This document shows positions 1 to 64,000 of a DNA stretch of 64,000 nucleotides, piece by piece. Numbering within the stretch: position 1 is the stretch's first letter; each line of letters starts with the position of its first letter. Origin of the DNA: Octopus vulgaris. Taxonomy: Eukaryota. Location of the stretch: assembly GCA_951406725.2 (NCBI GenBank), contig OX597817.1, positions 70,122,001 through 70,186,000 on the forward strand, written 5' to 3'. A program made the translations under genes and the position numbers. Under the pieces are notes generated by a model. That model had not been told where the DNA came from, did not search any database, and was given only the letters and a program-made list of their open reading frames with translations.

Positions 1-77
1 TATTTTCTGCAACAATGATTATACAGAGTTAGCAAAAAAGGTATGTTCTCAAATATCTTACGCACTATATATATACA

Positions 78-666
<589 letters not shown>

Positions 667-773
667 ATCCAACAAGAAAACACAAAAAAAAGAGAAAAAA
701 GAGAAAAAACACAGCAACGCAGGACGTGGAACAATTAAAGTATTATTGACGCTCAGGAAAGAAGGGAAGGAGG

Positions 774-808
774 GTTTAACGTTTCGAGCGGAGCTCTTCG
801 TCGGAAAC
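774..808 (-). ncRNA. Minimal hammerhead ribozyme motif (variant core)
   Basis: GUUU-CCGACGAA-GAGC UCC GCUC-GAAAC-GUU-AAAC. Stems I and II are perfect, and palindromic AACGUU replaces stem III as in PLE minimal hammerheads. Confidence 0.75.
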
Positions 809-955
809 AAGGAGAAGGAAAGATCCCAAGGAGGGAAGACAGAGGAGACAATATTTGAGCTGGTGGTGCTTAAGAGATCACATGTTGAAAAGAACAAAAT
901 TTGGAGGTAGTTGAAAAATGGTTTTATAATGCAAGAGAGTTCCAAAAATGGAATG

Positions 956-990
<35 letters not shown>

Positions 991-2235
991 AAGATGACAA
1001 GTGTATTTGTGCGTGCGTGTGTCTGTGTGTATTTTTGGTGAATAGAGGTAATGACAAAGCCAGCTGTGGTGATGACTGCTAGCTGTTTGTGTCAAGCTAG
1101 GTCAAAGCCAGGTCAAAAAAAATCATAGTGTGTGTGTTGTTTGTAGTGTGTGTGTGTGTGTACATGTGTGTGTTCGTGTGTGTATGCGTAGAGTGTGGGT
1201 GTGTGGCGTAACCTAGTACGTGTGTGCTTTTACGTGCGTGTGTGTGTGTAGGGGGATGTATATGTGGGTTCATTTGTGTGAGAGTGTATGTATGTGCGTG
1301 TATGTGTGCGTTTGTATGTGTTTCTGTGTATGTGTGCGTGCGCGGATAGGTGTATATTGTGTATGTATATCTGTCGGTGTGTATGTGAGTTTGTGTGTGT
1401 TTGTACGCGTGTATGTATGTGTGAGTGTATAGTATATATATATATGTAAATGTGTGTGTGTGTGCGTGTGTGTGTACGTGCGTGCGAGTGAATGTATGTA
1501 TATATGTGTGCGTGTGTGTACAATGTAGGGGCTTATATGTGTGTTTATATGTGTGTGTGTATGTATGTGTGTATGTGTGTGTATGTGTATGTATGTATGT
1601 ATATATATGCGTGTGTATATGTATGTATGTGTGTATGTGTGTGTGTATGTGTGTATGCATGCATGTGTGTATGTATGTATGTGTGTATGTGTGTGTGTAT
1701 GTGTGTATGTATGTATGTATGTATGTATGTATGTATGTGTGTGTGTGTATGTGTGTGTGTATGTATGTATGTACGTACGTATGTATGTATGTGTGTGTGT
1801 ATGTATGTATGTACGTATGTGTGTATGTATGTATTTTTGCATGCGTGTATGTGTGTATGTGCGTGTGTGTACATATGTATGTTTATGTATGTGTGTGTAG
1901 GTATCTATTTATGTATGTAGTGTATGTATGTGTGTGTATGTATGTATGTGTGCATGCGTGTATGTGTGCATGTGTGTGTGTTTGTATGTATGTATATATA
2001 TGTGTGTGTGTATGTGTGTGTGTATGTATGTATATGTGTGTATGTATGTGCGTATGTATGTATGTGTGTGTATGTATGTATGTGTATGTAAGTTTGTGTG
2101 TATGTATGTATGTACGAGTGTGTGTATGTATGTGTGTGTATGTATGTGTGCGTGCGTGTGTGTGTATGTGTGTGTGTATGTATATGTATGTTTGTGTATG
2201 TATGTATCTATGTATGTATGTGTGTTTGTATGTGT

Positions 2236-2660
2236 GTTAGTTAGTTAGTTAGTTAGTTAATTTGGCTCAAAAGCAAATAGCAAGGCTATGTAGGGGGAAA
2301 TGGAGTTAAGTACAGGGTGGTGTTCATGTAAAGAGTTCAGGCCACTTGAGGTCAAGGGAGGCTTTGAAGAAAGCGGTCGTCGGCATCTTCACCATCTCGT
2401 CTGGCAGCTTGTTCCACGGATCCGCAACCCGGACGGAGAAAGCTCCTCTCCTTCGATTGAGATGAAATCGTCAAGGTAGAGCTTTTCGGAATGACCCCGC
2501 AGCCGACGCTCTGGAGCAGGAGTGAAGAACAGCTCTTTCGAGAGGTTACACTTTCCGCATATGATGTTGTGGGCGAGAATGAGATCACCACGGCGGCGGC
2601 GTTTTTCAAGAGAATAAAGGTCGAGCGTCCTCAGCCTTTCTTCGTAGGACAAATTTTTGA
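2236..2660 (-). mobile_element. CR1-like LINE 3' fragment with (TAAC)n tail
   Basis: LSYEERLRTLDLYSLEKRRRRGDLI...LRGHSEKL and, after a frameshift, FSVRVADPWNKLP, typical of a CR1-clade ORF2 C-terminus. The tail reads (GTTA)n at 2236-2259. Confidence 0.85.
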
Positions 2661-3000
2661 TGTATGTGTGTATGCGTGTGTGTATGTATGTGTGTATGTG
2701 TGTAAGTGTGTATGTATGTGTGTGTATGTATGTATGGACGGGTGTATGTGTGTAAGTGTGTGTGTGTATGTGTATGTGTATGTATGTATGTATATGTACG
2801 CGTGTGTGTATGTATGTATGTGTGTATAGTATGTGTGTGTGTATGTATGTATGTGTGCATGCGTGTATGTGTGCATGTGTGTGTCTGTATGTATGTATGT
2901 ATATGTATGTGTGTGTGTATGTATATATATATGTGTCTATGTATGTATGTGTGTATGTATGTGTGTATGTGTGTGTGTATGTGTGTGTATGTATGTATGT

Positions 3001-3032
<32 letters not shown>

Positions 3033-4119
3033 GTGTGTATGTATGTGTATATATGTATGTATGTGTGCATGCGTGTATGTGTGTATGTGCGTGTGTGTAC
3101 GTATGTGTGTATATGTATGTGTGTGTATGTATGTATATGTATGTATGTGTGTATGCATATATGCATGTGTGTATGTGTGTGTGTGTATGTATGTGTGTAT
3201 TTGTGTATGTGTGTGTGTATGTATGTATGTATATGTATGTGTGTGTATGTGTTTGTGTGTATGTGTGTGTATGTATGTTTGTGTGTATGTGTGTATCTGT
3301 GTATGTATGTGTGTTGTATGTATGTATGTATGTGTGTGTGTGTACGTGTGTGTATGTATGCATGTATGTATGTGTGTGTATGTATGTGTGCGTGCGTGTG
3401 TGTGTGGGTCGGTGTGTGTGTATGTATGTGTGTATGTATATGTATGTGTGTGTATGTATGTGTGTATGTATGTGTGTGTGTGTGTGTATGTATGTGTGCA
3501 TATGTGTATGTATGTGTGTGTGTATGTATTTTTTGTGTGTATGTATGTGTGTGTATGTATGTATGTGTGTGTGTATGTATGTATGAATGTATGTATGTAT
3601 GTATGAATGTATGTATGTATGTATGTATGTATGTGTGCGTGTGTGTGTATGTATATATGTATGTATGAATGTATCTATGTATGTATTATGTGTGTGTACG
3701 TATGTATGTGTGTGTGTGAATGTATACGTGTGGGGGGTTTGGATTTGTGTCGGCGTAAGGTACATGTGCTTGTGTGCGCTTACGTGCGTGTATCTGTGCG
3801 TCCCAGCTAGGTGTTTATAGGAGTGTGCGTATCTGTATGAGTATTGTCCCTGGTGTGTGTGCACGGGCATGTGTGTGTGTGCACGTGGGGGTGTGTGGGT
3901 GTGTGTATGGGTGCGGAAGTATGTGTGCGTACATGTGCATGTACGTTGTGTGTGTGTGGTGTGTTGGGAGTAGGTGTGTTCGTGGGTACGTGAGTATGTG
4001 TGTGTGACTGCATAAGGACAATTATAAAAATTAAAAAAATTAAAAATAAATAATAATTAATAAACAAAAAATAAAAAATAAAAAATAAAAGATGCGGGGG
4101 GAGAAGTGGAGCGCAGTCA

Positions 4120-5265
4120 CTAAGAGGAGGGGGCTGTGCTGAGTCCGTGTGGGGTTAGAGTTCGTAGAAGGAATATGAACCGTTGTTCCAAGTGAAGCCT
4201 AGATTGGGGAGAGCCGTTGTGTGGGGCAAGACCAAACACCGAGATGTCATCGGGGGAATGGCTGGCAGAGCGGAAGTGCCGTGCGACGGGAGAATTGGAA
4301 AATAGACGAACATCCCGCAGATGCTCGGTGAATCGGTCTGACAACCGGCGTCCCGTCTGTCCTATATACAGCATCCTGCAGCGGTTGCATTTAATGCAGT
4401 ATATGAGTCCAGACGAGGTGCACGTAAAGGAATACCCGATACGTACAGTTCGCCGGTTGGAACCGGTGACAGCAGTGGTGTTGGTGATGAAGGGGCAGGT
4501 GTTGCAGCGGGATCTGGAGCATGGGAAGGATCCGAGTGGGGCCGAGGGGTAAGAAGGGAGGGTGCTACGGACCAGGAGGTCGCGTAGATTCCGGGCTCGT
4601 TTGAAGGAGAACAGGGGTGGGTTGGGGAAAATGGGGTGGGTCGTGGAATCGAGCTGGAGACGACGGAAGGCACGAAGTATCTTCCGACGAAGGGGTAGAG
4701 TAGAGGGGTGGAAAAGGAGGGGAAAGGGGGTGCGGTTGGGGGGTGGGTGATTGGAAGGAGAAAGGGCGGTGGTGCGGTCGATGCGACGAGCGCGGGCGAG
4801 GGCGTTCAAGACCAGGGTAGGTGGGTATCCTCGAAGCCTGAACAGGCGGGCCAGGTATTGAGACTGGGTCTCGAAATCCTGCTCGCGGCTGCACAAGCGT
4901 CGGAGGCGGAGGAACTGGGAGTAGGGGATAGCCCGTTTGGTGTGGAAGGGATGGGAGGAGGAGAAGTTGAGATAGAGGTGGGAATCCGTGGGTTTGAAGA
5001 AGGCGGAGGTGGTGAGAGAGTGGGAGGGGTGGTCGATGCTGAGTGAGATATCTAGGAAGTTAACGGAAGTATTGGATATGGTGGAAGTGAATTGTAGAGA
5101 GGGGTGGAAGTTAGAGAGGAAAGAGATGAAGTGGCAGAGTTGTTCGCGGGAAAGGGAGGTGGCGCCTATACAGTCGTCTATGTAACGACCGTATAGTTCT
5201 GGGGTCGGCCCGGAGAATTGGGAGAATACTTGGGCCTCAATGTAGCCAACAAAGAGATTGGCGAA
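4120..5265 (-). pseudogene. PLE reverse transcriptase C-terminal half plus GIY-YIG endonuclease (open frame, 5'-truncated)
   Basis: FANLFVGYIE, YGRYIDDCIG, FLDI, KPTDSHLYLNFSSSHP, Cys linker CSRSRCNTC, and GLIYCIKC..LYIGQTGRRLSDRFTEH. Confidence 0.93.
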
Positions 5266-5524
5266 GTAAAGCGGTAATCATGTTCTATTGAAACGCATGT
5301 GTCTCTTGAGGTCAGCAGCTGCTGCCTTGAAAGTCTTTACATTTCATACATAGGATATATTGAATCTTTACTAACCACACACGCTCATACGTTTAACTTT
5401 TACGTACATAAACGTGTGCGTATATGTGTGTATGTGTGTGTATGCATGTGTGTATGTGTTTGTATCTGTGTGTATATATGTGTGTATGTATGTATGTATG
5501 TATATAAGTATGTATATATATATA

Positions 5525-5555
<31 letters not shown>

Positions 5556-6165
5556 ATGTATGTATGTATGTACGTATGTATGTACGTATGTATGTATATA
5601 AGTTTCCGCTGAGTTTCAGTGACAGCAGTATAAAATACCCTACAGAATGGCGTATCAATAAGTAACAATGTTAACCAGTCCAGCTGCCGTTAATATTTAT
5701 TCCGGCTGAGTGAAATGAATCATCATGAAATGAAATATCTTGCTCAAGAATTCAATGCCGTGAAAACCAAAAATCGACCTCAAGATCGCTAGCCCAGCAC
5801 TCTAAAGTTTTGGCTACACCCCGTTACAGAAACGGATACACGAATACACCCGCACAGACACACACACATACGCACACACAAACACGCACACGCACGTACA
5901 CACACATGTTACTGACGACAAACGGAAGACAGCGTAGTTAATACCGGAAGGTGGAGTATAAATTATTCTTTATTATGTAAGTTACACACACCGTTTATTT
6001 GGGCCGATAGCCTGTAGCGAGATAATTTTGGCTCAACATAACGTATTTTGGCATACAGTCAGATAACTAACTGGCTGGCTAATATTAACAGACCCGTTCT
6101 GTGAACAGAAAATTCATTGTTATTGGCCATGTAGCGCTGATTGCAGAACACACACACACACACAC

Positions 6166-6218
<53 letters not shown>

Positions 6219-6554
6219 AGTATACCTACTGACATAAATAAGAGAAAGTGTTTACATTTATTTCAAAGGAAAAATACTACCGGTTTCATTTGCATAAAAT
6301 ACGATTTAATCATGCCGATGTATAAAGGAAAACAAATAGAAATGAATAAAATTTAAAATAACCTTTCATGATATCAGCTCTGTAAGTTCCCATGTTATGC
6401 TAACAAATAATCTGCTAACAAATATGCTACTGCGCTGAAATTTCTGCAGCATGTAATTTATGTAAGAAAAGCATGTAAATTACCAGAACTGAAATTATAA
6501 AAAAATTAATTTCATAAAACTATAATGACTTTCTTTCATCCATGATAGATAGAC

Positions 6555-6627
<73 letters not shown>

Positions 6628-6628
<1 letters not shown>

Positions 6629-7232
6629 GTTTCTTTATTGGCCACACAGGGCTGCACACAGATGGGACAAATAACAAGGTAGAGCTTTTCTTTTTGGGGA
6701 TGAAAAAAAAAGTGGCGTAGGTTTTTGATCAAAAGGAATCGTAAAAGGAAAAAAAGAAAAAAAGAAAAAAAAGGAAAAGAAACAAAAGAAAAGAAAAAAG
6801 AAAAAAAGAGGGAAAAAAACGATCAATAGGGATCGTGTATCACAGTGTCATGATGTACGGTGTAAAGGGGGAAGCAGATAAGGTTTATCCGCGGGAAGAA
6901 AAGCCTACGAAAAAGACCATTGTAACCTCGGTCAATTTTGTTATATGTTACCACATTTGTTTGCAAGTGGGTAACCCTCTGTTTTCAATTTCTGGGTTCA
7001 TAGGATTATGCTCAAGGTGGCTTCGTCATTCATACGTGCCATCCTTGCTACATTCACCCATCTTTTTTAAAACATTCGCTAGACAAAACTTGCCTCTCTA
7101 CTCTCACTTTCCTTTTCAAGTGGTACTTGAAGAAAGTTGATGAGAGATTGACCAGAGAGGAAAGTGTTTGTTTCCAATCCTTTCAGACGCGTCCACCAGA
7201 TACATTCTTTCGCCATAGCCACAAGGATGATG
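6628..7232 (-). mobile_element. Tx1/L1-like LINE 3' fragment inside (GATA)n
   Basis: [16 protein letters not shown]...(frameshift) ECFKKRW ORF2 C-terminus. The 3' UTR ends in AATAAA-GAAAC and both flanks are (GATA)n. Confidence 0.7.
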
Positions 7233-7302
<70 letters not shown>

Positions 7303-7303
7303 G

Positions 7304-7336
<33 letters not shown>

Positions 7337-7344
7337 GATGGATG

Positions 7345-7523
<179 letters not shown>

Positions 7524-7524
7524 C

Positions 7525-8270
7525 CTGCAAACTCCAAATATATAGGGCTTTTATGAACTCATGCCACAGACTTCTGTTTTGAGCCATTTATTCATGTCCA
7601 TCTAATCTCATTCCCCGACCTCTCTTTTGTCACACTTCTTAGCTATGTTTCTCTTGGTCTGCTACATATCTCACTTCCTATATTTCACCATTTAACGTTT
7701 GCTTGATAAAAAGCTCCGTCTCTTTTGAGCACAGGACCCATCCATTTCCATGTCGAGAATTTAACATAACTGCATTCCTTATGGACGTACACTCGTCAAA
7801 GCTTTATTTTCAAAAGCCAGGAATTTTGCTTCAGTAGTTACTGAACAATATCAAGAAGAAGGTTGGTCCATACGTTAAAACCTTTTGCAGAAGAGTAATA
7901 TCAAGTTTTGTTTTTGTTTATGCTGAATTGTGTTTCTAAACTATATTGGTTCCAACATTAACATCGCTTCTTCGGTCTTCTTTGGTCTCATTTGAAATTT
8001 CATATTGAGAGAGCCATTACAGGATACGACTGCGCAAACGATTTTAAGAGCTATGTGGCTTCAAACCATTCCCTTTCCCCTCTTGTTGAACAATCACAAC
8101 CACAGTTGTTATACTGTACATTTATTAATTTCCATTTCAAACTTATTTTCCTTTCTGGATCGAATTTCCTGCATCGGTTCCAGAGTAGTTGACATCGGTA
8201 TCATGTCGTATGAATAGTCTGCGTCGCATAACTTTCTCCCATTGACACAGGCTGTCCCATAATTTAGTCA
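7525..8270 (-). mobile_element. Degraded RTE-like LINE 3' fragment
   Basis: C-terminal [15 protein letters not shown] motif (AQ.R..W...AL). The upstream region is heavily frameshifted and the right boundary is approximate. Confidence 0.55.
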
Positions 8271-8471
8271 CTCCTATACTTTGTCCATCACAAAATCAAT
8301 AACAAAAGAAACACCATAAGTTATAACATACACATTCTGGAAAAGTCTTGTATTTATCATCTTGGTTTGCCTAAGAAATATAATCGTAGGCATGTGTGCA
8401 TATATACAAAGACGTATGCAAGAACACGCACGCACATACACACATATAAAGGCACGTACATGTTTACCCAA

Positions 8472-8511
<40 letters not shown>

Positions 8512-8540
8512 TTGGGTAAACATGTACGTGCCTTTATATA

Positions 8541-9000
8541 TATATAATTATAATAATAAGGGTTTTTTGCAACAAGTTGCTTAAACCACATACCGAAAAT
8601 ATTAGAAATAGCAGCCAAAGGACTACTATTTCCTTTTCCTACAAAAATAAGTCTCCACAGACAACAATATTTGTAACTCACATATGGCAGAAAAAGAAGA
8701 AAAACAACGAAATCACACAGTCTTCGGATTAATTATGTGTGATTTCGTTGTTTTTCTTCTTTTTCTACCATATGTGAGTTACAAATATTGTTGTCTGTGG
8801 GGACTTATTTTTGTAGTAAAAGGAAATTGTAGTCCTTTGGCTGCTATTTCTAATATTTTTGGCATGTGGTTTAAGCAACTTGTTGCAAAAAACCCTTATT
8901 ATTATAATTATATAAATTTTTACCGAATATGGTCCTTTTCCATACCGAAATACTACTAGGTGAAATTTGTTGATTTTATTAAATTAATTATATTTCACTC
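8541..9000 (+). mobile_element. Fold-back pLTR-like insert, family 1
   Basis: Inverted arms 8541-8719 and 8736-8914, then a unique tail to (TA)n. Homologous to 19111-19385 and 46131-46586. Confidence 0.75.
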
Positions 9001-9087
<87 letters not shown>

Positions 9088-9089
<2 letters not shown>

Positions 9090-11175
9090 GAAAGTTGGTT
9101 TGTGAAAGCACGTGGTTGAATATATAGAAAATAGTAAAAAGTGAAAAAACTACAGAAGGCTTAAAGGTTAAAAAATATATATATTTGCGTCAATATGTCT
9201 GAAGAATATTAAAAAGTTTTTTTTCCTTACAATGACATAGTTTAGAAGAAAGACCGGTTTCGCGTTTAGCTTTTCAAATTTCTTACGACGTTATGTTTAT
9301 GTTGAATAGAGTTATCGTTATGTTTATGTTCAAAAGAGTTCTAAATAAGGGGAGGTAATGAGTGATTTCTTCCGGTGTAAGGGAGATAATCGCTTAAAAT
9401 TTTTTTCCTTTACCTTGGTGTGAATTTCTCTGTATCAGTATGTTGGCATGGTTAAGTCTGGGCTTGTACTTTTCAATGAAAAATGTTTCCTTGTTTAGTC
9501 TAATTTATGTTGATGATCTGATAGCACATTGGTAAAATGGAAAGATTAAAAATTGTGGTAGTAGTTGCTTTGCGCATTTCTCAATGTGCTCACTAAAAGG
9601 TATCATTCTGTATTCTGGGAATGCAATCTGTTGTCGATGCAGTGTGCATCTACGTCTGAGTGATAGTCCCGTGGATCCCACGTAGTCTTGGTGGCAGCCC
9701 GAGCATTTTATGACATAAATTATGTTTTCAGAGGCACAAGTAAAATTAGATTTGATCTTGAATTTCTGTCCCTCTTTAAAGAGGAATTCTGATCCTTCTA
9801 GCAGGTTTGGACATGTTGCACAGTTCGATCTACCACATTTATTTTACTTTTGCATCCGTAATTTCAGAAAACAATTTTGCCTTTGTGAGAATCTTTTTAA
9901 GTGATTTAGGTTGTTTGTAGCTTTTAATGATTTGGTGTATGTTTAGAATTTCCTTTAATTTGGGGTCCTTATGAAGTATTGGTAAATTCTGGGTGATGAT
10001 GGTGAAGGCTTCTTTGTTTCTGGGGTTGTATGTAGATATGTAAGGTAGTATTTTCGGGGAAGGTGTGTTGTTGTGTTGAACTTTTCTTAAAGTTTCTATG
10101 TTGATTTCTGTTGCACGTCTGATCCCATCCTCTATGAGTTGAGCTGGGTAATGTCTGTCAATTAGGGTGTTTTTGAGTTCTTGCAGTCTAAAGTTCCTGG
10201 TATTTTGTTCTGACACTATTGTGCATATCCTTCTTGCAAGGTTGAAGGGGATGTTTGTTTTAGTGTGTCTTGGGTGGCATGAATTAAAAAGAAGGTATTG
10301 TTTGGCGTCTGTGGCTTTGTAAAAAATGTCTGTTTCTATTTTAAGGTTAATTTTTTTAATTAGTATATCCAAGAACGGGAGCTCCTTTTGGTTGTATTCC
10401 ATTGTGAACTGTATATTTGGGTTTATGCTGTTCAATAGGTTTTTAAATTTTAGGAGTTTATCTGTGTTTTCATTCCAGAGTATAAAACAATCGTCTAAGA
10501 ATCGTTTCCAATTCTCTTTTATGTATTGAGAAAGGGGGTTTCCAAAGATTGATAAAGATTCCTGGTAAATGATTATTTCCATGTAGCCCATTGTTAGGTT
10601 CGCAATGACTGGTGCTGCCCTTGTACCCATAGCAATTCCGGATTTTTGACGGTAAAATGTATTGTCAAACATGAAGTGGTTATTATGTAGGATGAATTCA
10701 ATTGATTTAGTAATGAATTCTTTACTGATTCTTTTTGGTATTTCTTCCGGAAATTGGTCCAGCCAGAACTGTATTGCCTCTAGTCCATAATTATGAGGTA
10801 TACTGGTATATAAGTTAACTACATCAAATGAAACCAGGATTGTTTCTTCCTTGGCTTTTTTGGAAGGTGGTTTAACATATCTAAGTCATCTCTGATATGG
10901 CTATCGATATGTTTAAGGAAGGGTTTCAGGAGGATGTCCATAAATAGACTTAGTCTGTGTGTTTCACAGGTTGGGCCAGCTACAATGGGTCGTAGTTTTA
11001 GGTCCCCCGGGTTAGGTGTAGACTAAGTCTATTTATGGACATCCTCCTGAAACCCTTCCTTAAACATATCGATAGCCATATCAGAGATGACTTAGATATG
11101 TTAAACCACCTTCCAAAAAAAGCCAAGGAAGAAACAATCTTGGTTTCATTTGATGTAGTTAACTTATATACCAGT
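9088..11175 (-). mobile_element. Penelope-like retroelement (RT plus GIY-YIG, frameshifted) with 5' inverted duplication
   Basis: SFDVVNLYT, YRQKSGIAMGTRAAPVIANL, RFLDDCF, CGRSNCATC and IIYVIKC..YVGSTG. Frameshifts near 9840 and 10860. 11020-11175 is an inverted copy of 10802-10956. Confidence 0.92.
9246..9284 (-). ncRNA. Minimal hammerhead ribozyme motif, U3-A8 variant
   Basis: AAGAAA-U-UUGAAAA-GC UAAAC GC-GAAA-CCGG-UC-UUUCUU in the PLE 3' UTR. Palindromic ACCGGU stem III, GUC triplet. Confidence 0.75.
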
Positions 11176-11232
11176 TTTACGAGCCCAAGAGATTTTAAGT
11201 TGCATGGAACCGAGTTAAGCTGTTATTAAATA

Positions 11233-11263
<31 letters not shown>

Positions 11264-11312
11264 GAGATAAATAGACAGACAGACTTATATGTATGTATGC
11301 ACGTATTTATGA

Positions 11313-11356
<44 letters not shown>

Positions 11357-12473
11357 TTGAATGCCTGTACGTCTGTGTGCGAATGTGTCCATATTTATAG
11401 GCGAAAAAAAAAAACAGTATTGTGTCAAACATTGTAACTTAGAATTGATTCGATATATCAAAGCAATTAACAAAGTACCAGGCTGAAATTAATTAAAGAT
11501 TGGGACCAATATGCCCAACCGAAACCCTTATAGGCGGAAACCCCAAATGATTCCAGTCGTTAGACTGAAATCAGTAACAGAGTAAAAAATAATACACAGG
11601 CGCGCACGCGTATACCTTCATACATACATATATACATACATACACCATGCATACATATATAATGTATATACATATATACGTATATAGATATGTATGTCTA
11701 TGTACATATATGTATATATATATATATTTGTGTATGTGTATATATACGTATGTACGTTTGTATGTTGTATGTATATGTGTGTGTATGTATGTATGTATGT
11801 ATATCTATGCATGCTTCTATGTTAACAAGTATGTTGATATATGTGTGTATATATAATGTATATATGTATATATGTGTGTGTATGTGTATAACCTAAATAT
11901 GGGTTTTTTTTAAATGGTATGTTGTTGGAATGTAGCCACGATTTTGCATATGCTCCAAGGGTTCCGTTGAATATGTTTATTCCAATGCTCTATAAAACAT
12001 ATATACGCTGCAGTAATTTATGCTGGTATTGTGTTAGATTAATAAGCCTGTTTCTAAAGAAATGAAACAAATAACCGTCTGATTTTCTATTTTTTGCTGT
12101 ACGATAGGAAACAGAATATATCTTTACAAATACATCATAAATTTTACAAATACATCATAAATAACCCAAAAATACGTGTTGGTTGCTATGAAAATAAATT
12201 GTGATCTTCAAAACGGTAGCTGACAACCAGGGCAGGCCACGAGTATGAAAAGGTAACTTTGAACATAGATATAATGTATATTATTAATTATAATGATTTA
12301 TAATGCATTTACTCATAAGAGCAATCCGTGTGGTAAGTCTAGGCAAACGGTCTGTACAATGAGACAGTTCAGAGAAGGAATAAATATTCATTCTTTCACC
12401 TCACTTCTCTTATTTGTTCTATTCATGTTCTATTCACGTGTTTGTGTGTGTGTGTGTGTGTGGACACACGTCA

Positions 12474-12845
12474 GGCGCGGGTGTATGGTAAGAAGCTTGC
12501 TTCCCAACCACATGGTTCCGGGTTCAGTACCGCTGCATGGCACCTAGGACAAGTGTTTTCTACTGGAGCCACTGGCCGACGACAGCCTTGTGAGTGGAGA
12601 GGGAAACTGAAAGAAGCCCGTCGTATATATGTGTGTGTGTGTGTGTATTTATGTGTGTGTGTGTATTTATGTGTGTGTGTTTGTGTCTGTGTTTGGCCCC
12701 TCCCCCCATCGTTTGACAACCGATCGAATAAGCACCAGGCTTAAAAAGAATAAGTCCAGGGGTGGATTTCTTCGACTAAAATGTGGTGCTCCAGCATGGC
12801 AACAGTCAAATGACTAAAACAAGTAAAAGAATAAAAGTAAATAAA
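12474..12845 (+). mobile_element. tRNA-derived SINE family A (internally deleted copy)
   Basis: Shares head (TGGTAAG..GGTTCAGT) and tail (GACTAAAACAAGTAAAAG) with 13190-13600. Confidence 0.85.
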
Positions 12846-13189
12846 ATAATATGTATATCTAACACACGAGGAAAAGCTCAAATCCCTCACCAGTAAGCTG
12901 CTACTCAGACTTCTATGCTTAACACTATACGTCTATACGAGACACTTTCCCATTACGAATACCTTAACTATCGTAGCTTTCTTACAGTAGATGCGCGTTA
13001 AATACGATATAACGATTGTTGTTATACTTGTTTGGCACTGAAGTTCAAGTAGCTGAGGCATTTTAGATCCCAGTCATCCATTATTCTTTTCCTGTAACCT
13101 ATTGAGGACCTTTCCTAGTATTTTGATAGATAGATAAGGGTTTTCGTTCAATTCAAAGATCGACTGAAATTTTTGTTGGTAATTCCACA

Positions 13190-13600
13190 GGCGCAGGAGT
13201 GGCTGTGTGGTAAGTAGCTTGCTTACCAACCACATGGTTCCGGGTTCAGTCCCACTGCGTGGCATCTTGGGCAAGTGTCTTCTGCTATAGCCCCGGGCCG
13301 ACCAATGCCTTGTGAGTGGATTTAGTAGACGGAAACTGAAAGAAGCCTGTCGTATATATGTATACATATATATATATGTATATATGTTTGTGTGTCTGTA
13401 TTTGTCCCCCTAGCATTGCTTGACAACCGATGCTGGTGTGTTTACGTCCCCCGTCACTTAGCGGTTCGGCAAAAGAGACCGAAAGAATAAGTACTGAGCT
13501 TACAAAGAATAAGTCCCGGGGTCGATTTGCTCGACTAAAAGCGGTGCTCCAGCATGGCCGCAGTCAAATGACTGAAACAAGTAAAAGAGTAAAAGAGAGT
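13190..13600 (+). mobile_element. tRNA-derived SINE family A
   Basis: Pol III A/B box-like head, internal microsatellite and GTAAAAGA tail repeats. Nearly identical to 55128-55520. Confidence 0.9.
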
Positions 13601-13892
13601 AACCTGCAGCAGTTGACATCAGCCTCCTATGCACTCACGTGTATATAGTAAAAATCCCACATGTTAGGTGTTAAAGTTCTCCGCTTGATTACCGCTGTGA
13701 TCTTTCATAAAAAAACTACCTCTTCTCATTTATCCAAATAAGAAAACCAGTTCTATTTTTTTTATCAGTCTTATATCAATGGTAAAAGTTCTAAGGGATA
13801 AACGTTATCACAGAATGATGGATAGTCCCATTGTGTCGATCGGTGTAACTCCGACGCCATAGCTATATATGGATATCTATGTATGACACTAT

Positions 13893-14112
13893 GAGCTGGC
13901 AGAAACGTTAACACGCCGGGCGAAATGCTTAGCGGTATTTCGTCTGCCGCTACATTCTGAGTTCAAATTCCGCTGAGGTCGACTTTGCCCTTCATCCTTT
14001 CGGGGTCGATAAATTAAGTACCAGTTACGCACTGGAGTCGATATAATCGACTTAATCCGTTTGTCTGTCCTTGTTTGTCCTCTCTGTTTAGCCCTTTGTG
14101 GGTAGTAAAGAT
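13893..14112 (+). mobile_element. tRNA-derived SINE family B
   Basis: AGCTGGCAGAAACGTTA..GAGTTCAAATTCC (B box)..CTTTGTGGGTAGTAAAGA. Many copies in the window. Confidence 0.9.
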
Positions 14113-14116
14113 ATAG

Positions 14117-14159
<43 letters not shown>

Positions 14160-14579
14160 CATTATGTATGTATGTGTGTTTGTATAAACAAATCATGAAA
14201 AAGTTAGGATAAGAAATGGTATGAATTGACGATATTTCGGTTGTTATTGTTTGGTCTATTAAGAGAATTAGATGAACTAGGTTCAAGTAAAATTACAGGA
14301 AATTAAAAAATATACGCAGTATTTTCTTAAATAGAGAAAATATTTTGTTCTGTTAAATCTCTACTAATAATAACAGTAAGCAATATATTTTAGAGAAAAA
14401 CATTAACAAAGAAAAGGATTGCAAGAAGACACATATACGCAAATATAGTGAAGAGAAAACGTGGCAATAACGTGAGGTGATAATTGCAGGCCAAAGGTTT
14501 TGAAACTGCAAATTTTTCTGATTAGAGAAGATTGTGTGTGCGTGCGCGCGCGCGTATTGTGAGTGTATACATATATACA

Positions 14580-14612
<33 letters not shown>

Positions 14613-14619
<7 letters not shown>

Positions 14620-15601
14620 GTAAAAATAATTACAGACATGGACAAGAACATGAAACACCACAGAGACGACACAAGAACCACAGGACGGGACATTCGAAGC
14701 CCTCAGTCATCAGTCAAGAACCAGATCATCTTAGCAATTTCGGCTGATTAATCTTGAGATTGCTCCGATTTGGGCAGCCCGCCAAGGGAAATCTAAGCCA
14801 AGCGCATTAGATCCCCTGGAAGAAAGCTTCGAATATATACAACACGAGGACGGAAAACGAACGAAGTACACGAACAAAAATACAGAATACGTGACACCAA
14901 TAAGAATACAAAAACGTAAAAACAATAACGGTAAAAATAAAAAACAAAAAACAAAACAAAACCAGGACGTAGGACAAGGGTCTTTCGACAGGACGAGTTG
15001 AGTTTAGGGCTGGCTTATGAAGTTGTGCCTAATGGCCGCAGGGAGACGAACAAATACGTGTTGCTTCGGCGACTGCTGGAACGAAAAGGGCGCTCCGCAG
15101 TGGCTAGCGGTCACGTGAGAACAAAAGACAGGAGAAAGGGACAGATGAAAAGAGAGAGAAGGTGGACGAGGGAGGAGAAGAAAGAGACAGATCGAGGGGA
15201 CTGGAGGTGAGAGAGATAGAGAAACGTAGAAGGGGGGGGGAAAGACGGATGGAGAGGGAAAGAAAGGAAGGGGAATAAGGGAGGAGAGAGAGAGAGAGAG
15301 AAAGAGACAGATCAAGAGTCGTATCAATGCTAGAGAAAAAATATACTTATCGTATAAGGACAATTGTGGATACGTAGCCGCCGATTATATATGTAAACAG
15401 TAAAAATAATTACAGACATGGACAAGAACATGAAACACCACAGAGACGACACAAGAACCACAGGACGGGACATTCGAAGCCCTCAGTCATCAGTCAAGAA
15501 CCAGATCATCTTAGCAATTTCGGCTGATTAATCTTGAGATTGCTCCGATTTGGGCAGCCCGCCAAGGGAAATCTAAGCCAAGCGCATTAGATCCCCTGGA
15601 A
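14613..15601 (-). mobile_element. Non-coding partial-tandem element (780-bp period) in (TA)n
   Basis: Direct repeat 14613-14821 / 15393-15601, (TA)n on both sides, no ORF. Homologous to the 35-38 kb and 56.6 kb elements. Confidence 0.85.
14691..14835 (-). ncRNA. Candidate rearranged (pseudoknotted) hammerhead ribozyme; second, 5'-clipped copy at 15471-15601
   Basis: GGCUG..AGCAAU-C-UCAAGA-UUAAU-CAGCC-GAAAUUGCU..UCUUGA-CUGAUGA. Covariation with homologues. Confidence 0.65.
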
Positions 15602-15639
15602 ATATATATATATATATATATACACATACATATATATAC

Positions 15640-15693
<54 letters not shown>

Positions 15694-15756
15694 TGAGAGA
15701 AAGAGAGACAAACAGACAGAGCGAGAGAGAGGTGTTTGTGTGTATGAATGTATATG

Positions 15757-15904
<148 letters not shown>

Positions 15905-16153
15905 TACACATGCTCACATACAGATATACAGATATGTAAATTATAGAAAGTAAAAATGGAAATAAATGAATAAGCGACAGTGTACAAACATGTTCGGTTT
16001 TGTCGCCTTCGTTTGACAGTCAGACAAAAGCGACTAAGACGGATGTTCGAATAACTGGTCAAACATTTAATTGTCAAAATAAAATATATATGATACTGCC
16101 CTGGACGCTATTGCATGATACCCTGAATGTATTTTGATTGCTTTATATACATA

Positions 16154-17465
16154 CTAGCAAAGATACCCGGCGTTGCCCGGTTACATTCAATTGAAGAATT
16201 AGACTTTTCTGTTATATCTTGTAATGAACTGGAATATCTATGTTTCACATTTCATCAAAATTGCAGATGAAGGTTATTTCCCTCTGTACACCCTAAAAAA
16301 TTGTAATCGTGCCGCATGTTTCCCATACTACTGATTTTTATGCGCATATTCCAAAATCCCAGTCTTATTAAACCTGTTAAAAAGATTTTGCTTCTGAAAA
16401 ATGAAGGTCATGGAGCTCTAAAATGTGAGAGTTAAGGCCCCTGTTGGGGGTGGGCACCTTAATGTCAACCAGAGAATTTGAATTGTTGAGAATCTTTTTA
16501 ACTTGGGTCTTATATATATATTGTTTGAATTTCTTTGAAATAGGAAATATATGTTTACTGGGTTTGTAAAAGAGAGCAAAGCTACAGGAAACCAAAAGAC
16601 GAATGATCACAATAAGCAGTCAGTTACCCTACCCTAGTCGTTACCACTCCCAATGTAGGATTCCTCACCATCCAGGTGACAGGCACAGCTGTAAGATGCA
16701 TTACGAATCTATAGCAATTGGAAGGGCGTGACCCAACTGAAATCAACATTAACAATTGTGTGACGTGAGGGCTAAGGAGAAATTAAAGTGTCACCTCTGA
16801 AGTTTGCAGATGACCACTATGCTGATACGTAACTGGACAGAATAAATTTAAAATCTATAAATGCCTTTGAATAACCAGTCACTCATCTGGCAAGGCCTTG
16901 AAATCAATGTTACCATCTGGGGACTATGTGTGACCGAGTGATAATAAAAAGACTGAAAGGAAGTCTGCAATCAAATAAATTTACGCAACATTTTGCAACT
17001 GAATCAGTGGAGGCAAAGATGCCTCTCATTTACTTAACAATTTATGCACCACATTGCAGAAATCACAATGTAAGAGTATGTCAAAGCAAACTGTTATACT
17101 GTTGTACCAATGAATCAGAAATAATGCCCAACTTTTATGCTCGGGTAACCCTACAGTTTCCAAGAGCACAACTGTATTCGTTTTTGCTTAGATAAAATGA
17201 CAAAATTGTGCGTGTTAAGTCCTCATGGAGGGGTCTTTCAATTTTGTAAGAAGATGAAATTTTATAAATATTACTTCATTTATGTCTAATATCTATGGTT
17301 AAAATTTCATCAACAGCAAAAATATATGAATTGTCATGGGGGGTATGGCCCTTATGCATAGAATATAATTTCCAAATTTCATAAAGATACATTCAGTACT
17401 TTTGACCTAGTTTGGATCATAAAAGAAATGACTAAAATTTGGGAGTTAAGGCTCCCATTAGAGTG

Positions 17466-17470
<5 letters not shown>
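16154..17470 (-). mobile_element. Helitron-like element (3' end clear, 5' end uncertain)
   Basis: Minus strand ends CCGGGCAACGCCGGG hairpin, then ~8 nt, then CTAG|T at 16154. Confidence 0.5.
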
Positions 17471-17526
<56 letters not shown>

Positions 17527-17845
17527 CACACACGCACGCACACACATATATGTATATAGATAGATAGATAGGTATAGATATACACACACACAAATACATA
17601 CAAAGATAAATTGATAGATACAACTGAGTAGGCAAACAAAAATATGAGACACAGCCTAGTGCTTTTTTATGTTGATAAGCCGAGTACTTATTCTGTTAGT
17701 TATGTGGATGTAAATAAATGAACAGCAGTTGTGAAGCAGTGATGAGGGTGAAACACAAAGACAAAGACACACACATACACTTACATATATACATACATAT
17801 ATATACGATTGATTTGTTTCAGTTCCTGTCTACGAAATCCATATA

Positions 17846-18073
17846 TGTTGTTGTTGGCATCCTTGTTGTCTCGGGAGACAATGGAGTTGCGCATAAAATA
17901 ATCTAGTTCGGCTTTTACATTTCTGCCGGGTTGTGGCCCTAATACCACACGGTGTCAGACCAATCCGCCTTGGGTGGCCCTACCAGGAACCGAAGTTCCC
18001 GACGGCATAGCTCTGACACTACCCGTTGCCAGCGTCCCGACCACATTGAGGAGGGGATGGACTTTGGGGACGC
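17846..18073 (-). mobile_element. Short bipartite RTE-derived non-autonomous element with degenerate HDV-like ribozyme head
   Basis: 5' GCGUCCC..UCCUCAAUGU-GGUC-GGGACGCU-GG, then RTE 5'UTR-like GAGCUAUGCCGUCGGG..CCUGGUAGGGCCACCCAAGGC, then 3' CCAUUGUCUCCCGAGACAACAAGGAUGCC(AAC)n. Confidence 0.6.
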
Positions 18074-18231
18074 AAAGAAGACCTGAAGATATTTATATAC
18101 TTTGTGAATTTGGTAAACCTTATTGCAAGGTTATATGTATGTAACCTTACAATAAGGAAGAGCGTGTTCGTTAATATACATACATACATAATACATACAT
18201 ATACACACACATATATAAGTATGTGTGTGTA

Positions 18232-18813
<582 letters not shown>

Positions 18814-18820
<7 letters not shown>

Positions 18821-19045
18821 GGTTGTATACTGTCAATCTAACAAGAACGTGACAGTAGGGGGTACACCACCGTTATATAGCCCTAGGAGGCATCGAACGC
18901 CTCCTGACAGCTTCGACAGGATGCCTCCTAGGGCTATATAACGGTGGTGTACCCCCTACTGTCACGTTCTTGTTAGATTGACAGTATATAACCATTATAT
19001 CGCTCCACCACCGTACACCTCTCTACGAGAGATTTAGAAACTCAA

Positions 19046-19051
<6 letters not shown>
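18814..19051 (+). mobile_element. Fold-back insert in (TA)n
   Basis: Arms 18814-18894 / 18920-19000. Confidence 0.75.
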
Positions 19052-19110
<59 letters not shown>

Positions 19111-19114
<4 letters not shown>

Positions 19115-19385
19115 GGTTAATTGCAACAAGTTGCTCAAAACCACATACCGAAAATATTAGAAATAGCAGTCTCTGTGGAGAATTTTTTATTAGTAGGAGA
19201 AATAGTGATCAATTTGGCTGCTATTTCTAATATTTTCGGTATGTGGTTTTGAGCAACTTGTTGCAATTAACCGTTTATTATAATTAATATAATTCTTACC
19301 AAATATGGTCTTTTCCATCCCCGAAAAATCTACTAGGTGAAATTTATTAATTTTATTAAATTAATTATATTTCACCCTTTTTTGT
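19111..19385 (+). mobile_element. Fold-back pLTR-like insert, family 1
   Basis: Arms 19115-19169 / 19218-19272. Tail is homologous to 8915-9000. Confidence 0.75.
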
Positions 19386-19996
19386 ATATATATATATATA
19401 TATGTCAGGGCCCTGCAGCGCTGGACATTCCAATCCAGAGGTCGTGCGTTCTAATCCTACCAGAGATGACAATTAATACTTTCCACGGCGCTACTCCAGC
19501 ATGACCGAAGCTGCATAGCTGAAACGAGTAAAAGAGATATGCATGTATCTTAAAGATAACCTGACAATGAATAGACTTGTGAGAGTGTCTTGATTTCCGT
19601 GTCAAACTGAGACTTCTGTTTACTTCGATATACAATACTATGATTATACAAAATATATAAAAAAAAAAAAATATTTTAAATATCATGATATTTAGCATTG
19701 TGGTATAAAATCAATTATATGCATGTATGTAAATTATATGTTTGCTGAAGACAATGTGGAATATGCTAAAACAATGGTTTTATTTAATGAAATTCAGTTT
19801 GAAGGAAACATATGTTGCCAAATTAAACGAATATATGAGAAGTTTCAGATTGAAATATAATACAAAAAAATAATAAAGCGTAAAAGGAAAAAGGAATTTT
19901 CTTGTTTGATTAAAATTCTATTTTTCAAATTTGTATTCAAGTTTAAATACACATTGACACAAGGCTTAAAACATATACGTTACAAAGCACTTCGGA

Positions 19997-20046
<50 letters not shown>

Positions 20047-20051
20047 TATAT

Positions 20052-20140
<89 letters not shown>

Positions 20141-20286
20141 TGCATATATATATGTATATATATATATAATATATATATGCATATATATATAATATATATG
20201 CATATATGTATATATATATATATATAATATTATAATATATATGCATATATATATGTGTATATATATATATATAATATATATACATA

Positions 20287-20329
<43 letters not shown>

Positions 20330-20357
20330 GTATATATGTATATATATATATGTGTAC

Positions 20358-20430
<73 letters not shown>

Positions 20431-20802
20431 TATATGGGGTAGGGTGCGTGTTATGTGTATTGAATACCTGAAACAATGTTTTATAAATATATGCTTGAAT
20501 TTCTGGTGCAAATGTCACAACAGTGATAGATGGGTTCAGTGTTACATTACCAAAATGTCAATATGCATTTATTTATTTTTTAAGAAAACAATAATCTTTA
20601 TAAAAAAAATTTCTAATGACAAACGCTACCTAACTTGTGGAAAATCAGGCTCTAGAGATATTCAGTTTCTTTGCCTTGAGAATTTAAATGCTGTCAGAAT
20701 TAATTTTTTAATTTAACCTTTCCTAGTCAACGCAATTCCGTATACTAAACTTCTACATATTTGTGTTCTTTTGACAAAGGTATAACTTAACTTTTTTTTA
20801 TG

Positions 20803-21180
20803 TTTTACTTGCTTTATTCATTGGATTGCAGCCAAGCGAGAACAGCGCTTTGAAGGGTGAAATGGAACAAATCGACCCCCAGTAATTTTTAAAATTTTAT
20901 ATCGGATATTTTTATCTGTCTCTTTGGCAGAACGCTAAGTTACGGGAACGTAAAGTAACTGACACCGGTTATAAAGTGATAGGGGAGGACACATACACAC
21001 ACACTCCCAACACACACACACTTATATATGCGATGGGCTTCTTTCAGTTCCCAAATCCACTCACAAGGCTGTGGTTGGCCCAAGGCTATAGCAGAAGACA
21101 CTTGCCCAAGGTGTCACGCAGTCAGACTGAACTGGGGACCACGTGGTTGGAAAACAAACTTCTCAACACACAGCCATATT
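20803..21180 (-). mobile_element. SINE family A, diverged
   Basis: Reverse-complement match to family A head and tail. Confidence 0.8.
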
Positions 21181-22095
21181 CACACCTATTTTCGTTTTTT
21201 ATTTCTTACTTTTTAATTTATTAAAGTACCCTACTCAGGCTACATTGCCGGTTCGAGGCAATCCCTGAAAGTACGGTAACACCGTCTGCCGGGCCTATCC
21301 GAAATGTGTGCTGGGTGACGAGACAGTCTTGCACGGGCTTGTTCATTGTTTAACCATTTCTTACTTGTGCAGATATGAAGAACAACAGCTGTCACGTGCA
21401 AGAAAGGTCCGGCAATTAACCGAGACTATTTTGAATCCGCTTCGTTACTTTAGGAAGAAGCATTAGTTTACCTGTCTAATATGCATGACGAAAGAGACTG
21501 TTTGATGAACAAGATCAAAAGGGCTGAGGACAGCACCTTCCTCAGTCAAGCCCTGATCATGTTCATGTTCTGTTGAGAGAAGCGTTGCCCTTCAGTGATT
21601 TTACTCAAAGATGGATGAAAGCGGTAACAATGGTCCACGTAAACTACTCTCGTTTCGCGACAGTGTGTGTGTGTGTATGTGCGCGTGTGTGCGCACGCAT
21701 ATGTTTTTATGAAATTATGAAGTCATGGACATGCATTATCGGAATTTGAACTCTCAGCATACAGACACCCAGTATGTTAAAACTGTTGAATATGTTGGTA
21801 TTTTTTTACAGCAAAATTACGTTTATGGATGTCATGCACATTCTATGCCGTTTTGTAAACGACACACGTTGACATTTTGTTGATCTGCTGCTGAACAGAT
21901 GGTGGAACAATGTTGTGACATTTGTGATATAAAACATATATCACACATACAATACGTGTGCGCGCGCACACACATATATGTATACTCATATATACATGTA
22001 TATACTCATATATGTATACTCATATATATGCATAATCATATATAGAAACACGCATACATATACATATACATACAGTCAGATCAATATATACATGC

Positions 22096-22132
<37 letters not shown>

Positions 22133-23255
22133 CACATTTGAATACATATACACATATGTGTGTATGTTTATATACATACATATTTATATGCCTATATATG
22201 CCTATATATATATATGTGTGTGTGTGTGTGTATGTATGGTTGATATTCATATACACTTATATGTATATGAATATGTTTATATATACATGTGTGTGTTTGT
22301 GTGTGTGAGGGCACATGGTTTAGTGATCGTGATTTCAATTCCTAGACTGGGTGATCTAGGAATTGAGCAAAACACTTCATCTAACGTTGCTCTGTGATCA
22401 TTTCGATACCTGACGTGTGGGACACTGTGCACCTATTCATGTAACGTCGGTTTGCTGGAGAGAGAGTGAACTAATGTGGGGCACGAAGGTTTGATCACTA
22501 TAAACATATCGGTTGTATAGGCCGTTCGGCAAAATCTGAATGCTCATATGTCAAGAAAGTTTACTGGAATGCTAAAATCTTTGTAGGGCTGGTTGAGGGA
22601 GGAGGAGGGTGTAGTGATTATAGCAGACATATATGTACTGATAAACTGATGCATCAGTCTTACCAGATCAATTTTATTAATATAGACAAGGCTGGCCCTT
22701 GTGAATGACAAGTACATCTCACTTTTGCCAGCTGAGTGAACTGCAGGAATACCATGTATAACGCACCGCTGGTTTTCGAACTCATGATCGTGAGCCGTAT
22801 ACCCTAACCTGTACGTCACGCACCAGCAGATACCAACTATTTTTCTTTTTGAATAATTAGGCCATTTTTTCCGGAACATTGAATACAACACGGTTGAATA
22901 CAACGACAACTCGGTGACGAGTATATTCAGGATGTTCTGAGCTTAACCAAAAGTGCTTGTTATTGATTTGTGCGAAAGCTAACCAGAACGGATATTAAAT
23001 CAATACACACCCTTAAAACAGCCTTAGATTAAAATATCTGTGTGTATAACGTAATGCATTTATAAACATGCAGCAGTACCAGCTGCAATTATTTGTCTCA
23101 GAAGAACCTCCCAGACCTTTACATGTTAAATTTTTTTAAAAATTCAGTTGTTTGTCAATTGAATTTTCAAAGGATAATAAAGCCTTCCATCCGGTACAAA
23201 ACACTCGATATAAAGAGGAATCTCTCGTATAATAACCTTATTACTAGCAGTAATA

Positions 23256-23643
23256 CTAGCAGTATCGCCTGGCGTTGCTCGGGTTTGGTTCGACCCTTTA
23301 GAATTGGAATTTTTGAAAAGTAAAAATTTTGCATTATGTAGCTTGTTATTCTCTTTAAGTGAACATTTTCTGGTTGAAATGCACCGAAAAATGGCAACAC
23401 AGCATTCAAAATATCGTAAAAAATCGTAAAAAAATAGGGATTTTCATAGAAAAAAGCACCTTTTTAATGTAAATAATTTTTGGTCTTAACATGGTCCGAT
23501 TTGAATTTTATCTTCTACGGAATGAAGAGCAAGCCTTCTTCTATCATACTTTCAATTCTTTCGCAGGGTCTCGGAGGAGATAGTGCTAGTTGAAGGCTAC
23601 CAAACCTGCCACACAGAGACAACTTCAGCTTTATATATAAAGA
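23256..23643 (-). mobile_element. Non-autonomous Helitron
   Basis: Minus strand reads A|TC start at 23643, a subterminal GC-rich imperfect hairpin, and a CTAG|T end at 23256. Confidence 0.75.
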
Positions 23644-24456
23644 TTGGCCGACAGCAATCTTTCGCCCTAATATGTACTCCAAAACATTCAGAGCCAGAAC
23701 GTTCTTAAAAAAGTGTGTCGGCCGTCTAGTTCAAAATATTGTCCGAACACCATCAAGTTTGATAACGGAGATTGTCTTAGTGCAATTAAATTGCTTCATT
23801 AAAGCTGGATTTACTGATTCACGTGTGATAGTTTACACATATCAAATTGCAAATTGCAAAGAAAAGTAAGAAAAAAAGCAACATTCCTTTCTGTTTTGGA
23901 TAGTGTTAAATCAATTGATTACAGAATCTGAATCTTTCCATAGAAACTGAGGTGATAGACGCTAGATCTCTGCAATAAATAATGAATCGATTACAGATTT
24001 GCTTGAAATACTAATGTCTGTTTTTAATTGATTAATGAGTCTGGTAGATGGGTAGCTAAAAAGACTGTGATGTATCTATGTGCGTGTGTGCGTGCATATG
24101 TATATATGAATATGCCTATACCTATGAGTCTATATATATATCTATGTGTATATATCAATGCATGTATATATATATGTACACTATTTATGTGTGTGTAGGT
24201 GTGCGTGTGTAGTGTGACCGAATGATTAAGAAGTTCGCATAACAAACGTGAGATCTGGATTTGAACATGCTCAATGTCACCTTGAGCAAATGTCATTTTC
24301 TATAGCCTTAACCCAGACCTTGTGAATGGAATTGTATACAATAAAACTGCATACAATTTCGTCGAGTGGATTCTACTGGTAATTCAAAAGGAAGTCTTGT
24401 CACACACTGTGTCCTGTAGGTTCTGCCAAATAATGGTAAAGAGTTCACATCTGTCC

Positions 24457-24510
<54 letters not shown>

Positions 24511-24744
24511 CACACACACAACACACAAGCGCCGTTGGATAATTTGGGATACTTTTGGTTACTATTAGAATTGTAGATTACCCAAGGCGGTGAAATTCCC
24601 TTAGTGACATATTCCGTACCAAGACAATACTAAACTGTTTGTTTTGTCAATGGTTCTCGTCAGTTTGTGGTGTGCTTCAATTTGATACGATTTCATTCTT
24701 TATGGATCCCCTATAATCTAAACTATATATATATATATATATAT

Positions 24745-24959
24745 AAATTAGAGAAAAACCACTATTATATAATTCAAACAATGATAGACGTAAATCATAC
24801 CATATAGAAAAAATAAAATATATTATAAGACATTTATCTAGATCATAATAAAGTACATAATAATATATAAACATTATAAAATTAGTATTTATTTTTTCTA
24901 TATGGTGTGATTTACGTCTATCATTGTTTGAATTACATAATAGTGTTTTTTCTCTAATT

Positions 24960-24992
<33 letters not shown>

Positions 24993-25002
24993 ATGTGTGT
25001 GT

Positions 25003-25038
<36 letters not shown>

Positions 25039-25105
25039 TTATACTGTGAAATTTGATTTAATGCTAAATTGAATTTTTCCCTGTAAGCTTAGATTTATAC
25101 TCCCT

Positions 25106-25108
<3 letters not shown>
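24745..25108 (+). mobile_element. Fold-back pLTR-like insert, family 2
   Basis: Arms 24745-24817 / 24888-24960 with (TA)n flanks. Confidence 0.75.
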
Positions 25109-25159
<51 letters not shown>

Positions 25160-25162
<3 letters not shown>

Positions 25163-25520
25163 TTTTATTCTATGACTTGTTGCAGCCATTTGACTGCGGC
25201 CTTGCTGGAGCACCACATTAAAGGGTTTCCTTAGCAAAGAAATCAACCCAGAACCTTATTCTTTGTAAGCCTATTACTTATTCAATCGTCTCTTTGGCTG
25301 AACCGTTAAGTTACGGGGACGTAAATACACCAACATTGGTTATCAAGTGATGGGCAACAGAGGAAACACAAAGATATAAATACAAACATACATATACATA
25401 TACATTCGGTAGCTTCCGTCTACCAAATCCACTCACTTGGAGCTATAGTAGAAAACACTTGCCCAAGGTGCCACGCAGTGAGACTGAACCCAGAACCATG
25501 TGGTTGGGAAGCAACCTTCT
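25160..25520 (-). mobile_element. SINE family A, diverged
   Basis: Reverse-complement match to family A. Confidence 0.8.
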
Positions 25521-26503
25521 GAAGCTGCTGGATTTGTTGCGTATAGAAACAGATTGACAACTTGTTTCTCTGGGATTTGTCAAGTGATGGAGACACCTCA
25601 ATAGAATTCGAAAATCGATGAAAGCTATTCATTTTTTCAATCTATGAAGAATTAGTTAAATTTGTTGCCATATTCTACGCGTACTACATTGGTTTAAGTA
25701 TTTATATATATGTGTGTGTGTGTGTGTGTGTATGTGTGTGTGTGTGTGTGTAACGTGGTATAATATGGTATAAAATATATATATATATATAAATATATAT
25801 ATACAGACACACACACCCAGATGTGAGTATCTCGCTCTCTCTCTCTCGCTCTCTCTCTCACTCGCGCTCTCTCAGTCGATATATATATATATATATCGAG
25901 AGAGAGAGAGAGAGAGAGAGAGATTCCATGACTTACAACAGCTTGAGCTACGATTGTTTACTGTTACAATATTCTCCCACAGCTGTGTATTACACAGATG
26001 TGTGTAATACCTTCTGCGCACAGAGAGATACTACCACCATTGCAGCTTTTGGCTATCTCACTTCGCAATATCGCTCTGTGTCGTTTGTTTTCATCCAGTT
26101 TCTCAGTTAGCCGTTTGTTACGCATGAACTTCCCAGTTATTAACCCAAAACATGCTTTAACAACCCTAAATGTGAGTTTCACGTTCAAAGTGAAAAAACG
26201 AAAAATGAATCAATTTAGAAACAAAATTGAGATTAATTGCGCAGAAGGAATGAAGAGAATTTGTTTCGGTTCAGTTTGTGCTTGTCGATGATCTTTATAA
26301 TCCTAAAAGATAAGCACAACATCAGCAATGCAGTAAAATCATCTGTATCCATCTTCACAAAAACTTTTAAAACTCAGCGATAATTGAGAAAATAGGAAAA
26401 TGTTTATCACGTGTTTAGAGGCCCAGATTCAAATAAGAATACTGTTGAGCCTTTTAAATTTGCAATCTAAAACAAAGAGCTTGCTTGAAGCACAGAGGGA
26501 ATC

Positions 26504-26918
26504 TTATTTCTTTACTACCCACAAGGGGCTACACACGGAGGGGACAAACAAGGACAGACAAAAGGTTTAAGTCGATTATATCGACCCCAGTGCGTAACTG
26601 GTACTTATTTAATCGTCCCTGAAAGGATGAAAGGCAAAGTCGACCTCGGCGGAATTTGAACTCAGAACGTAGCAGCAGACGAAATACCTATTTCTTTACT
26701 ACCCACAAGGGGCTAAACACAGAGGGGACAAACAATGACAGACAAACAGATTAAGTCGATTATATCGACGTCAGTGCGTAACTGGTACTTATTTAACCGT
26801 CCTCAGGATGAAAGGCAAAGTCGACCTCGGCGGAATTTGAACTCAGAACGTAGCAGCAGACGAAATACTGCTAAGCATTTCGCCCGGTGTGCTAACGTTT
26901 CTGCCAGCTCGCCACCTT
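26504..26918 (-). mobile_element. SINE family B, tandem dimer
   Basis: Two head-to-tail copies, junction near 26688. Confidence 0.9.
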
Positions 26919-26989
26919 AAAGATTCGCATTGAAAGATTCGCTCAGAGGGAATATTTCAATGATATTACTAATGTAAATTATTTGTAGT

Positions 26990-27480
26990 AATTCTTGGAT
27001 GGTGTAGGTGTTTCGAAAAGCACGGAAATTCCTACAAAGTAAAGGAAAGCGGCAAGGGAACAAGTGGTGATGAAGAAGACGCGGCTTTGTTTAAATTAAA
27101 GTTGCATAATGGTAATGGTAGTAAGAAGCTTTTTTCGTCTGCCGTTAGGTTCTGAGTTCAAATTCCGCCGAGGTCGACTTGCCTTTCATCCTTTTGGGGT
27201 CGATTAAATAAGTACAAGTTACGCACTGGGGTTGATATAATCGACTTAATCCGTTTGTCTGTCCTTGTTTGTCCTCTCTGTGTTTAGCCCCTTGTGGGTA
27301 GTAAAGAAATAGGTAGTAAGGAGCTTTTGTTAGAACATATGACTAATTTTGATGAAACTGGCTAATATTGGAAGAGCATATCAGCAAATGAAGGAGTAAC
27401 AAAATGCATAGATGGTAATCTCGAAATGTGTTTTGAAAACCCGTATAAACACCTTCAATGGCGTTTATGTAAACGGTATT
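26990..27480 (+). pseudogene. pogo/Tigger-like transposase remnant interrupted by a SINE B copy (27134-27313)
   Basis: GWCRCFEKH..VKESGKGTSGDEEDAALF before the SINE and NFDETG*YWK after it. Confidence 0.5.
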
Positions 27481-27764
27481 GTGAGTGACATTCGAAAAGA
27501 AATTTATTTGTATGACAGGTTGATCTTGAAGTGGACAAAAGATGACGCTGAAGAGTTGAAAGCGGGTGAAGCCTAAGATCTGACGTATGAAGAGTTGACA
27601 GCGTTGGAAAAGAAAAGCAGGGAAAATGATGAAATATTAGAAACCACCCAACCATTAACAAGCAATGTAGTTAGAAACGAAGTGGAGAAGAAACAATTGT
27701 AACGAATATTAAAACTGTGCTGAATTCATCCTTCGTCTTTTTCCTTACACACATGTACACACAG

Positions 27765-27812
<48 letters not shown>

Positions 27813-27934
27813 CGCGGGTTAGAAAGAGAGAGAGATTTTAATGAAAATTAATGAAGTCTAATTAAGTGTCACTGTGATTTTCAACAACACAGGTGGGTGA
27901 GAATAAATACATTGAATACACGCACAGGTCAGTA

Positions 27935-28024
<90 letters not shown>

Positions 28025-28142
28025 TGTCCGTGAGTGTTCAGGTGCGTTAATATTTTGTATGGACAAAATGAAAACTATGAATTACGACAAAAATTCTTCC
28101 ACATTGACAGAATTAGTATTTGCGTATCCGTATATATTCGTT

Positions 28143-28369
28143 CATTCTTTTATTCTTTTACTTGTTTCAGTCATTTGACTGTGACCATGCACGAGCACAG
28201 CTTTTAATCTAACAAATCGACACCAGGACTTATTTTTTGTAAGTTTAGTACTTATTTTATTGGTGTATTTTGCCGAAACGCTAGGTTACGGAGACGTAAA
28301 CACACCAACATTGGTTATCAAGAGACGGTCGGGTAACAAACACACACGCATAAACATATATATATGTGT

Positions 28370-28407
<38 letters not shown>

Positions 28408-28612
28408 GTGTGTGTGTGTGTGTGTATGTGTGTATGTATATTTGTATATACGATAGGCTTCTTTGAGTTTCCGTCTACCAAATCCTCTCACAAGGCTTTA
28501 ATCGGCCCGAGGCGATAGTAGAATACACTTGTCCTAGGTGCCACGCAGCGGAACTGAACTCAGTACCATGTGGTTGGGAAGCATGCTTCTTACTACACAG
28601 CCACGCCTGTGC
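28143..28612 (-). mobile_element. SINE family A
   Basis: Reverse-complement match over the full length. Confidence 0.85.
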
Positions 28613-29007
28613 TGTGTACATACATAGATGTGTGTGTAAATATATAAACTTTATATAAGCATATGCATTTGTGTATATATGTGCGTGCAAATATATGCTT
28701 GAGAGTGTATGTGTGATCGTGTATCTGTGTAATATCAACTGGATGAGAAAATTTGTGAAAATTTATTATGAGAGTCGCCTTCACTATCTGTGTGCATGTG
28801 ATTGTATACGCAGGCACACACATACATATGTGAATGTATGTATGCATGTATGTGTGTATATGTATATTTATATTTATATATATATATATATATGTATGCA
28901 TGTATGTATGTATGTATTATGTATGTATGTATGTATTTATATATATATATATATATATATAAATACATACATACATACATACATACATACATACATACAT
29001 ACATACA

Positions 29008-29038
<31 letters not shown>

Positions 29039-29742
29039 GTACATACATAAACACACACACACACACACATATATGTCTCTGCGTATGTATGTATGTATGT
29101 AAGTATATAGTTTTGTGTGTTAGTGCTTCCGAAGAATAATTTTATGGATGTATCATATCGGTTATATAATTTACATATGTAGCGTAATTATAATCTATAT
29201 TACCAGTCTCAACAGAATAATACGTAATTATAATTGTGCGTAATTCTCGGCTGACACGAAGAGAACAGCATTTCTTGATTCCAGATTAACCTTGGCACTA
29301 AATATGCGGTTATTTCCCTTGACATTTGGCCTAGTTAGGTAATTTTCACAAGCCTTCCGGCGACAATCTTTAGATCGTATATTGTTCAATTGTCATGATA
29401 AGCAGGGGAAGAGGTGTTCGGTGTGGGTTAATTTCTGAAAGATACTTCTGAATATCTACGCCATTTTTCAAAACCTAGACAGCGAATTTTGCTTGCTGGC
29501 TTTTGCATTTTTGCAACCGATGCATTAATGGTGTTTAAATGTCGATAACGTACAAGCCGGGAAGACCCATAATCCCAATGAAACTGAGGTGTGACAGGAT
29601 GGGGACCATATCACGAGCAAAAAGTGAGCACCGAGCTTAATTGCGGAAAAATAGCGCTTTACTATTTCACTGCGTAAAGTCCCCCTAGACTTTATACATA
29701 CACAAACGCACACACACACACACATATACATACACTCACAAA

Positions 29743-29876
<134 letters not shown>

Positions 29877-31614
29877 TGGTTTTTATTACAGATTATCCAT
29901 ACGGAATTGTGAAAATGAAACCCGCCATTAATTGGCGAGTTAGAATAACACAAATCCGACTATTAATCCATGACGAGATGAGAGCGTTATAGTATATTGC
30001 GTAATTTCATACTCGTTATAAAAAATTCATACCTGACTGTGCTTTTCTTATGTCACAATAATAGTGCGTGTGTGTGTGTGTGTGTGTGTCTGCGTGTGTG
30101 TTTGAAGGTACGTGACTTTTTCGGTTCATGATTGTAAAGTTGTGAGATCGATTCCCGCCGGCGCGCTGTATCCTTGAGGAAGGCACTTTAATTCTCATTG
30201 TTCCGGTCCTCTCAGCTAGCAAAAATCATTAGTACCTGCATTTCAAAAACCTAGGCTCATCACATTCTGTGTCATGCTGAATCTCTCAGAAAACTATGAT
30301 AAGAGTTCACGTGCCTGTGGAATGCTCTGCCACTTACACGCTAAGTTTGCGAACAGGCTAAAACACTCCGCATCGTAACTGGCAGAGAACCTATATATAT
30401 ACATACATATATACATGCATACATACATACATACATACATACATACATACATACATACATACATACATACATGCATACATACATACATACATACATACAC
30501 ACAACTAAAATTACCCTGTTGTCGATGTTGAAATTCCGATGAAGAAACCTTGGATCTAGGTTAGAAACCGGTTCTTCCTCTATTGGCAAGAAATCTTGGA
30601 ATAAACTGAACAATGACATACATACGTACATGCATAGACATGCTCACACACAAAAATATACACACAAACCCGCACGCATGCACATACACAGAGTACCTGT
30701 TGCTATTCCCATATGGTTTTAAACTAGTATCGAGAAATTTGGACACCACGGTCTTCATATTCTCTTATAGTTGTCAACATAAACGACATAATGGTAGCAT
30801 GTCACCTGATGAGTGATGATTCTGGTAATCTGTAACTTCATATATAATATGTCTGTTGCAGTGTGAACAGATAATGAAATGTCTTTCTGCTCATTATTGG
30901 TGCGGACCGGGTGTGATACGATATTGCTTTTAGTCAAACACAAATTACGGCCTTTTTAACATTTATACCGCAGTTCAGTAGAATCAAACGCTATCAGAGA
31001 AGTATTTCTTTGTTTGGCCAAATGTGACCCCAGACCGATGAGTTGTATTGTTTTCTTCGTGACAATATTTGAAGCATTATATGCTGGTATGTTCAGCCCT
31101 TGAGTTTTCTGTAAGTAGATGTAAAATTTATGAAATTTTATAGATGCGGTTGACTGATACATAACGTTGAAAACAATGGTAATACAGTACCTTCGTTGTC
31201 CTTGTAAAACTCTGTAGCATGTTTCTGAGGATGATCCTCATCACGCTGATTCTATTGCAATAATGAATTTTTGCAACATTTTACAAGAACATTCAAGACT
31301 TCAATATGCGGCCGTAATCTTCAAGGAATGACCAGCTTGCTGCAAAAAAAACATCATCCGTGGATGAGTAGCCTCAGCACTGATGACCATCATCAGTGTC
31401 ACACTAGTATCACTATTTATTACTGACTACAAGATCGAAGTACACAACTTTCGCCATTGTTTGTATGAATCAACCTGGAAAGTTCCATTTTCAAGAACAC
31501 GTGCCCACATCATCCACAATAGCTTCTTTTGCTCACATCTCTATCTCTCTTTCTCTCTTTCTTTCTTTCGGTCTTTCTTTCTTTCTTTATTCATTTATTT
31601 ATTCATTTCTCTTT

Positions 31615-31669
<55 letters not shown>

Positions 31670-31931
31670 CTCTTTTTCTTCCTTTTACTTAAGCTATCCA
31701 TTAGCGTTAGCGTCTCAATCCAACTGTTTCTGTTTGCATGCTCCTTCCCTTCATTAAATTTCTCTGATCACAACCTCTTTTTTGATATTGTAGGTGAGGT
31801 ACTACCAATTTGTTGCATGTCTGCTAGCTAATGGCTTCTGTGCAGTTCCTATCCTTGAATTTTCAGATTAAACTCAACACAAGCACACACACACACAGCA
31901 CGCTGTATATATTACATATAAGTGCGTGTGT

Positions 31932-31966
<35 letters not shown>

Positions 31967-32220
31967 TGTGTGTGTGTGTGTATCCTACTTGCACATTAAG
32001 TTAGACTTACAAGAGAAAAGGGCAATCAGCACGTAATTGAGAGTTCAATTATACTTTTCAGCTAAAGCCATACATGTCTTGCGATTACATCTTGATTTAG
32101 AAGAAGCCTGCTTTAGCCAAGTATTTAGCTAAGCCTTGTCGGCAACTTAGATTAATATTATAGCATACCGTACTGCTGTCTGAATGAATGTGCGAAGCAC
32201 ATATATGCATACACACACAC

Positions 32221-32278
<58 letters not shown>

Positions 32279-32286
32279 GTGTGTGT

Positions 32287-32985
32287 GTGTATATTTAGGG
32301 CTAAAAACCATTATGTGGACAGCCATATGCTAGAAGTAGATCACATACGATTAAACTGCAAAGAAAGAATGTTCTCCAGAGAAAATCCAGCGGACACCAG
32401 AACATAGGCGGGCAAGACAGGTGAAAATTATATAAAAATCAAGAATTAATCGTATACCGGTTTCGTCTATCACCGAATAAACTACTTACGCAATCCTTCG
32501 TCCGTAGATTCATCAGTACGATCTTTCCAAAAGCAATATAATTTGTAAAACTAACCACCAGTTTTCTGTATAAAACCAGACACGTGCTTAGTTCTACCTA
32601 TTATATTGGGCTTAATTTCAAATGTCTGAGTTCTGAGTTCTGGAGGACTGATGAATCTACGGACGAAGGATTACGTAAGTAATTTATTCGGTGATAGACG
32701 AAACCGGTATACGATTAATTCTTGATTTTTATGTAATTTTCATCTGTCTTGCCCGCCTATGTTCTGGTGTCCGCTGGATTTTCTCTGGAGAACATTCTTT
32801 CTTTGTAGTTTAATCGTATGTGATCTACTTCTAACATATGGCTGTCCACATAGTGGTTTTTAGCCCTAAATATACACATGTATTGGAATTTTCTCTGATT
32901 TTTCAGATTTTTATATGCTAGGCTACTGGTTTTAACTTGATATTAATTAAATTAATATTCAATTTATCTCCCTCATTATTTAAAT
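32287..32985. mobile_element. Head-to-head inverted PLE pLTR pair
   Basis: Arms 32287-32517 / 32647-32877, containing a hammerhead motif. Microsatellite flanks. Confidence 0.85.
32449..32522 (-). ncRNA. Type I hammerhead ribozyme motif with extended stem II
   Basis: AUCGUA-CUGAUGA-AUCUA..UAGAC-GAAA-CCGG-UA-UACGAU with a perfect 6-bp stem I. The + copy at 32648-32715 lacks the 5' stem I strand. Confidence 0.85.
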
Positions 32986-33010
32986 TATATATATACACAC
33001 ACACGCACGC

Positions 33011-33072
<62 letters not shown>

Positions 33073-33109
33073 ATTTATATATTTATTTATTTATTTATTT
33101 ATTTATTTA

Positions 33110-34377
33110 TTGACTCGGCAAGAAAGTAATTTCGTTCTTTTTTAGTGTGAATAAAAGTTGTTTTTTTTTTTCATACAAAAAATGAACTTTAATCAATTAT
33201 ATATTTTCCATTTTGTTCGATGATCTTTTACCACCTTTCTGGCAACTTCATGAATCCGGGATCATAGAACTTCTGATCCTTATTAGCCAAAGATTGATGC
33301 AAGTGCAATTTCAGGTCATCATCATTATTGAAAGTTTTACCATTCAAAGAATTTTGCAAACTTCGAAATAAATGATAATCTGATGGTGCAATGGTGGGGC
33401 TATATGGTGGATGTGACATTACTTCTCAACCAAGCTCCAATAATTTTTCACAAGTTAGCAAAGACGTGTGTTGTCTAGCGATTCCTTTACGATTTGCCAA
33501 TTCTGGCCGTTTGCCTTTGATTGTTTCCTCCAGTTTCATTAGTTGTTGACAGCAAACATCTGAATTGATCGTTTAGTTTCTTGGAAGCAGCTCGGACAAG
33601 GACGGTTACTAAATACAGAACACGTTTGTAATCCCACCAAATCGACAGCATGACCTTTTTTATGCAATTCTGCTTTCGATATGATTTGTGCTGGTTCAAT
33701 ACGCTTGGACTATGATCGTTTGCGATTGATGTTATTGTAAACAATCCATTGTTCGTTTCAAAACTAGGTCGATTTCATTGCGTTTGACATGCATATCGCA
33801 AATATTGATTCGTTTTATTAAGTGTAATCTCTTTCAATTTATGTGGAACTTAAATATCAAGCTTTTTAATGAGTCCGAGACATTTTAAATGATTTTCAGT
33901 TGTTGTGTGTGATACATTTAACCTCTCTGCAATCTCTTGCACAGTTTTATGACAATCAGATTCATTTAGGATTTTTATTCGGTCATCATCAACTTCAGTA
34001 GGTCGACCAGAACGTTGATCGTCTTTGAGTAAAAAATCTGAAGAACGGAATTTTTAAAACCATTTCTGACATGTGCGCTCTGTTAAGCAGTCAACATCAT
34101 AAACTTAACATATCTCCTTTTGAGCTTAGCAACTTTATTGCCTTTAACGGAAATAAAACAGCAAAATATGGCGAAAATGTTCGTTTTTGTATTACATGTT
34201 AAAATTAACACTGAACGAACAACTGTAAACAAAATTACACGTAATTTGCTTCTAAAATAAGTTAAAAGTAACGGCTATCAAATGTCAAAAGGAAAGAAAT
34301 CATGACATTGACAAAAGTCATTCAAAAGAATCGCAACTTTATTTGCGAAAAAGGAAATTACTTTCTTGCCAAACCAT
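33110..34377 (-). mobile_element. Full-length degenerate mariner transposon
   Basis: TIRs sharing GGCAAGAAAGTAATTTC, TA on both sides, ~1.27 kb. KKVMLSIWWD and HPPYSPTIAPSDYHLFRSLQN. Confidence 0.93.
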
Positions 34378-34461
34378 TATGTATGCATACATACATACAT
34401 ACATACACATGTATGTATATATGTACGCATCTACGTAAATATATATGTATGTATATAATGT

Positions 34462-34519
<58 letters not shown>

Positions 34520-34559
34520 AAGTGGTAGTGGTCGTGGTCGTCGTTGTTTTTGTTTAGAC

Positions 34560-34925
34560 GTTTGCTATCACAGGATTCCAGGTTCAGTCCCACTGGTTAG
34601 TACGTTGGGCAAATGCCTTCTACTATAGCCTCGGGCCACCAAACCCTTAGGAGTAGATTTGGAAGACGGAAACTGGAAGAAGCTTGTCGCGTATATGCAC
34701 ATGTGTGTTTGTGTGTTTTTTTGTCTGTGTTTGTCCCCTGTTCCACCATTTTGCAACCAGTGTTGGTGAGTTTACGTCTCCATAACTTAGTGGTTCGGCT
34801 CAAAAAATAACGATAGATTAAGTACCAGAAAATGTTGGGGTCGATTCGTTTGACTAAAAATTTTTGAAGGCTGTGATCCTGCATGATCGCAGTCTAATGA
34901 CTGAAACAAGTAAAAGAAATAGAAG
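34560..34925 (+). mobile_element. SINE family A, diverged
   Basis: GGTTCAGTCCCACTG head and GACTGAAACAAGTAAAAG tail. Confidence 0.8.
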
Positions 34926-34938
34926 ATATATATATATA

Positions 34939-35707
34939 ATCGTTGTTTTTCGTCCGCCGCCATAGGCATCGCCGATAAGGCTCCTTTCCTTGCGCCAGAG
35001 AAATAATTTGTTTGCTTGTTATCAGTCGTAAGACACTTGTTGTTGTTTTCACCGTTAATGCTTCTGTATTTCATGTTTCTGTATTCCATTATTTTTTTGT
35101 GTTTTTTTATATTCGTCCCTTTTGCTGTCCTGGTGTCCGTATGCATTCGATCCTTCTTCCAGGAAATCTACGCTCCCAGCTTAGTTTTTCTAATGCTCGT
35201 TGCTTAGTTTTTCTTGGAGGGCTGGCCGTGATCTAGTAATCTCAAGATTAATCAGCCGAAATTACTACGATGATCCGGTTCTTGACTGAAGACTGAGGGT
35301 TTCGAATGTCCTGTCCGTGTTTATTGTATCGTCTTCTAAGAGTTATACGTTCTTGTCCATGTTGTATTTTTCTACATACCTTAACATATATTCCAGGCGC
35401 CACGTACCCTCTTAACATTAATGTGAGCACATATTCTTAATAACTGGTACGACTCTTTGTTTGTCTCTCTCTCTCTCTCACTTTTACTTGATCTGTCCCC
35501 TTCTCTCTCTACTCATCCTCTTTTTCTCTTCTCTTTCCTCTGATCCTTTGGTCTAATCTTCCACTACCCTCCTAATTCTTTGTCGCGCTCTGCACTCACA
35601 GGTCAATCTTCGACACCCATCCCTTCTCCTCTCTGATTCCTTCTTTCTCTCTCTTCTCTCTCTTTGTTGCGTTTGTCCCTCCTCTCTCTCTCTCCTCTCT
35701 CTCTCTC

Positions 35708-35738
<31 letters not shown>

Positions 35739-36573
35739 TCCGTTGCTTCTCTTTCTTTTCTTTTCTCTCTTCTCTGTCACGTGACTGCTGGCCGAAATCT
35801 GCCTTTCAGCTTCTGACCAGTGTCGTGTTAACATCGTTGTTTTTCGTCCGCCGCTATAGGCATCGCCGATAAGGCTCCTTTCCTTGCGCCAGAGAAATAA
35901 TTTGTTTGCTTGTTATCAGTCGTAAGACACTTGTTGTTGTTTTCACCGTTAATGCTTCTGTATTTCATGTTTCTGTATTCCATTATTTTTTTGTGTTTTT
36001 TTTTATATTCGTCCCTTTTGCTGTCCTGGTGTCCGTATGCATTCGATCCTTCTTCCAGGAAATCTACGCTCCCAGCTTAGTTTTTCTAATGCTCGTTGCT
36101 TAGTTTTTCTTGGAGGGCTGGCCGTGATCTAGTAATCTCAAGATTAATCAGCCGAAATTACTACGATGATCCGGTTCTTGACTGAAGACTGAGGGTTTCG
36201 AATGTCCTGTCCGTGTTTATTGTATCGTCTTCTAAGAGTTATACGTTCTTGTCCATGTTGTATTTTTCTACATACCTTAACATATATTCCAGGCGCCACG
36301 TACCCTCTTAACATTAATGTGAGCACATATTCTTAATAACTGGTACGACTCTTTGTTTGTCTCTCTCTCTCTCTCACTTTTACTTGATCTGTCCCCTTCT
36401 CTCTCTACTCATCCTCTTTTTCTCTTCTCTTTCCTCTGATTCTTTGGTCTAATCTTCCACTACCCTCCTATTTCTTTGTCTCGCTCTGCACTCACAGGTC
36501 AATCTTCGACACCCATCCCTTCTCCTCTCTGATTCCTTCTTTCTCTCTCTTCTCTCTCTTTGTTGCGTTTGTC

Positions 36574-36636
<63 letters not shown>

Positions 36637-37468
36637 GTTGCTTCTCTTTCTTTTCTTTTCTCTCTTCTCTGTCACGTGACTGCTGGCCGAAATCTGCCTT
36701 TCAGCTTCTGACCAGCGTCGTGTTAACATCGTTGTTTTTCGTCCGCCGCTATAGGCATCGCCGATAAGGCTCCTTTCCTTGCGCCAGAGAAAAATTTGTT
36801 TGCTTGTTATCAGTCGTAAGACACTTGTTGTTGTTTTCACCGTTAATGCTTCTGTATTTCATGTTTCTGTATTCCATTATTTTTTTTTGTTTTTTTTTAT
36901 ATTCGTCCCTTTTGCTGTCCTGGTGTCCGTATGCATTCGATCCTTCTTCCAGGAAATCTACGCTCCCAGCTTAGTTTTTCTAATGCTCGTTGCTTAGTTT
37001 TTCTTGGAGGGCTGGCCGTGATCTAGTAATCTCAAGATTAATCAGCCGAAATTACTACGATGATCCGGTTCTTGACTGAAGACTGAGGGTTTCGAATGTC
37101 CTGTCCGTGTTTATTGTATCGTCTTCTAAGAGTTATACGTTCTTGTCCATGTTGTATTTTTCTACATACCTTAACATATATTCCAGGCGCCACGTACCCT
37201 CTTAACATTAATGTGAGCACATATTCTTAATAACTGGTACGACTCTTTGTTTGTCTCTCTCTCTCTCTCACTTTTACTTGATATGTCCCCTTCTCTCTCT
37301 ACTCATCCTCTTTTTCTCTTCTCTTTCCTCTGATTCTTTGGTCTAATCTTCCACTACCCTCCTAATTCTTTGTCTCGCTCTGCACTCACAGGTCAATCTT
37401 CGACACCCATCCCTTCTCCTCTCTGATTCCTTCTTTCTCTCTCTTCTCTCTCTTTGTTGCGTTTGTCC

Positions 37469-37504
<36 letters not shown>

Positions 37505-38034
37505 GTTGCTTCTCTTTCTTTTCTTTTCTCTCTTCTCTGTCACGTGACTGCTGGCCGAAATCTGCCTTTCAGCTTCTGACCAGCGTCGTGTTAACATCGT
37601 TGTTTTTCGTCCGCCGCTATAGGCATCGCCGATAAGGCTCCTTTCCTTGCGCCAGAGAAATAATTTGTTTGCTTGTTATCAGTCGTAAGACACTTGTTGT
37701 TGTTTTCACCGTTAATGCTTCTGTATTTCATGTTTCTGTATTCCATTATTTTTTGTGTTTTTTTTATATTCGTCCCTTTTGCTGTCCTGGTGTCCGTATG
37801 CATTCGATCCTTCTTCCAGGAAATCTACGCTCCCAGCTTAGTTTTTCTAATGCTCGTTGCTTAGTTTTTCTTGGAGGGCTGGCCGTGATCTAGTAATCTC
37901 AAGATTAATCAGCCGAAATTACTACGATGATCCGGTTCTTGACTGAAGACTGAGGGTTTCGAATGTCCTGTCCGTGTTTATTGTATCGTCTTCTAAGAGT
38001 TATACGTTCTTGTCCATGTATTTTTCTACATACC

Positions 38035-38038
<4 letters not shown>
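34939..38038 (+). repeat. Tandem array of 3.5 near-identical non-coding units (894, 895, 868 bp) inserted in (TA)n
   Basis: Units start at 34939, 35833, 36728 and 37596. They differ mainly in (CT)n and poly-T length. Confidence 0.95.
35144..35308 (+). ncRNA. Candidate rearranged (pseudoknotted) hammerhead ribozyme, one per tandem unit
   Basis: GGCUGG..UAGUAAU-C-UCAAGA-UUAA-UCAGCC-GAAAUUACUA..UCUUGA-CUGAAGA. Confidence 0.65.
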
Positions 38039-38108
<70 letters not shown>

Positions 38109-38209
38109 TAGGCATGTGTGTATATAAATGTGTATGCGTGTCTGTGTGTGCGCGCATGTGTGTATGCGTGTGTGTCTGCTTGTATAAAGATAGATAGATA
38201 GATAGATAC

Positions 38210-38295
<86 letters not shown>

Positions 38296-38992
38296 TGACA
38301 GACAGACAGACAGACAGATAGATGGATAGATAGATATGTATGTATGTATGTATGTATATCCGCTGTCAAGAAATGATTCGAAGTAATTTTCGATACAAAG
38401 GCAAACTGCCATGGTTTACTTAGGGAGTTCAGTGGCCTGTGACACGGGCCCTGTTTTGAGCCGTCTAAACAAACAGCTACACGTCGTGGAAACGGCAGAG
38501 TAATAGGCTATAGACATACCTATATATGTGCATGTTGGAGAGGGGCACTTTTCATTGCGTTGGTTTGACTTTTGATTTCATATAAAATAATTACATCGTG
38601 GAAGTGCCATTTCAGGCATTTAAACAATCACAAAAAATACGTTATATTCAGCTTTTCATTGAGTTTTATGAAAATACTGTTTATTATGAAATGTCAAACG
38701 GATTCGTCGCACTTCATTGACCTGGTCACTGACCTCGTCAATTCTACTACAATGCGTGAGAGTAGAACTTTCTGTAAAATATATTGTTAATTACTTGATT
38801 TTTTTTTTCTCTATTTTATTTGAATGTTACTAACAATTGCCAGTAGGTTTTATTTCTCTTTCTCCAACCAAAAAGTAAACTTCAATTCATTGAGAATTTT
38901 TTGCATGCCTCATTCGGAATATTACCTCTAACATGAATTACACCTACATACACACAGGTGCACATACACAAATAAATAGATAGATGTGTATA

Positions 38993-39027
<35 letters not shown>

Positions 39028-39196
39028 TGACATAAGAAAAATCGAATCAAGTTTGTTTTAAGATAATGGTCAATTGCCAAAAATCAACAGTCCTTTCTTA
39101 GTTACTCACATAGTGTGCGTGTGGTGGTGCGTTCATGCATATATAATTTACATAAATAGATATATATACATACATATATATATATACATATATATA

Positions 39197-39242
<46 letters not shown>

Positions 39243-39407
39243 TACACACACATCAGAGGGAATGAATAATGTACACATATAAACATAAAATATATAAACA
39301 TATATATTTACATATATATATATATATCTATACATATGTATATACATGTACATGTATACATATGTGTATATATATGCATAGATATACATATATACATTAA
39401 ATACATA

Positions 39408-39540
<133 letters not shown>

Positions 39541-39575
39541 TAGATATACAACATACATTAAATACATAAATACAT

Positions 39576-39608
<33 letters not shown>

Positions 39609-39609
39609 T

Positions 39610-39645
<36 letters not shown>

Positions 39646-40241
39646 ACACACACGTAAATATATATTTTCACACTGCTATTTGGTAAGCCAAAGAAGGACT
39701 GTTCGTTTTGGCATTTGCTCAGATTCTTAAAACAAACCTGATTTGATTGTTTCCGCGGTACTATTGTTACTGTAACTTTCGATGTTGTTACTATCATTGC
39801 TATTGTTGCTACTACTACTGTTGTTATTGTTGTTGTTGTTGTTGTTGTTGTTTTTGTTGTGTATATTTTCAGCTCTCCCGATGATTACCTAAAGTATTTC
39901 AACATTATTAATCACTTTCTGTTCAGGTTATATTTTGCTTCTGGGACTATGTATCAATCAGTCGCATTTATATTCTCTTCCGTATCTTCCTCTACCAACA
40001 ACTAAAGGCACGCATAGACATTATTATACGCAATACAACGTAAGCACGGACGTATATATATATATATATGCATACAGCAACTATGCTTTATAAACATCGT
40101 ACATACGAAACACATATATACACATACATTACACAACTCACCACAAACAACATTACCCTTACAATCCTGCAGGCAAACATACACTCGAACGCATGCATGC
40201 ATAAATATGTATAAACAAATACACACACACACACACATATA

Positions 40242-40290
<49 letters not shown>

Positions 40291-40717
40291 CTTATAAATA
40301 TGCCTTATATATACATATATATTCACATATATATTATATATACATATTATATATATATATCTTATACGCAAACGCAATAAAATTTATTTGTTTATAAGAG
40401 AACCGCCATTGAACATTTCACTAAAAGGATTTGACCTACCAAAGTTCTATTTCTTCCGCTTCACCCACCCCCTTAGCTCTTTTGCTCCTTCTCCAAATAT
40501 TGGTTTCTGCTGCTATGAATTTGCCGAGAGATAGTAACCGTCCTTGTCCGAGCGCTTAGCAAGGAAAGCTAAGAGTTTCCGACGAGTGGAATCAGTGATA
40601 AAAGTCCCGGATGAGTCATTTCACTTCATTAGTTTACTCGTAACCTACAGTTATCGGCTTGATCGTAATCAATGAAAGATAGATAGGTAGATGGATAGAC
40701 AGATAGATAGATAGATG

Positions 40718-40814
<97 letters not shown>

Positions 40815-40886
40815 CCGGACAGACAGACAGATACATATATATATATATCTGTTAGTTTCTGTTCTATCTATCTATCTATCTATCTA

Positions 40887-41014
<128 letters not shown>

Positions 41015-43047
41015 CAGATTGATAGATAGATAGATGGCCAGATAGTTAGGTAGATAGATAGAACAGAAACTAACAGAGAGATGGGGAGGAAGTAGAGAAT
41101 GCCGGCTCTCCTCTAACTTCACAAAGCATGCGACGATGATCCAACAACCTAATTAAGGATTTATTTATCGTTCTCTGGTCATTACATCGTTTTACAATAT
41201 TCCAAGTAGCCCTTACCTAAATCTATTCATATATACCCATTATTCTTCCACGTCTCGTGACGTATGCAGTTTATAAATAATATATAACACGAGTTTATAG
41301 TTATCGAGTGGGTGCTCGGAGACTACGGAGTCTCTCCAGGTCGAGCTACTAATTCACCGCATTGAGAGATACAGCGGACATGTGATTAGAATGTAGCAAG
41401 AAAGAATCGCAATACGGATTGTTGAAGCCAAGTCAACCAGACCTGGGGGTAGACCAAGAACAAAATGTTGGAAAATATCATAGTCTCAGTTGATCCCTGA
41501 TGATCAAGTGAGTATATGGGTATTACAGTGAATCCAGCAGGAAAGTGTAATAATGGTTGCTTCTGATAGGACCTTATGAAGGAGGTGCCTGAGGACACTA
41601 CTTCCTCGACCCTCCCAGGAATTGTGGACGAAGATCGATGGATGGATGGGTGGATAGATGGATAGTGCTCTGAAACTCTTCTCAGAACTAAATCTTTCCT
41701 CAAATCTCTCCTGCTGTTTTCTGTCTTCTGTATTTAAAACAGACCAAAGAAACAATAAATCATGACTGTTCATTAATTATATTAACGTCAAACATAATTA
41801 CAAGGAGACCATTCTGTTTTGGGAATGGTTAATCAGTCGATTAAACGTACCATAATACTTAACTGGTATTGTTATATCTTTCACAGAAAAATGAAATGTA
41901 ATATCGGCCCTGGCGGAATTTCATCTTAGACCGTTAGAGATTTAATTAGATGCCGCGAGGCATTTCGCTCGAGTCTCTTCAATTTCTGCCAACTTACCAC
42001 AGTTTTATCACCAATTATACTAACTTTCTTTACTGGGCATCATACACCAGAAGACACAAAATGCAACATATTAGCTCCCCTCTTGATCTTGCCTCACCCC
42101 ATCCACTTCATACCATTTGTATTTATCTGGGAAAGCGTTAAGAAATACTGGTGTATTTCCTAGTATATTTTTAATCATGTACGTATGGGCAACGTCTGTA
42201 GTTGTAGTTATGTATGCTTGAAAGAGGAATGCTTCTATATATGTATGTATGGTTATATGCAATTACTATTATGGATACAATGCTCTAGCACACACACACA
42301 CGTGTGTGTATGTATGTATGTATGTATGTATGTATGTATGTATGTATGTATGTATGTATGTGTGCATTTTGTCTCGAGTTCCTTAACTGCTGTTGAAGCT
42401 GTTGGGGCACCTTCGCACCATACAACGTGTCTCCTGGGATTTCCAGGCCCAGATCTGATCACAGATCTCTTCAAATCTTACAGAAAGGGAGAGAAAAAAC
42501 AGGCAGGCAGAAATGAGTCAGAGGGAGATAAAGAGAGAGAGAGAGACCCAAGTAAACTACTGGTATTCAATTTGAAGTCAGAGTACACAGAGCTGAAATG
42601 AATAATACGAGGAAATCAATGCGAAACTCCAGTATTGTGGGGATATATCAGCTGGTCCGAACGAGGTTGATGCGGGATGGCTCGCCCTTGTACCTTCAAA
42701 TAGAGATAGAATGCTCTCTTTGTTATACAATGTAGAAAAAGCTAAGCCAGCAATTCGGGCCGAAGTGCTCTCTTTTTTTACAGTGTGGAAAAAAAGCCAA
42801 CAGCAGAAGCAACATTCTTTAAAGGACGTAACAAAAACTACCACCTGACAGCTCTCGACCAATGAGAAACCACTTGACTGGGGTTTTATCGATAAAATAA
42901 TACACCTGGGTTGCTCTCGCATTGAATTATCAACTGATTCCGTATAAATATAAGCTTCAAATAATGTGCCCTATCTGCAGTTTCTAAACAAAATCGCGTA
43001 AATATCTATATACATACATGTGTGTGTGTGTGTACATGCCTATATAC

Positions 43048-43124
<77 letters not shown>

Positions 43125-43848
43125 TGTGTGAGAGAGTGTGTGAAGTGTGTATGTATACATATATGTGTATGTGTGCTTGTGTAAGTGGTGTGAGTGTGTA
43201 TGTGTATGTGCTTGTGTGTATATGCGTGTGCGTGTAGAGGGAGAGAAAGAGAGAGAGCGCGCGATGCTTATTGTTATATGTACATAAATACATTAAATAT
43301 ATTAAGCAAATAATATATTATATACGATTTTCTTTTTGATTGGTTGAATTTTTCCTTTCTTTTCATCACAGAAATTCACCATTGGATCCCGATTGTGTTT
43401 TCCGGCAGAATAAAATAAGCGTTATCTTGGGACAAGCAGAACAAATTTACGGTGGAATCAAAGAGAACTAAGCAGTAAAATTGAATTGTATTCCAAGAGG
43501 TCAGGCGGAAAGTAAAGAGCAAAATACGATTCATAAAAGAAAGGTAATATGTGCATGTGGTGGATGGGGGTGTAAACGAAAAGAAATCTTAAAATATGAC
43601 CTCTTCTGATACCGGCTTATGAAAAGAAGCATGAAAAAAAAAAACTAAAATTTCTAAAACGTATTTGCGTGGTAGACTGCTTAAATGCATGGAACTTTTC
43701 AATGCTGCATGCTATAAATGATATTCGTGTGTGCATGCATGTATGTTATGTCTATATGCATACATGCATATATATATATATTATGTCTATATGCATGTTA
43801 TATAGACATACATATAGACATACATGTTATGTCTATATGCATACATGC

Positions 43849-43881
<33 letters not shown>

Positions 43882-43882
43882 T

Positions 43883-43935
<53 letters not shown>

Positions 43936-44121
43936 TGTGTATATATACATATATGTATATATGTATATGTATCATGCTCATATAACAGTACCTATATCTG
44001 TCTATGTATGCATAAAGGAACACACACACTAATTCATATATGTATATATGTATATACGTACATAAACATATGTATAAGAAGGTAGCAAGTGTGAATTTGT
44101 GTACAAATTCACACACGCACG

Positions 44122-44167
<46 letters not shown>

Positions 44168-45307
44168 TACATACATATATATGTATACACAAATATGTAC
44201 ATATATGCTTACACGTATATACGTATATAAAAGCATACATATATGTGATATATAAAAGTATATATATATGATATATGTCTCTCTCTCTCTTTCTCTCGAT
44301 ATATATATATATATATATAAATAGAAAGAGAGAGAGAGAGATAGAGAGAGAGAGAAAGAAAGAAAGAGAGAGAGGAGGCAGACAGACAGATAGACAGTGG
44401 GAAATGCAGAAAGAAAGTAAAAGAAGGAGAAAAAGACTGAATGAGAGAGTATGGATATGTCTATATGTGCGAAATTCTAAAAGCCAATTTTAAAATCCAT
44501 CTTTGAAAGTATGATTCGCTGTCCAATTGTACACAAGGAAATAACAAAACGCTTTAAGTACACCCTCATCAGTGAATGTCAACCATTATTTGCATTAATG
44601 GCAAAGAAGATATAATATGCATGTGTGTGTGTGTGTGTGTGTGTGCTTAACCTTAGTCTCGGAGTAACAATAGCTCTATCTAACAATAATGTCGGTCCAG
44701 CAATAGTCGTAGCCTAAGAACTACTCCCAAATTAACAACAATCTCGGTTTAAGAATAGCCTTAGTTTCCCTCGTTCTTTGGCGGCTCTTATAAAACAATA
44801 AAACAATCAACTAATTCTAGGATGCCCTGTACTGAGACTACTGTCAAAGCAGAGTCGTTTGCAAATAGTAATTCTCAGAATTTGTTGCCTAGTTTAGGTT
44901 CTGATTCTGCGGAGCTGTGGATCGAACATGTTGTTATTTGTCGTAAACTGGATAGGCACTCTACACCTTCGACAACATTTCTGAACGCAGCTTGCAGAAA
45001 GGCTGAGAAGTAGATTGCAGACAAACCGGAGGATGGGCAATACACAACTGCTGATACCTTCCTTGTAAAGAATGGAACGAAGCAGAACTGTATAACATAC
45101 GCGTATTTTTACATACATAGATAATACATACATACATACATACATACATACATACATACACACATACATACGTACATGCATACATGTAAACATACATACA
45201 TATATACATGCATGCATACAAACATACATACATACATACATACATACATACATACATACATACATACATACATACATACATACATACATACGTGTATGTA
45301 TATGCAA

Positions 45308-45442
45308 GCGCAAGGTGTGACTGTGTGGTAAGAAATTTTCTTCTCAGCCACATGTTTCAGGGTTCAGTCTCCTTACGTGACACCTTCGGAAACTGAAAGA
45401 AGCCCATCATACATACATATGTGCATGTGCATGTGTGTGTGT

Positions 45443-45515
<73 letters not shown>

Positions 45516-45700
45516 TACTGTCTGTCCCACACCACTGCTGGATAACCGGCGTTGGTGTTCTTATGTCTCTGTAACTTAGCGGTTTCGCTATAGAGTTCGA
45601 TATAATATGTACCAAGCTTCAGGAAAAAAAGAAGTACACGGGTCGATTCCTTCGACTAAGCTTCAGTCTCATGACTGAAACAAGTAAAGGGTAAAAGATT
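45308..45700 (+). mobile_element. SINE family A with internal deletions
   Basis: Head and tail match family A. Confidence 0.8.
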
Positions 45701-45714
45701 ATAAATATATATAT

Positions 45715-46069
45715 ATACAAAATAAGAAAATGGAGAAATACATCTAAATCAATTATCAACTACCAGATAATACCCAATCACATAATTTATTAAACCACTA
45801 CATATGTTCATATGTAGTGGTTTAATAAATTATGTGATTGGGTATTATCTGGTAGTTGATAATTGATTTAGATGTATTTCTCTATTTTCTTATTTTGTAT
45901 TATTAATTTGTGGTAAAACATTTTACCTTTGCCCATATAATACTGTAAATGAATTAATTACATCGCAATTCTTAATATTTATGTATTAACTTTGTTGGGT
46001 ACTTCACTAGCAGTATATTGGATATATGTTATCCCATGGAGGGTTGCATTTACAACCCCTATCTCAATT

Positions 46070-46072
<3 letters not shown>
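45715..46072 (+). mobile_element. Fold-back insert with 2-nt loop in (TA)n
   Basis: Arms 45715-45806 / 45809-45900. Confidence 0.8.
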
Positions 46073-46130
<58 letters not shown>

Positions 46131-46134
<4 letters not shown>

Positions 46135-46586
46135 ACAAAGGGTAAAATTAATTAATTAAGAAGTAATCAGTAATTTCACCAAGTAGAATTCGGCATGAAA
46201 AAGACCATTTCATGGTAACCTTAAGTAATACTTTATAATTAGGGTTCAGCAAAGATTTGCTTCACCACATACCGAAGTTTAGAAATAGCAGTCAAAAAAA
46301 TCTTAGCTATTCCTTCTATTTTAAAAGGGGCTCCCAGAAAAACCAAAGTACTTGAAAACAATCCACGCAGGCAAAAGGGGAACATAACGAAAATCAATCG
46401 ATATAACCTAATATCGATTGATTTTCGTTATGTTCCCCTTTTGCTTGCGTGGATTGTTTTCAAGTACTTTGGTTTTTCTGGGAGCCCCTTTTAAAATAGA
46501 AGGAATAGCTAAGATTTTTTGACTGCTATTTCTAAACTTCGGTATGTAGTGAAGCAAATCTTTGCTGAACCCTAATTATAAAGTAT
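46131..46586 (-). mobile_element. Fold-back pLTR-like insert, family 1
   Basis: Arms 46228-46404 / 46411-46586. Shares CACATACCGAA..TTAGAAATAGCAG with the 8.5 and 19.1 kb copies. Confidence 0.8.
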
Positions 46587-46772
46587 ATATATATATATAT
46601 AATATGACAACAAAAGAATGAATGAGACCTCGATATTATGTAAAATAGCGGAATTTATATATAAATATATGTGGTAATTAGTTGGTTGTCATAATAAAAC
46701 TCAGAGTTTCGGATATGTGTGTGTATGCGTGTGTGTGTATAGAAAGAGAGAGATAAATAGATAAACAAATGT

Positions 46773-46994
46773 TTATTTCTTTATTGCCCACAAGGGGCTA
46801 AACATAGAGGGAACAAACAAGGACAGACAAAGTGTTTAAGTCGATTACATCGTAACTGGTATTTATTTAATCGATCCCGAAAGAATGAAAGGCGAAGTCG
46901 ACCTCGATGGAGCTTGAACTCAAAACGTAACAGCAGACGAAATACTACTAATTATTTCGCCCGGCGTGCTAACGATTCTGCCAGCTCGCCGCCC
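46773..46994 (-). mobile_element. SINE family B
   Basis: Reverse-complement match. Confidence 0.85.
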
Positions 46995-47526
46995 TAAGAT
47001 AGGTATACAAATATTGACCAACAGATGTTTAAGTAGACATTGATCTCACCAGTCGATAGGAGAAAAGGGTGGGGCTGATAATGGGCCCCAGCCCCACAGC
47101 CACTGACTAATTTGTAATAACAACAGATGTTGCGCCAGTTGCGTGCAAAGTCAAGGTGTACTGTCTTCGATCAGAACTGATTTGGAGTTAAGCTGTAGGA
47201 ACAAGAACACCTGATTTCTCGACAAAAAATAGCAGTCCCTTGCAGTTCACACCCAACCGGCTTTAAAAATTGTAAAAACACATATGATGATGTGACATTG
47301 AATTATCTGCACATCGGGAAAAGATAGGTTGGTCTCAGCTGGAATGCTTATGATCATTGGTCAGCTCGCTCAGGGTAGACCTGGGCCTAAACAACGTGTT
47401 CAAAGTGGTTACATAGTTAATAATTATTTCTTATATGAGTCAAGTTTTGCTACTTTTGAAGATAACCAAGATAGTTTTCTTTTGTGGTTTGTTATTTCAT
47501 TGTTCTCTTTTGGAATAATATAAATG

Positions 47527-47569
<43 letters not shown>

Positions 47570-47694
47570 TTGGCAAGAAAGAAAATGGTGCAACCAATTT
47601 ACGACATGTGCAATACAAACCAAAATCTTCTGACTAGATTCAGATTAACGTAGATTTCTGATTTAATTGCACTCATCTCTTTTGGTTTTCCGTT

Positions 47695-47857
<163 letters not shown>

Positions 47858-47949
47858 TTGAGACGGTGAGCTTGTAAAAGCTTTACCGCGCCAGTGAAAT
47901 GCTAAGTAGCATTTCTCCTTTCGTCTTTTAAGAGTCTGTATTTCTTTAT

Positions 47950-49791
47950 CTTATTATTTTGCTGGCACATGTTATACCGATACTATACCAAAAGAGCGAG
48001 CCGTATCCAATGGCCAAAGCTCCTTTGGGTCATTCCTTCTCTTTCAACTTCCACACATCTTCCTTAGAATCTTTACTGTTCCTAACGGTTGTTTTATCGT
48101 TACAATCCCGTCCTGGTGGTAATTCCTAGTTCCTCAAGCCTGCATCCAACCTTTTACCAACCGCTCCCAGTGCACCATCCACAATTGGTTCCTCTTCTAA
48201 GTATTTGCTTCTTCGTGGTTTCATGAAAACTCTTAGCTTATTTTGCTGGGTATGATGGAAAGGTGAGACTTGTTTACTGATCATGCTTCAAGAACCCTGA
48301 CGAGAAGTCTTGTAATTCAAAGCAACAATGATTTTTTTTTAGGTGTTCTATCTTAACATTTGCTCCAATCTTTTTGAGCCACGTTAGTAGTTGTATACTG
48401 ATACTTCCAAGCATGCCAATCACAACTGGTATCACGTCCACTTTCTTCATTTCACACAAACTGCGTATTTCCCACTTCAAATCAACATTGTTGTTCACTT
48501 TTTCTTCTTTCTGTTGTCACCAGAACATGCTATGTCGATTAACATGCAAGATTTCTTTCATTTTTTTTTTCACCACAACAATGCCAGATTTCCAATGTTT
48601 AATCTGATAGTCACAGTGAATCATTGCATCCCACAGGATTTTGCAATCTTCATTCTCAGAAATTTATTCTGGGATTTGGTCATACCGCAATTTTGCTCAT
48701 TGAAGGCCGTAATGTCCACAGAACTCCCGCTTGGGTCATTCTTGCCACAATAGTATGCCATCTTTTGTATTCAGGCTGTGCCAATTTCGAGCATTCACTA
48801 ACAAAGTGCCACACTGTTTCACCCCTCTCACCATACAATCTATATCTGTTGCTTTCAGTTGTGTTATCAATTCTGCACTTCATATAGTTTGTCCTCGGTG
48901 CTTATTCTTGTGCAGCACTTACAAGTGCTTTTGTCTCTATCTTCTGTATCTCTCTTTGTATTCGTATCTCTTGCAATGTGATTGTACATTTTTCCCTTCT
49001 CCATGTCATTTCTTCTTTCGTGTTACTTTCTGCTTTAAATTTCTCTTTCTTAATAAAATTATCAGTTCTGAAGACGCCGGACTATGTCACATGCATCAAC
49101 AATGGTTCCACACCATTTTTTTTTTTTTTTTGCATAAACTGCTTCCCTCTTTCTTCTGGTTGAACACAATCCTAACAGCTGATCGAACCTCCCCCATCCT
49201 TTCTTCTGGACAAATACAACTTATCAGTGTCACTTTTAGGATGGGATGTTCCGTGCAATGTCATTAGTTTCTATGTCTTCGTATCCATATTCATCAGTTC
49301 TTTCTTTTTCCAATTTATGATTCCAGTTCCATACCGAAATGATGCTATCGTCCTTACTTACTGCTTGGATTTGATTTTATCCAGTCAATTTTGAGCGCAA
49401 CACCAATATTTGTCTTCGGGAATATTCTTTCCTCAGCTTTCTTTCATTTCCTTCTTCATGATTTCATTGAGCTTTGGTATGCCTAGGTATTTATAGCCTT
49501 ACTTTTCAATTTGTTTCATCACTTCCTTATTTAATAACTCTATCCATCCCTCTATCCATCTTCAAATCAGCACTAAAACAGTGGAGTGTGTTCACCAAGG
49601 AACTCACTTGTACTTCATCCTTGCCATACAGCTTCATCTATGAAAAGGAGGTAGCTGATTCTTTGAGTTTTTCCTTGAACTGATATTCCAGGTTCACTTT
49701 TCTCTGCAGCAAGATCAGAAGGATAGTGCACAGTACGAAAAGCAACGGAGATAAGCTTATCTCCTTGGAAAATCCCTCTCTTGATTGTCAC
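47950..49791 (-). mobile_element. Degraded R4/Dong-like restriction-endonuclease LINE fragment(s)
   Basis: IKRGIFQGD (RT), ETVWHFVSECSKLAQPEYKRWH (zinc knuckle region) and VIPVVIGMLGSI (RLE end). A second PIVDGALGAV fragment lies near 48170. Confidence 0.8.
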
Positions 49792-51118
49792 TGATACAAC
49801 GAGTGTGTACACTGGGAAAAGAAACGGCATAGCCACACAGTTGCAAAGACTGTTTGCTCAAAAGGGTTTGAAAGAACCTCAATTTATTGGTTGTTAGCAT
49901 CATATCCTTGATAGAGTTCTTCGTGTTGTAAAGGATAACGAATTTGGAGAAAAAAATTCATCTCCCAATATTGAATATACATTCATCCCAGAGCTTCTAA
50001 GTAATTACGAAGAACTCCAGGCTAATTTCAACAATGGAGAAGAAAATATTACTGAATCAGCAGAATGGCGAGATGACATGAAATTTCTATTTCATTTGAC
50101 CAGAGTGTTTCGTTTCTTTGAAGAAACCAACAAATTTCCTACTGTAAAGTTTCAAGAAATACCCAACTTAAGTAATGCTAGATGGAATTCTTGAGCAATA
50201 CTAGCTCTTTTGGCATTTATTCTTCTACCAGAGAAAAGAGTTTTGCTTAATGTTTTTCGATTCATCTCTTACAGCTAAACAGATATTTCGTTCACTGACC
50301 AAATGTTCGATGCACATGATTATCAGAAGTTATTTGGTAGCCTGCAAGCTCATAAAAAAGCATTGAACTCTGTAAAAAACTTTTGAAGTCGAGAACCATA
50401 AAAATTGGAAATTCCCAGAACAAATCAGAGTGCAGAACGGGCAGTCAAGTGCCTTCAAGATCATTATGATGTTTGTAAAAAGAAGGAGAAACTTCAGCTT
50501 CGATTTATTTTATCTAACAAAACATATTAATTCTTTGTTATGTTTAAAAATGTGCTAATATTCAGCACCATTTTTCTTATACAGTTATTTAAAATTGGAA
50601 ATAAACCTATAAAGTTAAAAATATGTTGTTTTTTTTAATTTTGTATGTTATCGAATGCTTTTAGTGGCCTCTGTCTTAAAATAGCCTAGTTCTGAATCTT
50701 TGCATAGAGCAATTTCAATTCAGTAGTCTTTAAAATGTATAAATACACTTTTATTCCATATCTTTCTTGCGTTTACAAGGATTTAGGGAGCGGAAATACT
50801 GTAGTGTGAATCTTGTGCCATCTAGTGATTATAGTTTTAAAAGCTCGTAACTCCGAAACTACTTAAACTAGAAAGCTGAAATTTTAGATATCCTATTTCT
50901 GCATTACGTTGAATCAGCACACCAAGTTTGTAAAAGAAAATTGAGTAGGCGTTATGAATTTTGCATGATTTAGGTTAAAAGTGGTGATTGATTTCTTAAG
51001 CTGGGGGTGTCGATTTTTTGTTCAAATAAAACAAAATAAATCTTAGTTTCCTGAGTTTTATGAAAATATTCATCGAATTACTGTATAGGGTTATTAGGTT
51101 GAGAAAAAGTCATAACCC
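49785..51118 (+). mobile_element. hAT-superfamily (hATm-like) DNA transposon, 3' part
   Basis: DTTSVYTGKRNG, GC*HHILD, NARWNS and TNQSAERAVK, with a stop at 50530. The right end is approximate. Confidence 0.65.
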
Positions 51119-51361
51119 ATATATATATATATAAACTTTTTTGTGTTTAATTTTAATAAAAGCAATTAGGTAGACATAATTCGCCCCTGCCTTTCAATCT
51201 CAGTATTAGAACTACGCATAGTACTGCTGTAGTGCACTTGCTGTGTACATTCCTACAACAACGTTTTCTTTACGCGCTATAATGGTAGAATTAAATCTGC
51301 CTCCAACACAGTAAAGTTTATTCTTAAAAAAGAATATTGTCTTCGTAGTTTCGGCCAAACA

Positions 51362-51435
<74 letters not shown>

Positions 51436-51933
51436 GACAAAATTTTAGAAAACCCACGTACATGTATACATACATGATTACATTCTCCACTGTTGTGTTC
51501 TTCCCTAAATTGTTGAAAAAAAATTGAAGTTTATAGAATAATGGAACAAAAAAAAGGAAAATAAAAAAGGGCTGGTTTCTGACAGATTTTTCTGCTCTGT
51601 AAGGATTTTATCCTATATATGCTATTCTATCAGGACTTACGCGTTGAAAAAATATATCTTTCTACTTGTATTAGTGAAGTAATTGTTATGCATATATAAA
51701 CAGAATGAGATAACATATTTAGATTGGTGAGTGGAAGTGATAAAGAAGTGAATCTATGTTTAAAGATATGGACGGTAAGAAGGAAAGAAGGGGTTCGTGG
51801 AAATGGACGGCTGTAGAGAGAAAGAACTGTAAGTTTTGAGTAAAGATAGAGCTCAGAATGAATATCAAAAACATTTTAATTAAATATACTTACATTGAAA
51901 TATTTAAAACTTTTACTAAAATTTAAGTGATCT

Positions 51934-52035
<102 letters not shown>

Positions 52036-52057
52036 GTATATGTGTGTGTGTGTGTGT

Positions 52058-52340
52058 ACAGAGTTCAAATTGGCAGAAAAAAGGAAGGAAACTGGTGAGG
52101 GAACAACAACCTTGTGTATTAGTTTGATGCTCGGGAAGAATGGAAAGGTCTTTTACGTTTCGATCCTACGCTCAGAAAAGAATGAGAAGGGAAAAATGGA
52201 AAGAGAACGAAAAAATGGAGAGAGAAAAAATGTGCACGAATTACAGCAAGTTTGCGAAGAAAAACATTTATTGTTTATCATCATTGCGAAGGTTTACCAG
52301 ATGTTTACAGTCGCTGATAGCGTGATCATTTGTAGCAAAT
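52058..52340 (-). mobile_element. Old PLE pLTR remnant related to 663-850, hammerhead core partly deleted
   Basis: TATTAGTTTGATGCTCGGGAAGAATGGAAAGG..TACGTTTCGA..GCTC aligns with 741-796. Confidence 0.5.
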
Positions 52341-54445
52341 GAAGTAAGGAATTGCATTCTCTTCCCAAGACTCTAAGTTGAGCCATACTTTGCTTCAAGT
52401 GGGTTGGTACGTATTTTTTGTTTCAATAATAATAGGTACAAAGCTGAAAGTGTATCTTGAGTACTGGGTTTGCAAGCTCTTAGTCAATGGTCCATAGACA
52501 TAATCTTTTTTCCTATATTTTATGATGACATATGTGTTCAAAGCTGATTTCCACAACAAAGCAATCTTTTTAATTATCTTCATTTTGTATGTATGTATAT
52601 ATGTGTGTGTATACAATGCCTTACTATTAGTAAGATAAAAACGTTCCGGAAGACACCAAAACAGAAAACGTTTATACGTGATCCTTCTACTTGCAAGAAA
52701 TAACAACAAAATTTCCCCTTTCAAACACATTTTATCGTCTTAAAAAGACGGATAAAGCAACTCCAGGAAAAAACTAAAACTATGCTTCTATGAAAAGGAG
52801 ATGGTCACGGCTGGAAGACCTTTAATCGGTGATCTGATTATCAGGAAAAATAGCAAAAACCAATATATTTAATATTGCGTATTTAATTTACTATCAATGT
52901 ATGTATATTTATTTGTTTGCTCATTTTTTTGCTATCAATTTGTAATTTTATCGTTTGTAATAAATTTAATACTGAAATATAGACAATTTATATTAAGAAA
53001 ATCCATTATTGCAAACTCTAATTTAATAACGTAAAAATAAATTTTGTGCAATTGTTTGTGTCGACTGAAACTTATCATTTAATGTCTTTTGCATTTACTG
53101 ACAGACGAAAGTACGGGAAAAACAATCTGTTTTTACTCTACGAACTCCTAAATGTAATTAGAAAAGCTTGAGAAGGAACGAACAAAATTTATTTGTTTAG
53201 AACCTGACACAAACAACTGACAATGCGAAAATGCTAATAATAAAATAAATACATTTGGCAGTCATATAAAATGCCTACTTATCTTGCTTTATCTTATAGC
53301 AGCCGTCACAGTATAGATTTATAGAATGTCTTCCAAAATTGAAATAACCTATCAGAATTCTCAAATGTTCATCATTTGATGGACATTGCACCTGTAACCA
53401 TCGCGTCTCCTTTCACGGTATATTATATTCTGGGCATTTTGCCCAGTATATTTATTAAATTTTAAGCTAGTAGAATAAAATTTAAGAGTTGTTGCTGCTA
53501 TTTATAGCAGATCGAGCAACAGTCATCTTAAGACGTTCAGATATACTTACAACATTCTAAAATCATTAACTCTTCTACTCCGTCCAAAGAAATATTTTCA
53601 GAAACTTGACCCACCAGATAAGTAGCAGTCCCAAGGCTTCATTAGTCTCGCCTTCCCCTATCTGATCTGAAATAGCAACTGTCACCTGATTGAGTCCCTC
53701 TCACTCTTTCTCTACTGTGGCCACCGCCATAAAGAAGTCTTTAGTCCGTTCTGTGTTGCACTATGCATTGTTTCATTCACGTCCATCATAAACATATCTA
53801 CGTCGGAAAAAGTCTTTGTGGAGTTTTTGAACAATTTCTATAGCCAGCTAGTAATCTTTTGGGGGTGGGGAGAAATGGTTTCTGTCCCAAAATCAATCCT
53901 CTGATTTTATTCACGCTCGGGAGAAGATGAAATTCTCTTTTTAAAGACAACAGCAAGGTTGTGATCAACCGATCACTACGACAAAGGCGTAACAGAGCGA
54001 GGTGTACGCACCTTTAAAAATAAAGAATACAAGTGAAACATTCCAATAAAAACAGCAATCCGGTATAGATACAATAGGTCAGATGTACTTTTGATTAGAG
54101 AGTAAAAGTCATACAGTATTGTGGAAATCAGCTATCCACTGGATATAAATATCTCTTTAAGATTTAGATAAAAGAATGTTTATGGAGAACCAAGAAAACA
54201 CTTACAGCTCTTCTAGCCAAGGTTATTAGTTTTTCATTCGTCCTTATAATCATAGGTTCACTGGGATATGTAACAATATATTCGCCTACAAAAGCCTACA
54301 AATACTGTAGTTCTTTAAGAGAGAACAAAGGACTTTTATTCGCATCCTTCAAACACTATCGTTTAGTAGTACAGGGAAATTTTGTTCAACGTTTCAAATA
54401 TTCTCCATTTGACTCTCCTCTTGGACAAAATACATACGCACACAG

Positions 54446-54494
<49 letters not shown>

Positions 54495-55127
54495 AATTTA
54501 TCATACAAACACATAAAGAGAAGCGAAGCTCAGACACAGAAGAGTACTAAAGTGTGTCATGCACACTTATCATATGACTACAAATTTATCTACACGTGTA
54601 CTAATTTCATGTATTGATAGACCAGAAGAGCTGTCTCTACTTAAACAGAAAGCACTTCTCACTTTGAAGTGGCCGGCTTGAATACTGCAGAGGGAAAAAT
54701 ACACCTGTCGTTATATTTCTGGATGGTCATTCTTTTTTCTTGCTTTATAAACACACATACTATATTTTCGTTGCTTCCTCCTGGAGGAGTCACGTAGGAT
54801 GGAGAGTCGCCGAAGAGGTCACAGGTGTTTGACGAAAGATTTTCAGCCAATGGACATAAGATAAAAAAGAACAATAATGATCGAGTGAAGAACGAATATA
54901 TAGTGCGTGTGTTTATTTGGCAAGAAGAAAATGACCGTCCCAAAATATAATAATATCTGTTTCGACGCACAATTTCAGATCAGGAATATTGGAAAGCAAA
55001 TGCACAAACGAAAAATACATCCATAAATATATAGATATATGTACCTATATATAAACTTAGGTGGGTACGTAAATGCTCACATTCAATACATACATTCAAA
55101 CATTTATAATATATAAATACATATATA

Positions 55128-55520
55128 GACGCAGGAGTGGATGTGTGGTAAGGAGCTTGTTTACCAACCACATGGTTCCGGGTTCAGTCCCACTGCGTGG
55201 CACCTTGGGCAAGTGTTTTCTACTGTAGCCTCGGGCCGACCAAAGCCTTGTGAGTGGATTTGGTAGACGGAAACTGAAACAAGCATATATATATATATGC
55301 GTGTGTGTGTTTGTGTGTCTGTGTTTGTCCCCCTAGCATTGCTTGACAACCGATGCTGGTGTGTTTATGTCCCCGTTACTTAGCGGTTCGGCAAAAGAGA
55401 CCGATAGAATAAGTACTGGGCTTACAAAAGAATAAGTCCCGGGGTTGAGTTGCTCGATTAAAGACGGTGCTCCAGCATGGCCGCAGTCAAATGACTGAAG
55501 CAAGTAAAAGAGTAAAAGAG
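55128..55520 (+). mobile_element. SINE family A
   Basis: Full-length match to 13190-13600. Confidence 0.9.
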
Positions 55521-55565
55521 TATACATACATACATACATACATACATACATACATACATACATAC

Positions 55566-56531
55566 CAAGTGTCGAAGTGCATTCCTTAACCAAGTTTGCA
55601 TACATGAGGCTGATAACATCATTAGACTTGGAAGGCAGCTCCTTGAGCAACATTCTTTATCAGATAACCTAGAATATATGCCCAAAAAAGTCGCAAGACT
55701 CTACCTCAATGTATCATTAGATGAAAGGATGAGCCTATATGAGCAGAAGATTATACATGGATATGTTAGTAGAAAGCCCCAAGATGATAGTAACATTGAT
55801 CATCAAAACAGTCTATCATGAACCAGTAGCCGGATTACTACCTCCCACTTTGAAGGGTATGCGTTTGCAATCCAGGAACAGGAAATATCAACCAAGTACC
55901 TGATGCACAAAAGGGACAGAGATGCAGGAAAAGCTGTAAAAGGTGGCAACCGATGCACACTTCGTGTAGTTAATACCGAAGATATTACCCACATAATAAG
56001 CAGTTGTCCGAAAATGTCATAACGGTATTATCTACCGATGAGACATGTCGTTGTAGCTAGGACACTCTATAATGAAATCCGTCGGTAGGATAACCCCGAG
56101 GACAAAGAAATAAGAACCTACAGTATTGTAGAAGCCATAGCCACTCATAATAAAAAGGAGTACTGATGGAGTGTTCCAATAAAATAGAATGTTCCTCAAT
56201 ACAATGTAAGCAACAGGCCTGATATAATGATTTAGGACAGAGAAAAGAAGCTACGTACAATTGTGGAAATTAGCTACCCAGCGGATGTTAACATAAAGCT
56301 GAAGATCAATGAAGATGAGAATATCTACGCTGAACTATTGAGTAATTTGCAGTTACTCTATCCAGATTACAAGTTCAGGTTTATACCTGTAATTATTGGG
56401 GCACTGATATATGTAACACACTGCCTAAATACCAGTCTGGAGAAGTTAGGCTTCTGAAAACCAGACAGGAGAAAGCTAATTCGAAGACTACGGATCCTAT
56501 CTATCATTGGAACTGTAAAAATCGGTAAAAC
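55566..56531 (+). mobile_element. R4/Dong-like RLE LINE fragment within (TACA)n
   Basis: FEGYAFAIQEQEISTKY, EDITHIISSCPKM, PDIMI..IVEISYPAD and FIPVIIGAL. (TACA)n lies on both sides. Confidence 0.85.
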
Positions 56532-56580
56532 ATACATACATACGTACGTACATACATACATACATACATACATACATACA

Positions 56581-56611
<31 letters not shown>

Positions 56612-56627
56612 TTTTATATATATATAT

Positions 56628-57474
56628 AAAAAATACAAAAATGGGATAAGAACGCAAAAAACATCCGGACAGACGATACAAAGAAAACAAGGACGGGTCA
56701 TTCGGAGTTTTCTTTCCTCGGTCGAGTTCCAGATTATCTTTGTAATTTCGGCTGGTTATACTCGAGATTGCTCCAATCTGGCCAGCCCCAAGGAAAAACT
56801 AAGCTAAAAGCATTAGATTCCTTGGAAGAAAGTAGCGAATGTATACGAAAACAAGATCAGAAAAAAAACAGAGAAATGGTACACAAATACATATAACAGG
56901 ATATTAACAACGGGTATCTTTCGACTAAGGACGAATTAAATTAAGCTGGACATAAGATTTGACAGACACAGGGAGGAATATAGATGTTGTACGGATGGTA
57001 GTCGAACCAAGAAAGAAAGGTCAGGCTTGGCCGAACACTGATCACGTGGGGAGAGAAGAGAGAGAGGTAGAGTCAGAAGGATAGAAAAATTAAGGAGGGG
57101 CGAGAAAAAAATGAAAGGGACAGAGTGAAGTAAAAGAGGAGGGAAGTTGAGCATGAAGAGAAGGCCAAGAAATGTGAGAGAAGGGAAACAAAAGAACGTA
57201 GAGTGGAATGAACGAAGTAAGTGTGAAGAAGCTGATAGAAAGAAAGAAAGAATGAAAGAATAGAACGATTGATAGAGTCGTACAAGATTTAGATACATAT
57301 TTACTTACATACAAGAGACAAGTGTACGTACGCCGCTATATTTTTTATATATATAAAATACAAAATGGGACAAGAACGCAAAACATCCAGGCAGGTGATA
57401 CAGAAAAGGTACAACAAAACATCCAGACAGACGATACAAAGAAAACAAGGACGGGTCATTCGGTGTTTTCTTTC
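56628..57474 (-). mobile_element. Non-coding partial-tandem element, homologue of the 14.6 and 35 kb elements
   Basis: Direct repeat ~56628-56716 / ~57355-57474. Shared GGCG..ACGTA, TACGACTCT and CACGTGA motifs. Confidence 0.75.
56699..56841 (-). ncRNA. Candidate rearranged (pseudoknotted) hammerhead ribozyme
   Basis: GGCUGG-CCAGAUU..GCAAU-C-UCGAGU-AUAA-CCAGCC-GAAAUUAC..AAUCUGG-A-ACUCGA-CCGAGGA. Confidence 0.6.
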
Positions 57475-57475
57475 G

Positions 57476-57718
57476 GACAACTACGGACAACTGCTGAGAA
57501 ACCTTCAGCTTCCATATACAGATCACAAATTCACATTTATAGCAATAATAATAATAATAATTAATGCACTTGGTTTAGTGCGTAAATGCCTAAGTAACAA
57601 AATGGAAAATCTAGAGTATTCAGAAAGAGAAATCAACCAGCAAATTCGCACATTACAAATGCAATCTATAAGGGGAACAGTAAATTTATGCAAGATTTTT
57701 CTCGAGTTTAATATGTGA
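57476..57718 (+). mobile_element. Second R4/Dong-like LINE 3' fragment
   Basis: YGQLLRNLQLPYTDHKFTFIAII..ALG..LQMQSIRGTVNLCKIFLEF is paralogous to 56325-56530. Confidence 0.75.
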
Positions 57719-58361
57719 ATTTGTTTTTGATATCTACATTGCATCGATAGAACTTTGCATCTTTGCTAGAAACCAAACTTCTTCCTCGGAGGAAGAATTC
57801 AAATAATTAAAAACAGAAGAAAACATACATGCATACACGCACATATATGTATACATATATACGTATACGTATGTGTATATGCGTATACATGTATAGGTAT
57901 ACATATATATGTATACATGTATACACACACATACATACACACACAGACACACACTTTCATACATGCATAACCAACAAGAAAAATTTTATTCAATATCTTC
58001 CATGTGCATTAACTCGTTTCTATAATAATTAATACACCGCAAGCGATTGCTTTGCTCCAAATCAATTTACTCTTAGAAGAAATCGTTTTAATTAAATTCT
58101 CATATCTTAAGCGCCACAACAATTTCTTTTTTTGCTCGAAGAAAATTAAATTCAAATTTAAATAAATAAATAAATATATACTTAAATATGGCTTAACTGA
58201 GAAGTCCATTTGCATGCTATGCGTTTTTTCATTTATTTATTTTATTTTTATTTTATTCTATTTTATTTTATTTTAATTTTCGAATTTGATATCGAGGCAG
58301 GATGGAAGAGATTGTTATGTTATGTAACTGTAAGGTCAACTGTGATTAAGCATACATACAG

Positions 58362-59040
58362 CACTGCATGGCAAAATGATAAAAATTTCTTTAGCAAGAG
58401 GAAAATTTTGGACTGCTCTTTCTGCGTATGAAGTCAGTTTTGTTCCATTATATGTGGGTCTTGATCATCAAATGTTCCTATTTGTTTTTTTAAAAATGCA
58501 ATTGATTGTTCTTTTTAAGAGTTGTAAAAGTAGATATAATACATATTCGATCATGTCTATTTTTAGAACACTTTGATTTAAGTGAGTGTTTCGGATGTTA
58601 TTGTGACTTCTTGTATCACATTGATAATTATTCTGTTCACTATGGACTGCTTTTTTTTTTACTTTTCCACTTCAGTTTGCTTCAATTTGCATGGCAAGTA
58701 ATCCAGATCACTTTTGCTACATCTGTGAGTAATATGCATTCAAGGACTGTAGGAGAAATTCCTTGCCACTTATACAAGCATTACTTCAAAATGTAACTTG
58801 GAGACCAGGATACATGTTTTGCTCTACATATTGCATGCAAAGATTGTAGTGCTTGGATTTCCTTGTGGCCCTGTGGCAAGCAGAATTAAATGCCTTTTTC
58901 CACTCCAATAGCATTGTAAGAATAAAGCAGCCATGCTACTAATTGCTACTTTTGCATTACTAACGTTGAGGGATTCAGTAAGAAAGCTGCAAAGTGTATC
59001 CTAATTTGGCATCAACCATATGATCACAGCCATTCCACGA
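58362..59040 (+). mobile_element. Chapaev3-like DNA transposon 5' fragment
   Basis: Starts CACTG. NPDHFCYICE, YF..LGDQD..HIACKDC, MPF..HATNCYFC..YPNL. Confidence 0.7.
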
Positions 59041-59312
59041 ATACGAACTGTGATCTTAAGGGTCATGTGATTTGTGGAAACGCGCGTAGCGAAGCATTAA
59101 ATATTTATAATTCCATCCAAGAATTATTTTATTACTATTATATTTATCCTACATTATATCGGTACAGCTCGATGCAACCCCTAAAAACTGGTTCACCAGT
59201 CAGCATCATTAGACTGTGACCGGCATAATGGAATAGGAGCTTTATTTGCACATTCAAAACATTTCCCATAAACAAATTTAATATACACACACACACACAC
59301 ACGCGCGCGCGC

Positions 59313-59375
<63 letters not shown>

Positions 59376-59378
<3 letters not shown>

Positions 59379-59745
59379 TTTTAAATTCCATCCTGTCAAC
59401 ACCTCAAATGTAAAATTCTCCCCTGAAGACGGAGGTGGTCTTAGCCAATAGTAGATCCAAGTAACTTATCATTATTCCGGACCACCAAGCCCCTAGAAAC
59501 ACCTGTTGGCCTCGTTAAATTCTACCCATTTAACTCCTGATATCATTTATATTCTGTATGTCGTACTATTTAATATTCATACACATGTACATTTTTTTTC
59601 TATTAAATGTATTTAATATTCTGTGTAAATCGACTTGCCTAACTTTCTTCTCATTACATTTGCTCATCTACCGGCTCAAGTTCAAGTCTCTCGAGCATTT
59701 TGAAGTGCATTCTATATAGAGAACATCTGTCTCTAACCTATTAAC
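59376..59745 (+). mobile_element. pLTR-like insert in (TA)n with degenerate hammerhead (59419-59510)
   Basis: CUGAAGA at 59423, GUGGUC/GACCAC stem II and GAAACACCUGUU. Stem I is weak. Confidence 0.5.
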
Positions 59746-59757
59746 TATATATATATA

Positions 59758-60255
59758 AGGCAATAAAACGAATGGTTTACACCTGGGATCTTACTGGTAA
59801 AGCACTGTCACGTTCGCAGTGTTCGTTTTGTATATGGTAACTGAAAGACGGAAGATGGGATATACGAGAATTATTATTATCAATGATAACAATTGTTTCG
59901 ACACATGTAGCACCGATCCCTTCACGGGTGGGACACTTAACAAAATTTTCCCGCTGTATGGCGTGTTCGTTTCTTTTTTTTTTTTCACCTGTGATTTTAT
60001 TTTTGATCTTCTCTATAAATAAAGATATTTACTTCGTTTTGCTGCTCTTCTTTCTACAAAATGAGAAGATACATTGTGGAACTGTTATATTAACGAATCT
60101 ATTTATCACCCGATGAGACACATCTGCACCGTCGGATGTTCCTGAACCAGATATTAAGTGTCCCACCCGTGCGGGATCGATGCTACATGTGTCGAAACAA
60201 TTGTTATGATTAATAACAAAAATTCTCGTATATTCCATTTTCCGTCTTTCATTTA

Positions 60256-60262
<7 letters not shown>
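59758..60262. mobile_element. Head-to-head inverted PLE pLTR pair
   Basis: Arms 59831-59940 / 60154-60262 with (TA)n flanks. Confidence 0.8.
60105..60210 (+). ncRNA. Type I hammerhead motif, CCGAUGA variant with long stem II insert
   Basis: AUCAC-CCGAUGA-GACACAU..AUGUGUC-GAAA-CAAUUG-UU-AUGAU. Palindromic stem III. Confidence 0.7.
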
Positions 60263-60312
<50 letters not shown>

Positions 60313-60712
60313 ACTTCATTATCCATATACACTTTTTAAGACAGTAGCATACGGTTGGAACCCGATTTGGCTGCTATCTTTATAGGCGGTGATGCTGTTA
60401 TTGTGGTTAGCCATCTCAATACTTCATTCAGTGATAAGCACAGGTATTGTCATGAGATTGAGAAGTCTGCATTACACTCACGTGCTTCCCAAACAGAATG
60501 AGCAAGGGTTTTCAACTGTAGTGAGTGTAATTTACTAAACGGAAAGGGTGCAGAAAAGCCCCTGCAGCTCTTTATGCTCTGAGTTTAAATCCTACCAGGA
60601 TCAACTTTGCCTTTCATCCCTCCGCAGCTGATGAAATAAAGCACCAGTCAAGCACACGGGTCGATGGTATCGACCACTACTCCTCGCCTGGGCTTGTTCT
60701 CATTACCAGAAG

Positions 60713-60786
<74 letters not shown>

Positions 60787-60799
60787 TTTAAATAAAATG

Positions 60800-60839
<40 letters not shown>

Positions 60840-61283
60840 GACATTTTATTTAACAAATTTGGTGATAAAATGAAATTGACGATATTCGTTCTAGCACTGT
60901 GTGTTAGAGGTCGGCAAAATTGTAATTAGATACACTTAAATACATATTAAGACAGACAGGCCGGCTGACAAACCGACAAATAGATAGACATAGAGTGAGT
61001 GAAAGAATAATTATGTAACACAGAGTTCACCTTTCTAACATATCTTACTTTCGGACATTAACAACTCTCTCCCCTCCCTTCTGTCTATCTCCTCTCTCCC
61101 CTTCTCTCCCCTCTCTCCCCCCAGTTTCTTTCTCTGTTACAAAATTACCCTTACTTCTACCGTCAACTTAATTCTGTCTATATTCCTGTGTATAAATCCA
61201 AATCTATCTCACTGTTTTACGCACATATTTGCTTTGTTTATACCTTAAATATATCCTTTAATTTTTCTCGGGTGCTCGTTACT

Positions 61284-61362
<79 letters not shown>

Positions 61363-61904
61363 CACATACACACACACACACCGACACACATATGCAAATA
61401 CATACGCACACGCACACGCACACACACACCGATACACATACGCAAATGCACACGCACATATAATTTACGATATATTCTAAGTGCATAAAGCGTTACTGGT
61501 AGTTAAAGGGTTTCATATTTATTCCATGTAAACCCTCACCCCGCTTCAGTGCTGCACGCTTAATCAAGTAAAAGGTTATGTATAACTGGGGAAGACTAAA
61601 CTTGGGAAAAGAGCCAAATATAATTGAAAGAATAACAGAAAGCAAATTATTTACATTCGAAGCGTTCGTTTCAATCATTTTATGCAATCATAAAATCATT
61701 TCACCAGTAAAAGTTAATTGAAATATAATGATATGTATTTAATGCCGCCTTTAGAAACCCGGAAATCGCGTCCAAATAAAAATGATGATAAAGAAAAGGA
61801 TAAAATACTTTGTCAGAATCAAATATCCTGTACGAGAAAATAATAGAATAAAGAGAGGGAGAAAAAAAGCAAATGAAAAAGAACACAAGCAATAAAAAAA
61901 AACA

Positions 61905-62330
61905 GACTTGGTGTGGTTGTGTGGTAAAATGTCTGCTTCCCAACCTTATAGTTCTGGGTTCAGTCCCACTTCGTGGCAGCCTGGATAAGTATCTTCTGCT
62001 AAAACCTCGGGCAGACCAAACCCCTGTGAGTGGATTTGATAGATAGAAACTGAAAAAGCCCGTTGTATATATAAATGTCTGTGTATGCATGCGTGCGCGT
62101 GCGTGCATGTGTGTGTGTGTGTGTGTGTTTGTCTCCCACCACCGCTTGGAAACCGGAGTTGGTTTGTTGCCGTTCCTGTAAACAAGCGGTTTAGCAAAAG
62201 AGCCCGATAAAATAAGTACTAAGCTTAAAAAATAAGTTCAGGGGTCGATTTCTTCGACTAAATCCTTCAAAGCATTGCCCCCAAATGGTCGCAGTTCAAC
62301 GACTGGAACAACTGAATGATAAAAGATAAA
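61905..62330 (+). mobile_element. SINE family A, diverged
   Basis: Head, body and tail match. Confidence 0.8.
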
Positions 62331-62500
62331 AGATGAACGATCTAATAAAATAAAATAAACAAATAGACGTAGTTGATACAAGTTGCATACAGGTTGGTGG
62401 TACCGGTTCTCCATTACTAATCCGACAATCATTAATCCGGTTTCATCACTAATCCAATGCCAGTTGGCCTAATTTTAATTTCAAATTTTCGCTGTTCTTA

Positions 62501-63290
62501 AGGCAGCGTGTTGGTAGAGTCGTTAACACGCTGGACAAAATGCTTAACGGCATTTCTTGTCTTTACGTTCCGAGTTCAAATTCCGTCGAATTTTGTCTTT
62601 CATCCATTCGAGGTTTATAAATAAAATAAGTATCAATCAAGCACTGAGGCCGATGTAATCGTTTTACCCATTTCTCCGAAATTGCTGGTCTTATACCAAA
62701 ATTTGAAACCATTTTTATAACCTGATAATAAGCCGGCAAGCTGGCAGAATCGTTAGCACGCCGGGCGAAATGCCTAGCAGTATTTCGTCTGCCGCTACGT
62801 TCTGAGTTCAAATTCTGACGAGGTAGACTTTGCTTCTCATCCTTTCGGGGTCAATTAAATAAGTACCAGTTACACACTGGTGTCTATGTAATCTACTTAA
62901 TCCGTCTGTCTGTCCTTGTTTGTTTCCTCTGTGTTTAGCCCCTTGTGGGTAGTAAAGAAATAGATATTTCGTCTGCCTTTACATTCTGAGTTCAAATTCC
63001 GCCGAGGTCGACTTTGCCTTTCGTGGTCGATAAAATAAATACCAGTTGGACACTGCGGTCGATCTAATCGACTGATCCTCTCCCAAAAATTTTCAGGCTT
63101 TGTGTCTTTAGTAAAAAGTATTGTTATGTTATTAATACGTTCAGTATTCAAATTCCTTATTGGACGACTTTGTCTTTCATCCTTTCAGGACCGCTAAAAT
63201 AAGAATCAGTCGAGCACTGGGCACGATGTAATCGACTAGTTACCATCCCCAAAATTTCAGGTTTTTGGCTATAGAATGAAGGATTATTAT
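62501..63290 (+). mobile_element. Cluster of about four SINE family B-related copies
   Basis: Repeated GAGTTCAAATTC..GACTTTG..TTTCATCC. Confidence 0.8.
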
Positions 63291-63694
63291 AACATGTTCA
63301 TTATTATTCCCCGCAATGATTCCAATGAATAAAGAAAGTGTTTCACGCTGTGTAAATCGCAAACACTGGATGTTGTCTATTAAAGATAAGAAGAAAAAAA
63401 ACTTGACAGTGGTGTGTCTGTAAAAAGTCTGTGCGAGTTATACAGTACTGGTTTCCCATAGTTTATGACATAGAAAAGCAAAAAAAAATACTAGTTTTTT
63501 TTTTCTTCTAACAGCAATGCAAGGAAATACTTATGTAAAAAGAAAGCAATAGAAGATGGAAAAGTTCAGAATTAGATCCAGTTTTGATGAATTGTTTAGA
63601 GATTTGATGAAAAAAACAAACCCCAAAATTTCATAAACGTTAGGTCTAGGTTTTGAGTGATATTACTCTGCGGATCGACATGGGTTAATGTTTC

Positions 63695-64000
63695 GTGCAG
63701 CGAGTAGTTAAAAATGTTCACTGGACAAGGAAGTAGATATCAAGTTTGTTGACGAGTTCACTGAATTAGTTTCAGATGAATCTTTAACTACTTGGCAGGT
63801 CTGCAATGGAGTGAAACTGCTTTTTCCGAAATGTGATCCGAGAAAAACACTGATAATAATGGATACAGAATTAACAAAATGTTATAAATCATCGAAAGAT
63901 CGTATCGCTGTACTGAGTTACTCTTATGCCATAGGTCTAAATTGTTGGTCGTTGGTAAAGGTTTATGTCCAACGGCTTTTAAAGTTATGACACACCTCAT
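63695..64000 (+). pseudogene. pogo/Tigger-like transposase remnant
   Basis: KFVDEFTELVSDESLTTWQVCN, PRKTL, YKSSKDRIAVL and KLLVVGK..PTAFK. Confidence 0.75.

Follow-up and report, generated by a model that had tools for sequence, protein, structure and literature searches.

Does a motif that recurs within this stretch of octopus DNA encode a self-cleaving RNA of the hammerhead class and, if so, are its strands joined in an order that other hammerheads do not have? The window, that is, the whole 64-kb stretch analysed (positions 70122001-70186000, from a 2.8-Gb genome in 227 contigs), is microsatellite-rich with ~35% GC. A single descriptor finds seven copies of the motif in it, four on the forward strand (C17 at 35241, 36137, 37031 and 37898) and three on the reverse strand (C17 at 14758, 15538 and 56766). 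Copies, stems and predicted C17 positions all agree with an earlier note on this DNA, and every element that it had described, namely stem III, stem I, stem II with its G10.1-C11.1 pair, a linker, a strut helix and two extra helices, is present. The hammerhead-class core set is there as well (C3-U4-G5-A6-N7-G8-A9, G12-A13-A14, A15.1-U16.1, the NUH triplet and G10.1-C11.1), the full consensus being found in six of the seven copies and a U4C change in one. The three window families are called A, B and C, and in the first copy of family A the parts are arranged as follows.

35144..35156, forward strand: 5' strand of helix P0, outer CAUUCGA and inner CCUUC (from the sequence and from pair counts in 24 young copies)
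35159..35217, forward strand: hairpin Pa, CCAGGAAA/UUUCUUGG (from the sequence)
35220..35225, forward strand: 5' strand of stem II from G10.1, the second half of a split block C
35226..35233, forward strand: 5' strand of the strut helix, equivalent to helix 'I' of type SGC
35234..35247, forward strand: block S, with the 5' strand of stem III, C17 (35241; cut predicted on its 3' side) and the 5' strand of stem I
35248..35251, forward strand: linker UUAA, 4 nt, joining the tips of stems I and II
35252..35267, forward strand: block G, with the 3' strand of stem II, G12-A13-A14-A15.1 and the 3' strand of stem III
35272..35278, forward strand: 3' strand of the strut helix
35280..35292, forward strand: 3' strand of stem I and C3-A9 (CUGAAGA), the first half of block C
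35295..35308, forward strand: 3' strand of P0, beginning 2 nt past A9

From 5' to 3' the RNA thus runs through the P0 5' strand, the Pa hairpin, the stem II 5' strand (from G10.1), the strut, the cut-site block and the 4-nt linker, and then through the GAAA block, the strut again, the stem I 3' strand with CUGANGA (to A9) and the P0 3' strand. Stem II has its 5' strand on the upstream side of the cut site, not after CUGANGA; A9 and G10.1 are not adjacent in the chain, and P0 and Pa are inserted between them, so that the core is opened at this step. The blocks C, G and S are those into which the hammerhead was divided by Eckert 2023 (PMC10085705), and our statements on that paper refer to the portions of it drawn on here. 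Types I, II and III have the order C>G>S, or a rotation of it, around a nested three-way junction; the order in the octopus motif is S>G>C. Among the non-circularly permuted forms already known, the natural cleaving types are SGC and CSG, with one weak GCS, and in type SGC stems I and II are linked by 3-4 nt and a strut helix is required for activity (PMC10085705). The octopus helices follow each other as II, strut, III, I, II, III, strut, I, which is an exact rotation of both SGC with strut and CSG with strut, the rotation point falling inside block C. The best explanation, in which we have high confidence even when the retroelement cycle proposed below is counted in, is a hammerhead of the S>G>C cyclic class that has been opened at a new point.

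With type SGC (HRIMA-1 and the SGC variant; PMC10085705) the motif shares the succession of cut-site block, GAAA and CUGANGA in a pseudoknotted core, the short link between stems I and II (4 nt here, 3-4 nt there), the strut joining the other strands and, with the SGC variant, a GAUUA-like stretch at the tip of stem I. It differs in that the published rows have the stem II strand 0-1 nt past CUGANGA, whereas here the stem II and strut strands stand at the 5' end and P0 and Pa are inserted; the published RNAs come from metatranscriptomes, whereas an animal genome here holds thousands of copies. An intact block C, with the stem II strand 1-2 nt past A9, is the defining feature of type SGC and is found in 0 of 44 copies scored. 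The two type-CSG sequences of PMC10085705 take the same path through stem II, a 7-bp strut, a 2-nt link, stem III, stem I, UUAA, stem II and GAAA, with G10.1 and G12 spaced by 37 nt versus 38 nt in octopus. In type CSG, however, CUGAUGA directly precedes G10.1 and the chain is open after stem III, whereas in octopus the strut holds stem III as well and the chain opens within block C. In the PK hammerhead and the pistol ribozyme (PMC11300833), too, the hammerhead core bears an additional helix and the region of stem II contains a pseudoknot; there, however, G10.1 follows A9, a loop pseudoknot replaces helix II and the connectivity is another one.

The earlier note had called the topology unrecognised, and this holds in part: the S>G>C order, the linker and the strut had been published as type SGC (PMC10085705), while two points are new as far as the literature searches reach: a core split at A9/G10.1, where two helices are inserted, and its presence in retroelements of an animal genome. 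In full-text searches, whose scope leaves out most subscription journals, 'type-SGC' occurs only in PMC10085705, and neither a split block C nor such a ribozyme in an animal genome was found. The portions drawn on of PMC13725137, PMC10162972, PMC12192606, PMC3088659 and PMC8557442 describe no such architecture, and the main text of the 2026 octopus repeat annotation (PMC13282606), to the extent available, mentions no ribozyme, hammerhead or retrozyme. According to PMC10085705, CUGAnGA and its stems are separated by 1-2 nt at most in all known alignments, the block was taken as uninterruptible, and the search descriptors for SGC and CSG encode an unbroken block C; its rearranged ribozymes came from assembled metatranscriptomes, with a single GCS candidate from a bacterial genome. 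The comparison with the Rfam hammerhead models that the earlier note had proposed gives 0 matches (Rfam 15, 34930-35850, E<=10), and over the whole window at E<=5 the matches listed (150 of 435) are microsatellite look-alikes only. Viral contigs give 2 + 26 pattern matches, the 2 being without fitting stems; no stem I score exceeds 3.5 of 5 in the 23 of the 26 that were parsed or in 53 metagenome-contig matches, and we therefore regard the viral and metagenome matches as chance. An HDV-like reading of CGAAUG was rejected, that strand being fully paired in P0.

Chance does not account for the octopus motif itself, since its full pattern has at least 4,313 exact genomic matches (2,117 + 2,196), as against 0 for a reversed-pattern control. 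First-look DNA searches with the three window families gave 1,390, 2,339 and 795 candidates, and all of the 40 scored from each matched; a random 200-kb genome sample holds a single copy, too small a number to give a density. Of 200 shuffles of the 172-nt family A motif, none folds as stably as the motif itself (z -3.3), and for family B the folding energy is -52.6 kcal/mol on the proposed strand versus -43.2 kcal/mol on the opposite one. The families in the window differ in stem I, UCAAGA/UCUUGA versus UCGAGU/ACUCGA, and their copies have GGCUG/CAGCC with G10.1-C11.1 as stem II.

Families with other stem sequences also bear on the fold. Loose patterns that fixed only the cut-site, GAAA and CUGANGA blocks and left the upstream stem II strand unconstrained found four older families, Z, Y1, Y2 and Y3, besides the young families A-D. 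Their copies are decayed, and DNA query matches in them start only at the cut-site region and go onward; compensatory changes affect all three stems and the strut in them. In a 38-row alignment of five family groups, from which six gapped or decayed rows had been dropped, stems I and III are 90.2% paired and have 65 two-sided changes, compared with 24.2 +/- 3.7 after shuffling and at most 17 when slid, and five of the six stem I pairs covary. Because MAFFT misregistered the upstream strands across families, stem II, the strut, Pa and P0 were scored per sequence. Among 24 young copies, two-sided changes occur in 13 of 53 pairs, distributed over P0, Pa (partly misregistered in this count), the strut, stem III and stem I. 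P0 contributes such changes in 5 of its 13 pairs: the helix CAUUCG/CGAAUG, which had been put forward as covarying, is nearly invariant in the three window families, whereas its extension does covary. The strut, 91.7% paired in these 24 copies with mismatches in families A and B, reads CCAGAUU/AAUCUGG, CCGGAUC/GAUCCGG, CCAGAGG/CCUCUGG or ACCAAAA/UUUUGGU according to family.

Stem II decides where the core is opened, and here the window alone could not support the proposed pairing because GGCUG/CAGCC is invariant in its families; the support comes from older families elsewhere. It was scored in 44 copies, of which 12 represent the young families and 32 come from the 41 old candidates listed, with L218, L239, L244 and L247 left out for want of the upstream part and L176, L252, L258, L267 and L268 as not assignable. 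The upstream candidate was a strand starting with G, 35-40 nt before G12 and paired with the strand preceding GAAA, taken in the best-pairing register within a 6-nt window. At least four of five pairs form with the upstream strand in 28 of the 44 copies and with the strand after A9 in none; the mean scores are 3.95 and 2.19, respectively, and same-sized shifted windows give 1.07-2.43. Family Z, which is decayed, scores 3.11 with its own strands versus 3.24 with those of Y1. Pair 10.2-11.2 was compared in the 39 copies with a score of 3 or more: it is G-C in 12/12 young, A-U in 7/7 Y1 and C-G in 4/4 Y2 copies, and U-A or C-G in 8/13 Z copies, while pair 10.5-11.5 switches from G-C to C-G between families. 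Throughout the young families A-D stem II is invariant; targeted searches for a compensatory subfamily within them found none, and their double mutants (22 and 1) are compatible with drift, 11 of the 22 at 10.3/11.3 being complementary and 10 of those plain transitions. Cross-family covariation lends good support to the fold and to its reading as a hammerhead; it rests on about five lineages, since related copies are not independent events.

The ribozyme copies of the window sit in three insertions, each with a small hairpin upstream of the cut site.

34939..38038, forward strand: family A insertion, ~3.5 non-coding units with four ribozyme copies
14606..15601, reverse strand: family B insertion, a 780-nt unit and a 216-nt terminal repeat with two ribozyme copies
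56615..57474, reverse strand: family C insertion, a 758-nt unit and a short repeat with one full ribozyme (C17 56766)
35025-35034 (forward strand), 14980-14989 and 56916-56925 (both reverse strand): GNRA-tetraloop hairpin of 3 bp upstream of the ribozyme (from the sequence)

The cut sites of the family A insertion are spaced by 896, 894 and 867 nt; those of family B are at 15538 and 14758, and (TA)n lies on both sides of either insertion. The family A insertion ends ~140 nt beyond its last C17, and this end is a general one: among the loci retrieved, 30 of family A and 30 of family B with some overlap, the 3' end is at an identical unit position in 28/30 and 28/30, ~140-150 nt past C17 and with (TA)n following in nearly every case. 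Insertions start at scattered 5' positions and span between a third of a unit and 3.5 units; for family C, which is too diverged, the end-finding script reported ends in 17 of 30. Units measure 755-1,004 nt and are ~69% U+C. A protein-coding unit was rejected, as no ATG open reading frame longer than 101 aa exists on either strand of 23 distinct family A and B units (longest per unit, 47-101 aa). The Pa loop of family A contains a 22-nt duplication. The GNRA loop, GUAA in A and GAAA in B and C, precedes the cut site by 190-230 nt (A and B) or ~150 nt (C) amid surroundings that align poorly, and it could be a tertiary docking loop. Contigs of sequencing runs that bear three other organism labels (X8, X18 and X19) also contain parts of the element.

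In their dispersed non-coding tandem units with one ribozyme each, these insertions resemble the non-LTR retrozymes (PMC7229834; Li 2026 preprint, 10.64898/2026.07.22.740005), with which they also share GC below 50%, thousands of dispersed copies and a proposed Penelope-dependent mobility. Retrozymes, however, have type I hammerheads, which the octopus units do not, and are typically 170-400 nt long (up to 972 nt in the preprint), compared with ~760-900 nt and a rearranged ribozyme for the octopus units, which are known here from genomic sequence. In the preprint, which uses type I descriptors only, animal retrozymes are argued to be non-autonomous Penelope derivatives. The hammerheads in Penelope pLTRs (PMC4209133; PMC8557442) differ again, being minimal motifs of type I whose stem III is palindromic, and unlike an autonomous Penelope-like element the octopus units have no RT or GIY-YIG frame; some Naiad elements carry core halves that fit no descriptor (PMC8557442). 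The octopus motif would work as a type-SGC hammerhead in a retrozyme-like element, each minus one defining feature.

We propose the following cycle for these elements. The RNA would cleave itself after AUC (AUA in the older families) by hammerhead chemistry, a capacity which we consider very likely; both triplets are active in another hammerhead (PMC1636495). With the ribozyme ~140-150 nt from the 3' end of the unit, tandem transcripts would be cut to unit length, and the more than 30 base pairs of P0, the strut and stems II and III may clamp the ends of the unit and favour their ligation to a circle, tRNA ligase being the ligase proposed for animal retrozymes (PMC7229834). We slightly favour such a circular RNA intermediate. 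A nicked (TA)n target would then prime reverse transcription at an internal AUAUA of the unit; this would account for a 3' end that is always at one point past the cut site, and for insertions exceeding one unit. A borrowed RT/endonuclease would copy stretches of less than one unit up to several units into microsatellites of (TA)n. On present indications the helper is rather a (TA)n-targeting Penelope-like element than anything else. The genome contains many 781-aa open frames with GIY-YIG, the one examined being an RT with GIY-YIG, and in copies of this family a canonical type I hammerhead is followed by a terminal (TA)n. It is a helper candidate only, since nothing but a U-rich tail is common to it and the units: in 30 of 148 GIY-YIG matches, units A-C find no meaningful similarity beyond that tail.

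The same 30 loci bear on an alternative in which there is no circular stage, the units being copied from linear read-through transcripts or representing terminal repeats of an unseen autonomous retroelement. This we consider possible but doubtful. The 5' truncation, partial tandems and microsatellite targeting seen here are the signature of Penelope-like mobilisation, and partial tandems with a (TA)n bias are typical of Penelope-like elements too (PMC8557442); moreover, the window array is a mix of two alleles that also segregate between loci, which counts against a single circular template. Yet 0 of the 60 family A and B loci extend 5' into a common longer element, and the young-family motif lies within ~1.5 kb of GIY-YIG in none of the 30 loci, so that an autonomous partner carrying the motif was rejected for these. 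Tandem copies, furthermore, have private variants in common (L018, L072 and L082), and divergence within loci (0.0063 in A, 0.0059 in B) is lower than between them (0.0098 and 0.0092). A GIY-YIG match adjoining copy L174 showed no link to the ribozyme element. A viroid-like genome with two ribozymes finds no support, there being no antisense CUGANGA in units A-C, whose circular folds are 40-45% paired and not rod-like.

The next question is how the opened core is closed. We propose that a four-way junction of A9, P0, Pa and G10.1 does so: P0 reaches to 0-2 nt from A9, with 2-nt spacers in family A, one spare nucleotide in L254 and none in family C, L256 (Y1), L262 (Y2) or L242 (Z). Old families have a different, shorter hairpin, which in 13 of 27 copies leaves 0-1 nt before G10.1 (shifted controls, 0-3 copies), and the bases past A9 pair with those just 5' of it. 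From general RNA structure, stem II may be stacked on the A9-G12 pair along the unbroken C11.1-G12 strand, and P0 most likely on Pa. Crystallography of the PK hammerhead shows A9 in a sheared pair with G12 (PMC11300833). The A9/G10.1 step appears to be a natural soft spot, because one extra nucleotide is common there both in the published SGC rows and in Penelope hammerheads (PMC4209133).

The strut is linked to stem III by 0-2 nt on one strand and 4-6 nt on the other, and the shorter tie may strain a monomer. A strand-swapped dimer could then be the active form, so that only tandem transcripts would be cut: the strut and stem III of each copy would make one long hairpin, whose loop would pair with the stem II and I/CUGANGA strands of the other copy. 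Strut and stem III are indeed joined on both strands, yet their ends are far apart in the standard fold, a puzzle like that raised for some SGC RNAs by Eckert 2023 (PMC10085705); partial tandems are common, and dimeric cleavage is known from Penelope and amphibian retrozyme hammerheads (PMC4209133, PMC7229834). Two points make us think this unlikely. Type-CSG RNAs, which follow an equal path with 6 bp of stem II strand, a 7-bp strut and 2 nt leading to stem III, cleaved as single constructs, their oligomeric state not being given, and stem III is long and non-palindromic here, unlike that of the dimeric forms.

A genuine fold that has no catalytic activity, or cleaves very slowly, and serves a helper reverse transcriptase as a recognition or packaging signal is, to our mind, improbable. 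The insertions do cross the cut site and end 140-150 nt past it, which means that the template was uncut or re-ligated, and the published SGC and CSG rates are low, 0.004-0.19 per min (PMC10085705). A U4C sub-lineage of family C has also been amplified. The copy at 56.7 kb carries CCGAGGA and one stem III mismatch, as had been noted before, but both are minority states of its family: its 29 parsed close relatives, a sample (loci L031-L060) biased towards the window copy, have CUGAGGA in 15 and C at position 4 in 11. In hammerheads U4C lowers activity in vitro and is tolerated by a viroid. Against a silent fold stand the conservation of the core nucleotides in five family groups while every stem is replaced, and a triplet that is always AUH; canonical Penelope elements likewise have their ribozyme within the copied 3' region. 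An ordinary type-SGC ribozyme, with stem II drawn from the bases after CUGANGA and the upstream GGCUG incidental, is hardly credible: it shares core order, linker and strut with the motif, and in families A and B four bases past A9 could pair out of register, but a fitting strand after A9 is absent from all 44 copies, the bases there differ between families and pair with P0, and the stem II scores and the changes at 10.2-11.2 already contradict it.

The split hammerhead core that we favour bears on how such ribozymes are classified. The 2023 scheme derives six possible hammerheads from an inseparable unit of CUGANGA and the stem II strand (PMC10085705), and the octopus family breaks that assumption through natural covariation and thousands of copies; non-circular permutations are thereby carried from soil and spruce metatranscriptomes to an animal genome and tied to a retrotransposition cycle. 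Taken as one claim, it is on the whole probable that we are dealing with a seventh natural hammerhead architecture, whose non-circularly permuted core, opened at A9/G10.1 and re-closed by a four-way junction, has been kept through at least five diverged animal retroelement lineages as a self-clamping, possibly dimer-only, device for cutting and circularisation. If true, no earlier non-circular permutation backed by covariation would be known from a cellular genome; the six-permutation scheme would be incomplete, and descriptor screens would have missed whole ribozyme families in animal genomes. An RNA of ~170 nt would then bear on whether the A9/G10.1 step can carry whole domains, as a new graft point for switches, on monomer versus dimer folding of strut-tied cores, and on the circularisation and mobilisation of animal retrozymes.

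Several other repeats were observed alongside these families. A separate, apparently abundant one (L115, L116, L123, L128 and L134, ~1500-1600 in matched orientation) carries a minimal hammerhead of canonical type I. Its stem II, too, reads GGCUG/CAGCC, and A9 and G10.1 are separated by an extra base; this repeat may share descent with the young families or have converged on them. Another (L267, L268 and G000:C4:33750807) has GAAA and CUGANGA in S>G>C spacing with a longer spacer, and L176:1570-1640 resembles Y1 and Z but has an AUC triplet. The young Penelope-like family with intact 781-aa RT and GIY-YIG frames (L173:3245-5587, forward strand; L151, L152, L154 and L161) has an upstream 359-aa open frame, CCAAT/TGACGT-rich repeats in its 3' region and a U3-A8 variant of the type I hammerhead. 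In L185, two ribozyme copies lie ~450 nt apart on opposite strands, L182 being similarly nearby and inverted, which recalls the inverted 5'-truncated copies of Penelope-like insertions. Outside the ribozyme, units A-C have in common CACGTGA, a GC-rich box with ACGTA, and TACGACTCT, flanking a long pyrimidine tract (e.g. window 35808-35816, 35396-35409 and 35448-35457), and these motifs are possible promoter elements. The window also contains, on its reverse strand, a 348-aa open frame at 9842-10885 that resembles a fragment of a Penelope-type RT and matches Pfam RVT_1, and a Penelope-type RT-like frame of 385 aa at 4123-5277 with no Pfam match. A long imperfect inverted repeat at 32462-32703, which gives a weak microRNA-precursor match, is probably a MITE-like element.
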